In this document: positions 1 to 64,000 of the stretch, piece by piece
Layout of the letters: every line of letters starts with the position of its first letter
Numbering within the stretch: the first letter of the stretch is position 1
NCBI GenBank assembly: GCA_014686985.1
Contig: GCA_014686985.1_3627.1
DNA: 64,000 nt
Source: a phage
Direction: 5' to 3' (one strand)
Position numbers and translations under genes: made by a program
The notes under the pieces: model-generated
What the model saw: only the letters and a program-made list of their open reading frames with translations
Told to the model about the DNA's origin: nothing
Databases searched by the model: none

Positions 1-15
1 AAAAAAAAAAAATTA

Positions 16-43
16 TTGACACGCTGCAAAATTCAAGTAAACT
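16..43 (+). promoter_or_regulatory. sigma70-like early promoter
   Basis: TTGACA at 16-21, 16-nt spacer, TAAACT at 38-43; followed by 5' UTR hairpin GGCGGGAATGTTTCCCGCC (54-72). Confidence 0.5.
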
Positions 44-91
44 AGACACAAAAGGCGGGAATGTTTCCCGCCAGCACAAAGGAAAAAGATC

Positions 92-496
92 ATGAATAAG
101 AACGTACGCCGCATCATGAACGAGCTGGCAAACGATGAAAAAATTATTGACATGCATTTGATCAACATTTGCCGCCGTTGTGTAACATATAACAACCGCG
201 CCGCAAAAGCGCGTGAGATGAACGCAAAAGGTACCTTAAAGCCATTCCAGGTGGTGGTAAAGGCCATTAAAGATGTAACTAATACGGCAAACCAGGTACA
301 GGGGAACACCAACGAGAGTACCAATATTGATCCGGCTTACATCATGAAACGGATCCGGACCTGCAAGAACAAAGAGCAAGTGTATAATATCATAGACTGG
401 TTGGATTCTATGGGCGATGTGGTTTACAATAGGTTTTCTGCAGCTATCGAGATCCAGCTTGACAGGTTGGACGGTAAAGTACTGAAAACTTACTAA
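92..496 (+). CDS. hypothetical protein (134 aa)
   Basis: ORF track; ATG preceded by purine-rich leader CACAAAGGAAAAAGATC; no recognisable motif. Confidence 0.6.
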   Translation: MNKNVRRIMNELANDEKIIDMHLINICRRCVTYNNRAAKAREMNAKGTLKPFQVVVKAIKDVTNTANQVQGNTNESTNIDPAYIMKRIRTCKNKEQVYNIIDWLDSMGDVVYNRFSAAIEIQLDRLDGKVLKTY

Positions 497-497
497 G

Positions 498-543
498 TTT
501 ATTTTTAGATGGCCTTGACTTCAGGGCCATCAATAAAGTAAAC
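498..543 (+). promoter_or_regulatory. conserved 45-bp intergenic element, copy 1 (promoter with embedded dyad)
   Basis: TTTATTTTTAGATGGCCTTGACTTCAGGGCCATCAATAAAGTAAAC; near-identical copies at 1121-1166 and 4857-4903; contains TTGACT and dyad ATGGCC-N10-GGCCAT. Confidence 0.55.
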
Positions 544-578
544 TAATCTCAACTAAGCGAAAAAAAGGGGGCTTTAAG

Positions 579-698
579 ATGAGCACTACACGCCAATACA
601 CAAAGGTAACTATTATCGTTTGCGTTGTCGGTTACATCCTGGCGCAAATGTTAATGAGTAGCGCTAACAGTTTTGCAAAATTTTTCTTAAATTTTTAA
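579..698 (+). CDS. small hydrophobic peptide (39 aa)
   Basis: ATG 579, stop TAA 696-698 traced by hand; upstream AAAGGGGG RBS; hydrophobic core IIVCVVGYILAQMLM; below ORF-track size cutoff. Confidence 0.4.
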   Translation: MSTTRQYTKVTIIVCVVGYILAQMLMSSANSFAKFFLNF

Positions 699-726
699 TT
701 GACAAACTAACTTAGATCGATATACT
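699..726 (+). promoter_or_regulatory. sigma70-like early promoter
   Basis: TTGACA 699-704, 16-nt spacer, TATACT 721-726; downstream hairpin CGGGAAAACTTCCCAG. Confidence 0.55.
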
Positions 727-777
727 TAAACACGTAAACGGGAAAACTTCCCAGAGCACACAAAAGGAGAAAACACC

Positions 778-1119
778 ATGACTACTATGACCGCCGCAGA
801 AAAAGCTATGCAGATCGCCGCGCTGAAAAAACAGATCGCAGACCTTGAGAACAAGATCGATAACTTTGAAATCGACGAGGACAAGTACGACGAAAACTAT
901 GATGAATGGTTAGACGAGATCTACGGCGAAATTATGATCGGAAACATTTCTTTTCTTCCGTCGCGTATCCTCAAGGAGCTAGATCCTATCGCTTACCGCT
1001 GCGGATTTAGCGACTACATCGACAGCCTGGATATTGAGGAAGATGAAGAATACCAGGAACTACAGACAGAGTTAGAAGAAGCAAAAGAAGAGCTTGCGGA
1101 GCTGGAAGAAAACGAGTAA
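778..1119 (+). CDS. hypothetical acidic protein, coiled-coil-like (113 aa)
   Basis: ORF track; RBS AAGGAGAAAACACC before ATG; Glu/Asp-rich with heptad-like repeats. Confidence 0.6.
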   Translation: MTTMTAAEKAMQIAALKKQIADLENKIDNFEIDEDKYDENYDEWLDEIYGEIMIGNISFLPSRILKELDPIAYRCGFSDYIDSLDIEEDEEYQELQTELEEAKEELAELEENE

Positions 1120-1120
1120 G

Positions 1121-1166
1121 ATTATTTTTAGATGGCCTTGACTCCAGGGCCATCAATAAAGTAAAC
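1121..1166 (+). promoter_or_regulatory. conserved 45-bp intergenic element, copy 2
   Basis: ATTATTTTTAGATGGCCTTGACTCCAGGGCCATCAATAAAGTAAAC, starts 1 nt after the upstream stop codon. Confidence 0.55.
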
Positions 1167-1208
1167 TTTATACTGTTAACACTGAACTAATTCAGAGGAG
1201 TTAAAACC

Positions 1209-1454
1209 ATGGCAGCACTAATCACCAAATATTATGCCCCTACCAACACCAAAAGCGCCCGTGTCATGGTAAAAGGCTTCGGACGTAAAAAGGTTTACAC
1301 CTGGGATTATGCCTTAGACACGGAAGACAACTACACCAACGCGATGACCGATTTTATTAATGATCTGAACACGCGGATCTTGACAAATTATAAAATTACC
1401 GACATTGCCTATATAGGGGAAGGCGGGATCTGTTTTGTCGGTATCGTCAAATAA
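1209..1454 (+). CDS. hypothetical protein (81 aa)
   Basis: ORF track; RBS GAGGAG 7 nt upstream of ATG. Confidence 0.55.
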   Translation: MAALITKYYAPTNTKSARVMVKGFGRKKVYTWDYALDTEDNYTNAMTDFINDLNTRILTNYKITDIAYIGEGGICFVGIVK

Positions 1455-1529
1455 GCTGTTTTTTCGGTGGTCCTGGTAGCAGGGCCATCTATAAAGACAG
1501 TTTATCAACACAATGAAAGGAGAAAGTAC

Positions 1530-1883
1530 ATGATCAGCGGGGCAAGTTTTATTATTGGCGCTATTGCTACGGCTTTAATTGTAAACAAGATCCAATCTAA
1601 AAACGAAAAAGAGAGCAACGCGCTCACAGAATACCCATTTTGGGTATTCAACGACAATGAAGACTACATTATCAAGTACAAGAATGAGAAGGGCGACCAG
1701 GTAACACCGCGACCGATCCCAGCTTACAAGATGCAAGAAACACTATACCGCCTAAAGGCTGGAGGCGCAAAAATCGTAGACTTTTGGGGATATGATTGCA
1801 AGGATCAGGAGGTTATAAAGCGCCGTATCCGGGCTATTCAGGCCAATATTGAAGTTAGCGAGGGGGGAATATATGAAGATTAA
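1530..1883 (+). CDS. hypothetical membrane-anchored protein (117 aa)
   Basis: ATG 1530 preceded by AAAGGAGAAAG; N-terminal hydrophobic helix ISGASFIIGAIATALIV; track start 1467 judged too far upstream. Confidence 0.55.
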   Translation: MISGASFIIGAIATALIVNKIQSKNEKESNALTEYPFWVFNDNEDYIIKYKNEKGDQVTPRPIPAYKMQETLYRLKAGGAKIVDFWGYDCKDQEVIKRRIRAIQANIEVSEGGIYED

Positions 1884-2070
1884 TTTTGAGAAGATTGTAA
1901 AGCGATCTCATGATTCCAAAGAGCTGCCGGAACGACGCCAGCGTAACAATAAACTGAATAAGCCGAAAAGATTTGGGAAGATCTGGCGAAATCACTATGA
2001 TCGCAAATTACCCAGCCTGCTTTTGGAACGTGAACGACAAGCGGAACGATACCGCCACAAAGACAAATAG
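1873..2070 (+). CDS. small basic protein (65 aa)
   Basis: ATG 1873 after GAGGGGGG RBS, overlaps upstream stop; Arg/Lys-rich. Confidence 0.45.
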   Translation: MKINFEKIVKRSHDSKELPERRQRNNKLNKPKRFGKIWRNHYDRKLPSLLLERERQAERYRHKDK

Positions 2071-2077
2071 CAACCAA

Positions 2078-2106
2078 CGCCCCGCCATTGTGCGGGGTTT
2101 TTATTT
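2078..2106 (+). terminator. rho-independent terminator
   Basis: GC hairpin CCCCGCCATTGTGCGGGG followed by TTTTTATTT. Confidence 0.6.
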
Positions 2107-2250
2107 CTATCCTACGAATAGCGCCCATGGTTGGCCCCACAAACGCCATAAAAGCCCCTACCTATGCAATCCCCTTTCTTAACCTGAAAACAGCGTCTAG
2201 GGCCGTTTTATGGCGTTAAAAATGTTATTGACAGTAATTTTATTTAAAGC

Positions 2251-2279
2251 TTGACACCTTGGAATAGTCCGGATATACT
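2251..2279 (+). promoter_or_regulatory. sigma70-like promoter
   Basis: TTGACA 2251-2256, 17-nt spacer, TATACT 2274-2279. Confidence 0.6.
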
Positions 2280-2307
2280 GACCACATCAAAGCAAGGAGG
2301 AAACGCC

Positions 2308-2568
2308 ATGCGTAAATTGAAAAATTTTGATAAGGTAGATGTAGTACTGAATAATTTTTACTACTGCAATAATAAAGCCGTTTGGTGGCGTGATAGTTCC
2401 ACCGATAAAGTTAAGGCGCGCTTTCTCCAAGGGCACTGGCAAGGCCGTCCAGTGATTAAAATCATGGGGCAATTGGTAGCGTTTAAAAATTGCCGCCGTG
2501 TTGATGACGTTGAAGAGATTTTAAGCATTTTGCGCCACAATAATTTAAAAAATAGTGTTGACAAGTAA
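2308..2568 (+). CDS. hypothetical protein (86 aa)
   Basis: ATG 2308 preceded by CAAGGAGGAAACGCC; track start 2251 lies inside the promoter. Confidence 0.6.
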   Translation: MRKLKNFDKVDVVLNNFYYCNNKAVWWRDSSTDKVKARFLQGHWQGRPVIKIMGQLVAFKNCRRVDDVEEILSILRHNNLKNSVDK

Positions 2569-2585
2569 ATCTCGATAAGTATACT
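2558..2585 (+). promoter_or_regulatory. sigma70-like promoter
   Basis: TTGACA 2558-2563 overlapping the upstream stop, 16-nt spacer, TATACT 2580-2585; followed by hairpin GGCGGGAAAACTTCCCGCC 2596-2614. Confidence 0.6.
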
Positions 2586-2642
2586 TAAACACACAGGCGG
2601 GAAAACTTCCCGCCACTAACAAAGAAAATAGGAGAAAATATC

Positions 2643-3266
2643 ATGACCACCGTTAACATTACCACAGGTTACAATTTATCTTTCGACGTGCTGACCGATG
2701 AACAAAAAGAAAAAGCTATTGAAATGGTCCGCGAAAGAGAAGAACACAGCGGGGATAACTTTTTTGCAGAAAGTGTAATTGAAGACTATAAAGAACATAT
2801 CTTTCCAGAGTATGGCCTTGAAGATACCAAGGTACATTGGTCCGGCTTTTGGTGCCAGGGCGACGGCGCGTCAATCAGTGCGGAAAACGTGGATTTAGAA
2901 AAATTCTTGCGTAAAGTCAAGTCTCTGACTAAATTCCGCTCAATTCGTCACTTGTTCGGCACAATGCACGATGGCGAGCTATCCGCAAGTGTTGAGCGTG
3001 ATCCATATAGCCGCTATAGTCACGAAAACACTGTAAGCGGGTACATCGATACTACATGGCTAGACCTGACAGCCAAGCAAGAAAGTAAGGTTGAAGAGCT
3101 GGAAGAGCTGATCACCGAGACGGTACGGGAGCTATCCCGCAAGGTTTATGTAGACCTGGAGGAGGCCTATCTTGAACAGTTTACTACCGAAAACCTGATC
3201 GGCCTTATTGAAGCCAATGATTGGCGGTTTAATGTGGATGAATATGGGGAGATGAGTTTTTCATAA
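2643..3266 (+). CDS. hypothetical protein (207 aa)
   Basis: ORF track; RBS AGGAGAAAATATC before ATG; acidic. Confidence 0.65.
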   Translation: MTTVNITTGYNLSFDVLTDEQKEKAIEMVREREEHSGDNFFAESVIEDYKEHIFPEYGLEDTKVHWSGFWCQGDGASISAENVDLEKFLRKVKSLTKFRSIRHLFGTMHDGELSASVERDPYSRYSHENTVSGYIDTTWLDLTAKQESKVEELEELITETVRELSRKVYVDLEEAYLEQFTTENLIGLIEANDWRFNVDEYGEMSFS

Positions 3267-3355
3267 ATAAAGTGTTGCAATAATCTAAAAACCTGCTATA
3301 TTAAAACTCAAGGGGCGAGATGACTTGCCCCACACAAAACAAAGAGGAAAACATC

Positions 3356-3736
3356 ATGAAAAACACCACCAAGGCTATTGACACCGTTATGTTTAACCTG
3401 GTTACATTCCGTGAAGATATGAAAGATCTTCCACGTGAAACTGTGTGCGACCATATCGAAAACTATCGCAAACTAATCAAAGAGTTGCCTTTAAAACGTG
3501 ACCAATATGCGGCTAACGCTATGCTTAACGCCATGATCAAAAAGATGATTCAGTGTGATTTAACTCTGGCCTATGATTATGCAGGTGGTCGTTTTGCAGT
3601 ATACAATCAGCCCGTGCCTGGTATGAGCACCACCGAAGAATTGCACGCGCTCAATCTAAAACAAGATGTGTGGGATAGTATGCCCCGCGTGGTGGTATGG
3701 GTAGAAAGCGGAAAGATTTACGGCGATAATTTTTAA
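3356..3736 (+). CDS. hypothetical protein (126 aa)
   Basis: ATG 3356 after AAAGAGGAAAACATC; upstream 5' UTR hairpin GGGGCGAGATGACTTGCCCC. Confidence 0.6.
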   Translation: MKNTTKAIDTVMFNLVTFREDMKDLPRETVCDHIENYRKLIKELPLKRDQYAANAMLNAMIKKMIQCDLTLAYDYAGGRFAVYNQPVPGMSTTEELHALNLKQDVWDSMPRVVVWVESGKIYGDNF

Positions 3737-3746
3737 TCAGGTAACA

Positions 3747-3776
3747 GGCGGCGGCATATTTGCCGCCTTATTGTTA
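3747..3776 (+). terminator. rho-independent terminator
   Basis: hairpin GGCGGCGGCATATTTGCCGCC followed by TTATTGTT. Confidence 0.55.
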
Positions 3777-3803
3777 ATCAGAACTGTAAAAGAGGTACAT
3801 AGA

Positions 3804-4175
3804 ATGGAATTTATTATTTTGGCTATATTAGTTGCCTTGTTTAACGCCTGGATCGCTGGCAAGATGGGCAGATCCGCCTTTTTATGGTTTATTATATCTA
3901 TTTTCCTGGGAGTGGTTGCAACTATTGTATTGGTTATCCTTGCAATTGTTGACAAGGGGAATAATAGAAAGGGTAAAGTATTTTCAGACCTGTACGACGC
4001 TCAAACATTTGTCAACGCCTACTACAGCGATCTTCCAGTCTCCCTACGTTGCAGCCTTGCACAACAGGTTTTCGATGAAGCTAAAACCAGAGATCACGCC
4101 CATGAGATTTGTTTAACTGAGGCGGATCGCCTATTTGAGAGGAATAGAAAATATGTGGACCAGCCGTTTAAATAA
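3804..4175 (+). CDS. hypothetical membrane protein (123 aa)
   Basis: ATG 3804 after AAAGAGG; two hydrophobic helices in the N-terminal half. Confidence 0.55.
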   Translation: MEFIILAILVALFNAWIAGKMGRSAFLWFIISIFLGVVATIVLVILAIVDKGNNRKGKVFSDLYDAQTFVNAYYSDLPVSLRCSLAQQVFDEAKTRDHAHEICLTEADRLFERNRKYVDQPFK

Positions 4176-4285
4176 TGCCACGTTAATTAATCCCTTTAGT
4201 GAAGATTTGAAGCCAGCCGCCTGGCGCGATGGATTCAATAACGAAAGCTTTATTTTCAGGCCTGATCTTAAGGAATTTTATAACA

Positions 4286-4411
4286 ATGGATCGAACAACG
4301 ACAGAGATAATTTTTCTTGTAATGTGCGTGGTGATAATACTCCTGGGGGCCATTGCAAACCACGTCACTGCTAACAGGAGGGGAGGGGGAGACGATGACA
4401 ACCAAGGATAA
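4286..4411 (+). CDS. small transmembrane peptide (41 aa)
   Basis: ATG 4286; single hydrophobic helix IIFLVMCVVIILLGAIA; an alternative overlapping frame (4153-4374) exists, so the call is uncertain. Confidence 0.35.
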   Translation: MDRTTTEIIFLVMCVVIILLGAIANHVTANRRGGGDDDNQG

Positions 4412-4514
4412 GCCCCGCACCGATAAGGTGCGCCGTGTTATGGTATGGCTTGAGATCATCGCCCTTGAAATATTGTTAGGCGTAGGGATGTACTTTATCG
4501 CTGTAAGTAACTGA
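4395..4514 (+). CDS. small transmembrane peptide (39 aa)
   Basis: ATG 4395 after GGAGGGGGAG RBS, stop TGA 4512-4514 traced by hand; hydrophobic VWLEIIALEILLGVGMYFIAV. Confidence 0.4.
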   Translation: MTTKDKPRTDKVRRVMVWLEIIALEILLGVGMYFIAVSN

Positions 4515-4519
4515 TAACG

Positions 4520-4550
4520 GCCCCCAATCCCTGGGGGCTTAACTTTTTCA
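4520..4550 (+). terminator. rho-independent terminator
   Basis: hairpin GCCCCCAATCCCTGGGGGC followed by TTAACTTTTT. Confidence 0.55.
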
Positions 4551-4570
4551 AAAATTTTTCTTCCCGGGTG

Positions 4571-4600
4571 TTGCAATCCGGTCCGGAATATGGATAATAA
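4571..4600 (+). promoter_or_regulatory. sigma70-like promoter (TTGCAA / ATAATA class)
   Basis: TTGCAA 4571-4576, 17-nt spacer ending AATATGG, ATAATA 4594-4599; same architecture at 5730-5758. Confidence 0.5.
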
Positions 4601-4654
4601 CAATCAACGGGGAAACATCCCCACCAACACAAAAACCAGAAAGGAGAAACAAAA

Positions 4655-4855
4655 ATGAGCAACAATATCCGCGTTATTAACTTCAAAAAAGAAGAAAAAA
4701 TTGCCGTGCTGATTGACGGTCAAGAAATCTTCAAGGGCGACTATGAAGATCATCAAACGGCGATTAGTATCACTCGCGTGATTGGTTACCATAATTTTTA
4801 CCCCCAAGGCGCTGAGGCGGCGGTTAAACGAATCAAAGAGATTGTAGGCCTGTAA
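4655..4855 (+). CDS. hypothetical protein (66 aa)
   Basis: ORF track; RBS AAAGGAGAAAC before ATG. Confidence 0.6.
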   Translation: MSNNIRVINFKKEEKIAVLIDGQEIFKGDYEDHQTAISITRVIGYHNFYPQGAEAAVKRIKEIVGL

Positions 4856-4856
4856 A

Positions 4857-4903
4857 ATTTATTTTTAGATGGCCTTGACTCTAGGGCCATCAATAAAGTA
4901 AAT
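4857..4903 (+). promoter_or_regulatory. conserved 45-bp intergenic element, copy 3
   Basis: AATTTATTTTTAGATGGCCTTGACTCTAGGGCCATCAATAAAGTAAAT. Confidence 0.55.
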
Positions 4904-4946
4904 TTAAACCCTGTTAAAATAATCAGTGCAAAAAGGAGTAATGATC

Positions 4947-5246
4947 ATGTTTATCCAGGCTAATAATCTTTATTTCTTTGATGGTCAGATCGTAGACGGC
5001 GTGGAGGTGGAAATCACCGGGTGCCCTGGCGGTCAGGTTATGACTTTTCGGAATAATGCCTTTGATGATTCTCATATCGTTATGAGAATGGAAGTTAGTA
5101 AGCTGGATGACAAGAAAACACTTATCGACTATTCTGTGAAAGATCATCCAGACTACCACATGATCTATGGTGATTTGTGCGTTGTTGACCGTGACAAGGT
5201 GGGCGGCATTGTGATCGCTATTGTGAACGATGTTTTCTCAAACTAA
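4947..5246 (+). CDS. hypothetical protein (99 aa)
   Basis: ATG 4947, 8 nt after AAAGGAG; alternative ATG 4941 / GTG 4926 less well spaced. Confidence 0.55.
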   Translation: MFIQANNLYFFDGQIVDGVEVEITGCPGGQVMTFRNNAFDDSHIVMRMEVSKLDDKKTLIDYSVKDHPDYHMIYGDLCVVDRDKVGGIVIAIVNDVFSN

Positions 5247-5263
5247 TTTCAGCAGGTGATTTT

Positions 5264-5614
5264 ATGAAAGTAAAACTATATTACCTTAATGAGCTTAACC
5301 CCCTTGCCCAGGTCCGCGCCATAGCTAATACCTTGATTTGTGAGAAATCTGTATATTGTGTTGAGCTTAACGCCATGCGTGAACGTCTCAAAGGTGGTTA
5401 CTTTGACATCCATACTGCAATCAACGGCCTGAATATGGAATTTATACGCTTACGTAACAGCCGCTGGAATCTGGCAAGAATGGAACAAGATCCGGCCTAC
5501 CTTCGTAAGCTGGTTATTGAAAATCATCTGATGTTTAATGCCGAGGGTGATTATTACCATTTTCACCGCAGACGCTGGTACCGTGGCGGCAATACAGGCA
5601 AGAATGCAAAATAA
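5264..5614 (+). CDS. hypothetical protein (116 aa)
   Basis: ORF track; followed by GC hairpins 5615-5690. Confidence 0.55.
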   Translation: MKVKLYYLNELNPLAQVRAIANTLICEKSVYCVELNAMRERLKGGYFDIHTAINGLNMEFIRLRNSRWNLARMEQDPAYLRKLVIENHLMFNAEGDYYHFHRRRWYRGGNTGKNAK

Positions 5615-5729
5615 GGCCCCTAGCAGGGCCTGCAGCAATATAATCACATAAAGGCTATGCGGTTGCATGGCCTTTATTATTTTGGCGTTACAACGGCATA
5701 CGGGGCGCTTAAAAATTTTTAAAAAGTAC

Positions 5730-5758
5730 TTGCATCATTCCCAACAATATGGATAATA
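5730..5758 (+). promoter_or_regulatory. sigma70-like promoter (TTGCAT / ATAATA class)
   Basis: TTGCAT 5730-5735, 17-nt spacer ending AATATGG, ATAATA 5753-5758; downstream hairpin GGGGGGCGGCCCCCC. Confidence 0.5.
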
Positions 5759-5814
5759 GGACGCATCAGGGGGGCGGCCCCCAATCATTAACCGGATAGA
5801 TAGGAGTTAAAACC

Positions 5815-6099
5815 ATGGCTATTGTTACCGTTGGCGATGTAGTGGAAATGGAAGCAAAATACTTAAAAGCGGGTATGCATATCCTTCGGAACGATCAAGA
5901 AATGTTGCTGACTATGGTTGACTATAATCCTGGGCAGGATTATCCTAGCGTTGACTACTTTTTCCAGTATGTTGATGAAGAATTAAAAGAGGATGAGGCT
6001 TATTGCGGTGAGTTCTGCAACTTCTTTTGCCCGGATGAAGTTGTAAAAGTTATCTATCAACCTGGCGTACCTTTCCCGCTACACGCTATCAATAAATAA
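5815..6099 (+). CDS. hypothetical protein (94 aa)
   Basis: ORF track; RBS TAGGAG before ATG. Confidence 0.6.
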   Translation: MAIVTVGDVVEMEAKYLKAGMHILRNDQEMLLTMVDYNPGQDYPSVDYFFQYVDEELKEDEAYCGEFCNFFCPDEVVKVIYQPGVPFPLHAINK

Positions 6100-6155
6100 A
6101 CCTGGCGGGGCCGAAAAGGCCCCCCAATTATGAAAATAAAGAGAGGCAAATCATC

Positions 6156-6386
6156 ATGATGGAACAAATTAAACGCGCCGAGGCTATTAATGGCAACGTG
6201 ATCTATTTTGTCAGCAATAACGAAAAAGGCGTACCATATGCGGCGGTAATAGTACAGCCTGACGGCGATTATTGGTTTACTGTGTACGGCGCTTACTCTT
6301 TTGGGCGTCCAGTGCATGATAAAATTTTGAAAGTAGCGAACCCTACCGGGAAGAATATCACAGCAGAAAAATTTTTTGAAAAATAG
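6156..6386 (+). CDS. hypothetical protein (76 aa)
   Basis: ORF track; RBS AGAGAGG; upstream hairpin GGCGGGGCCGAAAAGGCCCCCC. Confidence 0.55.
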   Translation: MMEQIKRAEAINGNVIYFVSNNEKGVPYAAVIVQPDGDYWFTVYGAYSFGRPVHDKILKVANPTGKNITAEKFFEK

Positions 6387-6414
6387 TTGACATGGCCTTA
6401 TAAGACTGTAGAAT
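6387..6414 (+). promoter_or_regulatory. sigma70-like promoter
   Basis: TTGACA 6387-6392, 16-nt spacer, TAGAAT 6409-6414. Confidence 0.45.
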
Positions 6415-6466
6415 ATAAATCAAAGGGGGCAACAAGCCCCACCAACCACAAAGAGGATAAAAAATC

Positions 6467-6646
6467 ATGGCTATTATTGCAAAGACTGAGATCGTAGGCT
6501 TAGATTCTATTCTCCTCGCATATGAGGAAGCTATAGAAATGTATGTGGTTTCCTATGGTGAATATATCCGTGAATATAAATCTATTGATCTGGCTTTTGA
6601 ATGTTATATTCGCCAGGTTAATAAAGCGTACGATGATTATCGTTAA
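6467..6646 (+). CDS. hypothetical protein (59 aa)
   Basis: ATG 6467 after AAAGAGGATAAAAAATC, stop TAA 6644-6646 traced by hand; below ORF-track cutoff. Confidence 0.5.
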   Translation: MAIIAKTEIVGLDSILLAYEEAIEMYVVSYGEYIREYKSIDLAFECYIRQVNKAYDDYR

Positions 6647-6736
6647 AATAGCTTGACAACAAACAACCATCTAACAAAGCATAATACATAAGGCGGTGGA
6701 ATGGTCCGCCACCTGGAACAAGAAGAGGAAAACAAG

Positions 6737-6838
6737 ATGAAACAGAAATTAATTGATGCGGTGATCCTGGTTATTGCCCTGGGTATTGGCCTGATTGCAA
6801 CCATGTCTAATATGATCTTGTCTTCCAACGGTATCGGG
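6737..6838 (+). CDS. small transmembrane peptide (33 aa)
   Basis: ATG 6737 after AAGAAGAGGAAAAC; hydrophobic AVILVIALGIGLIATM; stop overlaps the RBS of the next gene. Confidence 0.45.
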
Positions 6839-6850
6839 TGAGGTTGGCAA

Positions 6851-7066
6851 ATGATCACTAACAAAACAGGCAAAACAGAATTTTTACGCAACTTACAGAT
6901 CGGCAAGCCTGAGATCTGGTATTGCACTAAAACACCACGTGACGAAATGAAAGACTTCACCGCCACGCTGCAACGGGTAAAGATATCCATCACGCAGAAA
7001 AAGGCCTTATTAGTGGTGGAAGGTGAGATCCCCCAAACCGTTGTTATAGTTGAGCGTACAGCATAG
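6851..7066 (+). CDS. hypothetical protein (71 aa)
   Basis: ORF track; RBS GGTGAGG. Confidence 0.55.
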   Translation: MITNKTGKTEFLRNLQIGKPEIWYCTKTPRDEMKDFTATLQRVKISITQKKALLVVEGEIPQTVVIVERTA

Positions 7067-7157
7067 TTTAATTTATACCGATACCCGAAAATTAACCAAC
7101 AAAGCATAAACAGGCGGTTACCGCCGCCTTAAACGTAGCAGAAAGAGGATAGACACA

Positions 7158-7442
7158 ATGAAAAAGATGATCGCAGTGGTTGCCCTGGTTGTTGGACTTA
7201 ATGCGCCTGTAATGGCTAAAGAGCTGGCAAAAGAGGTTAATCTAACGGATATTCATGCCGTCAATCAAATCGGGGTTACTTATCGCTTATGCCTTGCCGC
7301 TAAAACTTTCCAGGACGGCACGACAGAGTACTACGGATTCGAGGGTATCCGGTGCGGTGAGCTTGCTCGCGACCTTAAGGAAGATCCAGATCTGGAAGAT
7401 CTACCCATCACCGTAAACGGTAAAGCTTACGTAAACCGTTAA
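7158..7442 (+). CDS. hypothetical secreted/periplasmic protein (94 aa)
   Basis: N-terminal signal-peptide-like MKKMIAVVALVVGLNAPVMA; RBS AAAGAGGATAG. Confidence 0.6.
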   Translation: MKKMIAVVALVVGLNAPVMAKELAKEVNLTDIHAVNQIGVTYRLCLAAKTFQDGTTEYYGFEGIRCGELARDLKEDPDLEDLPITVNGKAYVNR

Positions 7443-7444
7443 CC

Positions 7445-7579
7445 ATGAGAAAGATAACCATCACCTTGGGGATTGTGGTAGCAATACTGGCGCTCTTTCC
7501 CCTTATGGTTAGGTATGTGCTGATCAGTGTTGTCCTGATAGTCAGTGATCTATTGGAAACGGTTGGCACCTTGTTTTAA
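7445..7579 (+). CDS. small membrane protein (44 aa)
   Basis: ATG 7445, 2 nt after upstream stop; two hydrophobic stretches; stop TAA 7577-7579. Confidence 0.4.
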   Translation: MRKITITLGIVVAILALFPLMVRYVLISVVLIVSDLLETVGTLF

Positions 7580-7592
7580 AGAGCGATAAAAA

Positions 7593-7784
7593 ATGAATAT
7601 CGAACAAGTTAGAAAGGTATTAGCGGTACTGCGTTATCATAATCATAGAAAGGTCATAGACGATCCTGATTATGTTGATTCAAGCCTGGAAGAGGATACA
7701 CTACAAGCCATAAGTAACATGCAAGAATTGCTAAAGCGCATGACAGAGAAAAACCGACCGGACTACATAGGCGAAAAAATATAA
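7593..7784 (+). CDS. hypothetical protein (63 aa)
   Basis: ORF track. Confidence 0.5.
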   Translation: MNIEQVRKVLAVLRYHNHRKVIDDPDYVDSSLEEDTLQAISNMQELLKRMTEKNRPDYIGEKI

Positions 7785-7801
7785 TATTTATAAACTACAA
7801 A

Positions 7802-7830
7802 ACAGGGCTTGCAATGGTCCTGTTTTTTGT
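7802..7830 (+). terminator. rho-independent terminator
   Basis: stem ACAGG/CCTGT with loop, followed by TTTTTTGTT. Confidence 0.55.
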
Positions 7831-7913
7831 TATACTTATTCCACGGCAGGCACCTGGCGACGGGGGGGAGACAATCACCGGGCCTGCCTGTCATATAAGA
7901 ACTATAAAAACCG

Positions 7914-7942
7914 TTGACATCTGCCATGGGGTGAGGTAACAT
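7914..7942 (+). promoter_or_regulatory. sigma70-like promoter
   Basis: TTGACA 7914-7919, 17-nt spacer, TAACAT 7937-7942; downstream hairpin GGGGCAAAAGTGCCC. Confidence 0.5.
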
Positions 7943-7996
7943 TTATCTTGAAGGGGCAAAAGTGCCCACACAACAACCAGGAGAGAGGAAAACACT

Positions 7997-8269
7997 ATGT
8001 CAAGCTGGATTAATCAAGAAGTCGAATCACGTTTTAATGCTATATGGGATCTCATCGAAAAAGAGGACGGAACATCAAGCCCCTACCTCAACAATTTGGA
8101 ATTCCATTTTGTGGAAGCGATGAACGCAGAACATGATCACGAAGGTGGCGCGGATGAGTTCGCTAAAGGTTATGGCTTTAACAATGCCAACGAAATGATC
8201 GAGGCGGTCGTACTCCAGGCTGAGGAAGATTATCAATTAAAAACGCTTGAATTCTGCCGCCATAAGTAA
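7997..8269 (+). CDS. hypothetical protein (90 aa)
   Basis: ORF track; RBS AGGAGAGAGGAAAAC. Confidence 0.6.
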   Translation: MSSWINQEVESRFNAIWDLIEKEDGTSSPYLNNLEFHFVEAMNAEHDHEGGADEFAKGYGFNNANEMIEAVVLQAEEDYQLKTLEFCRHK

Positions 8270-8329
8270 TAAGATAATGACACGGGCCAAAAGGCCCACT
8301 AATCAGAACCGCACAAAGAGGTAAACATC

Positions 8330-8593
8330 ATGAAACGTCTTGACCAGCTCAAACTAGTTCAGTACATGGCTTACAGAATTCTTGAAGTCCAAAAAGGTAG
8401 CAAAAAAGAAGTTTGCGAGAAAGCGTACAAGATCTTTACTCGCAAAAAAGACGATTGGATGCTACGCCAGACTAAAAAGGCTGACATCTTGGGGTACCTG
8501 GAAGAAGAGATCCGGCTTGAAGAACAAGAAGAGATCCGCCGTAGTGAGGCAGATTATCAGGCAGTTTGGGAAAACTGGATGAGCAACAAATAA
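8330..8593 (+). CDS. hypothetical protein (87 aa)
   Basis: ORF track; RBS AAAGAGG; upstream hairpin GGGCCAAAAGGCCC. Confidence 0.6.
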   Translation: MKRLDQLKLVQYMAYRILEVQKGSKKEVCEKAYKIFTRKKDDWMLRQTKKADILGYLEEEIRLEEQEEIRRSEADYQAVWENWMSNK

Positions 8594-8659
8594 TACAACA
8601 AGTTACATGGTCAGGGGCAATAAAGCCCCTTGATCACATAAAAATTATGCTATCCCTTG

Positions 8660-8688
8660 TTGACAGGGATCGGCAGTTTTGCTATATT
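8660..8688 (+). promoter_or_regulatory. sigma70-like promoter
   Basis: TTGACA 8660-8665, 17-nt spacer, TATATT 8683-8688. Confidence 0.55.
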
Positions 8689-8737
8689 CTTTTTTGAAGG
8701 GAAGTTGTAAGAAAATTAACTAAGAGGTAAAAACACC

Positions 8738-9157
8738 ATGAACATTAAATCTGATAATCCGGCATATAGCTTTGATAACGCTTTTTGTCACGGTCCGGCG
8801 GCGAAAGGATTCGAAATCGATGGTAAACTAGTTATTGTTAATGTTGACGGGGAAGAGGTTGCAGTATATCCGGTGGCAGACGTTAAAAGCCGTCTACAAT
8901 GCCGCATGGATGTTACCGCCTATCAGCTTGATCCGGTCCGGGTAGTTGCCCTGGTCCTGGAAGAAGAAATTAAAGCAATGCACCACAGCAACAAGTTTAT
9001 TGGTGACGCTCAAGATAATATGCAGGTATGCCGCTATAAAGTTAATGAAGTGCTTAAAGAGTACGGCTATAAGGATTTAATGATCAAGCGTGATGAAAAA
9101 TTCCGCTACCGTAACGACCTGGCAAATCGGATTTTTGAAATATACGAATCATTATAA
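8738..9157 (+). CDS. hypothetical protein (139 aa)
   Basis: ORF track; RBS TAAGAGG. Confidence 0.6.
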   Translation: MNIKSDNPAYSFDNAFCHGPAAKGFEIDGKLVIVNVDGEEVAVYPVADVKSRLQCRMDVTAYQLDPVRVVALVLEEEIKAMHHSNKFIGDAQDNMQVCRYKVNEVLKEYGYKDLMIKRDEKFRYRNDLANRIFEIYESL

Positions 9158-9177
9158 TTTCTTAACTGAATTATCAA

Positions 9178-9202
9178 GGGGCTTAAAGGCCCCTTTCTTT
9201 TT
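9178..9202 (+). terminator. rho-independent terminator at the end of the plus-strand early block
   Basis: hairpin GGGGCTTAAAGGCCCC followed by TTTCTTTTT. Confidence 0.6.
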
Positions 9203-11760
9203 GTCTGCTCTTCTCCTACCATAAACGGCCCTACCCGGCAAGTGGAATAATTGACTAGCCATTAATCCCACACACTGTACAAATATACATATAAAATAAC
9301 TATTGCATAATCTTTCACTGTGTGGTAGCAGGGCCATTTTTACCCGTTTTCTCTCCCAAAAGTGCACGTAATGCCGCTATTGCACAAATTTTAACCTGAT
9401 GCACATCTCCAATATCTTGTCAACAACTAAAAATCTTTATAAGTCATACACTTACACAACATAGAAAGCGTGTCCTACGCGAAAAATCGAGTATAACTAT
9501 GGCCGCCAGATCTCAGAATTCACGTACGCACGCCATTCTATAGCCTGCAAAGTATTTATTCCAACCACAGAATAACGGAATAGTCAATACCTGCATAAAA
9601 TAATTATTCGTGTAAACTGCATAACATAAATCAGCTCAGGTGTCAACATTTTTCGTAAACAGTCCGAAATTATCACGATGAGTTATCATAAACAGAGAAA
9701 TCTTTAGTCGTCTAATGTTTACTGTACATTACTATACTGACTGGAATCATTAGATGACTAAGAGAAAGATAAGAAATAATTAATAATGTGATTATTTTAC
9801 CTGTAACAATAAGGCAACTATGCAAACGAATGGCATGGCGCGACGGAGTCGCGACATAATATAAAAGCAGTAACCATCACCCCCGTGATAGTTTGTCTGC
9901 AAACTATTAATCAGATCATAGTTGCCTTGTATTTAGTTAATCATGACATAACAAGCAAGGCAACTATAGATCTTCTAATAGTTGCCCTGCTTTTATATTA
10001 TGTCATAGAAACACCCGAAGGGGTGACCAAAGGCCACCTGGCATAGCCAGCGAAAGATTATTAACTTGCTAATAGTTATCATGCAAACGAATGGCATGGC
10101 TTATCATTTCCATGTAAATAGTTAGCTATGTAAACTATTGGTCATGTAAACCATTAAGCATGTAAACAGTAAGAGCGTGAACAGTAAAGGGAGTGAATAG
10201 TAATAGCGTGAATAGTGACAGCGTAAACAGTCAGGCATGTCAATTATGTCATATTGTGTCACCATTATGTCTAAAGTGTCATATTGTGTCAGACAAGTTT
10301 TTCTCCTCTTTGTCAAGTGCTGCATGAAAAATTTACAAGCTGGTATGGTAGCATTTTTGCGGCCCTGTTTACATTCAGTGATGTATGTATAATCCTTGTT
10401 GTGTGGGCGTTTAGACGTCTAGACGGTTGGAAGTCCACAGGTCAATATCTAATCTATCGGCTGCTAACTATATCCCACACAAATAGTAAGAAATATGATT
10501 GTTATATGCGTAAACAGTAACTCATGTTATCAATCCCTGTATGTATCGCCAGTGGTGCGCATAATGGGTATTATGTTAAATTGCCCGTAATGATAATGGT
10601 TCTCACAATGATAGGTATTCTCATTCCCCCACACAAAATAGATTGCAAATGTTGTGCCACTATGTGAACGGCCTCACCTATTAATTTGCCTCACTGCCTC
10701 GATATTTGAGAATTGTTATAAGAATGAGAATGATTCCCATTTCGTCCGCCTGGCAGCACTCCTGTAGGTCCTGCAAGGACTCTAGCTGAAAGCTAGACCC
10801 TTCGGGCCTCCCTGTAGGTCAGGTCAAAATCGTGGTAGAATTGGGCCTGTTCAGATATTTCTGGCTGACTCTTCAGGTCTGTGTGGGAAAAGCCAACCTC
10901 TCCGGCGGCGGGGAGGGGGTCAATTAAAAAAAAAATTACGTGGTGTATGAAGCGCTCTTCAGGTAAGGCATATATTATGAGATGAAACCCTCTTCAGGTA
11001 ATGATATTTGTGGGTGTGATATTTGCTGGAAAGCCAGATATGACGGGACTCCCGGCGGGGCAGGGGTAGTACAGACAGGGAAAATATGAGAATGTAGTTG
11101 GGGAAATTGATCAGACAGGTAGAGTATGGAATATGTTACAAGTATGTTAAATATGGAGGTTGAATATCTGTAGGGTTTGTGTGTAAAATCAAAGACTTAA
11201 GGGGTGTTGTGGTATTTTCTATAAATAATTCAAGTTTAATAGGCAATATTTGTCTCTATCCGCTTTGTGTGGTAAACAGATTCAGATTAGATTGGTTTAC
11301 AAGTGTATACATAATATACAAATTAAAGATACAAGAAACCCCCCTCCCCCTTCGGCTACCATTCACCTTTTCCTCTGACTGGTACTTAAACACTTATTCA
11401 GACTCTTCAGGTTATCACCCATATATCATATGGCAGTGACTGGTGTCCTCCGGCCCCTCTTTCGTCACCCGTCCGCTTCGCCATGCTAATGCCATAGCCA
11501 ATGGTTCGGTTGTTCACCCTGTTCACTCAGGTGTATCTCCATACCCCTTCAAACCGAAGAGAACAGAAAACCCGAATTACTCGGTAAAAGAAAAGAGAAG
11601 AACTTAATTTTATCAGGATAGGCAAGAATGTCAAGGCATGACTGCTCACTAAACAAGCAAACAGTCATGTGTGGGAGGTAAGTGATTGTGGTGGTAGGAA
11701 ATTTAGTTGAAAGATGTGTTATAGGTGCTTCCAGCACTTTAGCCTGGCAGCTAATTGTGT
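9203..11760. repeat. non-coding repeat-dense region (several families of short direct and inverted repeats)
   Basis: no convincing ORF on either strand; recurring motifs AGGCAACTAT / ATAGTTGCC, CAAACGAATGGCATGGC (x2), TGTCATATTGTGTCA (x2), CATGTAAA and GTGAATAGT series, CTCTTCAGGT (x4), CCTGTAGGTC (x2). Confidence 0.6.
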
Positions 11761-11761
11761 G

Positions 11762-12043
11762 TCAGTCCAGCGGTTCATCCTCTACTTCACTGAAATCAAT
11801 GTTCATGGTCTCTTCCCAACCATCGATCTCAGCACAAGAGTAGAGATCTTTAGGACTTACTCCCAAAGCCTCAGCAACAGAGTCTATATTTAACACCTCT
11901 GGCAGGTATGATTCATCGAATTCAAGGTAAATCAGGCCACGAGTGTTGTCAGCTCCACCAAATATTTCTATCTTCATGAAATCTCCTCTGGAAATGAGAA
12001 TGTGAACAGGGTTTATATGTTCCAATGCACTGGAATTATGCAC
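11762..12043 (-). CDS. hypothetical acidic protein (93 aa)
   Basis: ORF track; last gene of the minus-strand block. Confidence 0.5.
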   Translation of the reverse strand: MHNSSALEHINPVHILISRGDFMKIEIFGGADNTRGLIYLEFDESYLPEVLNIDSVAEALGVSPKDLYSCAEIDGWEETMNIDFSEVEDEPLD

Positions 12044-12097
12044 GTTTGCCTCTTCAGGCCATGCTTTAGCATGAGGAACCTGTGTGGGCTCGGTGCT

Positions 12098-12511
12098 TCA
12101 TAGTCTACCACCTCTGAACTCTTCGTGCTCAGGCATAATAGAGAACCAGATATCTACGATGTCTTCCCACGTTAGGTCATCAGCCTCAGGATCTACCTGG
12201 AGCGAAGATGGAGAATCTTCAGAATCGAAGTTTTCCTCTTGCACTGGCTCAGTCAAGGGACATATAGTCACTCCTTTGGATGTCTCTTCAGATGCATGTG
12301 TGTTTATCATGTTCCACCCGTGAGTATTCCGGCAACAGCCACTATGGACGTAATGATCATCAGGATCACCACCAAAACCTCTGACAATGTTTTCATTGTG
12401 TATCCCATATTCTCCAAACGATGTGTGGATACTATCACTGGAGCGGCAATGTGTCAACAGAAACGCCGCGAGGGTTTGGTTAAAATCCGAGCGTATGGTG
12501 ATTTGGGTCAA
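12098..12511 (-). CDS. hypothetical protein (137 aa)
   Basis: ORF track; acidic C-terminus; preferred over overlapping plus-strand ORFs because of block orientation. Confidence 0.45.
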   Translation of the reverse strand: MTQITIRSDFNQTLAAFLLTHCRSSDSIHTSFGEYGIHNENIVRGFGGDPDDHYVHSGCCRNTHGWNMINTHASEETSKGVTICPLTEPVQEENFDSEDSPSSLQVDPEADDLTWEDIVDIWFSIMPEHEEFRGGRL

Positions 12512-12610
12512 AACGGACGTGCGTTCTCGCTACGCTCGAAAAAGAGAGTTGTTTGTAGGAAGCTCTTAAACGCTCTGTAAGGAGATTATCTGTCCAAGGT
12601 ATGCAATCGT

Positions 12611-12646
12611 GCACCAGATAAAGAAAAGGACGCCACAGAGCGTCCT
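12611..12646 (-). terminator. rho-independent terminator (minus strand)
   Basis: on the minus-strand RNA: hairpin AGGACGC...GCGTCCT followed by UUUCUUUAUC. Confidence 0.5.
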
Positions 12647-12670
12647 AGGTGTCTTAAATTTGATATTTTG

Positions 12671-12982
12671 CTATACCCATGATGGCTTATCAAGGTTGGA
12701 GTAGCTGAAAGGTGTCAAAAGGTGACTGTCAAAATCTCTCAAACTATCCAGATCTTTTTCCTCGTCCTGACACCATCTGTGCCTGCATTTATTGTTGTAG
12801 TGCATAGAATGCATGGCGTTCTGCAACTTAACAGGCACAAGTGATTCCGGAGTAGATAGTATTGTTGGGTATGCTAGAACCACCTCAAACAGTGGAAACA
12901 CATCGAAACTAAAATCTACCTCTGCAGAGGTTGATGGCATGTAGGAGTATTTAGCCGTCTTTGTAGACATAATCCACCTCAC
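12671..12982 (-). CDS. hypothetical protein (103 aa)
   Basis: ORF track. Confidence 0.55.
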   Translation of the reverse strand: MRWIMSTKTAKYSYMPSTSAEVDFSFDVFPLFEVVLAYPTILSTPESLVPVKLQNAMHSMHYNNKCRHRWCQDEEKDLDSLRDFDSHLLTPFSYSNLDKPSWV

Positions 12983-13305
12983 ACAGGTTTGATAATACCT
13001 TCACCGAATAACTCTTCATATCTAATCTTATCCGGATCCCACTCCTGGATAATTTCGAAGACAATATCCAACCCTGGGATAATCACTTCTCCAGTGTCAA
13101 GTTTGGCAAGAACAAAACCAGAAGGCTGAATGGTTTCCCAGTTGCGACGATTGGAATAGAAGACCTCGAAAATATCACCGACCTTGATCTGTTGATCAAG
13201 ATGTTCAAGGTTCTCTTTCATGTAGACGCAGCGTATTTTTCGTGCAGGCCATAGACCACCTGCATCACGTTCATTCAATTCTTTTACAGTGATCGGTATA
13301 CCCAT
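12979..13305 (-). CDS. hypothetical protein (108 aa)
   Basis: ORF track; 4-nt overlap with downstream gene. Confidence 0.55.
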   Translation of the reverse strand: MGIPITVKELNERDAGGLWPARKIRCVYMKENLEHLDQQIKVGDIFEVFYSNRRNWETIQPSGFVLAKLDTGEVIIPGLDIVFEIIQEWDPDKIRYEELFGEGIIKPV

Positions 13306-13358
13306 CTCAAATCTCCCTCATAGATAGTAAAAAGAGGGGCTTTGGCCCCTCTTTGTCA

Positions 13359-13664
13359 TTATTCTACAGAACGTTTGAACAGAATGTCTGCCTCGGACAT
13401 GTGTTCAACCTCTTCTTCGATTTTAGCTCGACGTTTTTCAGCCTCATAGCGAATATCGAACTCGGTAGCCACCAGAGATTTGATGAATTTAGGAGAATAC
13501 AGGTGATCCTGCTTCTCAACGAGAATGATATCCTTAATGGCATCTTTCAGATCTTTAATCTGAAGTTGGAGTTCTACCAGTTCTTCGATTGTTTTGCGAA
13601 GGCGATCACGCTCTGCAGTGTCAGAAGGAAGAGAGGTGAACAGTTCAACTTTAGATTTAGCCAT
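13359..13664 (-). CDS. hypothetical coiled-coil protein (101 aa)
   Basis: ORF track; charged, heptad-rich. Confidence 0.55.
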   Translation of the reverse strand: MAKSKVELFTSLPSDTAERDRLRKTIEELVELQLQIKDLKDAIKDIILVEKQDHLYSPKFIKSLVATEFDIRYEAEKRRAKIEEEVEHMSEADILFKRSVE

Positions 13665-13692
13665 AGTAAGAGTCTCCTTATGTTGTTTTAAA

Positions 13693-13944
13693 TTAACGTT
13701 CTACAAAAATACCGTTCAGTTCAATAACCAGGAATTTCTGGTCTTCACTATCGTCTCGTGCCAGCACCTCACAGACGTATCGGTCATCCCCATCATCATC
13801 GCAGTCAAATACAAGACTGAGGACTTTATCATGGTAAACCTTCGCCACTACCGCCTCGTAAGTATTGCCGATTGTGAATCCAAGATAATCTCCGATGCAT
13901 TTGACAACAACATGGTCTCCAGCATTTAAGTCAATCTTCGTCAT
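13693..13944 (-). CDS. hypothetical protein (83 aa)
   Basis: start placed at ATG 13944 (MTKIDLNAGD...) after AAGGAG RBS; track start 14010 judged spurious. Confidence 0.5.
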   Translation of the reverse strand: MTKIDLNAGDHVVVKCIGDYLGFTIGNTYEAVVAKVYHDKVLSLVFDCDDDGDDRYVCEVLARDDSEDQKFLVIELNGIFVER

Positions 13945-14071
13945 TACTGCGCTCCTTGGGTAATAATACTGTATGTAAAACTTTAACCAGAGATGTGAAT
14001 AACGCCCCAAAACACACCGATAGCGCTAAAACAGACAAGGCCATCATTAAAGCTTCAGTAAAATCAGTCAT
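13931..14071 (-). CDS. small transmembrane peptide (46 aa)
   Basis: ATG 14071 after GAGGTGAGGA RBS, translated by hand: MTDFTEALMMALSVLALSVCFGALFTSLVKVLHTVLLPKERSNDED; stop overlaps the next start. Confidence 0.45.
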   Translation of the reverse strand: MTDFTEALMMALSVLALSVCFGALFTSLVKVLHTVLLPKERSNDED

Positions 14072-14099
14072 TCCTCACCTCTTGTTAGTCACTATACTA

Positions 14100-14363
14100 T
14101 CATTTATCCTTGTCGTCAAGAACTTTTTTAAATCTTTCAGGGATATCTCCCGTTCTTAGATAGTTCATGACCTCGCAAGGTTCCCACTTGAATTTCTTAC
14201 AGAGCAGGGCGGCTGAGATTGTTTCATTGCGAAAAGAAAGGATATTAATATCCCACTCTGAGAACCCCAACTTCCGAAGGGTAGCTACAGAAATCCTCAC
14301 CGCAACCCAGCAGCAAAAACATGCAACAAACGCCACTGCTACAACCCACATCAGGATGTTCAT
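14100..14363 (-). CDS. hypothetical membrane protein (87 aa)
   Basis: ORF track; N-terminal hydrophobic helix WVVAVAFVACFCCWVAV. Confidence 0.55.
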   Translation of the reverse strand: MNILMWVVAVAFVACFCCWVAVRISVATLRKLGFSEWDINILSFRNETISAALLCKKFKWEPCEVMNYLRTGDIPERFKKVLDDKDK

Positions 14364-14452
14364 ATAAGCACCTTACTGAAATACAAGACACAGTGTTAAG
14401 GTTACTGACCAGCAAATAATTAACAGTGCCGTTGCAACCTTGGCAAGATTTA

Positions 14453-14746
14453 TCATAGTGCCTCTAAGATTTCATATCCTTCGGGTCGGAATACAAGCCA
14501 CTCCGTGGCTCCGTTTGGTCGATACGCTTTATACAGAACAACCTGGTCTCGGCACATGCACATGGCTACATAGTTTTCATCCACACCTGCAGCCTGCATT
14601 GCATCTTCTTCTCCGGCAACTGCTTTGCTTACAACTTCCTTGGTAGGCAGGTGTGCGATCAGCTCGTCACCATCATTAATTCCAAAATGGCTGAGTTCGC
14701 CGTTGGTATCTTTAATCTTAATCTTAATCTTAACCAGATCTTTCAT
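14453..14746 (-). CDS. hypothetical acidic protein (97 aa)
   Basis: ORF track. Confidence 0.55.
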   Translation of the reverse strand: MKDLVKIKIKIKDTNGELSHFGINDGDELIAHLPTKEVVSKAVAGEEDAMQAAGVDENYVAMCMCRDQVVLYKAYRPNGATEWLVFRPEGYEILEAL

Positions 14747-15075
14747 TAGTCTTCCCCCAGGTTCAAAGGTCCTAAGATTTCATATGCCAGATTAGAAGTT
14801 ACAAGAGGGTCTTCTGCGTCTTTAGTATTATACCACCCGTGAATAACCAGAGTCCCACTTTGTTTCATGTCCAACTGGAACTCTTCTGCCGTTTCCTCAT
14901 CCAGCTCCAAGATTTCCATAAGGTATTTGATGTTAGGGAGGTATGCAGCTGTTACAGTCCCCTCTACCAGACCTTCAGGCCAACCTACATCTGGATGACA
15001 AGTAGGAACCAGGTTGGTCAGTTTAATGGTGTACGCTTTTTCTGCACGAGCCTTCAGTAACGGGTCAATCTTCAT
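14746..15075 (-). CDS. hypothetical protein (109 aa)
   Basis: ORF track; start/stop overlap with neighbours. Confidence 0.55.
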   Translation of the reverse strand: MKIDPLLKARAEKAYTIKLTNLVPTCHPDVGWPEGLVEGTVTAAYLPNIKYLMEILELDEETAEEFQLDMKQSGTLVIHGWYNTKDAEDPLVTSNLAYEILGPLNLGED

Positions 15076-15425
15076 TATTCGTCCTCCTCTTCGGTACCTG
15101 CTTCCAGTAATAAGTTAAGAATATCTTCTGCACAAGGTTCATAGAACTCTTGGCCTTCATTATCGATGATTTTGTAGTCATCTCCACGAATAATCAGGGG
15201 ATCACTCTCAAAATTATCGAGACCTTTAACAACGACAACACGATCGATTGCCATCATTGTAAGAACTTTATCGACATCTTCCTCTGCTACACCATACTGC
15301 AGCAGAATGTCTTTGGTAGGAGGAACAGCATCCACCACAACGCCGTTACCAAAACCTTCTGGAAGTTTAGCTAAAATATCTTCCGGAACCACATTCACAT
15401 CAAAACCGGTAATTTCTACTTTCAT
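15075..15425 (-). CDS. hypothetical acidic protein (116 aa)
   Basis: ORF track; MKVEITG N-terminus. Confidence 0.55.
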   Translation of the reverse strand: MKVEITGFDVNVVPEDILAKLPEGFGNGVVVDAVPPTKDILLQYGVAEEDVDKVLTMMAIDRVVVVKGLDNFESDPLIIRGDDYKIIDNEGQEFYEPCAEDILNLLLEAGTEEEDE

Positions 15426-15686
15426 TTACAGCACCTCTTCGTCAACTACTTCATAAAAATGGCCTGGGATTGCAATAGCGTTCTCACCTTCACCTACAAA
15501 CACAGTTCCGTCAAGAATCAACATCATAAGAATTTCTGTAATATCCTCTTCCGGAACGTTGCCAAAACCTTTAATCAGCTCGTAGGTTGGAATATTTACC
15601 TCTAAGATGTCACCATCTTTAGAACGGAAATCAACACCGTCCTGAATCTCTGCCGTTTCAAGGTTTTTCAATTTAATCTTCATCAA
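15426..15686 (-). CDS. hypothetical acidic protein (86 aa)
   Basis: ORF track; MMKIKLKNL N-terminus. Confidence 0.55.
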   Translation of the reverse strand: MMKIKLKNLETAEIQDGVDFRSKDGDILEVNIPTYELIKGFGNVPEEDITEILMMLILDGTVFVGEGENAIAIPGHFYEVVDEEVL

Positions 15687-15762
15687 TCGGTCCCCTGTCT
15701 TGTTAAGATGAAGGTATTATTTCACACAGGGTTGGCGTTGTCAACACCTGTGTGCAAGAAAA

Positions 15763-16158
15763 TTACTGAAACAGTGCGGATAAATTACCTTCTGGTGGGA
15801 ACTTATCTGCCAAAAACGGTGTTAGCACAGTAGCCTTCTGAAGATCTGGGGTCCACTCGTTGTTCAGAACATCCCAGTAGTACGCAATGTTGCTGTGTGG
15901 GTGCCGCATTACGAACTTTTTCCCTTCGTAGTCATCTGAAACCTCTACAGAAGAAATAACAACAGAATCTTCAAGGGTTTCTTCATAGAAAGATCCACCT
16001 TCAAATTTCCAACGAGATGCAAGAGCCCCTGCCTTGAACGCTGCAGATAACGGACTGTCGGCAAGAACATACATTTCTTGCACTCTGTCGCTGCGATCTT
16101 TGCTTCTTACGTTGTATACAGTATCTGAGCTATACTCAACACGGTATAGGCTTACCAT
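15763..16158 (-). CDS. hypothetical protein, paralog of 17970-18368 (131 aa)
   Basis: shared C-terminal motif H-P-x-S-x-(I/V)-x-(Y/H)-Y-W-(D/N)...W-T-P...A-T-(V/P)-L. Confidence 0.6.
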   Translation of the reverse strand: MVSLYRVEYSSDTVYNVRSKDRSDRVQEMYVLADSPLSAAFKAGALASRWKFEGGSFYEETLEDSVVISSVEVSDDYEGKKFVMRHPHSNIAYYWDVLNNEWTPDLQKATVLTPFLADKFPPEGNLSALFQ

Positions 16159-16490
16159 TACCGCACCTCCTCAATAACTTCCACATCTGAACCTACCACA
16201 AATGCAAAAGGACAGGTTTCATGAAAGATATCCGGATCGCCGCCAAGCTTGCTAACAATTTCTCCACCACTAATAAACACAAGCTCACCGATATTCATCA
16301 GATTGCTGAAATAGTACCCATAATGATTAAAGAATGCAGCAGGGTCAGGTAGACTAGTAGCCTCAAGCACTACATCGGTTGAGGTTACTTTCTTATCATA
16401 ACCTCTCGCCTTTTGAGATGCAAGATCTGCAGAATCCTCAGGCGACCGGAGATGCACAGGAATTGTTTCACCAATAAAGCGTACTTTCAT
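16158..16490 (-). CDS. hypothetical protein (110 aa)
   Basis: start placed at internal ATG (MKVRFIG...) after GGTGA RBS to avoid overlap with the upstream gene. Confidence 0.5.
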   Translation of the reverse strand: MKVRFIGETIPVHLRSPEDSADLASQKARGYDKKVTSTDVVLEATSLPDPAAFFNHYGYYFSNLMNIGELVFISGGEIVSKLGGDPDIFHETCPFAFVVGSDVEVIEEVR

Positions 16491-16494
16491 ATTA

Positions 16495-16758
16495 TCACCC
16501 AACAACCATAGCTTCAAAAGGAGTCATGAACGAATAAACGGCATCATCATCTGCTTCAGGGAATGCTCCCAAAGACTTCATATCTGAGCCCTTGACAAAT
16601 ACAAGGTTTTGATCAAAGGCTTCTTGGGGGTCAATCCGATACATATTTCGTAAAATATCGCTTACCTCCTCATCAAGAGGTGAGTATGCTGTGCACGTTT
16701 TTCCGATCAAGCTTTGAGAATCAGGGTATCCACCTGAAGTTTTAAAATAAACAATCAT
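16495..16758 (-). CDS. hypothetical protein (87 aa)
   Basis: ORF track. Confidence 0.5.
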   Translation of the reverse strand: MIVYFKTSGGYPDSQSLIGKTCTAYSPLDEEVSDILRNMYRIDPQEAFDQNLVFVKGSDMKSLGAFPEADDDAVYSFMTPFEAMVVG

Positions 16759-16849
16759 ATAGTATCACCTCTGGTAAGAGATTGGGACTCCTTTCCCACA
16801 AATAATTACAAATCTTCCTTAGCGAGGAAGTATGCTAATCCAAGCAGGA

Positions 16850-17119
16850 TTATACCTCTACAATCTCATACACATCAGGAGTTACAATCAACTCCTCTCC
16901 GTTACCCGGTGCAACAAACACCACCAAACCTTCAGGTGTGTGCTTTTTAGCCATCTCGATAACATCCTCTCGCAGAGCTGGCCCCATCAGATCAAAACCT
17001 TCACCCAGGGCATCACGAACCACCTTCATATAGTCAACTGGTTGTGCTTCGACAATCATGCCTTCAACCAGTCCACAGTTTTTGTCTGCCAGCTCAGTTT
17101 TGAATAATTTAATTTTCAT
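16850..17119 (-). CDS. hypothetical acidic protein (89 aa)
   Basis: ORF track; MKIKLFK N-terminus. Confidence 0.55.
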   Translation of the reverse strand: MKIKLFKTELADKNCGLVEGMIVEAQPVDYMKVVRDALGEGFDLMGPALREDVIEMAKKHTPEGLVVFVAPGNGEELIVTPDVYEIVEV

Positions 17120-17145
17120 TTAGAGGTCTCCTCAATTATTTGATA

Positions 17146-17247
17146 TTAATAGCCGTAACCTAACACATTAACTACAACTGCGATTGCAAACATACTTTCA
17201 AAGCATGCAATCTCTACATTTGGGACTAATTTCTTAATCACACCCAT
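17146..17247 (-). CDS. small hydrophobic peptide (33 aa)
   Basis: ATG 17247 after GAGGTG RBS; MGVIKKLVPNVEIACFESMFAIAVVVNVLGYGY; short, so uncertain. Confidence 0.3.
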   Translation of the reverse strand: MGVIKKLVPNVEIACFESMFAIAVVVNVLGYGY

Positions 17248-17256
17248 TGTAGCACC

Positions 17257-17577
17257 TCATTCTCCAAAGTCAATCTTTACTTTGCCTTTCCCCTTACCTT
17301 TCTTTCCACCGCATTTAGCCAGCTGACGTGCTGCAACATCTACCATACGGTCAGTTGCCTCGTAAGCATCACTGCCTTTAGCCTTGGCAATAACTTCTTT
17401 TCCAGAATTGTCAAAAATGAACGCCATAACTTCCTGGTGATCATTTTCAACTTTTACACTCACACGTGCATAGTTAACAGAGGGATGTAAACGCTCCAGC
17501 TTGGACATTTTGCGGGAAATAAAAGATACCATACCTTCTGTGATTTCTACATTGTTGCCAGTGATTTCAATTTGCAT
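17257..17577 (-). CDS. hpf: ribosome hibernation factor-like protein (HPF/RaiA family, 106 aa)
   Basis: N-terminus MQIEITGNNVEITEGM and ...ARQLAK... closely parallel E. coli HPF/YfiA (MQLNITGNNVEITEAL ... LARQLTK); Gly/Lys-rich tail. Confidence 0.7.
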   Translation of the reverse strand: MQIEITGNNVEITEGMVSFISRKMSKLERLHPSVNYARVSVKVENDHQEVMAFIFDNSGKEVIAKAKGSDAYEATDRMVDVAARQLAKCGGKKGKGKGKVKIDFGE

Positions 17578-17661
17578 AACGTGTTCCTTTTAAGGAAGAG
17601 GGAATAACTATCTCTCTTTGAAAACAATGATACTAAATCTGAAGCGTTGTGTCAACAGTTT

Positions 17662-17952
17662 TTACAGCTTGTTGTCGATAGTTTTTAAAATATCCACAGC
17701 AAGATCTGCCATTTTTCGAACATACTCTGCAAACTCAACAGGATCCTTGATCAAAGAATTCACAGGGTCGTACCCTAGAGCGTTTAAAATGGCTGCAGCA
17801 TCTACAACCTTCTCATCATTTGCGAAGATCTCTCCGTCAAACTTGTAGGTCCATTTTGAGTCAACCTTAGCAGAGCAGGGTTTGTCCATGCTTGTTACAC
17901 CATCGTCTTTAAACTCTCCTGCGTTATCAATATTTAGAATTAAATCCATCAT
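17662..17952 (-). CDS. hypothetical protein (96 aa)
   Basis: ORF track. Confidence 0.55.
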   Translation of the reverse strand: MMDLILNIDNAGEFKDDGVTSMDKPCSAKVDSKWTYKFDGEIFANDEKVVDAAAILNALGYDPVNSLIKDPVEFAEYVRKMADLAVDILKTIDNKL

Positions 17953-17969
17953 GGTGACACCTCACTGTT

Positions 17970-18368
17970 TCAGTTTAGCTTTTCTTCAACAACCCCATAA
18001 CTTGGGGCAGAGTCAAGAGCTTTCTGGTTTAAAAGTGGCGTAGCAGAATCTGCAAACGGTGTCCAAGTTTTTGTTCTGGCATTCCAGTAATGCTTCACTC
18101 TGGAATCTGGATGCACTATAACAAAAACTTTTTCACTTGTCAACACATTAATTTCTTCTACACCCTTGCTGATAATTTCTCCGTCATAGCCCCCAGTCTG
18201 GTATCCTTCGTACCAGGTTCTTGCATAGGCATAGCCAGCCTGCCAGCATGCAGCCTCCTCCGAGGTGGAGACTACGTAGAAGTCTTTCTCAAATTCTGGA
18301 ATACGCCCTTGCTTTACGCTCCAAGCCCCGCGAATTTTCATTGTAACTTTAAACAGTTTATTTTTCAC
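17970..18368 (-). CDS. hypothetical protein, paralog of 15763-16158 (132 aa)
   Basis: shared HYW / WTP / ATPLL motifs with 15763-16158. Confidence 0.6.
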   Translation of the reverse strand: MKNKLFKVTMKIRGAWSVKQGRIPEFEKDFYVVSTSEEAACWQAGYAYARTWYEGYQTGGYDGEIISKGVEEINVLTSEKVFVIVHPDSRVKHYWNARTKTWTPFADSATPLLNQKALDSAPSYGVVEEKLN

Positions 18369-18380
18369 AACGGTTACCCA

Positions 18381-18635
18381 TCACAGCTCTACAATATCTG
18401 CATCTGACCCTACCCCAAAGGCATAATAGGACTCTTCCCCGAAATAATATTCAGGTGCACCAGCGGTGATCAGGTCTGATCCCAAGATAAACACCACGTT
18501 GTGGCCTACATAACTGTGATGTTGCCGCACAGGATCATCCCACGGCAACCCTTCAAAGTATACCGCAGGAACGACCTTTCCATTCAGGAAGGATTGTCCC
18601 AAGTAGACGTTAGAATCAAGAATTTTAACCTTCAT
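18381..18635 (-). CDS. hypothetical protein, MKVK-family paralog (84 aa)
   Basis: MKVKILDS...G(S/A)DLI(T/A)AGA shared with 18625-18852 and 22178-22411. Confidence 0.6.
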   Translation of the reverse strand: MKVKILDSNVYLGQSFLNGKVVPAVYFEGLPWDDPVRQHHSYVGHNVVFILGSDLITAGAPEYYFGEESYYAFGVGSDADIVEL

Positions 18636-18852
18636 GATCGTCCTCCACTACCTCTACATCCTCACCTAGGGCAAAGTTATAGGTCCACTGACTGTCAAAG
18701 CATTCCTGAGATGCACCAGCGGCAATAAGATCTGCTCCTTTTATTTTTAAAAGGTCAGGGTAATCTTCGTTAGGGACAGCAGTAAACACTTTTCCTACTA
18801 AAGGCTCCTGACCAATATAGAAGCTTGAATCTAAAACTTTAACTTTCATCAA
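18625..18852 (-). CDS. hypothetical protein, MKVK-family paralog (75 aa)
   Basis: MMKVKVLDS...GADLIAAGAS. Confidence 0.6.
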   Translation of the reverse strand: MMKVKVLDSSFYIGQEPLVGKVFTAVPNEDYPDLLKIKGADLIAAGASQECFDSQWTYNFALGEDVEVVEDDHEG

Positions 18853-19136
18853 CGGTCTCCATCAGGTGGTTGTGGGACGTAAACACTGTTACGAATATCG
18901 TCAGCAGTGTAGTAATAAGTGGTTCCAACCCTGTCTCGGGCTGCAACGTACTCTGCTATACCAATAAGTGCCATTGATTTGGTGGCGTATCTTCCCAACT
19001 CGTTAGCTCCCCAGTAGAATTTAGACCAGTAGGGAATAAGACCGAACAAATATACCTTTTGACGAACTTCCCAGTAAGTGCCTTTTCCGACAAGTTTAAA
19101 CTCTACTTCACTACTGTTAATCTTTTTCATTATCAA
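18849..19136 (-). CDS. hypothetical protein (95 aa)
   Basis: ORF track. Confidence 0.55.
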   Translation of the reverse strand: MIMKKINSSEVEFKLVGKGTYWEVRQKVYLFGLIPYWSKFYWGANELGRYATKSMALIGIAEYVAARDRVGTTYYYTADDIRNSVYVPQPPDGDR

Positions 19137-19429
19137 TCTCCCTCTACCGTGGTCGGATTGTCAGTAAGAAATTGAGCATTGGCTGGAGGCACGCCTGACA
19201 TTTTCCACACAACCATAAGTTTGTAACCAGGCACTCTATTAAGTGCAGATCGAGTAGAGTTTGTGCACGTATACTTTCGCTTTCCAAACCCGTTCTCCAT
19301 CATAATCCAGTACCCAGTATCTTTGTCACCAGGTATCGGTAGACCACCTTCATCAACCCACTGAATGGACCACGGCACGATGGCTACAGCTTTATATTTA
19401 AACTTTTTAAACCACTCAAAAAGTTTCAT
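19133..19429 (-). CDS. hypothetical protein (98 aa)
   Basis: ORF track. Confidence 0.55.
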   Translation of the reverse strand: MKLFEWFKKFKYKAVAIVPWSIQWVDEGGLPIPGDKDTGYWIMMENGFGKRKYTCTNSTRSALNRVPGYKLMVVWKMSGVPPANAQFLTDNPTTVEGD

Positions 19430-19614
19430 AATTCAGCCTCGCTTGGCAACTCTTCTACCTTAACATGCCGAAAAGTGTTACCGTAATGGTTGATCCATGA
19501 CATCAGCTCGCTTTCTTGCTCTTCCTCTGGGATGAACTCTCGAATGCTGACAAGTTTTAAGAAAACCCAATCACAATCTGCACCCATTCTACCAGACAGG
19601 CAATAGTGCTTCAT
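19426..19614 (-). CDS. hypothetical protein (62 aa)
   Basis: ORF track; 4-nt overlaps both sides. Confidence 0.5.
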   Translation of the reverse strand: MKHYCLSGRMGADCDWVFLKLVSIREFIPEEEQESELMSWINHYGNTFRHVKVEELPSEAEL

Positions 19615-19632
19615 AAAACCCTCCTGCCCGGT

Positions 19633-19827
19633 TTAGAATATTGCTTCTTCCATTGCGCCTGAGAGCAACAAAGAGGTGATCTGGCTAACATTCATCTCAG
19701 ACTCTACTTCCTCCCCTTTGAAAGGTTCGCGGCAGAATAGGACTGTTTCAGGACTTTTACTTCGAACAATATAATACAAATCATTCAATGTGTTGTAGTA
19801 ATAAGTGTTAAAACGTAAGTTTTTCAT
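19633..19827 (-). CDS. hypothetical protein (64 aa)
   Basis: ORF track. Confidence 0.5.
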   Translation of the reverse strand: MKNLRFNTYYYNTLNDLYYIVRSKSPETVLFCREPFKGEEVESEMNVSQITSLLLSGAMEEAIF

Positions 19828-20111
19828 TTTCTAGTCCTCTTCTTAGATTTTTGGGGAGAAACGCTTTCTGCAATACGAGACAGACGTTCTTCTGAAGCCT
19901 TACCTACTCCAGGTTTTTTGAGTGGATTATCTTTATGACTACAATCCAACCGGATATTGGATACCTCTCCAACTTTGTAAGTCAATTCTAGCAAAAGGTT
20001 GTCGTCCTTGTCAAATGTTTTTACGATAAATTTTTTATCGTTCTCCTGAACTTCATATCTGGTACCTGCAGTATACAGCATGGTGCCATCAGCATAGGAT
20101 ATCCAGATCAT
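19824..20111 (-). CDS. hypothetical protein (95 aa)
   Basis: ORF track; basic C-terminus. Confidence 0.55.
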   Translation of the reverse strand: MIWISYADGTMLYTAGTRYEVQENDKKFIVKTFDKDDNLLLELTYKVGEVSNIRLDCSHKDNPLKKPGVGKASEERLSRIAESVSPQKSKKRTRK

Positions 20112-20455
20112 TGAGCCTCCTTTTGCTGCAACAGCATTAACTCTTTGTTAGAGATCTTTACTGCTGTTTTTATTGTTCCATCTTCACGAAACCACGACCA
20201 GAACTCTACAGTGTCACCACTATCAAGTAAAGCATGCCCATGGTAAAAATCTTTGTCCTTAGACAGTTTCTCATCTATATCTGCATCAACACATTCGTGA
20301 TCCATAGCATTTTGCCTGAACGCATCGGTTATGCCAATGCACGCCTTGCTCTCAAGACTGGTATATCCGATATCTTTTAATTCAGTTTCCCAAGTCCAGT
20401 ACCCTATAAAAGCTAAAACAGCTACCCACAGTAATAACGTTTTAATCTTTGGCAT
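20108..20455 (-). CDS. hypothetical exported/membrane-anchored protein (115 aa)
   Basis: N-terminal hydrophobic LLLWVAVLAFIGYW. Confidence 0.55.
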   Translation of the reverse strand: MPKIKTLLLWVAVLAFIGYWTWETELKDIGYTSLESKACIGITDAFRQNAMDHECVDADIDEKLSKDKDFYHGHALLDSGDTVEFWSWFREDGTIKTAVKISNKELMLLQQKEAQ

Positions 20456-20517
20456 TCTCTCTACCTCTTTCTTAGTTTATTTCACTATGGCACATCCTTT
20501 GTGCCATATCTCAACTA

Positions 20518-20988
20518 CTACTTAAATAGTAGTTCAAAATAGTGCAAAATTAACAGAAGTTGAACTACACCTAGTGCAACGGCGAGTATGTTAATCTTAG
20601 AATCGAAAAACTTCTTAACTTTTACTCTAAAAGGTTCCTTAATGTCCTTTACGATCCTATCTATAGATGACCTCATATCTCTGATTACCATCCTGAACAT
20701 TAAAGACGGATGCTCCCCCATCTCTGTAACGGAATCGAAAACATACTCTCTTCGGTCATAAGGGCCGCCAGCTCTGCGTATTAACCTCTCCACAGAGACC
20801 TCGAACGTCACACCTGTAACGTAATCATCTATAACAAGTCGTGACGGGTCTTTACCTTTACTATCAAGAGGTATCAAAGTTATCTTTCCAGATTTTGTTA
20901 AAATTTCCCCTTTTTCAAGCAAGGTGTACCAATGCTCTCTGCCAAGACTGTTGAGGCACGTTTTTACATATTTAACAAACATCGTCAC
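20518..20988 (-). CDS. hypothetical protein with C-terminal TM helix (156 aa)
   Basis: ORF track; C-terminal ILAVALGVVQLLLILHYF. Confidence 0.55.
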   Translation of the reverse strand: MTMFVKYVKTCLNSLGREHWYTLLEKGEILTKSGKITLIPLDSKGKDPSRLVIDDYVTGVTFEVSVERLIRRAGGPYDRREYVFDSVTEMGEHPSLMFRMVIRDMRSSIDRIVKDIKEPFRVKVKKFFDSKINILAVALGVVQLLLILHYFELLFK

Positions 20989-21170
20989 CCCTCATCGCAC
21001 GTCTGATATAACCACTCTATAAAATCTTGATACCATTCGCCCTCTGAGCGCTCCGTAGGCCAATAATCTTCACCCTCTCGTGCATTAAAATCTGAGTATT
21101 CAACTTTCCACTCCTTTACCAGCTCGTGGAGAAGGTTTTCAGCCTGCTCTAAAGATTTATTTTTTACCAT
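20985..21170 (-). CDS. hypothetical acidic protein (61 aa)
   Basis: start placed at ATG (MVKNKSLEQ...) after AAAAAGGAGACAGCA RBS. Confidence 0.5.
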   Translation of the reverse strand: MVKNKSLEQAENLLHELVKEWKVEYSDFNAREGEDYWPTERSEGEWYQDFIEWLYQTCDEG

Positions 21171-21264
21171 TGCTGTCTCCTTTTTCAAGATAGTTATACA
21201 TCAGAACTGCACTACCTAAGATGGCTACCAGTAACAATATCCCAGATAGCATCTCAATAAACAT
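21157..21264 (-). CDS. small transmembrane peptide (35 aa)
   Basis: hand-traced MFIEMLSGILLLVAILGSAVLMYNYLEKGDSNGKK; no clear RBS, so weak. Confidence 0.3.
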   Translation of the reverse strand: MFIEMLSGILLLVAILGSAVLMYNYLEKGDSNGKK

Positions 21265-21389
21265 GGCTTGAAACACTGGAAGGTCTCCCTAAATTAACGC
21301 ACCATTTTAAATACATGCTCTTTTCCCATAAAGGTGCCTGGCTAAGATCTGCGTAGAACGCAATCTCTTTAAGAACAGTATAGATAGTT

Positions 21390-21617
21390 TTAGGTGCGGT
21401 CTCCATCCCTACTCTCCTTCCTGATATTCTTGTAGTAATCAACTAGGCACATTATTACGATGAAGATAACAACAGGCCAAAAAGGTGCAGCAGTGATGAT
21501 GGTGATAAAATCATCAAACTTCACCCTTCGTCTGGACACGATGCATACACCTGTCAAGAATACCGCTGTTATAACGGACATTACCAGGTAACCTATTAGC
21601 ACAACATTTATACTCAT
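21390..21617 (-). CDS. hypothetical two-TM membrane protein (75 aa)
   Basis: two hydrophobic helices and charged C-terminus (holin-like topology, not adjacent to the endolysin). Confidence 0.5.
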   Translation of the reverse strand: MSINVVLIGYLVMSVITAVFLTGVCIVSRRRVKFDDFITIITAAPFWPVVIFIVIMCLVDYYKNIRKESRDGDRT

Positions 21618-21647
21618 TGGTCCTCCCTTTGTAGGTTAAATTGTATA

Positions 21648-22181
21648 CTACAAATGGTCGCTGAGGGTGTCAAGAAAATTATCCCGTTCTTTCTCAGAGT
21701 TTTCATGTGTGTAGCTGAAAAACATATCGAGAATAACCTTATTGATATATTCCAGCTCCTCTGTGTTCAGATGCTTAGCAGGATCTACAATGACATCCCA
21801 AATATCATACAGACCACACTCATGATACCCATAACGCCACTCAATTGTCAAGCTGAGCGGCAAATCTTTACCTTCACAAACAACCTTCCATCTACATATG
21901 TTGGTATCTGGTCGTACCTGTGCACGGTACACCTGCACAAAATCCAATTTGAATTTGAGGTACTCGTCATACAATTTAAGCACAAAGCTCTCGATTTGTG
22001 GAGACACTTTTGCAGCAAACTGTGCGTATTTGTACTTGCACTGGATGATCTTTCTGCGTTTTGCAGTTAAATTTTTTGCCGCCAGTTGTTCTTCAGTGTA
22101 TCTCCACCTACGATCAACAAACGCAACAGGGTCTTTGTCCCCATAGAGGTCTTCCCAGTTAATCAGAAGCATACCTGTCAC
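21648..22181 (-). CDS. hypothetical protein (177 aa)
   Basis: ORF track. Confidence 0.6.
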   Translation of the reverse strand: MTGMLLINWEDLYGDKDPVAFVDRRWRYTEEQLAAKNLTAKRRKIIQCKYKYAQFAAKVSPQIESFVLKLYDEYLKFKLDFVQVYRAQVRPDTNICRWKVVCEGKDLPLSLTIEWRYGYHECGLYDIWDVIVDPAKHLNTEELEYINKVILDMFFSYTHENSEKERDNFLDTLSDHL

Positions 22182-22411
22182 TCCTCCACAACTTCAAGGC
22201 CTTTACCGCCTCGCTCTGGCAGATTACTTAAAGATAGGTAATACATATAATCAGGAGAGATCCTGCCAGACTCTGCACCTGCAGCTAGTAAATCCTTCCC
22301 TTTAACCAGGACAACATTCTCGTTTGCAGATAGCCGTTTTGCTTCCACAATTTTACCAACACAGTCAACCAAGGAAGGGTACCCTAAATCTGTAAGAAAT
22401 TTAACTTTCAT
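22178..22411 (-). CDS. hypothetical protein, MKVK-family paralog (77 aa)
   Basis: MKVKFLTDL...GKDLLAAGAESG. Confidence 0.6.
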   Translation of the reverse strand: MKVKFLTDLGYPSLVDCVGKIVEAKRLSANENVVLVKGKDLLAAGAESGRISPDYMYYLSLSNLPERGGKGLEVVEE

Positions 22412-22448
22412 GCTACCTCCTACCTACCGTCCCTGGTAAGATAAATTA

Positions 22449-22847
22449 TTACTGAACAGAGCGCGGTGCTGGGAAGGATAACTCTTCTAAAGAGAAGATT
22501 TCATTTCCTACCACCCAAGTTGCTGGGTCATCTGGATCAACAGGTTGGATAATCATTACCTCATCCGCCTCGCACACACGTTTCCCACCCATAGTAGCGT
22601 CAGCCACTAACATACGCGGCTCTTCAGAAATGCACAGGTAGCCACCTCGGCCCACTGTTCCTTCCACGGGATCCTGCCCTTTGACCACAATGAATACCTT
22701 CTCTCCTGTGGAGATATTACTTTTCACACTAACAGTTTGACCAACTTTAGATGTACCGATCTTGGTGGCTTCAAACATTAAATCCCGAATTACTGTTGCA
22801 TAGTTGCCGGACACTTTCTTACCTTCTTTAGTAATCTCAATCTTCAT
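22449..22847 (-). CDS. hypothetical protein (132 aa)
   Basis: ORF track; MKIEITKEG N-terminus. Confidence 0.55.
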   Translation of the reverse strand: MKIEITKEGKKVSGNYATVIRDLMFEATKIGTSKVGQTVSVKSNISTGEKVFIVVKGQDPVEGTVGRGGYLCISEEPRMLVADATMGGKRVCEADEVMIIQPVDPDDPATWVVGNEIFSLEELSFPAPRSVQ

Positions 22848-23116
22848 AATCTAGGCTCCTTAAATGAATCTATGTAATCAATTAAATCCCAAGCATCGCG
22901 ATGGGCTGTCAGAGGGTATACTTCTCCGAGAGGGATCATAGCAATAAGTCTATCAAAAACCCAGTCTGGACGCAACATTTTATGGTGATATTCCCACTCA
23001 CCTTCCACAGATTTTTTCTGAGTGATCAGGATCTCTGTGTAGTGTTTCGCCTGTCTTGAGTAGATTGAAAATGACTTGTACATAAATGACCCCTCTTGTT
23101 GAAAACAACAATACAC
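22844..23116 (-). CDS. hypothetical protein (90 aa)
   Basis: ORF track. Confidence 0.55.
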   Translation of the reverse strand: MYCCFQQEGSFMYKSFSIYSRQAKHYTEILITQKKSVEGEWEYHHKMLRPDWVFDRLIAMIPLGEVYPLTAHRDAWDLIDYIDSFKEPRL

Positions 23117-23118
23117 AA

Positions 23119-23403
23119 CTACCAGGTTACTGTCAAGTAGGCAACCGTATTATTTTTCTCTGGGGAGATGCCAACAACATCTACCTGCAGACCTCCTGCC
23201 CTTAAATCTCCAACAATGTGCGGGAAGTAATCTGAGAGATGCGAGGGTAGATTTATCGAAAATCCGCACCCCAGAAAGCCTGCTAACGCTTTATTTTGTA
23301 TCTCCCCTACAATCGCATCATAAATGGAGTTAAGCTCGTCAGGGAGCGTTACAGGGCGTTTTAGCGCTAGCTGGTGTAATTTGTCCTTAGCACTCATTTT
23401 CAT
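23119..23403 (-). CDS. hypothetical protein (94 aa)
   Basis: start placed at ATG overlapping the methyltransferase stop (ATGA overlap). Confidence 0.5.
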   Translation of the reverse strand: MKMSAKDKLHQLALKRPVTLPDELNSIYDAIVGEIQNKALAGFLGCGFSINLPSHLSDYFPHIVGDLRAGGLQVDVVGISPEKNNTVAYLTVTW

Positions 23404-23933
23404 TTCAGGTCTACCTCTGGGGGTGCCAACCACATAAACGGCGGCAAGTCTAAACGGTTTTTCTTATCCCACACAAAATATGCATATGCTTGCCCGTCAG
23501 TTCTGCCGTTTGATTGAAATGATGGACGCTTAGATATTGTGATCACAGTAGTAGGTGCATTATCAAGCCACCATTCAAATCTGGCTTTGCTTTCCAGAAA
23601 ATTAAGACGCAAAAGCATAATAACTACGTCAGCATCTTTCAACGCCTTGTCTACAAACTCACGAGCCAGGCTGTATGGTGGGTTGGTGATAATACAGTCA
23701 ACATGGTTGTATTCTGTATTCAGATAGTCAACACCTTCTTGTATTTCTCCCCATGCAGATCCTAACGGCATACGGGAGTAGAACACACCTGAGGCACTAT
23801 TCCTGCAAGGCTCTAAGTAGGTCCAGTCTTCTGGGAACGGAATAAGGTCATACAGCCCTTCTGCACACCACTCCGGTGTCACATACTCATCGTAGGCGTT
23901 ACGTTGTTCATCAGGTTTTCTAGCACAAGTCAT
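23400..23933 (-). CDS. DNA N6-adenine methyltransferase (177 aa)
   Basis: catalytic motif IV NPPY in DCIITNPPYSLA. Confidence 0.65.
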   Translation of the reverse strand: MTCARKPDEQRNAYDEYVTPEWCAEGLYDLIPFPEDWTYLEPCRNSASGVFYSRMPLGSAWGEIQEGVDYLNTEYNHVDCIITNPPYSLAREFVDKALKDADVVIMLLRLNFLESKARFEWWLDNAPTTVITISKRPSFQSNGRTDGQAYAYFVWDKKNRLDLPPFMWLAPPEVDLK

Positions 23934-23984
23934 GCAAATCTCCAGATCATAAAAGCCCTCCGAAGAGGGCTTTAGAATTGATGT

Positions 23985-25034
23985 TTAAGCTTCTTCGACA
24001 ATTCCTGCACCCAGGATTTTTTCATTGAGCTCTTTTGCTGTTTTAATAATATTGTCCACCAGACGCTTGCGAGTCTTATCTTTCACCTTAACCTCTTCAC
24101 CGCCGTTCAGAGTAGTCTTCAATTGAGACAGAATATCCTGAAGTTCAACGACAGAGAATCTCTGCAGATCTTCTGAAGTAATCTCACCCAGGGCAATTCT
24201 GACGGTCTCGCCACTCTCCATCTGCAGATTCAGGAACACAGTGTGAACATCACCTTTCGAACCACCCGCTTTTGCAGATTCAACAGCATGAACTAACTCA
24301 TCTAAAGATGTGCACTGGTGAATCTCCGGAAGACCTGCTTCACCTAACACGCCTTCTTCATCACCTTTTGCCAGAAGCTTTTTCGGTTTTTGTCCGTTCT
24401 GGATGCGTTGTATGTTGCCTTCATCCAGAATAATAGCTCCAGTGCGTGCTGCCAGCTCTTCTCCGTCCAACCACACTTCGCCACCAGCTGTGATGGATGC
24501 GATCTCATCTTCTGTCAGCACCCCACCGTAGTATTTTTCGATCAGGCGTTCAAAACGTTTTTTCCAGTAGCTGACCTGAGTATTCATGTTCACACCGTTA
24601 CCATAAGTGCCACCTTGATAGTAGTGGAACATAAACTCTGTGTCCGGAGCCACAGTACGTTCTTTACAACCAAGCCATAAGATTGTTCCAGCAGAGCAGC
24701 ACATCCCTTCAGCATGTGCAACAACGCTTGCCTGAGACTCTCGGAATGCCTGCAGATAAGCCATTGCAATGTGCACGCAACCCCCAGGGCTATTGATGAT
24801 CACCCGAATGCTTTCTTCCGGCTGAGCCATACGGATCGTCTGCAGACGAGACATATGATCTTGTAAGTCTTCCAAATCGTCGATATAAAGAACGTGGTCA
24901 ACAACAGGTGTTGGGTAGCTGTATGTTTCCATGATACCGCCCGGCATACCAAACATTTTATTACTCATAGGTTCGAAACCGTTCTGTTTTTCTTTCATGC
25001 CGTGTACCATGGTTCTGCGAGGTGTTAAATTCAT
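23985..25034 (-). CDS. ClpP-like serine protease (S14 family; candidate prohead protease) with C-terminal extension
   Basis: INSPGGCVH...AEGMCCSAGTILW resembles the ClpP core around the active-site Ser. Confidence 0.6.
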   Translation of the reverse strand: MNLTPRRTMVHGMKEKQNGFEPMSNKMFGMPGGIMETYSYPTPVVDHVLYIDDLEDLQDHMSRLQTIRMAQPEESIRVIINSPGGCVHIAMAYLQAFRESQASVVAHAEGMCCSAGTILWLGCKERTVAPDTEFMFHYYQGGTYGNGVNMNTQVSYWKKRFERLIEKYYGGVLTEDEIASITAGGEVWLDGEELAARTGAIILDEGNIQRIQNGQKPKKLLAKGDEEGVLGEAGLPEIHQCTSLDELVHAVESAKAGGSKGDVHTVFLNLQMESGETVRIALGEITSEDLQRFSVVELQDILSQLKTTLNGGEEVKVKDKTRKRLVDNIIKTAKELNEKILGAGIVEEA

Positions 25035-25094
25035 GAGAAATCCTTAATATTTGAAGTTGAAAGCTATTTATTTAAACCTGATTCACATTTACCT

Positions 25095-25406
25095 TTATTT
25101 AGCAATCACTATGGAATACTTACGATTGTCAGAAGCATCACAACTCAATGATTGCCAGTCTACCACATACCACGTATCATTGTCAACAATTACTTTATCG
25201 CCTGTTCTGTAGCAAGTGCTGCTTTCAATAATTCGAGACTCGATAAAGAATCTGTGTCGGCGCTCACGTAGCAACGCTAAGTTAATTATATTACCACCGC
25301 TGTCCTTGGTCCACACATTCTTGGATCCCTTATTTGCCAAAATTGTCTCACCGTTATAGACAAACAGGCAGTATATTTTATTCAGTTTCTCTTGTATTGT
25401 AGCCAT
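25095..25406 (-). CDS. hypothetical protein (103 aa)
   Basis: ORF track. Confidence 0.55.
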   Translation of the reverse strand: MATIQEKLNKIYCLFVYNGETILANKGSKNVWTKDSGGNIINLALLRERRHRFFIESRIIESSTCYRTGDKVIVDNDTWYVVDWQSLSCDASDNRKYSIVIAK

Positions 25407-25509
25407 ACTGTCCTTCTCTCTGTTTTGTCCGATAATAATATATCTAAAGCTTACCTATTTGTCAACAACTGTTTTAGATATTTAAGGGTGGAATAACCAC
25501 CCTTCTGTA

Positions 25510-26298
25510 TTACTCGGAAACAGGGGTCCAAATATGATTTGCACGATCCTCAATAAGATTGAGTGCGATCTGACGACCCAACCCAGAACGAACGACATCG
25601 TCTGGACTATCAAAGCTGATCATTCCAACCTCAGGATCTGGATGACGAGTAAAGAAATCCGTCACCCATGCAAGGCCAGATTTACCAGGGATGTCACGTT
25701 GGCTATTATCACCCATAATTACAAGGGTGGCTTGATCAGAGATCCTTGTGATAATTGACAACATTTCTTCAGGGTTAGTTTGCTGTGCCTCGTCAATCAG
25801 GACAAAGCATCGCTCATCGAAACTACGACCACGAATGCTTTCAACTTCACAAATCTCGATACGGCTGTTCTGACCGTCTCCCAGCATTGCGGCAAAAGCA
25901 CCTTTGCCAACACGACGACAAATCGTGTCCATCATGCTTCGAAGATAGGGCCACAGTTTCTGCGTTGCATTTCCAGGTTTAAATCCTGAAGTCTTTCCTG
26001 TCTGAACGTAAGGACGTGCAACAATAATCTTATCAATCTCGTTCTTACGCAGAAGATCACCTGCATATGCAGATGCCATGAATGTCTTACCGGATCCAAA
26101 CACACCGTTTACAATAATAATCTTACGTGACCCTAGATAATCAAGATACTTTTGCTGCTTCTTATTCATTGGTCGGAGAGCTGGAGCGGTGTGCTCTCTT
26201 TCGTCAGCAAATTTCTCAGCAGCCTTACGCAGGCGATCAGATTTGCGAGCCTCTCTAGCTTCATCACGCATGCGTTTTGTTTCTTTAGCTCGACCCAT
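25510..26298 (-). CDS. phoH: PhoH-like ATPase
   Basis: Walker A GVFGSGKTF and Walker B-like VLIDEAQ. Confidence 0.8.
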   Translation of the reverse strand: MGRAKETKRMRDEAREARKSDRLRKAAEKFADEREHTAPALRPMNKKQQKYLDYLGSRKIIIVNGVFGSGKTFMASAYAGDLLRKNEIDKIIVARPYVQTGKTSGFKPGNATQKLWPYLRSMMDTICRRVGKGAFAAMLGDGQNSRIEICEVESIRGRSFDERCFVLIDEAQQTNPEEMLSIITRISDQATLVIMGDNSQRDIPGKSGLAWVTDFFTRHPDPEVGMISFDSPDDVVRSGLGRQIALNLIEDRANHIWTPVSE

Positions 26299-26336
26299 GT
26301 TGGGACTCCTTTCAGATTGAGATGTGCCAAGTACTT

Positions 26337-26687
26337 TTACTGCAACAGTTTTTCAATAGCCGCTTCCATGCTGCTTGCAACAGCCTGAACTCGGATATTC
26401 ATCTCTTCTTGGTGGATCAGCTCCTTAAGCTCTTTAATGGTAAATTCTTTAGAGAAACCTTCCACCATAATCTTGTGTAAGGCTTCTTGCGTATCTACTT
26501 GCAAGAACTTTTCCAGTTTGTTGGCAGAGGCTTCTAAATCAGCCCGAATGCGAGGGTCATCTGTGCGATTCAGCATTAGGCGTAAGCCATCAAGATTAGT
26601 AGAAATAGCGTCTGCATGTTGAGTAACTAACCGTGGCAAAATGAGATCTACAAACTTATTAGCCAAATCGATACGTTCTTGTGTCAC
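26337..26687 (-). CDS. hypothetical protein (116 aa)
   Basis: ORF track; GTG start at 26687, alternative internal ATG possible. Confidence 0.5.
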   Translation of the reverse strand: MTQERIDLANKFVDLILPRLVTQHADAISTNLDGLRLMLNRTDDPRIRADLEASANKLEKFLQVDTQEALHKIMVEGFSKEFTIKELKELIHQEEMNIRVQAVASSMEAAIEKLLQ

Positions 26688-26797
26688 TGTTGCACCCCCT
26701 CTTCATCCTCATGATGTTTCTTTTCACGCTTGTGTTTTTTCTTGAGCTCAAGCGCAATTTCTTTTTTGTACGCCTTCTTCAAGGCTTTTTTAGCCAT
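26684..26797 (-). CDS. small lysine-rich basic protein (37 aa)
   Basis: hand-traced MAKKALKKAYKKEIALELKKKHKREKKHHEDEEGVQQ; RBS GAGGAGGTG upstream. Confidence 0.4.
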   Translation of the reverse strand: MAKKALKKAYKKEIALELKKKHKREKKHHEDEEGVQQ

Positions 26798-26861
26798 TTG
26801 GCACCTCCTCTGCTTTCATTTTACGATAATTATACCTATCTAAACAAAGCTTTGTCAACAG

Positions 26862-27335
26862 CTAGTCTACCTGGACCCAACCGCCTGATACTTTTTTAAA
26901 CATTCTTTGGTTATCACTGCCTCGGAACGGTTTCTTGGTTGGTAAATCTTTTACATACTTACCGTCAATGATGATATCAGCCAGTTTAAGAACATCACTA
27001 GAGATATGGTCAAATGTGAACCCAGTATATACAAGAATAGTTTTCTTGTCACCAAATTTTTCCTTAATTTTCTCCATCAGGCTAATAATATCTGGCTCAT
27101 TATAGTATGCTAAGGGTTCTCCACCCAGTAGAGAGATACCGCACACAGACGGGTTATCTAAATCTGACAAGATTTTTTGCAAGTCTTCTTCAGTGAACTT
27201 CCTCCCCTTATCTTTTGACCAAAATGCCTGATTAAAGCAACCAGGGCAAGCGTGTGGGCACCCAGATACCCACAAGGCAGTTCTAATACCTGGTCCTTCG
27301 GTGTAAGATATTTCTGTGTATCCAGCAATGTTCAT
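26862..27335 (-). CDS. nrdG: anaerobic ribonucleotide reductase activating protein
   Basis: radical-SAM-type cysteine cluster CPHACPGC; immediately downstream of nrdD. Confidence 0.8.
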   Translation of the reverse strand: MNIAGYTEISYTEGPGIRTALWVSGCPHACPGCFNQAFWSKDKGRKFTEEDLQKILSDLDNPSVCGISLLGGEPLAYYNEPDIISLMEKIKEKFGDKKTILVYTGFTFDHISSDVLKLADIIIDGKYVKDLPTKKPFRGSDNQRMFKKVSGGWVQVD

Positions 27336-27448
27336 AGATACTCCGCATCACATTTAGGGCAATGCCAAATAAAATCGTCTAGTGCCTTGCACCAACGAAG
27401 ATTACAACTACAGCCGCACTTGCAAATTTTATAAATACCTGATGACAT
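27332..27448 (-). CDS. small cysteine-rich protein (36 aa, zinc-ribbon-like)
   Basis: hand-traced MSSGIYKICKCGCSCNLRWCKALDDFIWHCPKCDAEYL; GGAGG RBS; stop overlaps nrdG start. Confidence 0.5.
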   Translation of the reverse strand: MSSGIYKICKCGCSCNLRWCKALDDFIWHCPKCDAEYL

Positions 27449-27511
27449 ACTGCACCTCCTAGCTCACTGTGTGTCAATAATATGCCACATCCTTGTGGCT
27501 TTTGTCAAGAA

Positions 27512-29635
27512 TCAGCAACCACAACTTCCGTAGTGCTTAACTCGCTCGATAACTTCCGCTTGCTTACCTTTATTGTAAGGACGGGAGTTAGGACTGGAAA
27601 GGTATCCAGACACACGTCGAATTACACTGATCGTTCCCTCTTCATGGTTTCCACACTCTGGGCATACAAAGCCTTTAGCTGTTGCACTGAACTCACCAGA
27701 GAAACCACACTTGAGACATTTATCCACAGGTTGGTTAATACCAAAATACATAATGTGTTTATACCCGAAGTCAACAAGAGCCTCTAAAGCATCCAGGTTG
27801 TTTTTCAGGTTAGGTGTTTCTACGTATCCGATGTTGCCACCAGAGGAGATCATAGCAAAACCTTCCTCATACTCCCACTTATCAAAAGGAGAGCTATTTA
27901 TCCATACTGGCTGATGGAAACTGTTGGTGAGATATTCATGCTCGTGCTTCAACACTTCCGGATATTCACGATCCAGACAGGTTGCAGCTTTATAGCATAG
28001 ACTCTCAGAAGGAGTGCCGTACAAGCTAAATGCTAGTCTACTTTCCTTCTTGTATCGCTCACAAGCATCTCTCATGTGCTGAAGGATTCCAAGAGCTAAA
28101 GCCTTGTCACCCTCTCTGCCCAAAATCTGACAGGTTTCATACACACCGATATACCCAATACTGATGGAAGCGTACCCGTCATAGAAGAGTTTATCAATAC
28201 TCTCTTCAGGATCCAGGCGAGCAAGAGCGCCTTCACACCACATGATGGGGTTCCGCCCTGCCTTTGTTCCTTTTAGACGATTAACCCTTACAAGGTGAGC
28301 CTCGTATGCAAGATCCAAGTATTCGTCAAGAACTGCAAAGAAATCAACACCTTCCGTCTTGGCTTTTGCCGCAATCATTGGCAGGTTAAGGCTAACAACG
28401 CCTAAGTTAAATCTGCCAAGGTATTTCTCCTCGCCTGTTTCCAAGTCATTGTATTTGCTAAGAAAACTCCTGCAACCCATGCTAGTTACTTTGCCATCTG
28501 TCGAGCCTGTCACTTTTCTATTTAGTGGTACAGATACGAAGTCAGGATAGATACGTTCTGCACAGCATTCCAGAGCTAATCGTTTCAAATCATAGTTAGG
28601 ATCCCCAGGGTTCATGTTGACACCCTCTTCAAGGAAGAACAGCACTTTAGGGAACACAGGTGTGATACGTTCTTCACCAAGACCCATTTTGTGGACTTTC
28701 AAGTAATTTTTGGTAATCATTCTACCAAAGACCGAGGTATCCAGTCCTAAACTTAATGTGATGAATGGAGTTTGCCCGTTGACAGAAGTTAACGTATTGA
28801 TTTGATAGAGCAAAGTCTGCATGCTGTCAAATACGTCTTTATCTGTCATTTGCATTGCAACAGTCTCAGCATCCGGCAACCAATGTTCCTGGCAAAATTT
28901 AAGGTTCTTCTCATAGGTTGCTTCAGCATACTGTGCCAGATAATGATCAATATGGCTCATAGTCTGACCACCATATTGAGCACTAGCTACCGCACTAGAG
29001 ATTTGGCTAAGGATTGTTGTTGCAACCCCTATTGACTTCGGCTTACTGACATGGGCGTTACCAATGTTGAATCCGTTTTCCAACATATCTGGATAATTTA
29101 CCAAACAACAGTTTGTTAACGGACTGATCAAGTAGTCAAGATCATGCACATGGATGAAGCCTCTATTGTGCTCTTCTGAGACACGGTCTGGCAGGATCTG
29201 TGTTGATGCAAGGTGTTTGCTAAGGATGCCTGCAAGCAGGTCACGATGAGTGTGTACATGATTGGTAGGCTTATTTGCGTTTTCTTTTGTAAATTCATCA
29301 CAAGTGCGATCCAAGAAGCCACTAATATCTGCAAGCAGTTTTCCACCTGCCTCTCTATTATTATCTCTTGTCTGCCTATACTGGATGTATTCTCTGGCTG
29401 CACATTTTAAACCCATATCCATAAGAGCGTCTTCAACAAGGATATGGATATTTTTTACAGAGATCGTGCACTGGTCGGTTGGTAGAGTGTTAGCAACAAC
29501 TTCATTAACCGCGCAGGCGATCCGGTAAGCTTCTTCTTCAGTATGTCCAGACTCAAGTAAGGCGGACTCTGCCGCCTTGATCACCTTAATTCCGTTATAG
29601 ACCTCTTCTCTACCGTCCCGTTTTACAACTTTCAC
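27512..29635 (-). CDS. nrdD: anaerobic ribonucleoside-triphosphate reductase (class III)
   Basis: N-terminal ATP-cone (MKVVKRDGREEVYNGIKVIKA), C-terminal glycyl-radical motif RRVSGYL, 707 aa. Confidence 0.85.
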   Translation of the reverse strand: MKVVKRDGREEVYNGIKVIKAAESALLESGHTEEEAYRIACAVNEVVANTLPTDQCTISVKNIHILVEDALMDMGLKCAAREYIQYRQTRDNNREAGGKLLADISGFLDRTCDEFTKENANKPTNHVHTHRDLLAGILSKHLASTQILPDRVSEEHNRGFIHVHDLDYLISPLTNCCLVNYPDMLENGFNIGNAHVSKPKSIGVATTILSQISSAVASAQYGGQTMSHIDHYLAQYAEATYEKNLKFCQEHWLPDAETVAMQMTDKDVFDSMQTLLYQINTLTSVNGQTPFITLSLGLDTSVFGRMITKNYLKVHKMGLGEERITPVFPKVLFFLEEGVNMNPGDPNYDLKRLALECCAERIYPDFVSVPLNRKVTGSTDGKVTSMGCRSFLSKYNDLETGEEKYLGRFNLGVVSLNLPMIAAKAKTEGVDFFAVLDEYLDLAYEAHLVRVNRLKGTKAGRNPIMWCEGALARLDPEESIDKLFYDGYASISIGYIGVYETCQILGREGDKALALGILQHMRDACERYKKESRLAFSLYGTPSESLCYKAATCLDREYPEVLKHEHEYLTNSFHQPVWINSSPFDKWEYEEGFAMISSGGNIGYVETPNLKNNLDALEALVDFGYKHIMYFGINQPVDKCLKCGFSGEFSATAKGFVCPECGNHEEGTISVIRRVSGYLSSPNSRPYNKGKQAEVIERVKHYGSCGC

Positions 29636-29910
29636 TTTTTCTCTCCAAAACCATTCTTAACAAAAGAGATGAAATCGTCGGCACCGCCTATATGGACACT
29701 TTCAAGATTACTTTCTAAGAAGATCTGCGGCAACGTTCTGGGTACGATTGGACTGCACTTCTCAATAAGCTCTTCTTTTGTGTAACCCTCGCCAAGTGTC
29801 TTATATACAAAAGGCAGACCCTTACTGACTGCAAATTCTTTTGCTCTTACACAATGTGGGCAGTTATCTTTACCGTAAATAATAAAGAAAAAAGATTTTT
29901 CACAGCTCAT
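29632..29910 (-). CDS. glutaredoxin/thioredoxin-like protein
   Basis: CPHC active site in a 92-aa protein between nrdB and nrdD. Confidence 0.75.
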   Translation of the reverse strand: MSCEKSFFFIIYGKDNCPHCVRAKEFAVSKGLPFVYKTLGEGYTKEELIEKCSPIVPRTLPQIFLESNLESVHIGGADDFISFVKNGFGEKK

Positions 29911-29913
29911 GTA

Positions 29914-31002
29914 TTAAAACTCCCAAATTTCTTCTTCAGCGTCGTTAACAGTTGTGTTGACGCGGTAGTCAGTGTTCGACATTTCTTGGTTCGCCGTCTG
30001 TTGCAATGAAGGTTTCATCCACACCTGCATAAACGGTAGAGGGTCCTTTGTTGGCGGCACAAAGTCTTTGTCGATGTCGTAGTAATCATAAATCGGTGAG
30101 CAGTTATAGTCAACCCATTCTTTAAGCAACGGTGAGTTAAGACCTATAATCGCTCTTCCTTCGCTGAAAATATAGTCACTCCAACCGTACTCTTTGGTTC
30201 GTACTTCATCAAGAATCTCTTTTAACTCCCCTTTTATCTCAAGGAAGCTTTTCTCCCATGCGGGATCATTAAGCAGGATATCAATGATGGCAAAATCACC
30301 TTTCGAATGTAGCATTTCGTCAAGCATGATTTTTTGAACAAGCTGCGCCACCTGAACAAAGATACCCTGTTCAGCTACTGCGAAAGTGCATGCAAAACTT
30401 GCAATAAACTCAATACTTTCCAGAGCTAAAAGTGCAAAAAGCGCTCTAAGAATGCATTTCCGCACAACATCTTCTTCAACACTAGAAGGATCCAGTCGGT
30501 ATTTTGCACCAATAACCTCAAGCTCTTGCATGTATTTGACAATAACGCCGGATCTGCTCAGAACGTTTTGGTTTTCCTGAATCTCTTCTATAATCTCACG
30601 GGCATTGGGGAGGCATTGTCTAACAATCTCTGAGTAAGTTAGTGCGTGAAGAACTTCAATCTCTGACTGTTTCATCAATAGAGTGAAAAGCTCACTATTG
30701 GTGATAAATGGTGAAAACAGACAAATGATAGATCTTGCCGCAACGCTATCAGCCTCCCATTGCCACATCAAGGTCTGCACCATCACGTCATAAGTTGACT
30801 TTGAGCATGTTACAAAATCTGAAATAGATTGCGACAAATCCACTTCATCCTCTGCCCAGTCTTGTTCTTTTTGTTTTTTGTATAGTTCAAACAGTTGTGG
30901 ATATTTTTTGTTGATAGAGTCGTACATACCCATTTGCTGTCCTAGAAACAGCGGATAGTCACCAGTTTTATGAGCGGTGTTCTCAGCATTAAATACAGCC
31001 AT
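29914..31002 (-). CDS. nrdB: ribonucleotide reductase small subunit (class Ia, beta)
   Basis: 362 aa directly downstream of nrdA; size and position typical of the R2 subunit. Confidence 0.8.
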   Translation of the reverse strand: MAVFNAENTAHKTGDYPLFLGQQMGMYDSINKKYPQLFELYKKQKEQDWAEDEVDLSQSISDFVTCSKSTYDVMVQTLMWQWEADSVAARSIICLFSPFITNSELFTLLMKQSEIEVLHALTYSEIVRQCLPNAREIIEEIQENQNVLSRSGVIVKYMQELEVIGAKYRLDPSSVEEDVVRKCILRALFALLALESIEFIASFACTFAVAEQGIFVQVAQLVQKIMLDEMLHSKGDFAIIDILLNDPAWEKSFLEIKGELKEILDEVRTKEYGWSDYIFSEGRAIIGLNSPLLKEWVDYNCSPIYDYYDIDKDFVPPTKDPLPFMQVWMKPSLQQTANQEMSNTDYRVNTTVNDAEEEIWEF

Positions 31003-31041
31003 TATTCTAACCTCTAAAATGGGGCCGAAGCCCCTTTAAAA

Positions 31042-33357
31042 TTATAGTGCACAACTTTCGCAATACTGATCTTCAACTGAACTATCTGCATTCAAAGGAT
31101 AGTCCTTTCTGGTTTCATCTTCAGCCTGTTTCTTGGCATGAAGTTCCTCTGCCAAGGAGTCGCCAGCACCAACCCTAGAGTTTAAATAATACCATGTCTT
31201 CATTCCGAATTTAGTGGCACGGATAAGGTACCCTAGCTGCTCCTTCATTGAAATTTTACCATCTTTCAACTTGGTGTAGTCTATGTACAAATCCGCGCTG
31301 ATTGCCTGACCTGTGAATTTTTGAATCACAGCATACATATCGATCATGTCGTTAGTATCAACGTCCCAAGCCGAAGTGTAATACTCTTTCAACTCATCAT
31401 AGTCAGGAACGATAAACAGCACCTGCCCTTGTGGCGACTTTTTAAAGATAATGTGCTCACGGACAGGATAGACCCCGTTAGTGGTGTTTGTTGCCAGCGA
31501 AGAGCTTTCATTAGGCATATATGCTTCAAGAACGCTATTACGTAGCCCACCATTTTCAATGATTTCTTTACGTAACCCTTCCCAATCCTGTTTAAGAGAA
31601 GGATCTTTCACCACGCTATCGACCTCTTTGTTATAGGTGTCGATTGGTAACCAACCTTCTGGATATTTTGTTTTATGCATCCACTCGCAGACACCACGCT
31701 CTTTTGCCAACCGTAAACTTGCCTTATGCAAGCTGTAGCTGTGAAGTTCTGCAAGATCGTGAACGAGCTGTTTACTTTCAGGAGATCCGTAAGTAACCTT
31801 GTGGCTGGCAATAAAATGTGCAACATTGGTAAGGCCAACCCCGATGGATCTGCGTTTTTTAACTGTGCTTTCCATATTTTCATACGGATATGTCATGATT
31901 TCCATAACATTGTCAATCATAAGCACCGTATAGTATGCAACATCCTCATACTCCTCTGGAGTAACCCTCCCAGCTACAAGAGATGACAGGAAGCACAATG
32001 CAACCTCTCCATCATCAGCATCGTACTTGAAGATATTACGCATATCTGAATAGCCTTTTGTCGGGAGGGCTATTTCTGCACACAGGTTACTTGAATAGAT
32101 CACATCTTTAAAAGGTGTATGTCTATTCATCTCATCTGTCCAGTATACATACAGCCTTCCCACCTCAGTACGCTGCGTGATCAGTTCAACAGCAAGATCT
32201 CTGGCCCGGATCCATGTTTTAGGAATACTGTCATCTTTAGCAATACGATCAACCTCTGCATCAAACTCCTCCATAGACATGGTGAAGATACCCTCATGCA
32301 GTTGAGGCGCGTGCTTATAAGAAACAAGCATCCAATCCAAATTCTTAGCCACACGGTTGATAAACGACCTATTAATACCGATGGAGTAGTCCATGGTGTT
32401 GATTCTTTTTGAAGCAACAGTCATAGGGTTTCTCAAACGGATTAGCTCATCAATCTGCGGGTCTAGTGCAAGAAATGATACTGTTGCAGAACCGCCACGT
32501 GATTGTTGTCTGTTCTCCTTAACCCCAGCATCAATACCTCTATAATATGGAATCTTACCCATATGTTTAATAGTGTTACCACGAACACCATCGCCTGCAG
32601 ATCTTGATGATAAATAGTAGCCGATACCTGCTTGGTTAACCGTCATTGTGTACGCAACTTCACGTGCCACACCAATAGATTTTGCTGTATCGTCAGCTTT
32701 TATTACACAACAAGATGCATACCCTGTCTTACCTGTGCGCAGCCCGTTTAAGTACGGTGTCGGGGCATTGATCTTTAAGTCGGACAGATAAGTGTATAAT
32801 TTTACAACATCGTTGATACGACGTTCTTTCGGCATATTCTTCATGACAGCCATTGCTATCCCCATAAACATCATCTGGGGAGATTCAAACAAGGTGTCTT
32901 TAAGAGTATCCTTGATCCCGTATTTGTCGCGAAACTGTTTAAGGACTGCATAGCCATAACCGAGATCTTTACTGTGGTCAATAACAGCGTCTAAAGTGTT
33001 TAGCTCGGTAAAGCTATAGCCCATATCCTCCCAATACCCTTTCTCAACCATGGTATTGTAAAATGATGGTAAGGAAGGGATCTTTGTAAACCCTCCAAAA
33101 GCCTCTTTATAAATCTGACCAATAAGAACACGACCAGCCATACGGGAATGTGCTTCGTCTTTACGGCTAACACAGGAGTCTATGATAGCTTGGTTAACTT
33201 CTTTGGTTGTACATCCATCATACAGTCGTTTGTATGCATCCAGTGCAATGTGTGACCAATTGCCGTTACCGTCGTCACCGAAAATAGCTGCCTTATTTAA
33301 ACGTTCTGGATCGAATGCCACTTCACATCCGTTGCTTTTAATTACCTTGGTGATCAA
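31042..33357 (-). CDS. nrdA: ribonucleotide reductase large subunit (class Ia, alpha)
   Basis: N-terminal ATP-cone (VIKSNGCEVAFDPERL), 771 aa, C-terminal CESC pair. Confidence 0.85.
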   Translation of the reverse strand: MITKVIKSNGCEVAFDPERLNKAAIFGDDGNGNWSHIALDAYKRLYDGCTTKEVNQAIIDSCVSRKDEAHSRMAGRVLIGQIYKEAFGGFTKIPSLPSFYNTMVEKGYWEDMGYSFTELNTLDAVIDHSKDLGYGYAVLKQFRDKYGIKDTLKDTLFESPQMMFMGIAMAVMKNMPKERRINDVVKLYTYLSDLKINAPTPYLNGLRTGKTGYASCCVIKADDTAKSIGVAREVAYTMTVNQAGIGYYLSSRSAGDGVRGNTIKHMGKIPYYRGIDAGVKENRQQSRGGSATVSFLALDPQIDELIRLRNPMTVASKRINTMDYSIGINRSFINRVAKNLDWMLVSYKHAPQLHEGIFTMSMEEFDAEVDRIAKDDSIPKTWIRARDLAVELITQRTEVGRLYVYWTDEMNRHTPFKDVIYSSNLCAEIALPTKGYSDMRNIFKYDADDGEVALCFLSSLVAGRVTPEEYEDVAYYTVLMIDNVMEIMTYPYENMESTVKKRRSIGVGLTNVAHFIASHKVTYGSPESKQLVHDLAELHSYSLHKASLRLAKERGVCEWMHKTKYPEGWLPIDTYNKEVDSVVKDPSLKQDWEGLRKEIIENGGLRNSVLEAYMPNESSSLATNTTNGVYPVREHIIFKKSPQGQVLFIVPDYDELKEYYTSAWDVDTNDMIDMYAVIQKFTGQAISADLYIDYTKLKDGKISMKEQLGYLIRATKFGMKTWYYLNSRVGAGDSLAEELHAKKQAEDETRKDYPLNADSSVEDQYCESCAL

Positions 33358-33584
33358 TTTGCTTCCTCCACTTCACTAACGTATTTATCAAGGCAGGTAT
33401 CAGTATCTTGCTGGATAAAAGTATCCTCTTCTACAGAGATATTTATAATTTTACCTGTATACTCGTCATAATAGACATCATCATACATTTTAATATCGTT
33501 TGTCAGGCCATTGAACCAAAGCCAACCAACATACTCTGCCCGACTTGCAAAACCAAGATCCTTCCACTTGGAGTTATGACTCAT
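33354..33584 (-). CDS. hypothetical protein (76 aa)
   Basis: start placed at ATG (MSHNSKWKDLGF...) after AAGGTGGTG RBS. Confidence 0.5.
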   Translation of the reverse strand: MSHNSKWKDLGFASRAEYVGWLWFNGLTNDIKMYDDVYYDEYTGKIINISVEEDTFIQQDTDTCLDKYVSEVEEAN

Positions 33585-33594
33585 CTTCACCACC

Positions 33595-34095
33595 TTAGCT
33601 TTCAATACCGAATAATTTTTCCAGGCGATGCAGATCTTCAAAATTGAAAGGTTCATCAACAATATGAATATCTTCAGCCTTTTCAGATTGTTTTGTATAC
33701 TTTCTTACATTAACACGATCCTCTACAGGGATATCATACGGAAGATCTTGAACAAGCATTGCCTCACCGGGTGCTTTATCTACATCTAAAATATCTACAC
33801 CGTTATACATTTGCGGGTATCTAAAGTCTGCACGCATAACACCAGCAAATACATCTGCCTTTCGATAATGTGTTGGCTTATTTCTGCATCGAACGTTTTT
33901 TCCACGAAGAACATCAATACTTTTTAAATCAAACCCTACGGCAAAGAGTGCAGCTCGGAGACCGTTTCGTGTGCGAACGTTAAACCCGGGAACAGTAGAT
34001 AGGAAATCCAAAGTAACTGAAATAAATGTCTTTTTAGGAATCATAACATTACTCATATCTGTCTCCATTTCTGGCTCACTAACAAAGTGAGCCAT
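33595..34095 (-). CDS. hypothetical protein (166 aa), nucleotide-metabolism context
   Basis: ORF track; sits between nrdA and thyX-like gene; no motif recognised with confidence. Confidence 0.5.
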   Translation of the reverse strand: MAHFVSEPEMETDMSNVMIPKKTFISVTLDFLSTVPGFNVRTRNGLRAALFAVGFDLKSIDVLRGKNVRCRNKPTHYRKADVFAGVMRADFRYPQMYNGVDILDVDKAPGEAMLVQDLPYDIPVEDRVNVRKYTKQSEKAEDIHIVDEPFNFEDLHRLEKLFGIES

Positions 34096-34154
34096 TATTA
34101 TAGATTATCTAATACTATTAGTCAACACAAAAATTACCTATCGCTGTGATAGGA

Positions 34155-35138
34155 TTAACCTTTCACGAAGTGGTTATTAAGCAGTTGTCTGTGCTGAACC
34201 CACCCACAAAAGTTGGCAGACCAGAATTTACCATCACGATCTTGATGGGTTACACCTTCCTGCCAAGTACTGATGTCTTGTGTGATTTCACATGAAGACA
34301 GGTAGTAGTTTAAACGTTCCATTGCGTTATCGTGATCCATAGGTGTTGCCTGGTGCTCGTAAGGGCTTGCATGAATACGATCCCCACCAATCAATTTTTT
34401 AGCCACACTGTCTGCCTTTTCAAACGTGCTGTCAATATTTCGATAAGATACTTGTGCACAGCAACTAGCACTGATAGACAGAGCTTCTTTAGTATCGAGG
34501 ATGCAGAGCTTTCCTTCTGTGTCACGTACAGCGTAGTTAAACTCTCCGTCCAAATAAACGTGCTCTACATATGGGGTGTGCCATTGACCCGGTTTAAGGA
34601 TCTCAGGGGTGCTATTCACAAGAGCTTCCCACATGCAATTAGCCAACATCTGAATCGTAGGATCCGCATCGTGCCAGCAACGGAGGTGGAAAAAATTATT
34701 CCACTCGGTGCTTGTTACAACTGTTTTCATGCGTTGAAAAGGCTCCACTAAGCGGTTACATACTTGCTTATGGTAACCAGCAAGGGCGAACTTCTCTGCA
34801 TGCCAAGCGGCGTTTTTTGCAGCTTCTTTCCAAAATTCTTCAGGAGTTAACTCCATGTCAGTGTACTCTACACGGATCTTTTGATCGTGTTCTCCACCAT
34901 CTTCCATCCCTCGCTTATTTACACCGAAGCGAACTGGCATTGCCGGATTCTCCACAATCTGTTGCAGCATCTTGCCGACAGGCACTGCACGGGAAGACAT
35001 GGCGTTTCGGCTGAACACTCGATGTGTCATAAGCTCTGAGTGAATAATTCGAGGATACTCTAGCTCAAAAGTGGTGATACGCTTACCTTTCTCGGAAATG
35101 CTGTCAGCAATAATCTTTGCAGTGCACAGTTTTAGCAT
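34155..35138 (-). CDS. thyX: ThyX-like flavin-dependent thymidylate synthase
   Basis: THRVFSRNAMSSRAV matches the ThyX signature RHRxxSxNExSxRY in most positions; 327 aa with C-terminal extension. Confidence 0.6.
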   Translation of the reverse strand: MLKLCTAKIIADSISEKGKRITTFELEYPRIIHSELMTHRVFSRNAMSSRAVPVGKMLQQIVENPAMPVRFGVNKRGMEDGGEHDQKIRVEYTDMELTPEEFWKEAAKNAAWHAEKFALAGYHKQVCNRLVEPFQRMKTVVTSTEWNNFFHLRCWHDADPTIQMLANCMWEALVNSTPEILKPGQWHTPYVEHVYLDGEFNYAVRDTEGKLCILDTKEALSISASCCAQVSYRNIDSTFEKADSVAKKLIGGDRIHASPYEHQATPMDHDNAMERLNYYLSSCEITQDISTWQEGVTHQDRDGKFWSANFCGWVQHRQLLNNHFVKG

Positions 35139-35338
35139 TATTTAGCTCTCCTTGTTTTAATTTTGGAAATTTCGTCTGGGTTTATGTTAGCCTTAAATGC
35201 AAGGTATCTGTTGAACATATCGGAGCACATGTCTTGGGTGATCCTGGAGGCATACACCAGCTTGCCACCCAGATCATATACCTCCAGCCAGTCACCGTAT
35301 CTGACTACAGGATCGCCACCTTTAGAACATCTGCCCAT
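35138..35338 (-). CDS. hypothetical protein (66 aa)
   Basis: ORF track. Confidence 0.5.
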   Translation of the reverse strand: MGRCSKGGDPVVRYGDWLEVYDLGGKLVYASRITQDMCSDMFNRYLAFKANINPDEISKIKTRRAK

Positions 35339-35339
35339 T

Positions 35340-35933
35340 TCAAATACCTTCTAAAAACTTTCCTATTTTATACCAGCTATTAGTGGTATAGTCAACACTG
35401 ACCTTTAACTCCTCGAATTGCTCATAAGGTGTGTCTTTTAGGATTTTAATAACTTCAGGTCGTGAAGCGAATTGGTTCAGGTATTCATGCCTGTCGTCAA
35501 TTATAACATCTACAGCCACATTACCTTTGAAATGTGTGGCGTAGAAGCCGTGACCCTGGGTGTGATCATCCAGATCCATAAAATCACTGGTCCAACGCTT
35601 TAAGAACCTTGATTTAGATGCAAGGTGACCTTTCTTGCATACCGAGATAAATGCGAGCTTGTGACCGCGAGCCACCAAATCTTTCATAACCTCAATAGCC
35701 CCCTCTTCAGGCTTAAGGAAGTCGTAGAGGAACGGATCACTCCAGAAATCAAAAGGTCCTATGATGTTTTCTTTGGGGCGATCAGGCCAATACTTTGACA
35801 GATCGTAATACATCAGCCCATTAGAAGGTTTAACGACTGTCTTACTGGCTGGACCATACAAACGCTCCAACCACTCCCACCATGCTGTTCCTGAATCTAC
35901 CAGTGTCAAATCTACATCAATTCCGATTAACAT
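35340..35933 (-). CDS. HAD-superfamily phosphatase, 5'(3')-deoxyribonucleotidase-like
   Basis: N-terminal HAD motif I IGIDVDLTLVD (DxDxT). Confidence 0.55.
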   Translation of the reverse strand: MLIGIDVDLTLVDSGTAWWEWLERLYGPASKTVVKPSNGLMYYDLSKYWPDRPKENIIGPFDFWSDPFLYDFLKPEEGAIEVMKDLVARGHKLAFISVCKKGHLASKSRFLKRWTSDFMDLDDHTQGHGFYATHFKGNVAVDVIIDDRHEYLNQFASRPEVIKILKDTPYEQFEELKVSVDYTTNSWYKIGKFLEGI

Positions 35934-36544
35934 TCTTCTTGGGCCTCTTTAGCATCAATATACTTGCACACAATCTCCGATGCACATTCCCAAGGTGCAC
36001 CTTCAGGATTTACAACATCGAACTCAATCCCTTTTATTCCGTTCTTTTCCAGACTTAGATAGGTTCTGGAATCATTTCCCCAGTCATATCCGACACGGTG
36101 AATACGGAACAACAACAGATCTCCACCTGTGCTGTATGCGTACTCACTAAGGCATGCCAGCTCCTCTTTGAATCCACCATCGGAGTAAACAACAACCCCT
36201 TTACCTTTAGGGAAATCTTTCTTCAAGGATGTGACTGCGGCCTTACCGAAAGCATCTTCACCAAAGATAGGTTTAATCAGATTTTCACTACAATGGATCA
36301 TCCACTCTCGCGGAGAAACATGCTTACCGTCTATCATTAAGAAAGGGCAAGGCTCTTCTTTGTAGTGGCGGTCATAAAGTGCATTCCAGAGTTGAGGAGT
36401 TACACCAGCTGCCTTAATTGCCACGCTGAAGAGCATCTCCTTAACCTCACGATGGTGTGAGTTAGGAATAGCTTCCAACAAGAGATCTGCAATGTGATCC
36501 TTACCACTACTAGGTGGGGCGTTAAGAACAATAATATCCATCAA
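35927..36544 (-). CDS. deoxynucleoside monophosphate kinase-like P-loop protein
   Basis: IVLNAPPSSGKDHIADLL parallels the T4 gp1 N-terminus (LSGVKRSGKDTTADFI). Confidence 0.6.
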   Translation of the reverse strand: MMDIIVLNAPPSSGKDHIADLLLEAIPNSHHREVKEMLFSVAIKAAGVTPQLWNALYDRHYKEEPCPFLMIDGKHVSPREWMIHCSENLIKPIFGEDAFGKAAVTSLKKDFPKGKGVVVYSDGGFKEELACLSEYAYSTGGDLLLFRIHRVGYDWGNDSRTYLSLEKNGIKGIEFDVVNPEGAPWECASEIVCKYIDAKEAQEEC

Positions 36545-36744
36545 AAACCTCCGTGGTATTCTTCAACTGCATCAATAATACTTTTACACTTATCTACCAG
36601 CTCGTTAGCCACTACAGCATCGTCTTCCCAAACAGCCTCTTCAATCTGATCAAGCAATGATCGCATCTTATCCATCATTTCTGGGATAAAGTTTTCTGAA
36701 AAGCTGTCTGGAACTGTTAACTTTAGTGTCATTGCGGTCTCCAA
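36541..36744 (-). CDS. hypothetical acidic protein (67 aa)
   Basis: ORF track. Confidence 0.5.
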   Translation of the reverse strand: METAMTLKLTVPDSFSENFIPEMMDKMRSLLDQIEEAVWEDDAVVANELVDKCKSIIDAVEEYHGGF

Positions 36745-36759
36745 TCATACTATGCGTTA

Positions 36760-37218
36760 TTAGAAGTTTGTTTTTACACGTCCCTTTTCATCTACCTCAT
36801 TGTTAGCTAAAAGCGTTACAAAGTCTGTGAAACGGACATGAAGAACTCTTTTCTTGTCAAGGTATCCTAAAGCCACCCCTGAAAAATTTAGCATCAAGGG
36901 GGCTAAAGAAGCTCTAGCACTGAAATGCTGTTGTTCTACTCTTCCTACACCCTTAGTGTAGGATGGGTTAAGATTGTAAGTTCTGAATCCCAGTTTTGTT
37001 GGAGCTTTAGAATTAAAAACAACTTTATAGCGTTTCTTACTCAACTTATGCTCCAGGATAAGAATTCCCTTATCACCCTTGATAAGTTGAAAATCTGTAA
37101 AGTGCTCTTTTAAGACGAAAGGTAGTGCCAGTCCCATAGCCTGGCCTCTTTGTACCGCTGTCTCACCAAAAGCTTTTGCATCAGTAAGTTCTTTGGTCAA
37201 GTCTATGCTTTTGATCAT
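36760..37218 (-). CDS. hypothetical protein (152 aa)
   Basis: ORF track. Confidence 0.55.
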   Translation of the reverse strand: MIKSIDLTKELTDAKAFGETAVQRGQAMGLALPFVLKEHFTDFQLIKGDKGILILEHKLSKKRYKVVFNSKAPTKLGFRTYNLNPSYTKGVGRVEQQHFSARASLAPLMLNFSGVALGYLDKKRVLHVRFTDFVTLLANNEVDEKGRVKTNF

Positions 37219-47246: not shown

Positions 47247-47597
47247 TCAGTAGATGTTTTGTTTAATCTCTATTCCAAACTTTTTAAACGAGTCAGCTGC
47301 AAGCATGAATTTACGAGCCGCTGATGGGTTAGAAGTATGCACGAAAATCTTCACGTTGTCAACTACAGGAGGCTTACCAAATACAAATTTTTCCTCCAAC
47401 ATAGATAGGCAATCGTACCCTTCGAATACCTCTCCAAGGTCGTTGTCCATATGCCACTCAGAAACGCGTCTGTAGAGCTTTCTATTATCGTTAATAAAAT
47501 CTATAAACTCGGAGGAATTCTTTAGCCAAACAGCGTCTTGGAGCCCGTACTTTGACGGATCTCTCAAGTCATCTAGCCACACAATCAACTTCTTCAT
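47247..47597 (-). CDS. hypothetical protein (116 aa), weak receiver-domain-like pattern
   Basis: acidic pair LDDLRD, later MDNDLG, VHTSNP and a distal Lys in CheY-like order; speculative. Confidence 0.45.
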   Translation of the reverse strand: MKKLIVWLDDLRDPSKYGLQDAVWLKNSSEFIDFINDNRKLYRRVSEWHMDNDLGEVFEGYDCLSMLEEKFVFGKPPVVDNVKIFVHTSNPSAARKFMLAADSFKKFGIEIKQNIY

Positions 47598-48529
47598 TGC
47601 ATATAGTTCTCGTTGTGGAAATAGTAATCGAGTATCTCACGGCGTTCCTGCTCCAGGAGGCAGTTCCACACATCCTCTGTGTAATTGCTACGAATGAAGT
47701 TTACCATGCCGTAAAACTCTTCGTCAACACGTTTAAAGATATCATCATCCCAAATCTTCCAAGCTTTACCCCTCATTACGGCCTTCCGTGCCAGATAGTA
47801 TGGAGACTTGATCTTCAGCTGCAGATCATAAGGGTAGTAAGGCTTACGAATCATATACCCTTCGCCCCTTGTTTCTGCAGCTAATTCTTTTGCATAGCTG
47901 AACGGGATTTCACGCACAGTGTGAGGACGTTTTGCACCAAGGTATTTGGCAATCCCATCTAAAGCTGCTTCTGGTAGCATTATTCCAGAATCATTATATC
48001 TGCAACCTATCAAATATGCGCCATGGTCTTCTTGAACAATATGCGGATCTGAAGGGTGACAAATTTCAAACATGAATGTCATGTTTTCATTGCCCATAAC
48101 CTTCTTGATAAGATCTAAATTACCACATTGCTCTTGGATGGTTTCCTTTGCAAGGTTACAATATGGAGAATCAAGAGACCCGGTTGTTGAGAACAATAGT
48201 TCACCTTTATGAGATGATACCACACCGAGGAATCCGTTCTTTTTCTCTACCGCAGTAACAAGTTTACTGTCCGGTAGGTTGGTGGAGTTTTCTCCCAAGT
48301 TAAACACTTTTGTGAAGGGCCATGCCACAACATTCCCTTCATTACCGACAACAATGCCTCGGCACTCCAGCAAACGAGGAGACAAATGCCATAAATTGTT
48401 GTAAAATACTTTTCTGGCATATTTATAGATCTTTAATCCAAGATCTGGGTAATATCTGCTGGTTACAAGACCTTTGTCAACTAGGTCGTCTGCATTAAAA
48501 TACTTCATCATGCGTTCCTCATTTGTCAT
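47594..48529 (-). CDS. RNA ligase-like nucleotidyltransferase
   Basis: motif I EKKNGFLG (Lys nucleophile), motif IV EGYMIRK, motif V LKIKSP; a separate DNA ligase exists at 43839-45122. Confidence 0.55.
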   Translation of the reverse strand: MTNEERMMKYFNADDLVDKGLVTSRYYPDLGLKIYKYARKVFYNNLWHLSPRLLECRGIVVGNEGNVVAWPFTKVFNLGENSTNLPDSKLVTAVEKKNGFLGVVSSHKGELLFSTTGSLDSPYCNLAKETIQEQCGNLDLIKKVMGNENMTFMFEICHPSDPHIVQEDHGAYLIGCRYNDSGIMLPEAALDGIAKYLGAKRPHTVREIPFSYAKELAAETRGEGYMIRKPYYPYDLQLKIKSPYYLARKAVMRGKAWKIWDDDIFKRVDEEFYGMVNFIRSNYTEDVWNCLLEQERREILDYYFHNENYMQ

Positions 48530-48573
48530 TTTGTCAGTCTATCCTGCCACACAAATAACCTGGTGTCAACACT

Positions 48574-48601
48574 TGAAATTAACAAAACAGTTGGGTATAC
48601 T
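48574..48601 (+). promoter_or_regulatory. sigma70-like promoter
   Basis: TTGAAA 48574-48579, 16-nt spacer, TATACT 48596-48601. Confidence 0.5.
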
Positions 48602-48629
48602 ATCGTTGAAATTAAAACGGAGGATTACT

Positions 48630-49040
48630 ATGTCTAAAATGCTATATATCGTGCGTGGTCTACCAGGGTCTGGCAAATCAACACTGGCAAATGCGCTATC
48701 TTTAGAAGGTCTGTATCCACATTTTGAGAACGACATGTTCTGGTACGACGATGATGGAAATTATAACTGGGATGCAAGTAAAGTAACACTTGCAGCAAAA
48801 TGGTGCAAAGATAACGTAGAAGATATGATGCGTATGGGATACGACCGTATCGTGGTAAGTAATACGTTTACAAAAGAAAAATATGTGCAAGAATATATTG
48901 ACATGGCGATCAGTCATGGGTATAGTTATACCGTGATCGTGGTTGAAAACCGCCATGGTAATAAAAGCATTCATGATGTTCCAGACAGGGTTGTGGATCG
49001 TATGGAACGCCAGCTTAAAAACTGCATTAAACTTAAATGA
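48630..49040 (+). CDS. P-loop kinase (polynucleotide kinase-like)
   Basis: ATG 48630 after GGAGG RBS; Walker A GLPGSGKST; 136 aa. Confidence 0.6.
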   Translation: MSKMLYIVRGLPGSGKSTLANALSLEGLYPHFENDMFWYDDDGNYNWDASKVTLAAKWCKDNVEDMMRMGYDRIVVSNTFTKEKYVQEYIDMAISHGYSYTVIVVENRHGNKSIHDVPDRVVDRMERQLKNCIKLK

Positions 49041-49047
49041 GGAATGT

Positions 49048-49602
49048 ATGAAATACTTTGTAACAAGCGACACACACTTTCTCCACCAGCGGGTCATGGA
49101 GTTCGATTCCTGTCAAAAACACAGATCTCAGTATGATCACAATCTTGACAGTATGAATGCGGGAATCATCACCAAGTGGAACTCTGTTGTGTCACCTGCA
49201 GACACTGTGTTTCACTTGGGAGATATTGCGTGCACTAATGATAAGAATATCAACAAATTGCTCCCAGATGTTCTAAATATGTTGAACGGACATATTATTC
49301 TTGTTCGTGGTAACCATGACACAAGGACGACTGTCAGAATTATGAAAGAGTTCGGTCATGAGGTTGTAGATTATTACGAGCTTCGCCACAACAAGAATTT
49401 GATCTGTATGAGCCATTACCAGTTTGCAAAGTGGAACAGAAAGCCTCACGGATCAGTCCAACTGTTCGGTCATGCTCACGGAACCACACAGCAGTTGTTT
49501 GGCAGGCAGTTTGATGTCGGTTGGGATGTGTGGGTGAGACTCTTACCATTAGAAGAGGCATACCGTATTGCAATGAGTCTTGCTATTGACAGCGGGGAGT
49601 AA
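49048..49602 (+). CDS. calcineurin-like metallophosphoesterase
   Basis: ATG 49048 after GAGG; motifs SDTHF (DxH), GDIACT (GDxx), GNHD. Confidence 0.7.
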   Translation: MKYFVTSDTHFLHQRVMEFDSCQKHRSQYDHNLDSMNAGIITKWNSVVSPADTVFHLGDIACTNDKNINKLLPDVLNMLNGHIILVRGNHDTRTTVRIMKEFGHEVVDYYELRHNKNLICMSHYQFAKWNRKPHGSVQLFGHAHGTTQQLFGRQFDVGWDVWVRLLPLEEAYRIAMSLAIDSGE

Positions 49603-49649
49603 TCCCTGCTATTTTAAAGAAAATTGCCACACAAGGAGAATCAGGAGAT

Positions 49650-50000
49650 ATGAAAGATGGGGATAAGCTGCTATATCTTAAAGTCCCCCTTGAAATACTG
49701 TCTATGTCAAAAGTTTTGAATGACACAACTGGGGAGGTTGTTGTTCTTGACTTATATGACAAGATCGTATACTGCTACCTGCACAACTGGTATAAGCTTG
49801 GAGGAAATTCACGCTTCACACCCAGCACAAGGAAAATTGCAGCAGATGTTGGGATAAAGAAAACAAAAGCAGCAGCGTGCGTTAAAACTTTAGAATGTGC
49901 AGGAGTGGTTGAAATATCCACACAAGGGAGAGGTAAAAGATGTACATTTTCCAAAGTTTTGCCACCAGAAGAGGTTATTCGAATGTCAACAACTGGTTAG
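49650..50000 (+). CDS. hypothetical DNA-binding protein (winged-helix-like), candidate iteron-binding initiator/regulator
   Basis: helix-turn-helix-like TPSTRKIAADVGIKKTKAAACVKTLECAGVV; immediately upstream of four tandem dyad repeats. Confidence 0.5.
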   Translation: MKDGDKLLYLKVPLEILSMSKVLNDTTGEVVVLDLYDKIVYCYLHNWYKLGGNSRFTPSTRKIAADVGIKKTKAAACVKTLECAGVVEISTQGRGKRCTFSKVLPPEEVIRMSTTG

Positions 50001-50072
50001 ACCAGTAAAAACTTAAATATCTGTACTATAAGGATTCGTATGTTTTATGTTCGCTCTGGAACAGAGGTCAGT

Positions 50073-50158
50073 AACTGTCCGTGATACGGACACTACTGTC
50101 CGTCACGCGGACACATCTGCCCGTAATACGGACACTAACTGTCCGTGATACGGACACA
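50073..50158. repeat. four tandem 21-22-bp iterons, each containing dyad GTCCGT-N3-ACGGAC
   Basis: AACTGTCCGTGATACGGACACT (50073), ACTGTCCGTCACGCGGACACAT (50095), ATCTGCCCGTAATACGGACACT (50117), AACTGTCCGTGATACGGACACA (50137). Confidence 0.8.
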
Positions 50159-50280
50159 TAAAGAATATAACTAAAATAACTAAATAATAAAAATAAAAGA
50201 TCTAGTACTTATGGTACTAAGTACATATACTTAACTTATGTAGAATATACTAGATCCTAAGTACCATGTTTTAAAATTAT
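50159..50280. other. AT-rich region with nested palindromes (candidate DNA unwinding element)
   Basis: very AT-rich tract; inverted repeats GATCTAGTA...TACTAGATC and GTACTTATGGTAC. Confidence 0.5.
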
Positions 50281-50640
50281 TACTTACTATAGGTAGTGTC
50301 GGCCCTTCATTGGCACTCGCCTACGAGGGGCGAGATGCCGGGCCTCCTTGGTGCACACAATAACAGAAGTGCATACATGCAGGTCTGTTAACATGTGTGG
50401 GAGCGAAGCGATAGCGCAGGCCAAAGGCCGAGCACTGATGTGGACCACCGACGAAAGCTTGCCAGCGCCGTAAGGAGTCGGTTGAGAGTCTCCCGCGCGA
50501 GCTTGGATGAAGTTTATGTGTGGAAACTGACAAGAAGGCCCCTAAATCGCTCCACAGCTATATAAACTATACCAGGTAATGCAATCGCACCAGTTTGATA
50601 GAAAAGCTCGTTACAAAGTGATACAGTGAGTTTTTCTATA
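50281..50640 (+). ncRNA. GC-rich structured non-coding island A (candidate ncRNA/structured leader)
   Basis: locally GC-rich versus AT-rich surroundings, many short complementary segments, no plus-strand ORF of 60 aa or more; strand assignment by context only. Confidence 0.3.
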
Positions 50641-50659
50641 ACTTGAAGAGGAGGCAGCT

Positions 50660-51238
50660 ATGGGTTCACGCAAAGATGACCGTGAAAAGATTGCAAAACG
50701 TTATCAGAATGAAGAACAGATGGAGAAAACTTTCAAGTGGAAGCCTGGTTTCCAGCGTAATCATTCTAACGCTCGTGATCGTAAGCATCCGGATAAGTGG
50801 CTAACACCGCCAAATGATGGCATGCAGGTTGGTGATGAGAAGGAGATGTCACCTGGAAAAGATGGCAACTACATTCGCACTAAGGAAGCTGGTCCAAAGG
50901 ATGACAGCTATCTTGTAGATAAGGTTCTTAATGGTATTGATGTAGATGTTGACACTGCACGAAACCTTTTTCTTGGTTGGTATCGTACAGGGTTTTTCGA
51001 CATCAAGGCTATTCGTCGTGTTTGCGATATTAAAAAGTCTGCCTATGATGATGACTCCCTACATCGCACTCTGAGACAATACTCAGAGAGATACGGTCAT
51101 CCAGTTATCACTCTTGACGATATTAACGAAGTGATGTATCATGCAGAGGTTGTTGCAGGTAGATTCGGTGATGCATATCTAGATATCCTTTCTGCAAAGG
51201 ATGAGGTAATGTTAAATAAGATTTACTATGAACGCTGA
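50660..51238 (+). CDS. hypothetical protein (192 aa)
   Basis: ORF track; strong RBS GAAGAGGAGG. Confidence 0.65.
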   Translation: MGSRKDDREKIAKRYQNEEQMEKTFKWKPGFQRNHSNARDRKHPDKWLTPPNDGMQVGDEKEMSPGKDGNYIRTKEAGPKDDSYLVDKVLNGIDVDVDTARNLFLGWYRTGFFDIKAIRRVCDIKKSAYDDDSLHRTLRQYSERYGHPVITLDDINEVMYHAEVVAGRFGDAYLDILSAKDEVMLNKIYYER

Positions 51239-51248
51239 GGGGTGCTTA

Positions 51249-51437
51249 ATGAACAATCCGGTAGCAAAGAACTGTACTAAGTTTAACAAGTCTGCGATTC
51301 ACACTGACAGGAAAAAGGGCTGGTCTCCTGACATTGACGAGGAGCTTGAGAGTTACTTTGAAGACCTGGTCACTAATGCAGATGAGGTTGCGATTAAAGA
51401 ATACGCAGACAGGAAGGATAAGGCCGGAATCTGTTGA
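51249..51437 (+). CDS. hypothetical protein (62 aa)
   Basis: ATG 51249 after GAGGGG RBS. Confidence 0.5.
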   Translation: MNNPVAKNCTKFNKSAIHTDRKKGWSPDIDEELESYFEDLVTNADEVAIKEYADRKDKAGIC

Positions 51438-51513
51438 CAAAAATAGTGTTACCTGATAAGATCTGCAATATGATGTGATGCAATTTTAACTTACGAGGTC
51501 TACAGGTAATGCT

Positions 51514-51756
51514 ATGTTTAAGGTTAAGCTCGTTTTTCGTTCCATGAATGAGGATTATTTAGAAGATGAAGGTGAATTTCGTGCACTGGATGATGCAATA
51601 GATTTTGCCAACGACTTAGCTTGTATGAATACAGGTTATGGGCTATGTTGTTGGGATGGTGGTGTTCAGATCGGTGATAGCAAGATCTTCTACTTCTACC
51701 CTGAGCCTGATAACAAACAAATTAAGTATGTTTTATTTATTTGTGCTTTACAATGA
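51514..51756 (+). CDS. hypothetical protein (80 aa)
   Basis: ORF track. Confidence 0.55.
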   Translation: MFKVKLVFRSMNEDYLEDEGEFRALDDAIDFANDLACMNTGYGLCCWDGGVQIGDSKIFYFYPEPDNKQIKYVLFICALQ

Positions 51757-51789
51757 GGTTGTTTTCGTGTATCATGATGAATATCCAAT

Positions 51790-52075
51790 TTAAAGATGAA
51801 TTTGATGGCTTTATCTCTGGATGCTTTGAAACAGGGTTCGGAGAAGGCTGAGTTCCCCTTAGAGGGCTTGATAGTGCACCACACTTAAAATGGTAGGGGC
51901 AGCCAGCACATGACGATGTGACCCCAGCCAACCTGTAACAAGGTCGAGCCGAAGCGCGGGTAATAGGCCTCTGGTAGCCCACTTGTTGGGTCTTGCTGGT
52001 CCAGGACGCTGGACAAGTCGCAGGGAATACCACCCTGCGGCGAACTTGACAATCAGTATTTGCTATGATAAAATC
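51790..52075 (+). ncRNA. GC-rich structured non-coding island B (candidate ncRNA/structured leader)
   Basis: GC-rich, no plus-strand ORF, abundant local complementarity; precedes the AT-hook protein gene and the tRNA array. Confidence 0.3.
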
Positions 52076-52102
52076 CACCTATCACGTGATAATGGAGGAA
52101 AC

Positions 52103-52441
52103 ATGGCGGATACAACTAAAAAGCGTCGCCGTAGAGGCAGACCTCTGAAAGAGGAGTCCAACGCCATTCAGCTAGAGAAGAACATCCTCGATATGAAGGA
52201 ATCTTTTATAGCGATGGTTCCAGAAGCTCACAAAGTTTTAAGAGAGCTGATGTTGGACCCGAAAACCAAACAAAATATTCGTCAAAGCATTGCAGAGTAT
52301 GTTCTTGATAAGGCAGACCGAATGCAGGAAGAATATGATGAGATGTTTGGTGAAGAGGAAGAGGTGGTAGTGGAAGAGGCTGAAAAACCAGCACCTTTTA
52401 TGCCATTTACTACAGAAATACAGCCTGTTAGCAATAGCTAA
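52103..52441 (+). CDS. AT-hook-containing DNA-binding protein (112 aa)
   Basis: ATG 52103 after GGAGG; N-terminal KKRRRRGRPLK (RGRP AT-hook core); acidic C-terminus. Confidence 0.6.
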   Translation: MADTTKKRRRRGRPLKEESNAIQLEKNILDMKESFIAMVPEAHKVLRELMLDPKTKQNIRQSIAEYVLDKADRMQEEYDEMFGEEEEVVVEEAEKPAPFMPFTTEIQPVSNS

Positions 52442-52450
52442 AATATTTTC

Positions 52451-52479
52451 TTGACAAACTTTGCTTAACAGTGTAATAT
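52451..52479 (+). promoter_or_regulatory. sigma70-like promoter of the tRNA array
   Basis: TTGACA 52451-52456, 17-nt spacer, TAATAT 52474-52479. Confidence 0.6.
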
Positions 52480-52537
52480 TGTAAACATGGTCTCCCACCT
52501 TTTCTGGCGGCTAAGGTGTAAAAGAAAGCCACCCAGT

Positions 52538-52612
52538 GCCCTGTTAGCTTAGTGGATAAAGCAGCGGCCTTCTAAGCCGTTGACACTGGTTCGAGTCCAG
52601 TACGGGGTGCCA
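52538..52612 (+). tRNA. tRNA-Arg(UCU): tRNA-Arg (anticodon UCU)
   Basis: hand-folded cloverleaf: acceptor GCCCTGT/ACGGGGT, D-arm GCTT...AAGC, anticodon loop CTTCTAA, T-arm ACTGG-TTCGAGT-CCAGT, CCA encoded. Confidence 0.8.
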
Positions 52613-52616
52613 AATT

Positions 52617-52703
52617 GGGGAGTTATCCCGTAGAGGTAGCGGTGTAGACTGTAAATCTATTGTCATTGCGACTCGGGTGGTTCGACTCCACCACTCCCCA
52701 CCA
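52617..52703 (+). tRNA. tRNA-Tyr(GUA): tRNA-Tyr (anticodon GUA), class II
   Basis: acceptor GGGGAGT/ACTCCCC, anticodon loop CTGTAAA, long variable arm, T-arm GGTGG-TTCGACT-CCACC, CCA encoded. Confidence 0.75.
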
Positions 52704-52817
52704 AATTTATATTTTTAGATGCATAAATAATACAGATAATGGCATTGATATTTATCGTCGTTTATACTAGTCACTAACTGCTCGAAAATCAGTGTCATTA
52801 TCAGTATAATTTATAAA

Positions 52818-52908
52818 GGAGGGTAGGGAGCAATGGTGCTCAAGCGGTCTTGAAAACCGTCCCGTTGAGGATGACTCGATGATGGTTCGATTCCATTACT
52901 CTCCGCCA
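52818..52908 (+). tRNA. tRNA-Ser(UGA): tRNA-Ser (anticodon UGA), class II
   Basis: acceptor GGAGGGT/ACTCTCC, anticodon stem GCGGT/ACCGT with loop CTTGAAA, long variable arm, T-loop TTCGATT, CCA encoded. Confidence 0.7.
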
Positions 52909-53006
52909 CATTGTTGACCTTGTAATTAAGCGAAAGCCGGAAGCAGAACCGGATTATCAAATGTTACAGTCGTCATCGCCGACTAGCAACATGGTCAACA
53001 TACTGA

Positions 53007-53105
53007 GCTAGGTAAGCCCTTTGGCAAGGGCGAGGATTTTTAATCCTGAAAATAGACGAGGTAGTCGTTGAATACATAGGTGGTTCGATTCCATCGCCTA
53101 GCACC
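53007..53105 (+). tRNA. atypical tRNA-like element (99 nt; anticodon arm irregular, about 30-nt variable region)
   Basis: intact acceptor GCTAGGT/GCCTAGC, D-arm GCCC...GGGC and T-arm GGTGG-TTCGATT-CCATC; AGGA-TTTTTAA-TCCT arm would give anticodon UUU (Lys) but with a mismatch and an over-long variable region. Confidence 0.45.
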
Positions 53106-53110
53106 TTTTT

Positions 53111-53186
53111 GCTGATGTAGCACAATCGGTAGTGCAATTGATTTGTAATCAATAGGTTGTAGGTTCAAGTCCTGCCATCAGCACCA
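53111..53186 (+). tRNA. tRNA-Thr(UGU): tRNA-Thr (anticodon UGU)
   Basis: acceptor GCTGATG/CATCAGC, D-arm GCAC...GTGC, anticodon stem ATTGA/TCAAT with loop TTTGTAA, T-loop TTCAAGT, CCA encoded. Confidence 0.8.
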
Positions 53187-53187
53187 A

Positions 53188-53263
53188 GGCCCTGTAGCTG
53201 GAAGGTTCAAGCAAGCGACTCATAATCGCCAGACGGTGGTTCAATTCCACCCAGGGCCACCAA
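53188..53263 (+). tRNA. tRNA-Met/Ile2(CAU): tRNA with anticodon CAU (Met or lysidine-modified Ile2)
   Basis: acceptor GGCCCTG/CAGGGCC, anticodon loop CTCATAA, T-arm GGTGG-TTCAATT-CCACC, CCA encoded. Confidence 0.75.
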
Positions 53264-53273
53264 ATAGTAAATA

Positions 53274-53350
53274 CTCCGCGTAGCTCAGCTTGGTAGAGCG
53301 CCTGATTTGGGATCAGGAGGTCGAGTGTTCGAATCACTCCGTGGAGACCA
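53274..53350 (+). tRNA. tRNA-Pro(UGG): tRNA-Pro (anticodon UGG)
   Basis: acceptor CTCCGCG/CGTGGAG, D-arm GCTC...GAGC, anticodon stem CCTGA/TCAGG with loop TTTGGGA, T-arm GAGTG-TTCGAAT-CACTC, CCA encoded. Confidence 0.8.
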
Positions 53351-53396
53351 CTTTCAGTTATACTTTAAACATATATAGACAAAAGGAACCTTTAAA

Positions 53397-53666
53397 ATGT
53401 ATACACTTAAAATTGTAGAGCGTGTAAATCCAACCCATACCGTAGATTTTCGTGACGATTTCAATCCTCTGGCTGTAAATCTTCGAGAGTCATATCATGA
53501 ACTCAGCTGCGATGCAGTGGTGGTCTTTTTTGAAGACAACTCTGAAGGGGCGGTAGCTTGTGTTGTTGATAGTGAGCAGAAGTTTTATATTTACAGAGAT
53601 GTAGATGCATACTTGATGAATGAAAACGCAGTTACTGTTAGAATCATCCACCGAGTGCCTCGATAA
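53397..53666 (+). CDS. hypothetical protein (89 aa)
   Basis: ORF track; RBS AAAGGAAC. Confidence 0.55.
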   Translation: MYTLKIVERVNPTHTVDFRDDFNPLAVNLRESYHELSCDAVVVFFEDNSEGAVACVVDSEQKFYIYRDVDAYLMNENAVTVRIIHRVPR

Positions 53667-53720
53667 GTATTAGTCTCCTTTTAGTTAGTTTCAATCTATT
53701 TAGGTTACTCAATTTTAACC

Positions 53721-53755
53721 CGCCCCGTTAGCTGTATAGCTGCGGGGTTTTTTCG
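53721..53755 (+). terminator. rho-independent terminator
   Basis: long hairpin CCCCGTTAGCTGTATAGCTGCGGGG followed by TTTTTTCG. Confidence 0.65.
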
Positions 53756-53771
53756 TTTCTGGAGCCTTAAA

Positions 53772-54170
53772 ATGATTTCAGGTTTAACATGGCTGAGTAG
53801 GTATAGAGGGATCATAAAAGGTTTAGTTTTTGCAGCGGCTATAGGTACAGCTTATCTTGGGGCCGTGTATTGGTTTAACTCTAAGCTTAATGAAGCCTAC
53901 CAAGAAGGTGTGTTAGCAACAGAGTTGAAGTGGGAACGGATCCTTGATCAGCAACAAAAGCAGGCCGACAAAATTAAAATGGGCCACGCAGAGGAGGTTA
54001 AAAACCTTGAAAAATCCCTTTCTGATCTACAGGATAAATTAAATATAGCTGAGAGGGCAGGTAGAGAAAAGCAGATTATCTACCTCCAATCACCTGAAGG
54101 TAAGAAGTCAACACTTCCTGATCAGCTTATAGATATTTATAATGAGAGTATCAATCAGGAGGATCGATGA
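53772..54170 (+). CDS. i-spanin-like protein (Rz-type: N-terminal TM helix plus coiled-coil periplasmic domain)
   Basis: GLVFAAAIGTAYLGAVYWF TM segment then charged helical region; stop overlaps start of a lipoprotein gene. Confidence 0.55.
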   Translation: MISGLTWLSRYRGIIKGLVFAAAIGTAYLGAVYWFNSKLNEAYQEGVLATELKWERILDQQQKQADKIKMGHAEEVKNLEKSLSDLQDKLNIAERAGREKQIIYLQSPEGKKSTLPDQLIDIYNESINQEDR

Positions 54171-54454
54171 GAGTTGCCACACTGTTTATTGCGTGCTTGT
54201 TATTATGTGGGTGTGCAACCAGCGTTGAGAGAGAATACAATATTGACCCTCCGGATGTAGGAAGGTTGATTGTTAAACCCCCAGAAGGTGCCATGAAACC
54301 ACCTGCTAAAGCTATGCCTTTGAAGAAAGGTGCGCCAGATGCAGTGAATTCTGGCATTATGAGGGATAATAATCTGTCTTGTAGCAATGATAGAGCTAAA
54401 TTGATCATTTTGCAAGACTATATTAGAACACTGTTTCCAAAGGAGAGAGGTTAA
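54167..54454 (+). CDS. o-spanin-like outer-membrane lipoprotein (Rz1-type)
   Basis: signal peptide with lipobox LLLCGCA, Pro-rich mature region, 95 aa. Confidence 0.55.
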   Translation: MRVATLFIACLLLCGCATSVEREYNIDPPDVGRLIVKPPEGAMKPPAKAMPLKKGAPDAVNSGIMRDNNLSCSNDRAKLIILQDYIRTLFPKERG

Positions 54455-54879
54455 TGTCTAAGATTTACGGACCGTGTTCTGAAAAGCAGAAGATGATCCT
54501 CGAAAACGATGCAGATATCTTGGTAATCGGCGGTGCAGCAGGGTCTGGCAAGTCGTTCCTCTTGCAGTTGATGCCACTTAAAATTATTGATGACCCCCAC
54601 AGCTCTGTGGTTATGTTCCGAAGAACAACCCCACAGTTGGAAGGTGAGGGTGGACTATGGCCTAAAGCAGTAGCTATTTATAGTGATCTGCCTGAAAACA
54701 TTAAGCCAAAGTTCAGAGAGAAGGATCATAAGTTCATTTTTCCACGGTTTGATCCGAACACTGGTAAGTGGGATAGAAGCAAAAAGGGAGCTGTTGTAAA
54801 ATACTGCCATATGGAGTATGTACAAGATAAGCTTAACCATCAGGGGCTTGAGTACACCATGGTTTGCTTCGACGAGGGT
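54454..54879 (+). CDS. terL: terminase large subunit, exon 1 (ATPase N-terminus)
   Basis: Walker A GGAAGSGKS, Walker B MVCFDE; reading frame ends at ...FDEG immediately before the proposed 5' splice site. Confidence 0.7.
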
Positions 54880-55762
54880 TAATTTGTAGCTCTCGTAAAA
54901 CCTCCCTAATTGCGGGGAAATCTTTATTATTGACACCACCAACCTGTTATGGTAACATAATAGAGGCTTCGAAGAGAGATCGAAGGTATGGTAACAGTGT
55001 GTTAATTTAGATAATCCGCAGCGAAGCATCCGAGAGGATGAACGTTCAACGACTAGTCGAAAGACGTAGAATCAAGCGATTCGAAACGGGAGGGTGAATG
55101 TGTAATACTAAAAAATGTATGGATTGCCAAAGAGTTCTGCCCATTGATGATTTCTTTTTATCATCTAAGAGCAAGGATGGATACTCAGGTACATGCAAGG
55201 AATGCTATATGTACTACAGGAAGGGTGGATCTCGTAAAAACAAAAATATGGTTAAGAGAGATGACGCAGCATTGTTTATTCAAGACTTGCTGAAGAAAGG
55301 TGAACTTTTTGAATGCAAATCTTGTCATGAAAGTATGCTCGCTGATAGTTTTTACACAAAACGTGACTATGGTAAAGTATATCTGGTTACGAACAGGTGT
55401 AAGATGTGTGAAAAGTTTTATCAGATTGAGAAGAAATTTCACATAACAAAAGATGAATACTATCGTCTACTCTCAGATCAAGATCATAAGTGTGCCATTT
55501 GTAGAATATCTCTTAATGAGTATAGGACGCAAGGGTACAGAGATTTCTTTTGTGTTGATCATGACCATAAAACTGGTGCTGTAAGAGGGTTGCTTTGTGA
55601 TAAATGCAACAGAGCTTTAGGTTTCTTCCAAGAAGATGAGGAAACTATTCTTAGAGCGGCAGAGTATTTACACATTCATAAGATATAGTCTGGTCTGCAT
55701 GGAGACATGCAGCTGCCTGAAAATGGCGGGGCAAGACTAGCGACCTTGCCCGAACATAAACG
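54880..55762 (+). mobile_element. candidate group I intron interrupting terL (carries an HNH homing endonuclease ORF)
   Basis: exon end CGAGGGU can pair with intron GCUCUCG (54889-54895) giving a P1 helix with U-G at the splice site; intron ends in G at 55762; 3' part contains AGACUA and the 5' part contains the complementary UAGUC (P7-like). Confidence 0.6.
55098..55688 (+). CDS. HNH homing endonuclease (Endo VII-type fold)
   Basis: CAICRISL...FCVDHDHKTGAVRGLLCDKCNRALG; RBS GGGAGGG; located inside the terL intron. Confidence 0.75.
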   Translation: MCNTKKCMDCQRVLPIDDFFLSSKSKDGYSGTCKECYMYYRKGGSRKNKNMVKRDDAALFIQDLLKKGELFECKSCHESMLADSFYTKRDYGKVYLVTNRCKMCEKFYQIEKKFHITKDEYYRLLSDQDHKCAICRISLNEYRTQGYRDFFCVDHDHKTGAVRGLLCDKCNRALGFFQEDEETILRAAEYLHIHKI

Positions 55763-56884
55763 ACACAATTCGAATGGGAGCAGATAGACTATCTGATGTC
55801 TCGTCTGCGATCTCAGTCAAAGTATCCATCAAGAATGGTTATCAGCTGTAACCCCGATTCAGAACACATGCTTGCCAAACTGGTTAGATGGTGGTTGGAC
55901 GATGAAGGGTATCCAGATCCGGAGAAATGCGGTAAGAAAAGATATTTTATCCGACGCGACGGTGAATTTATATGGGGAGACTCTAAAGAAGAGTTGATAG
56001 AGAAATACACCACGGTTAACGGACTGGGTGTGGAGATCAAGCCAAGACCGTTGTCATTCTCGTTTATAGGCGCAACAATATTCGATAATCCTGTCTGCTT
56101 AAGAGACAACCCAGAATACCTTGCTTTCCTTGAAGGTCTGCCGGAACTGGAAAAAGCTCAGCTTCTTCATGGTAACTGGTTTGCAAAGCCTGAGGGTGCA
56201 AACTATTTTCAAAGATCTTTCCTTCGTGATGCCGATAGAGTACCTCTTGGATCAGTATCTTGCAGGGCATGGGATAAGGCAGGAACCGAGAGAACTTCCG
56301 GTAATAAATTTCCTGACTTTACCGCCAGTATTAAGGTAAGTAAAGATAGCGACGGCTTTTATTACCTGTCCGGTGATTATTGTCCTGAGAACGTGGATGA
56401 AGGGAGGTATTCCACAGGTCTGGAAGGCAAGTTCTGTAAAAAGGCTGGTGAACGAGATGTGATCATCAGGAAACAGGCGCAGTTTGATGGTGATGATTGC
56501 ATAATCGTCTTCTCTGTGGACCCAGGGCAGGCAGGTAAGAGTGAGTTCTTAACCTCCTCCAGATCCTTGCTTGCCGAAGGGTTCAGGGTTGAAGAAGACC
56601 CAATGCCTTCCAACAAGTCTAAACTGACAAGGTTCTCACCTTTTGCCAATCTTGCCCAACAAGGAATGGTGAGGATTGTAAAATCCAGTTTCCATCCTGA
56701 TACTCTGGAAGCATTTCTGACTGAACTTGAAAAATTCAACGGGGAAAGATCAACATTTAACAGAAAAGACGACTGGGCCGACTGCGTAGCTTCTGCGATT
56801 AATTTCCTAGAGAAAGAGGAGGTAGCACTTCCTTGTGTGATTCCATCAATCTCATCACCTTCTATGTTCAAGCGTTTTATCTAA
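55763..56884 (+). CDS. terL: terminase large subunit, exon 2 (coupling motif and nuclease domain)
   Basis: in-frame continuation TQFEWEQIDYLMSRLRSQSK...MVISCNP aligns with T4 gp17 region following Walker B; LLHGNW later. Confidence 0.65.
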   Translation, partial: TQFEWEQIDYLMSRLRSQSKYPSRMVISCNPDSEHMLAKLVRWWLDDEGYPDPEKCGKKRYFIRRDGEFIWGDSKEELIEKYTTVNGLGVEIKPRPLSFSFIGATIFDNPVCLRDNPEYLAFLEGLPELEKAQLLHGNWFAKPEGANYFQRSFLRDADRVPLGSVSCRAWDKAGTERTSGNKFPDFTASIKVSKDSDGFYYLSGDYCPENVDEGRYSTGLEGKFCKKAGERDVIIRKQAQFDGDDCIIVFSVDPGQAGKSEFLTSSRSLLAEGFRVEEDPMPSNKSKLTRFSPFANLAQQGMVRIVKSSFHPDTLEAFLTELEKFNGERSTFNRKDDWADCVASAINFLEKEEVALPCVIPSISSPSMFKRFI

Positions 56885-56984
56885 GTGTTGCCAATCTTAA
56901 CTAGATGTGGTACAATAAAGTAATTGGAGATACTAGCCCTCTGACGAGGGCTATTTTGTTATACTGTTTTGAGGGGTAAAGCTT

Positions 56985-58541
56985 GTGTCCAAAAAGAACC
57001 GCAGGAAACACAACGCCACAGCCAAAACTGTGAATAAATCTGGGAACGCAGGCGCACCAACTCATAATGTTCGTATGAGTGAGATCGGTTCTGGCGCACT
57101 TTCCCAAATTATGGCAGAATCGCAATCTATGATGGTTGAGGAATTGCGTTGGCCTCAGCTGATTGCCACAGTGGAGACTATGAAATGTGATTCCACAGTT
57201 GCTACTGCCTTAGATACAAAATATGTTTTCATCACGAAAGCATTCAATGATTTTAAGATCCTTTATAATGTTAAAAGTGAAGACTCTAAGAAAGCTGCCG
57301 AGCTTATAGAGTATTCTTTGCGTAATTTGGCAAACCAACAAACTCTTCGAGATATTGCAAGAAGCGCAGCTACCTTTAACGAGTATGGTTTTTCACTGTT
57401 TGAGAAAGTATACCGCAGAGAGAAAGAAGGTAAATATGCCGGGATGCTTCTTATTGATAAAATTGCATTCCGACCTCAGGCCAGTCTGTCCAGATCAGAG
57501 CCGTTTGTTTTTGACAAGAATAGTAGAACACTGACAGGTATTTATCAGTCACCTAATGCATTTCTAAACACTCAGAATGCACGCTGGGCTGGACCTCTTG
57601 CTGCAATGCCTTCAAAAGGCTTTAATGAGCCTGAAATTTTCATCCCTGCTAAAAAGCTTATGCTCATGACCCTGTCAGGAACAGAATCTAACCCTGCAGG
57701 TGTGTCACCGATGATAGGTTGCTACAGATCTTTCCGTGAGAAAGTTCTGATTGAAAACCTTGAGGTTGTTGGCTGTTCCAAAGACCTTGGTGGTGTGCTT
57801 GAGCTGAAAATTCCTTCCAATATTTTGAACAAGGCCAGCATTGACCCGAATTCAATGGAAGGGAGAATGGTTGCAGATCTTATGCTTGACGCAGCAAACG
57901 CCCATAGTGGTGAGCAAAGTTTCTTTATACTTCCGTCTGATAGAGATAAGTCTGGTAAAGAGCTTTACTCCATGACCCTGAAGGGGGTTGACGGTATGGG
58001 TAAGCAATATTCCACTAAAGATTTGATTGATGCCCGTAAGAAGGCGATTCTTGACCGTTTCGGTGCTGGCTTTATTAACCTCGGTAACGATAACGTTGGA
58101 TCCTTCTCTCTGTCTGAATCAAAACAGTCTATCCATGGTCATTTTGTTCAGCGTGATATAGATATTATCACTGAAGCCTTCAATAAAGATCTTATTCCAC
58201 AGCTTCTGGCATTGAATGGTATCATCCTTGAAGATGATGATATGCCTAAACTGAAACCTGGTCTGATTGAAGAGGTGGACATGGAGAGCTTCTCCAAGTT
58301 TGTCCAGAGGATCGGTGCTGTAGGTTACTTGCCAAAAACTCCTGCAGTAATTAATAAGATTCTTGAAGTAGGTGGGTTTGATGAAAGATTTGACGAGGAC
58401 ATGGATCAGGAAGAGCTGATGAAGCTCTTGGGCCAGGACATCAGTAGAGCTGGTGATGGAATGGCTGCAGGATCCACTGGTAACGGCACTTCTAAGATGT
58501 CATCAACCAGAGATAATTCCATATCCAACATGGAAAATTAA
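56985..58541 (+). CDS. putative portal protein (518 aa)
   Basis: GTG start 56985 after GAGGGG RBS; size and position immediately after terL; no motif-level confirmation. Confidence 0.5.
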   Translation: MSKKNRRKHNATAKTVNKSGNAGAPTHNVRMSEIGSGALSQIMAESQSMMVEELRWPQLIATVETMKCDSTVATALDTKYVFITKAFNDFKILYNVKSEDSKKAAELIEYSLRNLANQQTLRDIARSAATFNEYGFSLFEKVYRREKEGKYAGMLLIDKIAFRPQASLSRSEPFVFDKNSRTLTGIYQSPNAFLNTQNARWAGPLAAMPSKGFNEPEIFIPAKKLMLMTLSGTESNPAGVSPMIGCYRSFREKVLIENLEVVGCSKDLGGVLELKIPSNILNKASIDPNSMEGRMVADLMLDAANAHSGEQSFFILPSDRDKSGKELYSMTLKGVDGMGKQYSTKDLIDARKKAILDRFGAGFINLGNDNVGSFSLSESKQSIHGHFVQRDIDIITEAFNKDLIPQLLALNGIILEDDDMPKLKPGLIEEVDMESFSKFVQRIGAVGYLPKTPAVINKILEVGGFDERFDEDMDQEELMKLLGQDISRAGDGMAAGSTGNGTSKMSSTRDNSISNMEN

Positions 58542-58608
58542 AAATTATCAACACAGGGGGTTGCAAAACCTCCTTTGGCGTGATAAAATAATCCACATGG
58601 GGAATAAG

Positions 58609-59028
58609 ATGCCACAGGAAGAAATGATTTCCTACGAAATCATCTACGAGCCTGACACTAAAGATGCTCACGGTGAGTGGATGAGTAAAGACACCATCAA
58701 AAAGGCTAAAGATAACTGGGACGCAGCATACGCCGCAGGCCTAGTTTCTGAAAACCTTTTCCACTTGACCTCTACAGATGCTTTCACTATTGAAAAGACG
58801 TGGATTCAAGAAGAGTTTGATGTTGTAGTAATTGGCACTGAGCAGGTCATCAAGGCTGGCTCTTGGGTTGCTAAAGTTAAATACAATAATCCTGAATTAT
58901 GGGAAGCTAAGAAGGCTGGCATTGTTGGTGGCCTAAGCATTCAGGCAACAGGCAATGTTGATGAAGAAACTGGTGAAATTACCAACGTAAACTTCGGGAT
59001 CAGTGTTGTAGAAGAGGGCAATGAATAA
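58609..59028 (+). CDS. hypothetical head-module protein (139 aa)
   Basis: ATG 58609; lies between portal and scaffold genes. Confidence 0.5.
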   Translation: MPQEEMISYEIIYEPDTKDAHGEWMSKDTIKKAKDNWDAAYAAGLVSENLFHLTSTDAFTIEKTWIQEEFDVVVIGTEQVIKAGSWVAKVKYNNPELWEAKKAGIVGGLSIQATGNVDEETGEITNVNFGISVVEEGNE

Positions 59029-60005
59029 TGTCTGAAAAAACGATTACTATTAAAGAGAAGGGGATCGCCCTGTGCCATAAGGCGCAAGGCTATAGCGCTA
59101 ACAACAGACCTGTATCTCTTTTGATGAAGAGTGATCTTAAGCCGGAGCAGTTAACAGACGATATTGTTAAGGCACTTCGCCAAGTTACTGTGGAGCTTAG
59201 TTTTGAAGAATACCTGCGTCGTTTCTTCGATATGTGGTATGATGATGCTAAAGCACTTGCACACATGCTTGGTTTTGAGATTGAAGAAGAGGCTTGGGCT
59301 AAAGAGCACCCCGATTGGGAATGGGCGCAAGCTGACGCAGAGTCTTGTATTGCATGGCTGGAAGAGCGTTGTGATAACGTGACCATTCATAAAGCTGCAA
59401 AAGAAGGCAAGCAGCTTAGTGTGGTAGATCAGTACAGTCTGTTAAAAACACAACAGATTTTTGAACAAGTAACCGCTGATCTCTTCGATAAAGAAGGGAA
59501 CCTGATCAAGGCGGTACAGGAACCTGCTGAGGTGGATAAAACTACCGAGGTGGATGATGTTGCAAAATCCGCAAATACCGAGGAGAATCCGGTGGACGTA
59601 ACCAAAACTAAAGAGTATCTGGATCTGCTGAAGCAAGTAGAAGAGCTGAAAGCAACCCAGAGTAAAGCTGAAGAAATCATCAAGGCCCAGGTTGAAGTTG
59701 AAAAAGCTAAAATGCTGACTAAGGCTCAAGCTTTAAGCTTTGTTGGTGAAGAAGATCACGCAACCCTAGTTGACTTCATGCTGGAAAAAGCTAACGAACC
59801 TATCGTAGCTATGCTGGAGAAAGCTCAAGCAAAAATTGAAGAGCTGGAAGCAGAGGTGCATAAAACTAAAGAAGAGTTTGCCACCACTGAACATGGTAAT
59901 GATGGCGAACCTGTTGTGGATGATATTGCAAAATCCGCAGAAGAAATTCTTGCTGAAAACGTTGCAAAAGCACTTGCTCGTGCACGTGCAGAATCTAACA
60001 AATAA
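59028..60005 (+). CDS. putative scaffolding protein (325 aa)
   Basis: highly charged Glu/Lys/Ala-rich helical sequence (LEKAQAKIEELEAEVHKTKEE) immediately upstream of capsid genes. Confidence 0.55.
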   Translation: MSEKTITIKEKGIALCHKAQGYSANNRPVSLLMKSDLKPEQLTDDIVKALRQVTVELSFEEYLRRFFDMWYDDAKALAHMLGFEIEEEAWAKEHPDWEWAQADAESCIAWLEERCDNVTIHKAAKEGKQLSVVDQYSLLKTQQIFEQVTADLFDKEGNLIKAVQEPAEVDKTTEVDDVAKSANTEENPVDVTKTKEYLDLLKQVEELKATQSKAEEIIKAQVEVEKAKMLTKAQALSFVGEEDHATLVDFMLEKANEPIVAMLEKAQAKIEELEAEVHKTKEEFATTEHGNDGEPVVDDIAKSAEEILAENVAKALARARAESNK

Positions 60006-60025
60006 GACATTAACGGGGGAAATAA

Positions 60026-60415
60026 ATGATTACCGCTCAATATTCTGATATCGTGCTCGGCAAAGTTGATTCTAGCGATGCTGGCTACAATTTTAAAGAG
60101 ATGGAAATTACACTGACAGAGCACCATCATGCTGGTACTGTTGTAACAAAAACTGGCACTATCGCTAACGATGATGGCTCAGACGTTTATGGTGTTCTTG
60201 TAGACCGAGCTTTGGTAAAAGATGCAGGAAAAGTTCATCTTGCTGAGCCTCTGAAAACAGGTCAGAAATATAAACTGGTTGTTGCAGTTCATGGTGTTAC
60301 CTTTGCAAAAGATAAGCTGCTGGGGTCTAACGGTGAAGCAGCTAAGCAGGCTGTTCTTGAAAAGCTGGAAGCTCTGGGTAACAAAGTTCACGTCCAGACT
60401 CTTGGTGAAGAGTAA
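60026..60415 (+). CDS. hypothetical head protein (129 aa; possible decoration protein)
   Basis: position between scaffold and major capsid genes; RBS GGGGGAAATAA. Confidence 0.45.
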   Translation: MITAQYSDIVLGKVDSSDAGYNFKEMEITLTEHHHAGTVVTKTGTIANDDGSDVYGVLVDRALVKDAGKVHLAEPLKTGQKYKLVVAVHGVTFAKDKLLGSNGEAAKQAVLEKLEALGNKVHVQTLGEE

Positions 60416-60463
60416 GTCCTAAATTGTTCGGGAAAATATTTAAGTTTTACTTTGGAGAAATAA

Positions 60464-61474
60464 ATGATTACTCGTAAAGATGAATTTGGCATTGTTGATT
60501 TAGGTGCTACTCTGGACCTTGTTCCACGTCAATTCCGCCTGATTACTGGTATGGATCTGTTCGAAACCCGTCTCGGCACCTCAACAATTGCTCAGATTGA
60601 GCGTGTTGATGAAGTTGTAACCGACATTCCGGCACGCCGTCGTGGTGGTGAGCGTAACTACGTTGGTAGTGAACGTGCTCAGGTTAAAAACCTGAACATC
60701 CCGTTCTTCCCTCTGGACAAAGGCATCACCGCAGCAGATGTTCAGAACTTCCGTCGTTACTTCACTCCGGATGCTCCGAAAACTGTTCAGGATGTAGTAA
60801 CCCGCGTTGTTCGCCGTATCCGTGTTTCTCATGAAGCATTGCGTGAGAAAGCACTGTTCCAGGCTATTCTGGGTAAATCCTATGCACCTGGTGACACAAC
60901 CTGTCAGTATGACTACTACACTCTGTGGGGTGTGTCTCAGAAGTCTGTTGAGATTGACCCTGCAAAAGCAGATCAGGATCCGATGGAGGTTCTGGAAGAA
61001 GCTCGTCTGCACATCGCGCTGCAAGCTGGCGATAACGCAGCTGGCTATCGTATTGTAGCCCTGTGCTCACCAGAGTTCTTCAGTGCTATTACCCATCACC
61101 CGCTGGTAGAACTGGCATACACCTATTACGGCTCTGCTCAGGAACCTCTGCGTCGCCGTCTGGGTGCTGGCGGTCAAGACAGCGTATACCGTGTGTTTGA
61201 GCATAAAGGTATCACCTTTATCGAAGATATCTCTGGCAATATTCCTAAGAAAGAAGCTCGCATTCTGCCGATGGGTATTGATCAGATGTTCCAGCTGCAC
61301 TTTGCTCCGGCAGACGATGTTAACGAAGCAAACACTCCAGCACAGGAACTGTATATGTGGTATAAACACTCTGCATACCTGCGTGAAGAGAAGATTGAAT
61401 CTGAAACTTCCATGCTGGCAGTTAACACCCGTCCAGAGCTGGTTGTTAAAGCAACTCTGAAAGGTGGTGAATAA
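60464..61474 (+). CDS. putative major capsid protein (336 aa)
   Basis: strong RBS GGAGAAATAA, codon usage visibly shifted toward CTG/CGT/GGT, followed by a very strong terminator; position in head module. Confidence 0.55.
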   Translation: MITRKDEFGIVDLGATLDLVPRQFRLITGMDLFETRLGTSTIAQIERVDEVVTDIPARRRGGERNYVGSERAQVKNLNIPFFPLDKGITAADVQNFRRYFTPDAPKTVQDVVTRVVRRIRVSHEALREKALFQAILGKSYAPGDTTCQYDYYTLWGVSQKSVEIDPAKADQDPMEVLEEARLHIALQAGDNAAGYRIVALCSPEFFSAITHHPLVELAYTYYGSAQEPLRRRLGAGGQDSVYRVFEHKGITFIEDISGNIPKKEARILPMGIDQMFQLHFAPADDVNEANTPAQELYMWYKHSAYLREEKIESETSMLAVNTRPELVVKATLKGGE

Positions 61475-61498
61475 TCACTGAGGTGATTCATCCCATAT

Positions 61499-61536
61499 GG
61501 GGAGGGGGTTCTCCCCCTCCCCCTTTTTTTTTTTAT
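61499..61536 (+). terminator. strong rho-independent terminator
   Basis: 10-bp stem GGGGAGGGGG/CCCCCTCCCC with 4-nt loop followed by a 12-nt T tract. Confidence 0.8.
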
Positions 61537-61562
61537 TTATTAGGGTTTAACAGGAGTGTCCC

Positions 61563-62390
61563 GTGAAGCGAACCGTCTACCCAGTCGAGTATGATCCTCT
61601 ATTAAGAGTTTTCAACAATCAGTTAAGTTTTTATCAATTTTTAGCACAATATAACCCAGAAATCAATGTTGGTTTATCAGCCCTGCTGCCACCAACAGAA
61701 TTCGTTATTGGCAGTGTTCACTATCCGTGCAGAACGATTGTAGACTTCTTCGAGAAGATTGCAAAACATACAGGCCTGCCAATTGATACTGGTATTTCAA
61801 CTATCCGTATGGGTGTTATTCTTCTGTTCTTCACAGAGAACCTTGATGAAAGCACTTTAACACTGCAAAGCGGGGATGTCAATATCACACTCACCCCGTC
61901 AGTGTTTAAAGAGGTAGATGCTGCTTTCCAAGTTTCCGTGGCAGAGGGCCATTTATGGGACCCTGCAGGGATGCCTAAAAAAGTGACCATAAACGATGAG
62001 CAATGCAACATTGTTTATGAAGAAGATACCCAAACTTTCACCATTGAGTGGCCTAAGAAACGTTCTCAGGTTGTAAATCTTGGGCTGGTCTCTACGATAG
62101 CTCCACCGCCTGAACCAGAGCCGGAGCCGCCTGTAGGTCCTACTGAACCTGGTGGTGACGGTGAAGTTACTGTATCAGATCCGCAAGATGTGACTGTATC
62201 ATCTTCCTCATTTGTAGCCATTGAGGATAAGGATGAAATCCTTAAACAGGCCGCAGCTCTTAACAACGAAGATGACAAAAGTGGTTCAAAAGATGCACTC
62301 CAAACCTTCGCTAAAGAGTACGGTGTTACCTTAAGTAAGGCAAAAACTTTCCAAAATATGATGAAAGATTTTGAGGCTGCACTGGCATAA
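61563..62390 (+). CDS. hypothetical structural protein with Pro/Glu-rich linker (275 aa)
   Basis: GTG start after AGGAG; PPPEPEPEPPVGPTEPGG linker between two domains. Confidence 0.5.
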   Translation: MKRTVYPVEYDPLLRVFNNQLSFYQFLAQYNPEINVGLSALLPPTEFVIGSVHYPCRTIVDFFEKIAKHTGLPIDTGISTIRMGVILLFFTENLDESTLTLQSGDVNITLTPSVFKEVDAAFQVSVAEGHLWDPAGMPKKVTINDEQCNIVYEEDTQTFTIEWPKKRSQVVNLGLVSTIAPPPEPEPEPPVGPTEPGGDGEVTVSDPQDVTVSSSSFVAIEDKDEILKQAAALNNEDDKSGSKDALQTFAKEYGVTLSKAKTFQNMMKDFEAALA

Positions 62391-62399
62391 TTTTGTTAA

Positions 62400-62434
62400 G
62401 GCCCCTTCCAAACCAGGAATGGGGCTTTATTTTT
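62400..62434 (+). terminator. rho-independent terminator
   Basis: hairpin GGCCCC...GGGGC followed by TTTATTTTT. Confidence 0.55.
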
Positions 62435-62449
62435 ACGAGGTATTTTCAA

Positions 62450-63070
62450 ATGGCATGGTATGAAGATGAAGAGATTATCCCGTCACCGCCTAACCATGAT
62501 GGTGTAGTCGATACCCCAGAAGAACCACCAAAAGAAGATCCTGTGCCTCCGGAACCTGATCCAGACCAACCTCTTATTGATATTATGAGGTTATTGCTTG
62601 GCAATGTTGATGAGGAAACACTCCCTGATGAGGTAATTAAAACATTCCTTGACATGGAGAAGCTGAAACTAAATTATCCGGCAGATCCTGATAAGCTGCC
62701 CTTGCTTAAGTACAATGTGCTTGTGCAGCTTGTGCGGTGGCTGATGATGCAGGAAGTGTCCAGTGGTAATGCAAGTATAACTTCCCGTCTGGAAAAAATA
62801 GGTGATGAGACCATAGAGATTCGTGGTGGATCTTCCTACGCCCAATGGAAGGATTTCCTTGATTGGCTGCTGGCACACCCAGACTATGTAGATTCTGAGC
62901 TAGATGCTTACAGCAGAATGATTATCATTGGCGGTGTTCGTGTAGACGAAGGAATTCGGGTTAAATTTAATGAAAACAGCAACGGACCGTTCGATGTCCA
63001 GGGGATTACACCTATCAGTGGTCTAAATAACCAACCTCCTCGCCACCCAAGACGCAAACGCAGTTTTTAA
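62450..63070 (+). CDS. hypothetical structural protein (206 aa)
   Basis: ATG 62450 after GAGG; track start 62393 lies inside the terminator hairpin. Confidence 0.5.
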   Translation: MAWYEDEEIIPSPPNHDGVVDTPEEPPKEDPVPPEPDPDQPLIDIMRLLLGNVDEETLPDEVIKTFLDMEKLKLNYPADPDKLPLLKYNVLVQLVRWLMMQEVSSGNASITSRLEKIGDETIEIRGGSSYAQWKDFLDWLLAHPDYVDSELDAYSRMIIIGGVRVDEGIRVKFNENSNGPFDVQGITPISGLNNQPPRHPRRKRSF

Positions 63071-63076
63071 AAATTG

Positions 63077-63105
63077 TTGCTTTTGATGTATCTTTGTGGT
63101 AAAAT
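63077..63105 (+). promoter_or_regulatory. sigma70-like promoter
   Basis: TTGCTT 63077-63082, 17-nt spacer, TAAAAT 63100-63105. Confidence 0.45.
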
Positions 63106-63123
63106 ACATTAGTGAGGGATATA

Positions 63124-63582
63124 ATGCTAAAGGTTAAATGTCAAACAAGGTTCAACCTAAAGCGTTTAGATCGCTTCTACAAAGAACTTGTGAGACTTGA
63201 AAGTAAAACAATAACCTACGGCTTTTATGACGAACCTCACCCGTCAGGCTTAAATATGGCAACATTGGCAGCCATTCACAACTTCGGTTGGAACGGGCTG
63301 CCTGTTCGCAATTTCATGGAGACAGCTTTTGCATTTCACAGCACTCAACTACAGACCTTGACAGAAAAATTGTTGAGAGCTATGGCTAGGGGATCAAGTG
63401 CAGAGGCTATTCTTAAGCAGATGGGGGACACAGGGGCCAAAGCTATCCAGTTTGTTATTGAGGCTGGGCAGTTTAGTAATCCTACTGTTAGCGAGCAGTG
63501 GGCACAAGAGAAAGGCTTCAACGAGGCTATGCGGCATTACGATGTGCTGCTTGAATCTGCAACCTTTAAAATCGGACAGTAA
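63124..63582 (+). CDS. hypothetical protein (152 aa)
   Basis: ATG 63124 after GTGAGGG. Confidence 0.55.
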   Translation: MLKVKCQTRFNLKRLDRFYKELVRLESKTITYGFYDEPHPSGLNMATLAAIHNFGWNGLPVRNFMETAFAFHSTQLQTLTEKLLRAMARGSSAEAILKQMGDTGAKAIQFVIEAGQFSNPTVSEQWAQEKGFNEAMRHYDVLLESATFKIGQ

Positions 63583-63597
63583 AAATAAGGGGGTTGA

Positions 63598-64000
63598 GTG
63601 GCAGCAGGTTATAAGCTGATAGGAAAGAACAGACTAATACCTCGTAAAACATTCAAAGGTCGCCACAGAGTGTATAACAAAACAGTTGGTGGCCCTTTTG
63701 CCAACGAGGGGTTAGAACTTGAGTATGAAGAGTTTGATGTCTTAGAGTGTGTTGTGCAGCCGTTGACAGGAAGGGCAGCTAAAGATTACTCCTCTCAAAT
63801 AAACCCTGAAGGTGACAGACAGTACGAGGCTTTTACAGTTTACTCCTCAACCAAGTTGTATAGTCCGGACGAAGGAACATATGCAATGGCTGACCAAATT
63901 CAGCTGCCTGACATCCGTGGTGACTTGAAATGGTTTACTGTTTTAAAATGCGATGCATATGTTACCTCTGGTGGTGGGAGATATAGATTTTTTGTGGTAG
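63598..64000 (+). CDS. hypothetical protein, 3'-truncated by window end
   Basis: GTG 63598 after AAGGGGG; frame open with no stop to position 64000 (checked codon by codon). Confidence 0.45.
   Translation, partial: MAAGYKLIGKNRLIPRKTFKGRHRVYNKTVGGPFANEGLELEYEEFDVLECVVQPLTGRAAKDYSSQINPEGDRQYEAFTVYSSTKLYSPDEGTYAMADQIQLPDIRGDLKWFTVLKCDAYVTSGGGRYRFFVV

What the first reader, a model, noticed from the sequence alone, without database searches (positions are those of the whole stretch)
17257..17577. Phage-encoded ribosome hibernation factor (HPF/RaiA homolog)
Seen in sequence: the 106-aa product begins MQIEITGNNVEITEGM and contains ...ARQLAK..., closely paralleling E. coli HPF/YfiA (MQLNITGNNVEITEAL ... 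LARQLTK), followed by a Gly/Lys-rich tail. Established knowledge: HPF/RaiA bind the 30S decoding centre and stabilise inactive ribosomes. Inference: the phage may remodel host translation (shut-off, ribosome preservation or selective translation) from within a block of early-type small genes.
Basis: partly seen in the sequence, partly recalled or inferred. Interest (0 to 1): 0.65.

Follow-up and report, generated by a model that had tools for sequence, protein, structure and literature searches.

The report
Known HPF homolog of rV5-like coliphages
The gene is real and is a true relative of the bacterial ribosome-hibernation factor HPF, but it is the already annotated and published "HPF" gene of rV5-like E. 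coli phages; what it does during infection is still untested, and the one published binding test was negative.

Summary
The ORF is exactly as described: window 17257-17577, minus strand, 106 aa. It passes the curated thresholds of Pfam Ribosomal_S30AE and TIGR00741. Its best solved-structure match is E. coli HPF (38 identical residues in 90 aligned columns). [quoted passage not shown]

The window is a Vequintavirus (rV5-like) coliphage. The same gene is present in 119 phage records. It has been annotated as "sigma 54 modulation factor" or HPF since the rV5 genome record.

Mizuno et al. 2019 (Nat Commun) listed it as a phage HPF and tested it. When expressed in E. coli it was not found in salt-washed 70S/100S ribosomes and did not change 100S levels. 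The authors themselves call this result inconclusive.

New here:
- Purifying selection is strong (dN/dS 0.03-0.08).
- A sigma70-like promoter sits directly upstream, and its -35 element recurs in a 64%-identical uncultured sister lineage.
- The lineage is isolated: the nearest cellular relative is 44% identical.
- Several family-typical ribosome contacts are replaced (E51, T53, K80, K89), while K23, K26, R29, R83 and K87 are kept.

The function is unproven and the finding is not novel.

The parts
17257..17577 (-). CDS of the phage HPF homolog (106 aa plus stop), orthologue of rV5 ORF144 / ABI79209
   Evidence: ORF list and translation. Pfam, NCBIfam and PHROG hits. 119 phage records carry it at 93-100% identity.
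17311..17577 (-). [quoted passage not shown]
   Evidence: Pfam match covers residues 3-89. AF2 pLDDT is about 90 for residues 1-80 and 83 for 81-90, with elements E2-8 H14-30 E34-43 E48-56 E61-68 H71-90. Foldseek top hits are 4hei, 2rql and 6h4n.
17260..17310 (-). Codons 90-106: Lys/Gly-rich C-terminal tail GGKKGKGKGKVKIDFGE, predicted disordered
   Evidence: pLDDT is below 50 for residues 91-106. Net charge is +4 and pI 10. Among orthologues the tail varies in length and has a frameshift in phage Murica. The sister lineage has a basic tail without the G/K repeat.
17585..17589 (-). Shine-Dalgarno-like AAGGA, 7 nt upstream of the ATG
   Evidence: Read directly from the sequence. A ribosome_binding_site is annotated at the same place in phage Murica.
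17627..17655 (-). Sigma70-like promoter TTGACA-17 nt-TATCAT (11 of 12 consensus positions) in the 84-bp gap upstream of the CDS
   Evidence: Consensus scan. The equivalent site is annotated 'Sigma70-type promoter; P144' in the rV5 record DQ832317. A TTGACA is also present at the same position upstream of the 64%-identical orthologue in L004. This is a consensus match only; no transcript data were available.
17146..17247 (-). 33-aa hydrophobic ORF starting 10 nt after the HPF stop, probably co-transcribed (rV5 ORF145)
   Evidence: ORF list. It is annotated in all relatives inspected. No terminator-like site lies between it and the HPF gene.

Best explanation
The gene encodes a short-HPF-type member of the S30AE (HPF/RaiA) family. 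An ancestor of the rV5-like phages (genus Vequintavirus) captured it long ago from a gammaproteobacterial host and has kept it under strong selection.

Shown:
- Family membership by profile and by predicted fold.
- Presence in every rV5-like phage record that matched the surrounding 5-kb region (119 of 121 records).
- Purifying selection.
- A sigma70-like promoter and a Shine-Dalgarno sequence directly upstream.

Inferred:
- Host RNA polymerase transcribes the gene early in infection.
- The protein docks in the tRNA/mRNA channel of the 30S subunit of vacant host ribosomes. It would use the retained basic residues of helices alpha1 and alpha2 (K23, K26, R29, R84, K88).
- The flexible Lys/Gly tail replaces the usual helical K-H-K-x-K end and reaches towards the mRNA channel and the RMF site.
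- The most likely net effect is to hold or protect idle 70S ribosomes. It may also out-compete host HPF/RMF so that ribosomes are not locked into 100S dimers. Either way the ribosome pool stays usable by the phage in starved or stationary gut hosts.

Which of these effects applies (inhibition, protection or anti-dimerisation) is not known.
For: - Pfam PF02482 scores 56.7 bits (cut-off 23.7), E 4e-15. TIGR00741 HPF/YfiA scores 56.8 bits (cut-off 40.9).
- PDB sequence search: E. coli HPF at E 4e-15, ahead of RaiA at E 0.02.
[quoted passage not shown] Foldseek's 36 hits with E <= 0.001 are all HPF/RaiA/pY structures, with TM 0.8-0.9 to 4hei, 2rql and 6h4n.
- Family-typical basic and structural positions K23, K26, R/K29, E44, D69, Y71, D75, D79, R83, Q84 and K87 are all retained, measured in an alignment with 107 cellular relatives. 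K26, R83 and K87 are among the residues reported to contact 16S rRNA in enterobacterial HPF-70S structures (bioRxiv 10.1101/2025.10.07.680626).
- dN/dS is 0.03-0.08 among orthologues with dS up to 0.74. Synonymous sites are saturated against the 64%-identical sister lineage while dN is 0.30.
- The gene is present in 119 of the 121 phage records that match the surrounding 5 kb. It sits at the syntenic position in the sister lineage.
- Its own sigma70-like promoter is present.
- GC content is 41.4% against 42.6% for the window, so the gene matches the phage's composition.
Against: - The only experiment was negative. The rV5 protein (105 aa, 97% identical by BLASTP; 98% in the MAFFT alignment) was expressed from pBAD in E. 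coli. It was found in crude extract but not in 70S or 100S fractions, and 100S levels did not change (PMC6375957). The caveats are a 500 mM NH4Cl cushion and cells harvested at OD 1.
- Several positions that are strongly conserved in cellular relatives or reported as rRNA/uS9 contacts are replaced in the phage lineage. These are E51 to M/S (E in 78 of 107), T53 to F/R, H55 to F, K80 to V/T (K/R in 87 of 107) and K89 to G/S (K/R in 95 of 107).
- The protein scores 65 bits against the curated 125-bit cut-off of the E. coli-type HPF equivalog model.
- No transcriptomic, proteomic or genetic data on the gene during infection were found in the paper library.
Confidence: 0.6

Rival explanations
1. 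Repurposed HPF fold. The protein keeps the HPF scaffold but no longer binds the ribosome stably. It instead acts on another host target, either a protein or an RNA. The precedent is T7 Gp1.2, a small phage protein with an HPF/YfiA-like fold that inhibits the host dGTPase.
For: - The published ribosome co-sedimentation test was negative and 100S was unaffected.
- Contact positions E51, T53, H55, K80 and K89 are replaced, and the beta3 surface has become aromatic/hydrophobic (VMAFIF).
- The lineage is isolated: the nearest cellular relative among 1.84 billion representatives is 44% identical.
Against: - Unlike Gp1.2, this protein keeps clear sequence homology to HPF (E 4e-15).
- It retains most of the conserved basic residues of alpha1 and alpha2, and its added tail is basic. 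Both fit RNA binding.
- The negative experiment used a high-salt wash.
- No alternative partner is suggested by any data.
Confidence: 0.25
2. Functionless passenger. The gene is a recently picked-up host gene with no role for the phage.
For: It is a homolog of a host gene and sits among many small ORFs of unknown function. No phenotype has been reported.
Against: - dN/dS is 0.03-0.08 across orthologues.
- The gene is present in 119 records and in a sister lineage at the same position.
- It is only about 42% identical to host HPF and has the phage's GC content.
- It has its own promoter and Shine-Dalgarno sequence.
Confidence: 0.03
3. Transcription regulator of sigma-54, as the old product name 'sigma 54 modulation factor' implies.
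For: Only the historical name in GenBank records, which goes back to the similarity to the Klebsiella oxytoca 'probable sigma(54) modulation protein'.
Against: The protein family behind that name is the one whose solved structures are all ribosome-bound or ribosome-hibernation factors. No DNA-binding or sigma-binding domain is detected.
Confidence: 0.02

Closest known systems
rV5 ORF144 protein (ABI79209), the 'HPF' of rV5-like phages described in Mizuno et al. 2019, Nat Commun 10:752
   Same: It is the same gene. Identity is 97% by BLASTP (98% in the MAFFT alignment). The genomic position, upstream promoter and tail are the same.
   Different: The window's allele has 106 aa with 'GNNVEITE', as in E. 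coli HPF. rV5 has 105 aa with 'GNVEITE', and also differs at R22H and V34A. The 106-aa allele is that of the Vequintavirus murica group. The protein tested in 2019 was the 105-aa allele.
E. coli short HPF (YhbH; PDB 2rql, 6h4n, 6y69)
   Same: Length class and fold are the same. There are 38 identical residues in 90 alignment columns. The N-terminal strand and loop are nearly identical. K23, K26, R83 and K87 are retained.
   Different: - The score is below the NCBIfam equivalog cut-off (65 against 125 bits).
- E51, T53, H55, K80 and K89 are replaced.
- The helical C-terminus KHKDKLKQH is replaced by a longer glycine-broken tail, CGGKKGKGKGKVKIDFGE.
- Overall pI is 9.0 against 6.4.
- No 100S stimulation was seen in the published test.
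E. coli RaiA / YfiA (protein Y)
   Same: The fold and the 30S binding site of the family are the same. Like RaiA, the phage protein extends beyond the end of short HPF. In RaiA that extension runs towards the RMF site and is held to prevent 100S formation.
   Different: The RaiA model scores only 22.8 bits against a 158-bit cut-off. The tail sequences are unrelated, and the phage tail is shorter. The RefSeq product name 'ribosome-associated translation inhibitor RaiA' is a generic family name, not evidence of RaiA-type function.
Other phage S30AE proteins (PHROG 8990; e.g. Cronobacter phage GAP32 HPF)
   Same: They belong to the same Pfam family and are also carried by large myoviruses.
   Different: They belong to a separate PHROG: this protein scores 232 bits to phrog_12469 but 33 bits to phrog_8990. 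Mizuno et al. placed GAP32 elsewhere in the HPF tree. This points to independent acquisitions.
T7 Gp1.2 (dGTPase inhibitor)
   Same: It is a small phage protein with an HPF/YfiA-like alpha/beta fold.
   Different: It shows no detectable sequence similarity. The fold match is weak (TM about 0.5), the interhelical angle differs, and the target is known not to be the ribosome.

Membership tests
Ribosomal_S30AE / HPF-YfiA family (PF02482, TIGR00741) | Profile match above the curated score threshold | tested here: met
   PF02482 scores 56.7 bits against 23.7. TIGR00741 scores 56.8 bits against 40.9.
Ribosomal_S30AE / HPF-YfiA family (PF02482, TIGR00741) | [quoted passage not shown] | tested here: met
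   The AF2 model gives E2-8 H14-30 E34-43 E48-56 E61-68 H71-90 at pLDDT 84. TM is 0.8-0.9 to 4hei, 2rql and 6h4n. This is a prediction, not a solved structure.
Ribosomal_S30AE / HPF-YfiA family (PF02482, TIGR00741) | Conserved basic residues of alpha1/alpha2 and beta-sheet residues that contact 16S rRNA and uS9 | tested here: inconclusive
   Retained: K23, K26, R29, E60, R83, Q84, K87 and K91. Replaced: E51 to M, T53 to F, H55 to F, K80 to V and K89 to G. The comparison uses 107 cellular relatives and the published contact lists.
Ribosomal_S30AE / HPF-YfiA family (PF02482, TIGR00741) | Binding to the 30S subunit or 70S ribosome | not testable with these tools
   The published test on the rV5 orthologue was negative after a 500 mM NH4Cl wash, and its authors call it inconclusive.
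Short HPF, E. coli type (NCBIfam NF007780 equivalog) | Score above the equivalog cut-off | tested here: not met
   65.2 bits against a cut-off of 125.
Short HPF, E. coli type (NCBIfam NF007780 equivalog) | Promotes or stabilises RMF-dependent 100S dimers | not testable with these tools
   Published: no discernible effect on 100S in cells expressing the rV5 protein.
RaiA / YfiA (NCBIfam NF007654 equivalog) | Score above the equivalog cut-off, and a RaiA-type C-terminal tail | tested here: not met
   22.8 bits against a cut-off of 158. The phage tail is Lys/Gly-rich and unrelated in sequence.
Long HPF (N-terminal S30AE domain plus C-terminal dimerisation domain) | Presence of the C-terminal dimerisation domain | tested here: not met
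   The protein has 106 aa. PF02482 is the only significant Pfam match, and residues 91-106 are predicted disordered.

The most novel reading that the evidence does not exclude
The vequintavirus protein is a neofunctionalised HPF rather than a hibernation promoter. Having lost several canonical contacts and gained a flexible poly-Lys/Gly tail, it would bind only transiently or only to particular ribosome states. In that reading it acts as an anti-hibernation factor. It would displace host HPF/RaiA or block RMF, which would wake or keep awake the ribosomes of starved hosts or of hosts driven into dormancy by a defence system. Alternatively it has moved to a non-ribosomal target altogether.
Probability: 0.25. 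Interest if true: 0.6.

Novelty: already known. Interest (0 to 1): 0.22.

Why it matters
Phage genes that touch the ribosome directly are rare, and their roles are mostly unknown. If this protein does act on host ribosomes, it would give a tractable E. coli model: rV5-like phages are in the BASEL collection. Such a model could show how a virulent phage handles hibernating ribosomes in non-growing gut bacteria. As a scan finding, however, it adds nothing to the record. The gene has been annotated since the rV5 genome record, and it was catalogued and experimentally probed in 2019. The useful residue of this re-examination is a sharper statement of what is still open. The protein is strongly selected and appears to have its own promoter, and it has diverged at several contact positions. 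The only binding test used conditions under which the authors themselves say the factor may have been washed off.

Tried and rejected
- Word-indexed protein search. It returned only the phage's own cluster plus one 64%-identical sister cluster, so it gave no cellular relatives. The exhaustive HMMER search was needed for those.
- IMG/VR scan. It gave only two further loci, both ordinary rV5-like contigs.
- tblastn with the sister-lineage protein P0004. It found no isolated phage carrying that variant. The variant is known only from metagenome and assembly contigs L004-L007.
- A possible second HPF-like gene next door. ORF 16850-17119 is labelled 'sigma 54 modulation factor' in some records. This was rejected because it has no Pfam hit and no similarity to the HPF ORF.
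- Rfam scan for a regulatory RNA near the gene. Nothing was found; only the tRNAs at 52.5-53.4 kb reached threshold.
- Six literature searches for any follow-up on phage HPF function. Only Mizuno et al. 2019 and a 2020 note repeating it were found.
- dS against the sister lineage is saturated, so no dN/dS ratio could be given for that comparison.
- P0007, a 1160-aa repeat protein, was judged a spurious hit and excluded from the alignment.

Full report
**1. Observation**

There are 38 identical residues in 90 alignment columns. The only correction is that the E. coli string quoted is HPF, not YfiA/RaiA.

**2. What the window is**

Megablast of 15000-20000 finds 121 phage records, the best at 99.4-99.7% identity. 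These include Escherichia phages navn, Murica, SophiaRose and HeinrichReichert (Bas58), all of genus Vequintavirus, the rV5-like myoviruses of about 137 kb. tblastn with the protein finds it in 119 records at 93-100% identity. Product names vary: 'sigma 54 modulation factor', 'ribosome hibernation (promoting) factor', 'ribosome-associated translation inhibitor RaiA', and in four records the erroneous 'ATP-dependent protease La'. In the rV5 record DQ832317 it is ORF144 (ABI79209), with an annotated 'Sigma70-type promoter P144' immediately upstream.

**3. Prior knowledge**

Mizuno et al. 2019 (Nat Commun 10:752, PMC6375957) list rV5, FV3, JES-2013, FFH2 and an O157 typing phage as HPF-encoding phages. 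They state that the E. coli-phage proteins cluster among gammaproteobacterial HPFs.

They also tested the rV5 protein. It was expressed from pBAD24 in E. coli NM522 and was detected by MS in crude extract. It was not detected in 70S or 100S fractions, and 100S abundance did not change. Cells were harvested at OD600 of 1, and ribosomes were pelleted through a 500 mM NH4Cl sucrose cushion. [quoted passage not shown] They also speculate that viral HPF might compete with the cellular factor and prevent ribosome dimerisation.

Mathieu et al. 2020 (PMC6969025) repeat that rV5-like gut phages carry hpf 'as already described'. Further literature searches found no later functional work.

**4. Family membership tested here**

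- Pfam PF02482 (Ribosomal_S30AE): 56.7 bits against a gathering score of 23.7.
- TIGR00741 (HPF/YfiA family): 56.8 against 40.9, which passes.
- E. coli-type HPF equivalog NF007780: 65.2 against 125, which fails.
- RaiA equivalog NF007654: 22.8 against 158, which fails.

The protein is thus a family member that leans towards short HPF, but it is not an equivalog of either host protein. It forms its own PHROG (12469, 'unknown function', 232 bits), distinct from the general phage S30AE PHROG 8990 (33 bits).

An AlphaFold2 model built from a shallow five-sequence alignment has mean pLDDT 84. [quoted passage not shown] Foldseek against PDB returns 36 hits with E <= 0.001, and all of them are HPF/RaiA/pY structures. 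The best are V. cholerae HPF 4hei and E. coli HPF 2rql/6h4n, with TM 0.8-0.9. There is no C-terminal dimerisation domain, so this is not a long HPF.

**5. How far it has diverged**

An exhaustive HMMER search of 1.84 billion cluster representatives gave only 141 hits at E <= 1e-3. After the phage's own cluster, the best hit is an enterobacterial-type HPF at 44% identity (E 6e-10). The lineage is isolated. That does not fit well with the 'relatively recent' transfer suggested in 2019.

I aligned the phage proteins with E. coli HPF and 106 cellular relatives (107 cellular sequences in all). I then looked at the positions reported to contact 16S rRNA or uS9 in enterobacterial and Pseudomonas HPF-70S structures (bioRxiv 10.1101/2025.10.07.680626).

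| Status | Positions (E. coli numbering) |
|---|---|
| Retained | K23, K26, R29 (the family's majority state), E44, E60, D69, Y71, D75, D79, R83, Q84, K87, K91 |
| Replaced | E51 to M (S in the sister lineage; E in 78 of 107), T53 to F (R), H55 to F, K80 to V (T; K/R in 87 of 107), K89 to G (S; K/R in 95 of 107) |

The usual helical end K-H-K-x-K is replaced by C-G-G-K-K-G-K-G-K-G-K-V-K-I-D-F-G-E. The core domain has pI 6.1, like that of E. coli HPF, but the tail raises the whole protein to pI 9.0. This pattern fits either a remodelled ribosome interface or a drift away from the ribosome. Sequence alone cannot decide between the two.

**6. Selection and distribution**

I extracted the gene from 12 relatives and computed Nei-Gojobori distances. 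Among rV5-like orthologues dS reaches 0.74 while dN stays at or below 0.025, giving dN/dS of 0.03-0.08. The tail is as constrained as the core within this group.

A 64%-identical orthologue (P0004, 103 aa) occurs on uncultured or assembly contigs of 44-137 kb (L004-L007). It sits at the syntenic position, in the same array of small genes downstream of a ClpP-like protease gene. Against it, synonymous sites are saturated and dN is 0.30. Its tail is basic (KYSKSKGIDKRTAKWDY) but is not a G/K repeat. The conserved property is therefore a basic, probably flexible extension rather than the repeat itself. No isolated phage in the collection carries this variant.

There are also small allelic differences:
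- The window's allele (Vequintavirus murica group) has GNNVEITE, as E. coli HPF does. rV5 and most others have lost one Asn.
- YN3 has one Lys-Gly unit fewer.
- Murica has a 1-nt deletion that truncates the tail to 99 aa. APECc02 matches only over residues 1-89, but its tail was not examined.

A functionless-passenger reading is excluded.

**7. Expression signals and context**

The 84-bp gap upstream holds TTGACA-17-TATCAT (17655..17627, minus strand; 11 of 12 consensus positions). An AAGGA lies 7 nt before the ATG. The promoter coincides with rV5's annotated P144. A TTGACA is also found at the corresponding place in the sister lineage. All of these are consensus matches; no transcript data were available.

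No terminator-like site separates the gene from the 33-aa hydrophobic ORF that starts 10 nt downstream (17146-17247). The next terminator-like hairpin on this strand is at 16830..16814.

The gene lies in a long minus-strand block. Going upstream, this block contains PhoH-like, ClpP-like, Nrd, thymidylate synthase, ligase and exonuclease genes, and around the HPF gene it contains dozens of small ORFs without Pfam matches. The genome also carries a tRNA cluster and an RNA ligase / polynucleotide kinase pair, which are other genes concerned with keeping the translation apparatus working.

**8. Mechanism**

The best-supported reading (confidence about 0.6) has three parts. Host RNA polymerase makes the protein early. 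The protein then docks, like HPF/RaiA, in the tRNA/mRNA channel of the 30S subunit of non-translating ribosomes, through the retained alpha1/alpha2 basic residues. The flexible basic tail substitutes for the lost helical lysines and runs towards the mRNA channel and the RMF site, as the RaiA tail is reported to do.

The consequence could be protection of idle ribosomes, RaiA-like blocking of 100S formation, or transient inhibition of host initiation. None of these has been shown.

The main rival (about 0.25) is that the scaffold has been repurposed. It draws on the negative co-sedimentation result, the replaced contacts, and the precedent of T7 Gp1.2. Gp1.2 is an HPF-like fold that inhibits dGTPase (7u66_G, a weak Foldseek hit; PMC9478638). 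The sigma-54 reading implied by the old product name has no support.

**9. Verdict**

Homology is supported. The functional inference is unproven and has one inconclusive published negative against it. The finding is already known, and interest is low (0.22). The open question of what a strongly selected HPF derivative, apparently transcribed from its own promoter, does for a virulent coliphage remains a reasonable experimental target.

Noticed in passing
window 53007-53105 (+) and 52818-52908 (+): ARAGORN calls a 99-nt 'tRNA-???' with a 4-base anticodon, and a tRNA-Ser(tga), inside the tRNA cluster. The first is annotated as a 97-nt tRNA-Lys in phage HeinrichReichert, and the second is not annotated there. 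Neither reaches the Rfam tRNA gathering score. They may be intron-containing, degenerate or otherwise unusual tRNA genes.
   Followed up: partly
window 15763-16158, 17970-18368, 18381-18635, 18625-18852, 16158-16517, 16495-16758 (all minus strand): The small ORFs flanking the HPF gene include paralogues. The two proteins of about 131 aa match at E 4e-10. The 84-aa and 75-aa neighbours match at E 1e-14, with weaker links to two more ORFs. None has a Pfam match. The HPF gene therefore sits inside a partly duplicated array of unknown-function genes.
   Followed up: partly
window 16850-17119 (-): This 89-aa ORF is labelled 'sigma 54 modulation factor' in several GenBank records (navn, nom, SophiaRose, pangalan). 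It has no PF02482 hit and no similarity to the HPF ORF, so this is an annotation-propagation error. Conversely, the HPF gene is labelled 'ATP-dependent protease La type I' in four records.
   Followed up: yes
window 17146-17247 (-): A 33-aa hydrophobic ORF begins 10 nt after the HPF stop and is annotated in the relatives inspected. A sigma70-like site (TTGACT-16-TACAAT with an upstream TG) lies inside the 3' end of the HPF gene at 17273..17246. It may encode a small membrane peptide co-expressed with HPF.
   Followed up: no
window 15000-20000 compared with GenBank MG0656xx records: Eighteen records named 'Campylobacter phage' (host C. jejuni) match this E. coli rV5-like phage region; those listed are 98.4-99.7% identical. 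The host label of those records is probably wrong, or they are co-isolated coliphages.
   Followed up: no
window about 27500-29700 (-), by correspondence with MZ501073 110392-112559: In the closest annotated relative the class III anaerobic ribonucleotide reductase CDS is joined from two pieces (flag j2). This suggests an intron or another intervening element in that gene. It was not checked in the window itself.
   Followed up: no
L004-L007 (contigs of 44-137 kb from Logan, ENA and NCBI assembly GCA_012894635.1): An uncultured sister lineage of rV5-like phages carries a 64%-identical HPF at the syntenic position. It has no representative in the isolated-phage collection.
   Followed up: partly

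Follow-up and report, generated by a model that had tools for sequence, protein, structure and literature searches.

Does a phage of Escherichia coli encode its own split pathway for the healing and sealing of broken RNA? The question is raised by three adjoining genes in a 64,000-nucleotide stretch of phage DNA (the window), in which a first-pass annotation had seen an RNA ligase, a P-loop kinase and a calcineurin-type metallophosphoesterase and had proposed that together they counteract tRNA-cleaving toxins. tRNA repair by Pnkp and Rnl1 of phage T4 counters the anticodon nuclease PrrC, and tRNA-cleaving defence systems are now seen as widespread. To our knowledge, T4 Pnkp/Rnl1 is the only phage RNA repair pathway that is supported by experiments, and no experimental work on the trio of genes in rV5 was found in the literature. 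The window derives from an rV5-like Vequintavirus, a phage of E. coli, and is ~98% identical to >100 sequenced phages. The 5.6-kb region with the RNA repair module is 90-98% identical across 123 phage records and, therefore, the ligase, the kinase and the phosphoesterase are real, conserved genes. Existing GenBank records of rV5-like relatives already label them as RNA ligase, polynucleotide kinase and phosphoesterase. The trio and the region between its two arms are:

47594..48529, minus strand: predicted Rnl1-family ATP-dependent RNA ligase, 311-aa open reading frame (Pfam, profile, hhalign, invariant motifs)
48530..48629, no strand: divergent intergenic region with a sigma-70-like site and a Shine-Dalgarno sequence in front of the kinase start codon
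48630..49040, plus strand: stand-alone P-loop polynucleotide 5'-kinase-like protein, 136 aa (Pfam, PHROG, PDB profile)
49048..49602, plus strand: predicted binuclear metallophosphoesterase of the aq_1665-like clade, 184 aa (Pfam, invariant motifs, PDB profile)

All three open reading frames were found in the ORF listing where the first-pass annotation had placed them, and every motif that it had quoted was present in the translations: EKKNGFLG, EGYMIRK and LKIKSP in the ligase, GLPGSGKST in the kinase, and SDTHF (DxH), HLGD and GNHD in the phosphoesterase. The divergent layout was also as described, with 100 bp separating the ligase from the kinase/phosphoesterase pair. In front of the kinase lie a predicted sigma-70-like site, TTGAAA-17-TATACT (48573-48601, plus strand), and a GGAGGA Shine-Dalgarno sequence, both consensus matches only; the kinase ATG at 48630 sits within a longer TTG-start ORF, and the phosphoesterase begins with the ATG at 49048. 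An Rfam scan in and around the module gave no non-coding RNA except tRNAs.

A locus of this kind was described by Iyer, Burroughs, Anantharaman & Aravind (2022, Viruses 14:1977, section 3.7.3; PMC9503650) as "type 2" of the sirtuin-centred phage RNA-repair neighbourhoods, with Escherichia phage V5 and Proteus phage Mydo as prototypes and with genes for a sirtuin, a T4-like tRNA ligase, cREC, a nucleotide kinase, MazG and a calcineurin-like phosphoesterase. The window holds the same locus from the same phage group, and all six genes lie in 45750-49602. Since the neighbourhood was already published as a computational prediction in 2022 and its genes were already annotated, finding it again adds little. 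The points added by the present analysis are a conserved core formed by the trio, fusions that link the kinase with the ligase, and one residue that hints at 2'-phosphate recognition.

By profile and by predicted fold, the first of the three proteins is an Rnl1-family ligase. It matched PF09511 (RNA_lig_T4_1) with an E-value of 9e-15 and 55.5 bits (cut-off 28.3); all Pfam calls were made at the curated cut-offs, which ligase, kinase and phosphoesterase exceeded. The family profile of the ligase retrieved T4 Rnl1 (2c5u, E 7.8e-14) from the PDB, hhalign against T4 Rnl1 gave a probability of 97.8%, and the AF2 model had a pLDDT of 90. Single-sequence PDB searches with the ligase and the kinase returned nothing meaningful, the matches came from the family profiles. 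Motif I (K96-K-N-G99), motif III (E155), motif IV (E223-G224) and motif V (K239/K241) are invariant in 34 homologues and pair with K99, E159, E227-G228 and K240/K242 of T4 Rnl1 in both the profile and the hhalign alignments. The ORF is present as annotated, but its start is probably not: a GAGGA lies just upstream of Met7 (48511), GenBank relatives are annotated with 305 aa, and the model shows disorder for residues 1-7, so that translation probably begins at Met7. With 38 bits for TIGR02308 (cut-off 242), the protein is not a T4 RnlA equivalog. No sequence alignment extends beyond motif V, near residue 247, and no conservation of the C-terminal tRNA-specificity domain of T4 Rnl1 was detectable; instead of ~120 aa in T4 Rnl1, the C-terminal domain has ~65 aa folded into five helices. 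A further difference from T4 Rnl1 is His163 in place of Ile167. In the protein collection, ~1,700 homologues of the ligase were found, and the rV5-type trio was seen on several hundred viral contigs.

The second protein carries a P-loop (G10-x4-G15-K16-S-T), an invariant D35 and the lid segment ENRHGNKSIHDVP. It matched PF13671 (AAA_33, E 3e-10) and phrog_505, "polynucleotide kinase". The best full-length matches of its family profile in the PDB were T4 Pnk (7e-8), the Mucorales RNA 5'-OH kinase 9d8a, Pnkp1, PSTK, CthPnk and mammalian PNKP, whereas the match to adenylate, gluconate and shikimate kinases was confined to the P-loop. Judged from these profiles, the nearest characterised relatives of the protein are polynucleotide kinases and not nucleoside or nucleotide kinases. 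G10, G15, K16 and D35 do not vary among 36 homologues, and D35 pairs with the catalytic Asp35 of T4 Pnk. The HAD 3'-phosphatase domain that is fused to the kinase in T4 Pnkp is absent from this 136-aa stand-alone protein.

The third protein exceeded the cut-offs of PF12850 (Metallophos_2) and PF00149 (Metallophos) only marginally, yet it has all five binuclear-metal motifs (DxH, GD, GNH[DE], H and GHxH) with D8, H10, D59, N89, H90, H123, H142 and H144 invariant. Its profile matched 1xm7 in the PDB with an E-value of 7e-23; the protein belongs to the aq_1665-like clade, and a Pnkp-type phosphoesterase was looked for and rejected. The expected profile relationships were obtained for the ligase (to T4 Rnl1) and the kinase (to polynucleotide kinases), but not for the phosphoesterase to the Pnkp clade. 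CthPnkp and lambda phosphatase, binuclear enzymes of the same superfamily, cleave 2',3'-cyclic phosphates (PMC2190708), and the phage protein is a candidate 2',3'-cyclic phosphodiesterase/3'-phosphatase.

The linkage of the three genes was surveyed in 84 viral loci with a ligase homologue of 37-89% identity. A kinase was found at most 8 kb from the ligase in 74 of them and within 3 kb in 73, a phosphoesterase within 3 kb in 66, and both within 3 kb in 61. When the loci were de-replicated at 70% identity of the ligase, 36 remained, 28 of them with both. Their order is not fixed: MPE-LIG-KIN, KIN-LIG-MPE, LIG-KIN-MPE and KIN-MPE-LIG all occur. Furthermore, kinase and ligase are fused in 12 loci, and also in P0182 and P0267. 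Sir2 (12/84), cREC (11/84) and MazG (17/84) are much rarer neighbours. The conserved core, therefore, consists of kinase, metallophosphoesterase and ligase, and Sir2, cREC and MazG are lineage-specific add-ons. This is the reverse of the published type 2 description, in which the sirtuin is central and the phosphoesterase "occasional", while our survey is centred on the ligase.

Profile and fold matches, complete active sites, linkage over 84 loci and fusions together bear out the claim of a split kinase, metallophosphoesterase and RNA ligase system, and the trio is probably a split RNA heal-and-seal pathway of the rV5-like phage. On the strength of these comparisons, its most likely function is to heal and rejoin cut RNA such as tRNA. 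In this pathway, the small P-loop kinase would add a phosphate to the 5'-OH end, the binuclear metallophosphoesterase would open or remove the 2',3'-cyclic phosphate, with cREC as a possible helper at the cyclic-phosphate step in the window phage, and the Rnl1-family ligase would be adenylylated at Lys96, pass the AMP to the 5'-phosphate and seal the break. We infer the exact 3'-end chemistry as well as the division of labour among the trio, cREC, Sir2 and MazG. By analogy with T4, tRNA anticodon loops would be the substrates, or else other RNAs of translation, and the same analogy suggests a role in counter-defence. A HEPN retron that cuts tRNA and rRNA still protects E. coli from Vequintavirinae (bioRxiv 10.64898/2026.07.14.738597) and, therefore, any protection conferred by the trio is not general.

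The trio resembles the T4 system in the type of kinase (P-loop, catalytic Asp aligned) and in the logic of healing and sealing, and like T4 the window phage infects E. coli and carries tRNA genes. Unlike in T4, where a phosphatase of the HAD (DxDxT) type on the same polypeptide as the kinase heals the 3' end, the 3'-healing enzyme would be a separate binuclear metallophosphoesterase, and the short five-helix C-terminal domain of the ligase does not align to the tRNA-specificity domain. The tRNA genes form an array downstream of the phosphoesterase:

52538..53350, plus strand: seven-tRNA array, context (ARAGORN, Rfam, GenBank annotation)

It encodes Arg-UCU, Tyr-GUA, Ser-UGA, an unusual tRNA of 99 nt whose anticodon loop is of the Lys type, Thr-UGU, Met/Ile-CAU and Pro-UGG. 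The array indeed begins ~2.9 kb from the phosphoesterase stop, as the first-pass annotation had pointed out, but tRNA genes lie near only 26 of 60 related loci, and the link of the module to the array is only suggestive.

The parallel to Pnkp/Hen1 that had been drawn holds for the three chemistries: like Pnkp/Hen1 and the Pnkp1-Rnl-Hen1 systems of Clostridium thermocellum and Capnocytophaga, the phage combines a P-loop 5'-kinase, a binuclear metallophosphoesterase and an ATP-dependent ligase, and the kinase profile matches CthPnk and Pnkp1. It does not extend to the proteins: the phage enzymes are encoded by separate genes and do not form one polypeptide, the phosphoesterase falls outside the Pnkp clade, and the ligase differs from the Pnkp/Hen1 type. 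A Hen1 methyltransferase gene is not adjacent to the trio and, therefore, there is no sign of a 2'-O-methyl "immunisation" of the repaired junction. Bifunctional end-healing enzymes of the HD-Pnk type also exist, reportedly including Runella slithyformis HD-Pnk as described by Munir and Shuman in 2017. The same pairing of a kinase with a 2',3'-phosphoesterase is given by HD-fused homologues of the window kinase (P0143, P0173, P0239 and P0202), which are 42-46% identical to it and have the domains in either order; in contrast to HD-Pnk, the phosphoesterase of the window is of the calcineurin type and encoded by the next gene, neither HD nor fused.

Although the trio was recognised correctly by the first-pass annotation, the operon partners of the ligase were overlooked. 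The ligase is the first gene of a leftward four-gene unit, ligase-cREC-Sir2-MazG-like, with a 4-nt overlap followed by gaps of 8 and 13 nt:

47247..47597, minus strand: cREC (cyclic-phosphate-processing receiver-like) protein, 116 aa, its start overlapping the ligase stop by 4 nt
46477..47238, minus strand: atypical Sir2, 253 aa (Pfam SIR2, E 3e-27; phrog_2162, E 9e-110)
45750..46463, minus strand: MazG-like nucleotide pyrophosphohydrolase, 237 aa, final gene of the leftward unit (phrog_671, E 5e-22)
45726..45743, minus strand: GC-rich, terminator-like hairpin directly after the MazG-like stop, with a weak T-tract

The cREC protein matched PF20274 (cREC_REC) with an E-value of 4.5e-15 and 56.5 bits (cut-off 27); its predicted role is taken from PMC7824862 and PMC9503650. 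Sir2 carries the GAGxS, TTNVDD and HG motifs and lacks the zinc-ribbon cysteines (Cys at 38, 177 and 192 only). A Pfam scan gave no match for the MazG-like protein, which RefSeq labels as nucleotide pyrophosphohydrolase. The hairpin may mark the end of the unit, although terminator-like sites are no commoner here than in shuffled sequence. NAD-salvage genes like those adjoining the module in Erwinia phage Hena1 were not found within the 64-kb window.

The operon partners bear on a yeast-type 2'-phosphate route, as Iyer et al. (2022) suggested for the V5 neighbourhood when they proposed a KptA-like role for Sir2 (PMC9503650). In this route, cREC and/or the metallophosphoesterase would open the cyclic phosphate to a 3'-OH and 2'-PO4 end, the kinase would phosphorylate the 5' end, and the ligase would need the 2'-PO4 and keep it at the junction; Sir2 would then strip it with NAD+ as Tpt1/KptA does, and MazG and cREC would clear the ADP-ribose by-products. 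The tight operon argues for it; as a likeness to the fungal/plant Trl1 (LIG-KIN-CPD) plus Tpt1 system, the operon encodes an enzyme that uses NAD, Sir2, and cREC, which is predicted to be a cyclic phosphodiesterase independent of metals. A CthPnkp mutant gives 2'-NMP only, so metallophosphoesterases are able to produce 2'-phosphates. In CthLIG, the terminal 2'-PO4 is bound by a triad of H227, R334 and R337 (PMC11404444). His163 of the phage ligase is invariant and pairs with H227 by hhalign, so that the motif-III-proximal histidine of the triad is common to both; moreover, the invariant K249 and R253 follow motif V at roughly the spacing of Arg334/Arg337, and the fold is equally close to Trl1-LIG and T4 Rnl1. 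However, the sequence is much nearer to T4 Rnl1 (E 9e-13) than to Trl1 (E 3.6e-5), and neither triad arginine aligns significantly (C-terminal-only hhalign of Arg334/Arg337 against the phage ligase, probability 3.6%). His163 is invariant even though so few of the 84 loci have Sir2 or cREC. A Tpt1/KptA homologue was not found near the ligase in the 84 loci or the window by a single-sequence query of limited sensitivity, none of the scanned ligase neighbours has a 2H domain, and the three activities are not fused as they are in Trl1; Sir2 and cREC are no more than proposed counterparts of Tpt1 and the 2H CPDase. We know of no sirtuin that dephosphorylates RNA, which also counts against this route. 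Altogether, the route is unlikely, and it is equally doubtful that rV5-type ligases are the viral counterpart of fungal and plant tRNA ligases, requiring a 2'-phosphate that they would recognise through the invariant His163 together with K249/R253 and leave at the junction, with the zinc-less Sir2 taking it off by means of NAD+ in Vequintaviruses. If this is true, Sir2 would be the first sirtuin with RNA 2'-phosphotransferase activity, bacterial viruses would have their first example of tRNA ligation by a yeast-type pathway, and phages without Sir2 would depend on host KptA.

A DNA-directed reading starts from a gene to the left of the operon:

43839..45122, minus strand: ATP-dependent DNA ligase, context gene (Pfam DNA_ligase_A_M, DNA_ligase_OB_2)

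Kinase and phosphoesterase could clean 5'-OH and 3'-phosphate DNA ends, e.g. from host nucleases, for this neighbour, with the RNA ligase acting separately. In 45 of the 84 loci, a DNA ligase is found no more than 8 kb from the RNA ligase (within 3 kb in 38), so the healing enzymes might also process DNA ends; the kinase profile matches T4 Pnk and mammalian PNKP, which work on DNA, and there is a weak NCBIfam match to PdeM. However, in the loci examined the kinase is fused with RNA ligase and never with DNA ligase, and kinase and phosphoesterase adjoin the RNA ligase at tens of bases, whereas the DNA ligase is 1-4 kb off on varying sides, which makes DNA end processing improbable.

Still less probable is a clearance of signals, in which the phosphoesterase, cREC, Sir2 and MazG break down nucleotides of host immunity or signals derived from NAD, the substrates of the kinase are nucleotides, and the ligase is there by coincidence. 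Calcineurin-like, cREC and Sir2 domains have been treated as enzymes of phage nucleotide/NAD networks (PMC7824862, PMC9503650), and the nearest solved homologue of the phosphoesterase has no known substrate; against this, the linkage of kinase and phosphoesterase to the RNA ligase survives permutation of gene order and includes fusions, and the kinase profile covers polynucleotide kinases over their full length. A catalytic role of the ligase in the attachment of tail fibres, for which transferred annotations in many GenBank records and the phrog_562 name are the sole support, is hardly credible and was rejected as a name carried over from T4 gp63, because the likeness to T4 gp63/Rnl1 is limited to the nucleotidyltransferase domain, the gene heads an early-type block among nucleic-acid enzymes away from the tail genes, and its constant partners are kinase and phosphoesterase.

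In sum, the rV5-type trio, probably a split RNA heal-and-seal pathway, is common, and its 3'-end healing enzyme differs from that of T4. Easily handled coliphage relatives exist (BASEL Bas48-52). At stake are RNA repair as a general counter-defence of phages and the question of which nucleases such repair beats.

The first-pass annotation had described a divergent trio with the ligase gene directed leftward and the kinase and phosphoesterase genes rightward, and indeed three open reading frames were found in this arrangement, with all motifs quoted in it present in the translations. Overlooked in it were further members of a tightly packed leftward unit of which the ligase gene is the first:

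47594-48529, minus strand, RNA ligase
48630-49040, plus strand, kinase
49048-49602, plus strand, metallophosphoesterase
start overlapping the ligase stop by 4 nt, minus strand, cREC (PF20274, E 4.5e-15)
46477-47238, minus strand, 8-nt gap after cREC, Sir2 (PF02146, E 3e-27)
13-nt gap after Sir2, minus strand, MazG-like pyrophosphohydrolase (phrog_671)

A GC-rich hairpin comes after the MazG-like gene, and beyond it, leftward, lie two small ORFs, an ATP-dependent DNA ligase and an endolysin. Kinase and phosphoesterase genes are spaced by 7 nt. The trio lies where the genome's two large transcription blocks diverge, with a 100-bp intergenic region between the two directions, in which the kinase is preceded by a sigma-70-like site and a Shine-Dalgarno sequence. 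The first ATG of the ligase gene is at 48529 and an alternative start, Met7, at 48511, with a GAGGA Shine-Dalgarno sequence ahead of Met7/Met8. In GenBank relatives the ligase is given as 305 aa, residues 1-7 are disordered in the structural model, and the true start is probably Met7 (48511), not 48529.

The 5.6 kb around the trio matched 123 phage records, with 97-98% identity to rV5-group Vequintaviruses of E. coli such as rV5_ev147, slur16, APECc02 and the BASEL phage RudolfGeigy/Bas52. In these records the ligase is named "RNA ligase" or "RNA ligase and tail attachment protein", the kinase "polynucleotide kinase", "3'-phosphatase, 5'-polynucleotide kinase" or "ATPase", and the phosphoesterase "phosphoesterase". 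Eighteen records are titled 'Campylobacter phage' with host C. jejuni (e.g. MG065655.1, MG065646.1, MG065647.1) and are ~97% identical to the E. coli Vequintaviruses across the whole query; their host assignment looks doubtful. In slur16 the terminase large subunit (locus L086 28761-30627; window ~54460-56326) is annotated as two CDSs ~420 bp apart; Rfam gave no intron model at this gap, which may reflect an insertion, a frameshift or an intervening sequence that has escaped recognition. Exactly this neighbourhood was described by Iyer, Burroughs, Anantharaman and Aravind in 2022 (PMC9503650, section 3.7.3), who proposed that the sirtuin is KptA-like and takes off 2'-phosphates; an earlier jumbo-phage paper of the same group (PMC7824862) gives the general logic as an ATP-grasp RNA ligase with a polynucleotide kinase and phosphoesterases. 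The trio and its heal-and-seal interpretation were both in the public record beforehand and novelty is low; a literature search found no experimental work on the rV5-type trio genes.

The ligase matched RNA_lig_T4_1 in Pfam (E 9e-15) and had 1,682 homologues in the protein collection, nearly all of ~300 aa. A profile of 34 sequences found T4 Rnl1 as the best solved relative (E 7.8e-14); hhalign aligned residues 30-247 with T4 Rnl1 (probability 97.8%) and gave a probability of 71% (E 3.6e-5) for the fungal Trl1 ligase domain. The AlphaFold model was confident (pLDDT 90). Because of these profile, hhalign and model results, the protein is assigned, as a prediction from sequence, to the Rnl1/Trl1 supergroup of RNA ligases and not to the Pnkp/Hen1 type that had been invoked. 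A DNA ligase was rejected on the same profile and hhalign matches, and an equivalog of T4 RnlA because TIGR02308 scored 38 bits against a cut-off of 242. Unlike T4 Rnl1 with its tRNA-specificity domain, the phage ligase has a short helical C-terminal domain that could not be aligned to it. Furthermore, the invariant His163 (in FEICxPSDPHIV), an isoleucine in T4 Rnl1, aligns with Trl1 His227, which with two arginines (334, 337) forms the 2'-PO4 triad; beyond motif V, the invariant K249 and R253 stand at about the spacing of these arginines, in a region whose alignment is non-significant.

The kinase matched AAA_33 (E 3e-10). Its 36-sequence profile matched T4 polynucleotide kinase, the Mucorales tRNA-splicing RNA 5'-OH kinase, Pnkp1, PSTK, C. 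thermocellum Pnk and mammalian PNKP over the full length; matches to nucleoside and nucleotide kinases were confined to the P-loop. G10, G15, K16 and D35 are invariant, D35 aligning with the catalytic aspartate of T4 Pnk. A search of 1.84 billion representatives revealed homologues (42-47% identity) fused in both orders to Rnl1-family ligases (P0182, P0267) and to HD phosphohydrolases (P0143, P0173, P0239, P0202), the latter being the known HD-Pnk end-healing architecture. The phosphoesterase matched Metallophos_2 and Metallophos marginally above cut-off.

Six-frame ORFs of 84 loci (80 fetched viral loci with ligase homologues of 37-89% identity and four from assemblies) were searched with iterated HMMs from the window proteins. 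Within 8 kb of the ligase, the kinase was found in 74 loci, the phosphoesterase in 66, the DNA ligase in 45, the MazG-like protein in 17, Sir2 in 12 and cREC in 11; kinase and phosphoesterase both lay within 3 kb in 61/84. De-replicated at 70% identity of the ligase, the set shrank to 36 loci, with the kinase (30), the phosphoesterase (32) or both (28) within 3 kb, and Sir2 in five and cREC in four. Gene orders were MPE-LIG-KIN, KIN-LIG-MPE, LIG-KIN-MPE and KIN-MPE-LIG (MPE, phosphoesterase), and in 12 loci the kinase was fused to the ligase N-terminus (431-433 aa; Pfam-confirmed). Since the linkage outlasts rearrangement and includes fusions, it argues strongly for joint action of the three proteins. 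The survey shows the trio to be the conserved core, to which Sir2, cREC and MazG are additions within a ~145-kb Vequintavirinae-like lineage. One 3.5-kb contig (L003, JAHXDU010000436.1) carries two identical ligase-kinase pairs inverted around a phosphoesterase fragment, probably an assembly artefact of a palindromic contig.

The best-supported reading, which we consider likely, is a T4-like heal-and-seal pathway whose 3'-end healing enzyme, the metallophosphoesterase, is non-orthologous to that of T4. The kinase would make the 5'-phosphate, the metallophosphoesterase, possibly with cREC, would remove the 2',3'-cyclic phosphate, and the Rnl1-type ligase would seal the break; enzyme families, active-site residues, linkage and fusions support this interpretation in silico. 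The main rival, a yeast-type 2'-phosphate route with Sir2 as Tpt1 analogue, is favoured by the operon structure of the ligase unit and by His163, but while His163 is invariant, Sir2 and cREC are only sporadic companions of the ligase, and Tpt1/KptA was near no ligase in the 84 loci searched, which makes this route unlikely; KptA is encoded by the host. Sir2 keeps its NAD-binding and catalytic His motifs but lacks the sirtuin zinc-ribbon module, since its only cysteines are at positions 38, 177 and 192 and none lies between the catalytic His and VVFFGE. In Erwinia phage Hena1 (L004 852-3595), the MPE-ligase-kinase-Sir2 genes are preceded, 2-5 kb upstream, by two NAD-salvage genes, one of the NAPRTase family and one for a ribose-phosphate pyrophosphokinase; tblastn found no counterpart in the window. 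DNA-end repair is still less probable, clearance of a nucleotide signal quite improbable, and tail-fibre attachment hardly credible.

Proximity to the tRNA array, taken before as a pointer to tRNA repair, is suggestive but not diagnostic: 26/60 related loci had at least one tRNA gene no more than 8 kb from the ligase, which exceeds what a randomly placed gene would show in a genome of 100-150 kb, but the loci share phylogenetic descent and many had none close by. An odd 99-nt tRNA gene (53007-53105, plus strand; also L006 270-367) was called 'tRNA-??? (atcc)' by ARAGORN, scored 29.4 bits in Rfam, just at threshold, and is entered as a 97-nt tRNA-Lys in the Bas52 record. Its anticodon stem-loop, GAGGA-UUUUUAA-UCCUG, gives the anticodon UUU (Lys), its D stem has 6 bp and its variable arm is long and class-II-like, and the whole folds as a cloverleaf with one additional arm (z = -3.4). 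PrrC and PARIS AriB both attack tRNA-Lys(UUU), so this aberrant tRNA with a Lys anticodon, lying beside the repair module, may serve as a decoy or as a resistant replacement. A few kb from the ligase, a tmRNA gene and tRNAs of the suppressor type (anticodons UUA, CUA) also turn up on phage contigs that encode the trio or the kinase-ligase fusion (L047 8665-9065, L055 14168-14570, L060 13208-13610, L066 11165-11237, L069 13588-13663, L072 12668-12740 and 16341-16663), which suggests that translation-rescue functions cluster more widely around the ligase, possibly in stop-codon-recoded phages.

Counter-defence had been proposed as the role of the module. Protection against Vequintavirinae is still conferred by a HEPN retron cleaving both tRNA and rRNA (bioRxiv 10.64898/2026.07.14.738597), so the module is no universal shield, whatever its repair target. 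In sum, the trio offers a clear, testable system in a tractable coliphage, with one specific lead, the possible recognition of a 2'-phosphate by the ligase.

Follow-up and report, generated by a model that had tools for sequence, protein, structure and literature searches.

A candidate iteron-type replication origin beside an initiator-like winged-helix gene in Vequintavirus phages

RepA_N-type initiation of replication is known mainly from Firmicute plasmids and from one Vibrio satellite. In lambdoid phages, the iterons and the DNA-binding domain that recognises them change together among relatives, and the AT-rich part of the origin is kept. RepA of the Vibrio cholerae satellite PLE, whose N-terminal domain is the structure 4RO3, binds semi-palindromic direct-repeat iterons that are needed for replication, according to EMSA and deletion analysis (PMC7145576). 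In the RepA_N plasmids, the N-terminal domain of pSK41 Rep (120 aa) binds and bends four Rep boxes, the C-terminal domain is essential and recruits DnaG, and pPR9 is a functional replicon in which an HTH_36-type N-terminal domain takes the place of the RepA_N one (PMC5703833).

We analysed a window of 64,000 nucleotides (the whole stretch of phage DNA under study; all coordinates refer to it) and focused on a short module following the gene of a 116-aa protein. The 2.4 kb around this module showed 97–99.9% identity to over 110 genomes of Vequintavirus (rV5-like myophages of E. coli); several of these matching records carry the label 'Campylobacter phage'. The rV5-like phages belong to the E. 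coli phages that are isolated most often, and therapy cocktails make use of them. In the rV5 genome paper an origin was sought by skew analysis and none was located, only transcription switches, so that there is no competing assignment; in the literature we found no description of a published origin for rV5-like phages. We propose, with a probability of roughly 0.55, that the module is an iteron-type replication origin served by an initiator reduced to its DNA-binding domain, and that it is the best candidate for an origin, or for one of several, in Vequintavirus. The features of the locus are the following:

49586–49615, plus strand: sigma-70-like promoter (TTGACA-18-TATTTT with TG) just 5' of the winged-helix gene; consensus match only
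49650–50000, plus strand: gp79 (rV5), 116-aa winged-helix protein, putative iteron-binding initiator by homology to the PLE RepA N-terminal domain
50051–50072, no strand: hypervariable spacer between gene and array, from the alignment of 11 Vequintavirus loci
50073–50158, no strand: array of four phased repeats (21/21/22 bp) with the 17-bp dyad TGTCCG-N5-CGGACA, putative iterons
50159–50297, no strand: AT-rich tract, 21% GC, least stable duplex, putative DNA-unwinding element
50190–50202, minus strand: GATCTTTTATTTT, exact match to the E. coli oriC 13-mer consensus GATCTnTTnTTTT
50239–50247, plus strand: TGTAGAATA, -10-like element, possible rightward promoter by motif resemblance
50298–50560, plus strand: GC-rich (57%) non-coding element, nearly invariant, between the AT tract and the next gene
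50660–51238, plus strand: first gene past the module, 192 aa, phrog_12226, leading into the tRNA/lysis/structural unit

Minus-strand genes occupied the window from ~11.5 to 48.5 kb and were followed by a divergent junction at ~48530–48620, where the plus-strand unit begins. This unit comprised, in order, a polynucleotide-kinase-like ATPase, a phosphoesterase, the 116-aa gene, a 660-bp non-coding gap and the 192-aa gene, continuing with a tRNA cluster and then with lysis and structural genes. Both the divergent transcription junction and the global minimum of cumulative GC skew are 1.5 kb away from the module, a position in favour of an origin. Skew and transcription direction are confounded, which limits any skew-based argument for an origin. 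Against an origin, more than 55 kb separate the module from the replication genes; the annotation of rV5 and of KpS8 includes a T7-gp4-like primase-helicase and a PolA-type polymerase.

In the window, as in the layout of the first KpS8 module described below, the array comes at the front of the long tRNA/lysis/structural unit, as would fit a gate on late transcription. As the main rival to an origin, the repeats could be operators only, with gp79 a transcription factor that descended from the DNA-binding domain of an initiator and now times the expression of the downstream unit, a reading that we regard as possible and on the whole unlikely. Its details, equally doubtful in our view, would be that cooperative binding blocks early read-through or controls a promoter in the AT tract, and that modules with the repeats in front of the gene repress themselves. 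The name that GenBank submitters gave to the gene, 'putative transcriptional regulator', agrees with this; RefSeq uses 'replication initiation protein', following the PHROG label. No intrinsic terminator was found in the gap that separates gp79 from the 192-aa gene, and read-through must hence be limited in another way. On the other hand, no sigma-70-like promoter overlapped the dyads at 50073–50158 in a scan that covered sigma-70-like promoters only and is hence a weak test.

The array was the top-scoring one of the window in Tandem Repeats Finder (50074–50157, period 21, 4.0 copies, score 110), and a repeat search gave start-to-start spacings of 21, 21 and 22 bp; the four 21–22-bp repeats described at 50073–50158 by the initial annotation were thereby confirmed. 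The dyad that it had reported in every repeat, with repeats 1 and 4 identical, was likewise recovered from the dyad positions and from a pattern search. In particular, dyad 1 lies at 50076–50092 (TGTCCGTGATACGGACA), dyad 2 at 50097–50113 (TGTCCGTCACGCGGACA), dyad 3 at 50118–50134 (TGCCCGTAATACGGACA) and dyad 4, identical to dyad 1, at 50140–50156; each is 17 bp long, with 7-bp arms around a centre of GAT, AAT or CAC. The non-coding stretch therefore contains more than the three phased direct repeats that we took as the minimum for an iteron array. Semi-palindromic direct repeats converging on an A/T centre were present in the window and were clearer in the relatives (TGCAAAATTTGCA, TGACAAATTTGTCA, TGCTCAAtTTGAGCA). 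The array is also marked as an unexplained repeat_region in two GenBank records.

The dyad belongs to this locus. The pattern GTCCGT-N3-ACGGAC with up to 2 mismatches had 5 matches in the 64 kb against 0.97 expected, a count reached in 0 of 100 shuffles, and 4 of the 5 real matches fell within 86 bp. The pattern TGTCCG-N5-CGGACA with up to 1 mismatch occurred only at the four sites of the array in phiWec191 (sister genome, 137,785 bp). We then compared the repeats in an alignment of 11 Vequintavirus loci, whose proteins are 86–100% identical. The outer half-sites hardly varied (repeat 3: TGYCCG), and the changes seen in the array fell in the centre or at the innermost arm positions; the 22 bp directly 5' of the array were the most variable stretch in the whole gap, and next to this hypervariable spacer (50051–50072) the repeats are seen to be under constraint. 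In the Aya-type phages repeat 2 has become the fully symmetric TGTCCGC-CAC-GCGGACA, and in JEP1 repeat 3 is back to the consensus. FFH2 has 3 copies, exactly one 22-bp unit being cleanly deleted, so three units are viable.

The 116-aa winged-helix gene that the initial annotation had placed upstream was borne out: the ORF at 49650–50000 ends 73 bp before the array, and the AF2 model agrees with the proposed fold. The model (pLDDT 80, pTM 0.76, H-H-H-beta-beta topology) contains a beta-hairpin, three helices and a two-stranded wing; it was usable when built from a 36-sequence alignment, whereas a 5-sequence alignment gave pLDDT 48. The seven best Foldseek matches of the model comprised 4RO3 and the staphylococcal RepA_N initiators 4PQL, 4PT7 and 5KBJ, the last being a complex with iteron DNA. 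Initiators, the closest structural relatives, ranked clearly above the MarR, LexA and CodY regulators, which speaks against operators as the whole function of the repeats. Among all PDB sequences, 4RO3 was the sole significant match of gp79 (E 1.4e-6, residues 12–90).

In PHROGs, gp79 fell in phrog_12838, 'replication initiation protein' (2.5e-80), and the N-termini of three families of longer initiators matched it weakly. Its best Pfam matches came just short of the curated cut-offs, DUF6945 with 27.1 bits (cut-off 28) and HTH_36 with 24.5 bits (cut-off 25); DUF6945, of which the 4RO3 sequence is the core, scored 28.7 bits with gp245, the KpS8 paralogue, and 84 bits with the 4RO3 sequence itself. 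In Pfam, gp79 matched neither PF06970 RepA_N, even at E up to 1, nor Phage_rep_O PF04492; the scores below the cut-offs and the missing RepA_N match count against the origin reading. The family is very small: an exhaustive HMMER search of 1.84e9 cluster representatives returned 15 matches at E < 1e-3, and a word-indexed search returned 5. From these sequence matches and from the model, gp79 appears to be of the initiator N-terminal-domain type (PLE RepA / RepA_N-like) rather than a generic regulator. An initiator-type DNA-binding protein gene, with PLE RepA as its best match in both sequence and fold, is thus adjacent to the array.

The N-terminal winged-helix domain of the RepA_N/DnaD-N fold is present in gp79, and the C-terminal recruitment domain is missing, as the model consists of the N-terminal domain and one short helix. 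The homology to an origin-binding domain and the length of 116 aa together mean that gp79 is that domain only. Since the C-terminal domain is essential in RepA_N plasmids, gp79 may be an initiator-derived regulator, and its lack of a replisome-recruiting domain counts in favour of the operators. The 192-aa protein was considered as a detached C-terminal domain and rejected, having no similarity to the longer relatives, the PDB or Pfam.

Since cosB and pac regions typically involve small proteins that bind repeated DNA sites, the combination found here could be a packaging recognition site, with gp79 acting like a small terminase subunit (a winged helix, as in lambda Nu1) that marks the start of terminase action. 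A small terminase subunit is annotated in none of the records examined, and gp79 is tagged 'structural protein (MS evidence)' in rV5 Table S3. We consider this reading very improbable: the fold of gp79 matches initiator N-terminal domains and not terminase subunits, and 116 aa leave no room for an oligomerisation core. The MS evidence, to which the virion-protein claim for gp79 goes back, consists of two weak spectra of non-tryptic peptides (XCorr 1.86/2.08, Sp ranks 20/79).

The array is followed by an AT-rich tract of 139 bp with 21% GC. Duplex stability was computed by the nearest-neighbour method in sliding windows of 60, 100 and 150 bp, as a thermodynamic proxy for unwinding, and the tract was the least stable duplex both in the 64-kb window and in the whole phiWec191 genome at all three sizes. 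The stretch 50147–50297 had -1.026 kcal per step against a phiWec191 mean of -1.335 (sd 0.057), 5.4 sd off the mean. By composition as well as by its stability minimum, the tract qualifies as a putative AT-rich DNA-unwinding element adjacent to the repeats. An operator function leaves unexplained why each module lies beside the extreme stability minimum of its genome.

The tract contains the single exact GATCTnTTnTTTT 13-mer of the genome, ATAACTAAA 9-mers at 50167–50196, and GATC sites at 50199 and 50253 within inverted repeats. One inverted repeat pairs AGATCTAGTA at 50198–50207 with TACTAGATC at 50248–56 and the other pairs 50211–21 with 50257–67; the palindromic tract of the initial annotation is therefore real as an AT-rich tract, but its inverted repeats are interleaved and not strictly nested. 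No cluster of DnaA boxes, as would mark a DnaA-dependent (oriC-like) origin, was present: TTWTNCACA was absent from 49900–50700, where a single 1-mismatch box lies inside the gene. No IHF consensus sites were found near the tract, and both absences count against the origin reading.

Between the two GATC-bearing inverted repeats, 87 bp 3' of the array, sits TGTAGAATA, which resembles the rV5 late-promoter motif TGGTAaAAtA (rV5 Table S4), recurs in the homologous modules and was not picked up by the sigma-70 promoter scan. A strong promoter region would likewise look like AT-rich intergenic DNA with a promoter-like element, and a late-promoter-like -10 past the array counts in favour of operators; the distance of ~85–90 bp from array to -10-like element, in the window and in KpS8 module B, is far for a repressor or for a class I/II activator. 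A T7-promoter-like string at 50281–50299 was dismissed as chance because it is not conserved in the Aya-type phages.

The GC-rich element at 50298–50560 may encode a leader or primer RNA, or act as a site of single-strand initiation. RNA covariation gave 0 compensatory pairs among 7 near-identical and hence uninformative sequences, and an Rfam search of the gap returned nothing at the gathering or E-value threshold (the rli43 match, with 20.7 bits where the cut-off is 100, is noise). We rejected rV5 'gene 78', within this element, as a coding sequence, the substitutions being distributed 28/21/19 over the three codon positions.

If the origin were elsewhere, the obvious place would be a larger, repeat-rich non-coding region of 2.4 kb at 9158–11540, whose DNA ranks second and third for instability in the genome. 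Recombination-dependent replication predominates in large lytic phages such as T4. The module might then have some other function that depends on winged-helix binding (a recombination or replication-restart hotspot, genome anchoring or a decoy for host defence), and replication would start elsewhere, for example by recombination or in the 2.4-kb region. We judge this improbable, as no family gene adjoins 9158–11540, the region lies at a convergent junction and matches the Hena1 terminal repeats in position, and positive evidence for a hotspot, anchoring or decoy role is lacking.

We also looked for the module in other genera. Searches with tblastn matched gp79 in Vequintavirus only, and the relatives were reached by synteny, starting at the phosphoesterase gene. 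Other genera of Vequintavirinae had one or two such modules, in which the small winged-helix protein and the phased dyads were not those of the window (TGCTCAAnTTGAGCA; GGACAC-TG-GTGACC; TGACAAATTTGTCA; TGCAAAATTTGCA); what they kept was the AT tract, the GATC palindromes and the GC-rich element. According to an alignment of the family proteins, the recognition helix varies between them, and the joint change of protein and repeats from module to module lends indirect support to the predicted binding. A variable protein with variable phased dyads beside a conserved unwinding tract is, by analogy, the pattern of lambdoid origins.

KpS8 (Mydovirus) encodes two family members, gp245 and gp111. In its module A, the leftward unit at the divergent junction opens with gp245 (105 aa); two repeats of the TGCTCAAnTTGAGCA type, 23 bp apart, touch the RBS of gp245 and are followed by an AT tract with two GATC-bearing 13-mers. 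Module B has the layout of the window: from the stop codon of gp111 (98 aa) it runs through two repeats ACCCCGGACAyNGrTGACC 23 bp apart, an AT tract, GATC palindromes, a -10-like TGTATAGT and a GC-rich element to the next gene, and its DNA is recognisably homologous to that of the window (CGGACA, ATAATAAAGAATA, AAGATCT, GATGTGTGTGGAAG). The B-type modules of three further phages kept the AT tract and the GC-rich element and had different dyads:

GAP31, B-type repeat: SSSSTGACAAAAACG, spacing 23 bp
Hena1, B-type repeat: TGACAAATTTGTCA, spacing 22 bp
SSE121, B-type repeat: TGCAAAATTTGCA, spacing 23 bp

The coincidence with unstable DNA recurred in these genomes. In KpS8 (143.8 kb) the two least stable windows, ranks 1 and 2 at each of the three sizes, are 50–65 bp away from the two family genes, for which a rough estimate of the chance probability is about 1e-5. 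In Hena1 (148.8 kb) the two modules were ranks 1 and 2 of instability at 60 and 100 bp, and ranks 2 and 4 at 150 bp, where the terminal-repeat region was rank 1. Skew minima occurred at or near the modules in KpS8 and Hena1. Finally, locus L026, which encodes a 182-aa relative, had no obvious iteron array, and PHB05 (phi92-like) had an AT-rich GATC-bearing junction but no family gene within the 7.5 kb examined.

These modules bear on the alternatives as well. The A-type repeats touch the RBS of the winged-helix gene in KpS8, GAP31, 4MG and pEp_SNUABM_01, which is an autoregulation layout and supports operators; against them, the B modules of KpS8 and Hena1 are not at the head of the late unit. 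Against packaging, KpS8 and Hena1 have two modules each, with different specificities, and the annotated direct terminal repeats of Hena1 are elsewhere, at a convergent junction. Overall, the proposal of an origin or a multi-operator hub made in the initial annotation is favoured, on computational support, by the initiator N-terminal-domain type of the protein, the confinement of the dyad to a single locus, the genome-wide stability minimum and the kept architecture.

Under the origin reading, gp79 would be made early, from the P081 promoter or from its own promoter, and its dimers, formed as in the N-terminal domains of RepA_N proteins, would occupy the four 17-bp dyads. Because the dyads are two helical turns apart, the dimers would all sit on the same side of the helix and bend the DNA in a nucleoprotein complex, whose strain could be released by melting of the adjoining 139-bp AT tract; rightward transcription from the TGTAGAAT element may assist melting. 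The primase-helicase and the PolA-type polymerase would load on the opened DNA, and, as gp79 has no C-terminal recruitment domain, this loading of the phage replisome would proceed without a dedicated loader. Binding of gp79 probably also damps transcription through the array, as plasmid iterons do.

A broader model, which we put forward as speculative and rather unlikely in its entirety, is that Vequintavirinae carry one or two interchangeable minimal replicator cassettes, each with a RepA_N-like domain-only initiator, iteron-driven melting, self-loading of the primase-helicase and a GC-rich element serving as a structured primer transcript or single-strand initiation site; the cassettes would trade specificities from genus to genus and, as A and B types, differ inside a single genome, so that two origins under independent control would be possible.

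The candidate of ~650 bp, with a named protein (gp79), four defined sites and a defined unwinding tract, makes the origin question in these phages directly testable, and a mapped origin would aid engineering through origin-based amplification, replication-defective mutants and reporter constructs. By the comparative pattern, which combines a protein consisting of the initiator N-terminal domain only, modules with swapped specificities and, in some genera, a second module, RepA_N-type initiation would reach into the large lytic phages of Enterobacteria. Should gp79 prove to be the initiator, one would have to ask how such a protein can function with no recruitment domain.

Among the described systems, PLE and the RepA_N plasmids come closest in their initiator protein. 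PLE RepA (4RO3) includes a C-terminal domain that gp79 lacks; PLE, a satellite, uses the replisome of ICP1, whereas here the element is the phage itself; gp79 falls just below the cut-off of DUF6945, the PLE RepA family; and binding and origin function are proven for PLE and predicted for gp79. In the RepA_N plasmids (pSK41, pTZ2162), whose structures 4PQL, 4PT7 and 5KBJ are the next best Foldseek matches of gp79 after 4RO3, a winged-helix N-terminal domain of ~120 aa, similar to the gp79 domain, forms a dimer; its targets are four phased boxes, each with an inverted sub-repeat, and the DNA is bent on binding (PMC5703833). The plasmid origin lies inside the rep gene, between the parts encoding the N- and C-terminal domains, and the array of the window lies outside the gene; the DnaG-binding C-terminal domain is essential in the plasmids, and gp79 has neither such a domain nor a Pfam RepA_N match; the plasmid boxes have a poly-A tract at the centre, where the dyads have GAT, AAT and CAC.

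The likeness to lambda ori drawn in the initial annotation holds in part. Four phased dyad iterons followed by an AT-rich unwinding region are common to both, and the joint change of iterons and protein with a kept AT part, known from lambdoid phages, is also seen in Vequintavirinae. It fails for the protein, whose closest family is RepA_N / PLE RepA (DUF6945, HTH_36) and not lambda O, and for the layout, as the lambda origin is inside the O gene, whose product recruits P-DnaB through its C-terminal domain, and the array is located 3' of the stop codon of a gene encoding a DNA-binding domain only. Lambda is temperate and depends on host DnaB, whereas Vequintavirinae phages encode a gp4-like primase-helicase. 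The primary origin of T7 and oriF/oriG of T4 combine a promoter with an AT-rich unwinding element, and the module has a promoter-like element in its AT tract; T7 is lytic, as are the rV5-like phages, whose replisome is of the T7 type, with a PolA-type polymerase and a gp4-like primase-helicase. At the T7 and T4 origins, however, neither iterons nor a sequence-specific initiator protein is required, and the promoter of the module is a motif match only. The architecture of the module is thus of a known kind, and what is unusual is the putative initiator with a DNA-binding domain only, the setting in a large lytic phage and the cassettes with swapped specificities.

The combination of a small winged-helix protein, repeats and an AT tract was found as two modules with differing specificities in Mydovirus, Seunavirus and Henunavirus genomes, while Vequintavirus carried a single module according to an hmmsearch of all ORFs. 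The modules of KpS8 (Mydovirus) were located as follows:

L022:29590-30202 (KpS8 129.6-130.2 kb), module
L011:1674-2265 (KpS8 71.5-72.1 kb), module

The most divergent gp79, the 116-aa winged-helix protein of the window's module, showed 86% identity and was encoded on a metagenomic contig (L003; Logan contig ERR10140743_199057) that ends within the second repeat of its array; repeat 2 of this contig has the sequence TGTCCGTAATACGGACA. The product of window 49650-50000 (rV5 gp79) is tagged as 'structural protein (MS evidence)' in the rV5 paper (Tables S3 and S5). That tag was based on two non-tryptic peptides (XCorr 1.86 and 2.08; Sp ranks 20 and 79), and the support for gp79 as a structural protein is weak.

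A non-coding element of 57% GC, almost invariant, occupied window 50298-50560, with an RNA fold z-score of -2.9 on the plus strand. It was conserved in part in the B-type modules (those resembling the window's module) of KpS8, GAP31 and SSE121, regardless of the downstream gene, and gave no covariation signal because the compared sequences were too similar. The rV5 annotation places here a 56-aa 'gene 78' of pI 12 (window 50395-50565). Its ORF was unbroken in 7 phages; it is probably not a gene, since substitutions were distributed 28/21/19 over the codon positions.

The 5'UTR motif AGCTCGTTACA.AG..ATACAG of the 192-aa gene, the first after the window's module, was also found at a divergent junction of the phi92-like phage PHB05 (L013:607-1015), together with an AT-rich tract containing AGATCT; no gp79-family gene was found within the 7.5 kb of PHB05 examined. 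Within the tRNA cluster, ARAGORN identified a tRNA-like gene of 99 nt at window 53007-53105 whose predicted anticodon, atcc, has four bases; this gene corresponds to 'tRNA-OTHER' in the annotation of phage nom and was not reported by the Rfam tRNA model at gathering threshold.

A 2.4-kb ORF-free stretch rich in repeats was observed at a convergent transcription junction (window 9158-11540), the box labelled 'non-coding' in the rV5 paper. It comprised the following features:

9653-10527, six GCGTAAACAGT-type repeats
10237-10291, two copies of ATGTC..TGTCATATTGTGTCA
9820 and 10081, exact 20-mer in two copies
9853/9987, perfect 18-bp inverted repeat

In the genome-wide ranking of duplex instability, the second and third places both fell within this stretch, and an Rfam search of it returned no match. 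It may be a genome-end or packaging region, because the equivalent position in Hena1 bears annotated direct terminal repeats of 519 bp.

Finally, several distant family members (P0009, P0016, P0017, P0019 and L024:883-1164) ended in a terminal PF, NF or TF, preceded in the longer ones (146–217 aa) by an acidic stretch (...DEAPF, ...EENPPF, ...DPDAPF, ...DGENF); gp79 had no such tail. This C-terminal arrangement in the distant members is reminiscent of the SSB C-terminal tip, which docks replication proteins.

What the first reader, a model, noticed from the sequence alone, without database searches (positions are those of the whole stretch)
50281..50640. GC-rich structured non-coding island A between the origin-like region and the next gene
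Seen in sequence: about 280 nt that are clearly GC-richer than the flanking DNA, with no plus-strand ORF of 60 codons or more and many short self-complementary segments (for example GGCCGAGC...GCTTGCCAGCGCC, GAGTCGG...CCCGCGCGAGC). The only track ORF here (minus 50321-50533) has an implausible composition. Inference: a structured RNA (stable small RNA, ribozyme-like element or long structured leader) or a protein-binding DNA element. I could not match it to a known family by eye.
Basis: seen in the sequence. Interest (0 to 1): 0.55.

Follow-up and report, generated by a model that had tools for sequence, protein, structure and literature searches.

The report
Conserved structured RNA beside phage origin
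The GC-rich island is a real, strongly conserved, non-coding folded element (most likely RNA) that matches no described RNA family, always lies next to the repeats and AT-rich stretch of a replication-origin-like cassette in rV5-like E. coli phages, and recurs in small phage-like E. coli plasmids, so it probably acts in replication initiation.

Summary
Window 50296-50545 has GC 0.60 against about 0.40 in the flanks, and it contains no conserved reading frame. The window is an rV5-like phage (Vequintavirus), and the island is present in all ~119 GenBank relatives.

Two parts evolve as slowly as non-synonymous codon positions: a 5' hairpin (50301-50344) and a 106-nt three-way-junction core (50394-50499). 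Their pi values are 0.006 and 0.022, against 0.09-0.11 at third codon positions.

No Rfam family matches. A covariance model of the core finds one copy in the window. It also finds homologues in 13-kb E. coli plasmids that carry capsid and tail genes and look like phage satellites.

Comparing phage with plasmid sequences shows compensatory base changes in several helices. Invariant U·G pairs, GNRA/UUCG loops and a plus-strand-only RNA folding signal favour a plus-strand RNA.

In every replicon the order is the same: variable Rep gene and iterons, then an AT-rich stretch, then the conserved element. My best reading (about 0.45) is a constant, structured arm of an iteron-type origin that acts in priming or replisome loading. 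The rivals are a folded ssDNA priming signal, a free-standing stable RNA, and a leader for the downstream gene. Expression has not been tested.

The parts
49650..50000 (+). Gene for a 116-aa winged-helix replication-initiator-like protein, the variable part of the cassette
   Evidence: PHROG 12838 'replication initiation protein', E 2.5e-80, plus weaker hits to other initiator families. Pfam DUF6945/HTH_36 just below cut-off. Replaced by a distant 143-aa relative in L004.
50077..50155 (.). Four iteron-like repeats GTCCGTnnnnCGGAC, spaced 21-22 bp
   Evidence: Ten strand-matches against 0.24 expected. Annotated as repeat_region in phage pangalan. L004 has different repeats (TGCATCAGAT) at the same place.
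50160..50292 (.). AT-rich stretch, a presumed DNA-unwinding element, containing the inverted repeat GATCTAGTA...TACTAGATC
   Evidence: GC 0.315 at 50100-50299; sequence. Not alignable with L004, d = 0.54.
50301..50344 (+). HP1: a very stable 5' hairpin. GGCCC/GGGCC closes GGCACUCGCCU/GGGGCGAG-A-UGCC.
   Evidence: -28.1 kcal/mol, z = -2.8. pi = 0.006; d to L004 = 0.045. Two G-C to U-A double changes in plasmid CP020521.
50346..50393 (+). Variable hairpin. It carries CACACA (50354-50359), which can pair with the 5' strand of P1.
   Evidence: An 18-nt deletion in five of the fetched relatives, and a further 1-nt deletion in MaxTheCat. pi = 0.091, near neutral. The alternative pairing appears in the MFE.
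50394..50499 (+). Core three-way junction. P1 is 50394-50403 with 50490-50499. The H2 hairpin is 50416-50433. The junction motif AUGUGGA is 50438-50444. P3 is 50447-50452 with 50477-50482. The P3 loop holds CC-GNAA-GG at 50468-50475. The junction motif GAGAGU is 50484-50489.
   Evidence: pi = 0.022; d to L004 = 0.075. Model R1 gives 142.8 bits here, 112.8 in L004, 60-72 in type-A plasmids and 16-21 in two type-B plasmids. 96.6% of cells are paired; 7 pairs have double changes, three of them in P3. RNA plus strand z = -1.80, against -0.15 for the minus strand and +0.13 with DNA parameters.
50500..50541 (+). Variable linker S3, with a second UGUGUGG at 50517-50523
   Evidence: pi = 0.106, near neutral. 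Replaced by other hairpin modules in the plasmids.
50542..50592 (+). 3' domain: CCUAAAU, then small hairpins (GCU-CCAC-AGC; UAUA-UAAAC-UAUA; GGU..GCAAUCGC..ACC)
   Evidence: Alignable with all plasmids through CCUAAAU...AAC...GCAAUUGC. Some compensatory changes (GCU/AGC, GUC/GAC, GCC/GGC) and some breaks. pi = 0.096. Weakly supported.
50598..50639 (+). Conserved long stem-loop AUAGAAAAGCUC...GAGUUUUUCUAU (A-tract/U-tract arms), 20 nt upstream of the start codon. It resembles a terminator or attenuator.
   Evidence: MFE (z = -2.08 for 50540-50645). pi = 0.026 for 50593-50659. Nearly identical in L004. Not found in the plasmids.
50647..51238 (+). Ribosome-binding site (GAGGAGG) and the downstream 192-aa gene of unknown function
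   Evidence: ORF 50660..51238. PHROG 12226, unknown function. No Pfam hit. Found only in this genus and L004. No homologue in the plasmids.

Best explanation
The island is the constant, structured arm of an iteron-type replication-origin cassette.

The cassette reads: a small winged-helix Rep gene and its iterons (both interchangeable), an AT-rich unwinding stretch, then this element on the plus strand. The element consists of a very stable hairpin (HP1) and a 106-nt three-way-junction core closed by a U·G-rich helix (P1).

Proposed mechanism (inferred): early transcription from the promoter-like site upstream of rep runs through the iterons and the AT-rich stretch and produces the folded RNA at the edge of the opened DNA. 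There it helps turn Rep-dependent opening into DNA synthesis. It could do this by forming or positioning a primer or R-loop, or by recruiting the phage primase-helicase.

The same core in 13-kb capsid- and tail-gene plasmids with their own Rep and iterons suggests these elements use the same factor, possibly the helper phage's replisome.

Shown: conservation, non-coding status, strand-specific structure, constant linkage and polarity relative to iterons and the AT-rich stretch.

Inferred: that it is RNA, that the iteron region is an active origin, and the step at which the element acts.
For: 1. Selection. HP1 and the core have pi 0.006 and 0.022, against 0.09-0.11 at third codon positions. In L004 the Rep gene, iterons and AT-rich stretch are replaced (d 0.52-0.61), but HP1 and the core are kept (d 0.045 and 0.075).

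2. Linkage. The order iterons, AT-rich stretch, core, in the same polarity, holds in the window, in L004 and in nine plasmids. Their iterons all differ, and their Rep proteins belong to related initiator families.

3. Structure. Phage versus plasmids shows compensatory changes. P3 has three of six pairs with double changes and is 100% paired. HP1 has two double changes. Type-B plasmids carry an unrelated 8-bp helix at the P3 position.

4. Strand and chemistry. P1 has three invariant U·G pairs. Single changes go to G·U (L004, CP074841). A UG insertion in one plasmid is matched by a CG insertion on the other strand. GUAA and GGAA alternate as GNRA loops, and UUCG loops occur in neighbouring modules. 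Only the plus-strand RNA fold beats shuffles.

5. Transcription. A sigma70-like site (49586-49615) lies upstream of rep, and no plus-strand terminator was found between it and the island.

6. Distribution. The core is restricted to this phage genus and the phage-related plasmids, as expected if the partner is phage-encoded.
Against: - No expression data exist, and no conserved promoter lies immediately upstream. The TACTAT box is lost in Aya and L004.
- That the iteron region is an active origin rests only on analogy. The rV5 genome paper could not place the origin (PMC3606486).
- The covariation comes from few independent lineages: the phage, L004 and two plasmid types. The alignment scored was fitted to the model.
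- Within the genus there is almost no covariation: 1 pair, covariation term 0.06.
- In the plasmids the Rep gene is downstream, and sigma70-like promoters and minus-strand terminator-like hairpins flank the element, so the direction of transcription there is uncertain.
- Linkage to the iterons could be inherited rather than functional.
Confidence: 0.45

Rival explanations
1. The element works as folded single-stranded DNA. After Rep opens the AT-rich stretch, the displaced plus strand folds into hairpins that act as a single-strand initiation signal, a priming or helicase-loading site for the phage primase-helicase or for host primosome proteins. A primer made there would be extended leftwards through the origin.
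For: The position and polarity are the same as in the best explanation. The plus strand to the right of the opened region is the lagging-strand template of a rightward fork, which is where such signals act (established knowledge of RSF1010 ssiA/ssiB, the G4 complementary-strand origin and the R1 G-site). HP1 folds equally well with DNA parameters, z = -3.45. The core contains GCGAAGC (50403-50409), C-GAAA-G and CC-GTAA-GG; from my own knowledge these resemble very stable DNA mini-hairpins. Restriction to the phage and phage-related plasmids fits recognition by a phage enzyme.
Against: P1 would have three T·G mismatches in ten pairs. With DNA parameters the core is no more stable than shuffles, z = +0.13. 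Changes that go to G·U, and UUCG loops, are typical of RNA. The slowly evolving part is about 200 nt, counting HP1 and the core, which is longer than the known signals I recall.
Confidence: 0.2
2. It is a free-standing, trans-acting stable RNA, processed from the early transcript. It would bind or titrate a phage or host protein, for example as a regulator, decoy or anti-defence RNA. Its place next to the iterons would be historical.
For: GC-rich islands in AT-rich phage DNA are typical of stable RNA genes. A second conserved GC-rich island (51796-52045) and a tRNA cluster lie just downstream. Conserved single-stranded junction motifs (AUGUGGA, GAGAGU) suit recognition by a partner. Sharing with satellite-like plasmids could reflect mimicry of a helper RNA.
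Against: No promoter or terminator pair delimits it. The linkage to iterons and the AT-rich stretch holds across three unrelated iteron sets and several Rep types, which is hard to explain by chance. No partner protein is identifiable.
Confidence: 0.2
3. It is a long structured leader, riboswitch-like or protein-responsive, that controls the downstream 192-aa gene through the conserved terminator-like stem-loop at 50598-50639.
For: The stem-loop and ribosome-binding site evolve slowly, pi = 0.026, and lie 20 nt upstream of the start codon. CACACA (50354-50359) can pair with the 5' strand of P1, giving two exclusive folds. The island and the 192-aa gene have the same taxonomic range.
Against: The plasmids have the core but no homologue of the 192-aa gene and no such stem-loop. 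There, sigma70-like promoters lie between the element and the next ORF. No riboswitch family matches. The 100 nt between the core and the stem-loop evolve nearly neutrally.
Confidence: 0.08
4. It is a double-stranded DNA site bound by a protein, for example a packaging (pac) site shared by helper and satellite, or a GC clamp that limits unwinding.
For: It is shared between the phage and plasmids that appear to lack a terminase. From my own knowledge, GC-rich segments flank the AT-rich region in some iteron plasmids such as RK2 and pPS10. TGTGTGG is over-represented in the window, 30 against 8.2 expected.
Against: A duplex site gives no reason for complementarity to be kept through compensatory and wobble changes on one strand. 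A clamp would constrain composition, not sequence at pi = 0.006-0.022.
Confidence: 0.04
5. It encodes one or more small proteins, as annotated in some GenBank records (31-aa and 56-aa ORFs).
For: The 56-codon plus-strand frame (50395..50565) is open in all relatives examined, and the indels inside it are multiples of three. Some phage records annotate it as a hypothetical protein.
Against: Variable sites fall 15/22/17 on codon positions 1/2/3, and nearly all changes alter the amino acid. There is no family hit. It starts with GTG, and I saw no ribosome-binding site upstream. The other frames are broken in relatives, and 1-nt indels occur in ECML-10 and MaxTheCat. Open frames of this length are expected at 60% GC.
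Confidence: 0.03

Closest known systems
ColE1-type RNA II pre-primer
   Same: It is a several-hundred-nucleotide, highly folded transcript made across an origin. Its folding decides whether it primes DNA synthesis, and alternative pairings act as a switch.
   Different: ColE1 origins have no Rep protein, iterons or AT-rich unwinding element. There is no sequence or Rfam similarity. No antisense partner is evident. Priming by this element is not shown.
Single-strand initiation signals (RSF1010 ssiA/ssiB, phage G4 complementary-strand origin, plasmid R1 G-site)
   Same: They are strand-specific hairpin structures placed beside the iterons and AT-rich region of an origin. They are recognised by a replicon-specific or host primase, and they can be shared as cassettes between replicons.
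   Different: Those are DNA structures, shorter as I recall. Here U·G-rich P1, UUCG/GNRA loops and the folding statistics favour RNA. No primase recognition has been tested.
Lambdoid phage origins (variable O protein and iterons, conserved AT-rich and right arm) and the GC-rich segment of iteron plasmid origins (RK2 oriV, pPS10)
   Same: The initiator and iterons diversify while the neighbouring arm of the origin stays constant. A GC-rich block abuts the AT-rich stretch.
   Different: The constant arm here is about 200 nt, with covarying helices. This points to a folded single strand rather than duplex composition or host-factor sites.
Large or stable phage non-coding RNAs (T4 species 1 and 2 RNAs; GOLLD and ROOL near tRNA genes)
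   Same: They are GC-rich, structured, of unknown function, encoded near phage tRNA clusters and conserved within a phage group.
   Different: No similarity to GOLLD or ROOL was found in Rfam. This element is much smaller and is tied to an iteron cassette rather than to the tRNA genes.

Membership tests
Any Rfam 15 family (riboswitches, ribozymes, RNase P, tmRNA, 6S, SRP, GOLLD/ROOL, Y RNA and others) | Score at or above the family's gathering threshold in a covariance-model scan | tested here: not met
   Only tRNAs pass in the whole window. At E up to 10 in 50000-52800, the only hits touching the island are rli43 (20.7 against 100 bits, mostly over the AT-rich stretch) and UPD-PK2 (17.4 against 32 bits).
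tRNA / tmRNA | Cloverleaf or tmRNA detected by ARAGORN | tested here: not met
   All seven tRNA calls lie at 52538-53350; none falls in 50281-50640.
Protein-coding gene | Reading frame kept in relatives, with excess change at third codon positions | tested here: not met
   Both long minus-strand frames, 50321..50533 and 50287..50448, carry premature stops in some relatives. 1-nt indels occur in ECML-10 and MaxTheCat. The one frame that stays open has variable sites 15/22/17 by codon position. No Pfam hit.
Iteron-type replication origin (as the context of the element) | Initiator gene next to an array of direct repeats, followed by an AT-rich stretch | tested here: met
   Rep-like PHROG 12838. 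Four repeats at 50077-50155. GC 0.315 at 50100-50299. The same layout with other repeats occurs in L004 and the plasmids.
Iteron-type replication origin (as the context of the element) | Demonstrated initiation of DNA synthesis at the site | not testable with these tools
   The rV5 genome paper used skew analysis and did not define an origin (PMC3606486).
ColE1-like primer RNA | Transcript starting at a dedicated promoter and forming a persistent hybrid that RNase H cuts at the origin, with antisense RNA I control | not tested
   No conserved promoter lies immediately upstream. No RNA I-like antisense unit was seen. Hybrid formation cannot be tested computationally.
Single-strand initiation (ssi) signal | Stable hairpins in single-stranded DNA on the strand that serves as template for the primer | tested here: inconclusive
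   HP1 is stable as DNA (z = -3.45), but the core is not (z = +0.13). The polarity is compatible. Enzyme recognition is untestable here.
Riboswitch or attenuator leader | Conserved aptamer directly coupled to an expression platform upstream of the regulated gene in all members | tested here: not met
   The plasmid members lack both the stem-loop and the 192-aa gene, and have promoters after the element. The linker between the core and the stem-loop is nearly neutral.
Type III toxin-antitoxin RNA (ToxI-like) | Tandem near-identical repeats of about 36 nt upstream of an endoribonuclease toxin gene | tested here: not met
   The modules that begin with UGUGUGGG differ in sequence and length. The downstream protein has no family assignment.
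Structured RNA in general | Helices kept by compensatory changes in independent lineages | tested here: met
   7 of 27 pairs have double changes (1 of 500 shuffles reaches this). 96.6% of cells are paired, against 34-49% when partners are slid. HP1 has two double changes. Caveat: there are few lineages, and the alignment was fitted to the model.

The most novel reading that the evidence does not exclude
The core is a helper-specific replication signal, RNA or folded DNA, recognised by the rV5-type primase-helicase. The 13-kb plasmids would be an undescribed family of plasmid-borne phage satellites: they have their own capsid, neck and tape-measure genes and their own Rep and iterons for maintenance, but no terminase. 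They would carry a copy of the signal to capture the helper's replisome on infection.
Probability: 0.2. Interest if true: 0.8.

Novelty: new variant of a known kind. Interest (0 to 1): 0.6.

Why it matters
The replication origin of rV5-like phages has never been defined, although these phages are widely used for typing and biocontrol of E. coli O157 and other strains. This element gives a concrete, testable candidate for the origin and for a structured nucleic-acid step in its firing.

It also adds a conserved RNA family that no database describes. Every genome record whose annotation I read either leaves it blank or labels it as hypothetical proteins.

Its presence in small capsid- and tail-gene plasmids of clinical and animal E. 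coli is the first sequence link between those plasmids and a lytic phage group. If they are satellites, this element is probably the point at which they exploit the helper.

Tried and rejected
- Rfam at gathering and at permissive thresholds found nothing relevant. ARAGORN found nothing in the island.
- Exact-pattern scans for distant homologues gave little. IMG/VR with an 18-mer gave one true relative and one chance hit inside a GC-rich gene; a 16-mer gave 43 hits, nearly all chance. Metagenome and GTDB scans with a 20-mer returned only close rV5-like contigs and chance hits.
- tblastn with the neighbouring Rep and 192-aa proteins found the same ~119 phages and nothing more distant. IMG/VR gave one locus.
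- Model R1 found nothing in 16 IMG/VR loci that hold RNA-ligase homologues, and no second copy in the window.
- RNAalifold within the genus gave a covariation term of 0.06, which is uninformative because the constrained parts are invariant. Part of its predicted structure is contradicted by the plasmid comparison, which supports CCGAC/GUCGG instead of GCUUGCC with GGUUGAGAGU.
- MAFFT misaligned P1 and P3 between phage and plasmids, so I used model-based alignment instead.
- Coding, hammerhead-like (CUGAUG is not conserved; most relatives have CUAAUG), SRP-like and RNase P-like readings were considered and dropped.
- A sigma70 promoter at the 5' edge (TACTAT) or before the core (TGtTAACAT) was rejected because neither is conserved in Aya or L004.
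- Literature searches on rV5/Vequintavirus with satellite, non-coding RNA or origin found nothing about this element.

Full report
**Identity of the window and check of the observation**

The 700 bases around the finding are 98-100% identical to rV5-like E. coli myoviruses of the genus Vequintavirus. The closest are phage PDX and several 'Campylobacter phage' records flagged as unverified. 119 GenBank phage records hold the region.

GC content rises to 0.60 at 50300-50499, against 0.32-0.41 on either side. As RNA, the plus strand of 50285-50560 folds to -103.9 kcal/mol, z = -2.95, with 0 of 200 shuffles as stable. The minus strand gives z = -2.41.

**Context**

Upstream on the plus strand lie genes for a polynucleotide kinase, a phosphoesterase and a 116-aa winged-helix protein (49650-50000). 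This last protein matches a PHROG annotated as replication initiation protein (E 2.5e-80) and, more weakly, other initiator families.

Next come four repeats GTCCGTnnnnCGGAC at 50077-50155, then an AT-rich stretch to about 50292, then the island. After the island are a conserved stem-loop (50598-50639), a ribosome-binding site and a 192-aa gene of unknown function. A tRNA cluster starts at 52538.

A sigma70-like site precedes the rep-like gene (49586-49615). The scan found no plus-strand terminator between it and the island. None of the public annotations I read marks an RNA here. Some-aa and 56-aa hypothetical proteins.

**Not a known RNA and not coding**

Rfam gives only tRNAs at gathering thresholds. 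At E up to 10 nothing credible falls in the island.

Among 22 distinct variants, both long minus-strand frames carry premature stops in several relatives. 1-nt indels occur in ECML-10 and MaxTheCat. One plus-strand frame (50395..50565) stays open. However, its variable sites fall 15/22/17 on codon positions 1/2/3, and almost every change alters the residue. No protein family matches. I reject coding.

**Selection**

I aligned 49000-51240 from eight genus members and from the more distant IMG/VR contig L004.

| Region | pi within the genus | Distance to L004 |
|---|---|---|
| Third codon positions of the three flanking genes | 0.092-0.106 | 0.23-0.30 where homologous (phosphoesterase and gp192) |
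| First and second codon positions | 0.023-0.027 | 0.065-0.083 where homologous (phosphoesterase and gp192) |
| 5' hairpin HP1 (50301-50344) | 0.006 | 0.045 |
| Core (50394-50499) | 0.022 | 0.075 |
| Stem-loop plus ribosome-binding site | 0.026 | 0.090 |
| Variable hairpin (50346-50393) | 0.091 | 0.298 |
| Linker S3 (50500-50541) | 0.106 | 0.286 |
| 3' domain (50542-50592) | 0.096 | 0.392 |

HP1 and the core are therefore as constrained as amino-acid-changing positions. The variable hairpin, linker and 3' domain evolve at about the neutral rate.

In L004 the rep gene, the repeats and the AT-rich stretch are effectively replaced (d 0.52-0.61). L004 has a 143-aa distant relative of the initiator and different repeats (TGCATCAGAT). 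The replacement ends exactly at HP1.

**Homologues outside the phages**

Pattern scans of IMG/VR, metagenomes and GTDB genomes found only close relatives or chance hits.

BLAST against complete E. coli genomes and PLSDB found patches of about 85% identity in small circular plasmids of 13.2-13.7 kb. One 39.6-kb record holds three copies.

These plasmids encode:
- a major head protein;
- a neck protein 48% identical to one encoded at window 63211-63552;
- a tape-measure protein about 25% identical to Vequintavirus ones;
- an O-like replication initiator.

No terminase or portal was recognised. They look like phage satellites, but this is not shown, and I found no paper describing them.

In all nine plasmids examined, the element lies in a 2.3-2.9-kb non-coding region. 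It follows plasmid-specific direct repeats and an AT-rich stretch (CTAATAGATAAAG...), in the same polarity as in the phage.

**Structure**

The plasmids supply the divergence that the phage genus lacks. RNAalifold within the genus gave a covariation term of only 0.06.

- **HP1.** It recurs in plasmid CP020521 with two G-C to U-A double changes.
- **P1.** The core is closed by helix P1, UGUGUGGGAG with CUCCCGCGCG, which has three invariant U·G pairs. Single changes give G·U in L004 and CP074841. One plasmid has an extra UG on the 5' strand matched by an extra CG on the 3' strand.
- **P3.** ACCGAC pairs with GUCGGU in the phage, and GCUGCC with GGCAGC in type-A plasmids. That gives three double changes, with G·U intermediates in L004 and Aya. 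Type-B plasmids have an unrelated 8-bp helix (GUCCGGAU with AUCCGGAC) at the same place.
- **P3 loop.** It holds CC-GNAA-GG, where GUAA and GGAA alternate.
- **Junctions.** The motifs AUGUGGA and GAGAGU/GGAGU are conserved in most members of all classes; two type-B plasmids have a diverged 3' junction.

A covariance model built from 12 phage cores with this structure scores as follows:

| Source | Score |
|---|---|
| Window | 142.8 bits (one copy only) |
| L004 | 112.8 bits |
| Type-A plasmids | 60-72 bits (E about 1e-11 to 1e-13) |
| Two type-B plasmids | 16-21 bits |

It found nothing in 16 other phage loci.

On the resulting alignment 96.6% of cells are paired, against 34-49% when partners are slid. 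Seven of 27 pairs have changes on both sides; 1 of 500 shuffles reaches this. Two caveats apply. The changes come from few lineages, and the alignment was fitted to the model.

**Strand and chemistry**

The U·G pairs, and the changes to G·U, would be C·A mismatches on the minus strand.

| Fold of the core | z-score |
|---|---|
| Plus-strand RNA | -1.80 |
| Minus-strand RNA | -0.15 |
| Plus strand, DNA parameters | +0.13 |

HP1 is stable on either strand and as DNA. GNRA loops occur in the core, and UUCG loops occur in neighbouring hairpin modules of the plasmids and of the phage's large non-coding region. These points favour a plus-strand RNA, at about 0.6-0.65. They do not exclude the displaced plus DNA strand.

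**Interpretation**

The most informative fact is the architecture. Three kinds of replicon have different initiators and different iterons, yet all keep the order iterons, AT-rich stretch, element, with the element conserved while its neighbours are swapped. This is how the constant arm of an origin behaves in lambdoid phages and iteron plasmids (established knowledge).

I therefore read the island as a structured accessory of an iteron-type origin. It would act after Rep-dependent opening, most likely as the transcript made by early read-through: primer or R-loop formation, or recruitment of the phage primase-helicase. Confidence is 0.45.

The rivals are:
- the same role played by folded single-stranded DNA, an ssi-like signal (0.2);
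- a free-standing stable RNA whose linkage to the iterons is historical (0.2);
- a leader controlling the 192-aa gene through the 50598-50639 stem-loop (0.08). This is weakened because the plasmids lack that gene and stem-loop and have promoters after the element;
- a duplex protein site such as pac (0.04);
- small proteins (0.03).

The mechanism is inferred. Nothing here shows expression, origin activity or a partner.

**Comparison with known systems and novelty**

In function the element resembles ColE1 RNA II, or the ssi signals of RSF1010, G4 and R1. In layout it resembles lambdoid and iteron-plasmid origins. It is not a member of any of these by sequence or by their defining features (see the membership table).

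The rV5 genome paper did not locate an origin and does not mention this element (PMC3606486).

I rate it a new variant of a known kind: an origin-associated structured nucleic acid, represented by a sequence family not yet described. Interest is 0.6. The main reasons are the link to satellite-like plasmids and the chance to define the origin of a much-used phage group.

Noticed in passing
window 51796-52045: A second GC-rich (about 0.53) non-coding island. It is 90.7% identical in the distant relative L004 and 93-97% within the genus. It has no Rfam hit and is absent from the plasmids. A strong sigma70-like promoter (TTGACA-17-TAAAAT) follows directly at 52046-52074. It may be another structured RNA.
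   Followed up: partly
window 9200-11750: About 2.5 kb with no long ORF. It holds several sets of direct repeats (catgtaaa..., gtgaatagt..., tgtcatattgtgtca), sigma70-like promoters on both strands, and TGTGTGGG/CCCACACA inverted pairs that could close RNA domains (for example 10400 with 10481). A three-hairpin module at 10757-10815 (GGUCC-UGCA-GGAC, CUAGCU-GAAA-GCUAG, CCC-UUCG-GGG) recurs with compensatory changes in the plasmids. The rV5 paper marks a 'non-coding' box, which may be this region.
   Followed up: partly
L072-L080 (E. coli plasmids NZ_CP020521, NZ_CP178698, NZ_CP035869, CP148565, NZ_CP043822, NZ_AP045055, NZ_JBUCKS010000006, NZ_CP074841, CP134895): Circular plasmids of 13.2-13.7 kb (one 39.6-kb record has three copies of the element). 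They encode a major head protein, a neck protein, a tape-measure protein, a baseplate-like protein and an O-like Rep with plasmid-specific iterons, but no recognisable terminase or portal. About 20% of each is non-coding hairpin modules. They look like an undescribed family of plasmid-borne phage satellites related to rV5-like phages.
   Followed up: partly
window, whole; clusters at 9268-12428 and 47577-50523: The heptamer TGTGTGG occurs 30 times against 8.2 expected; no shuffle reaches 30. It often lies just downstream of -10-like boxes or as one arm of TGTGTGGG/CCCACACA pairs. It is also the 5' strand of helix P1 in the island and is repeated before successive hairpin modules in the plasmids.
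   Followed up: partly
window 50354-50359 with 50394-50399: CACACA upstream of the core can pair with UGUGUG, the 5' strand of P1. This gives a fold that excludes P1. The plasmids have CCCACA upstream of their UGUGGG. A conformational switch is possible but untested.
   Followed up: no
L072 10884-10934 (plus strand, antisense to the Rep gene) and L073 about 8515-8565 (minus strand); window 9975-10057 (minus strand): A second type of three-hairpin module (CUGGC-UUA-GCCAG, GUGAC-CUACU-GUCAC, CCC-UUCG-GGU) is shared between the phage's large non-coding region and positions antisense to plasmid coding genes.
   Followed up: no
window 53007-53105: ARAGORN calls a 99-nt tRNA-like gene with a four-base anticodon (atcc). 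Public records annotate it variously as tRNA-OTHER, tRNA-Lys or Asp|Gly.
   Followed up: no
window 46477-49602: An RNA-repair-like set lies just upstream of the origin-like cassette: a SIR2-family gene and an RnlA-like RNA ligase on the minus strand, and a polynucleotide kinase/phosphatase and a metallophosphoesterase on the plus strand.
   Followed up: no
GenBank MG0656xx records (H1, H2, H4-H6 and others): Eighteen records named 'Campylobacter phage' are 91-100% identical to this E. coli Vequintavirus. The one I opened is flagged UNVERIFIED. The host label is probably wrong.
   Followed up: no
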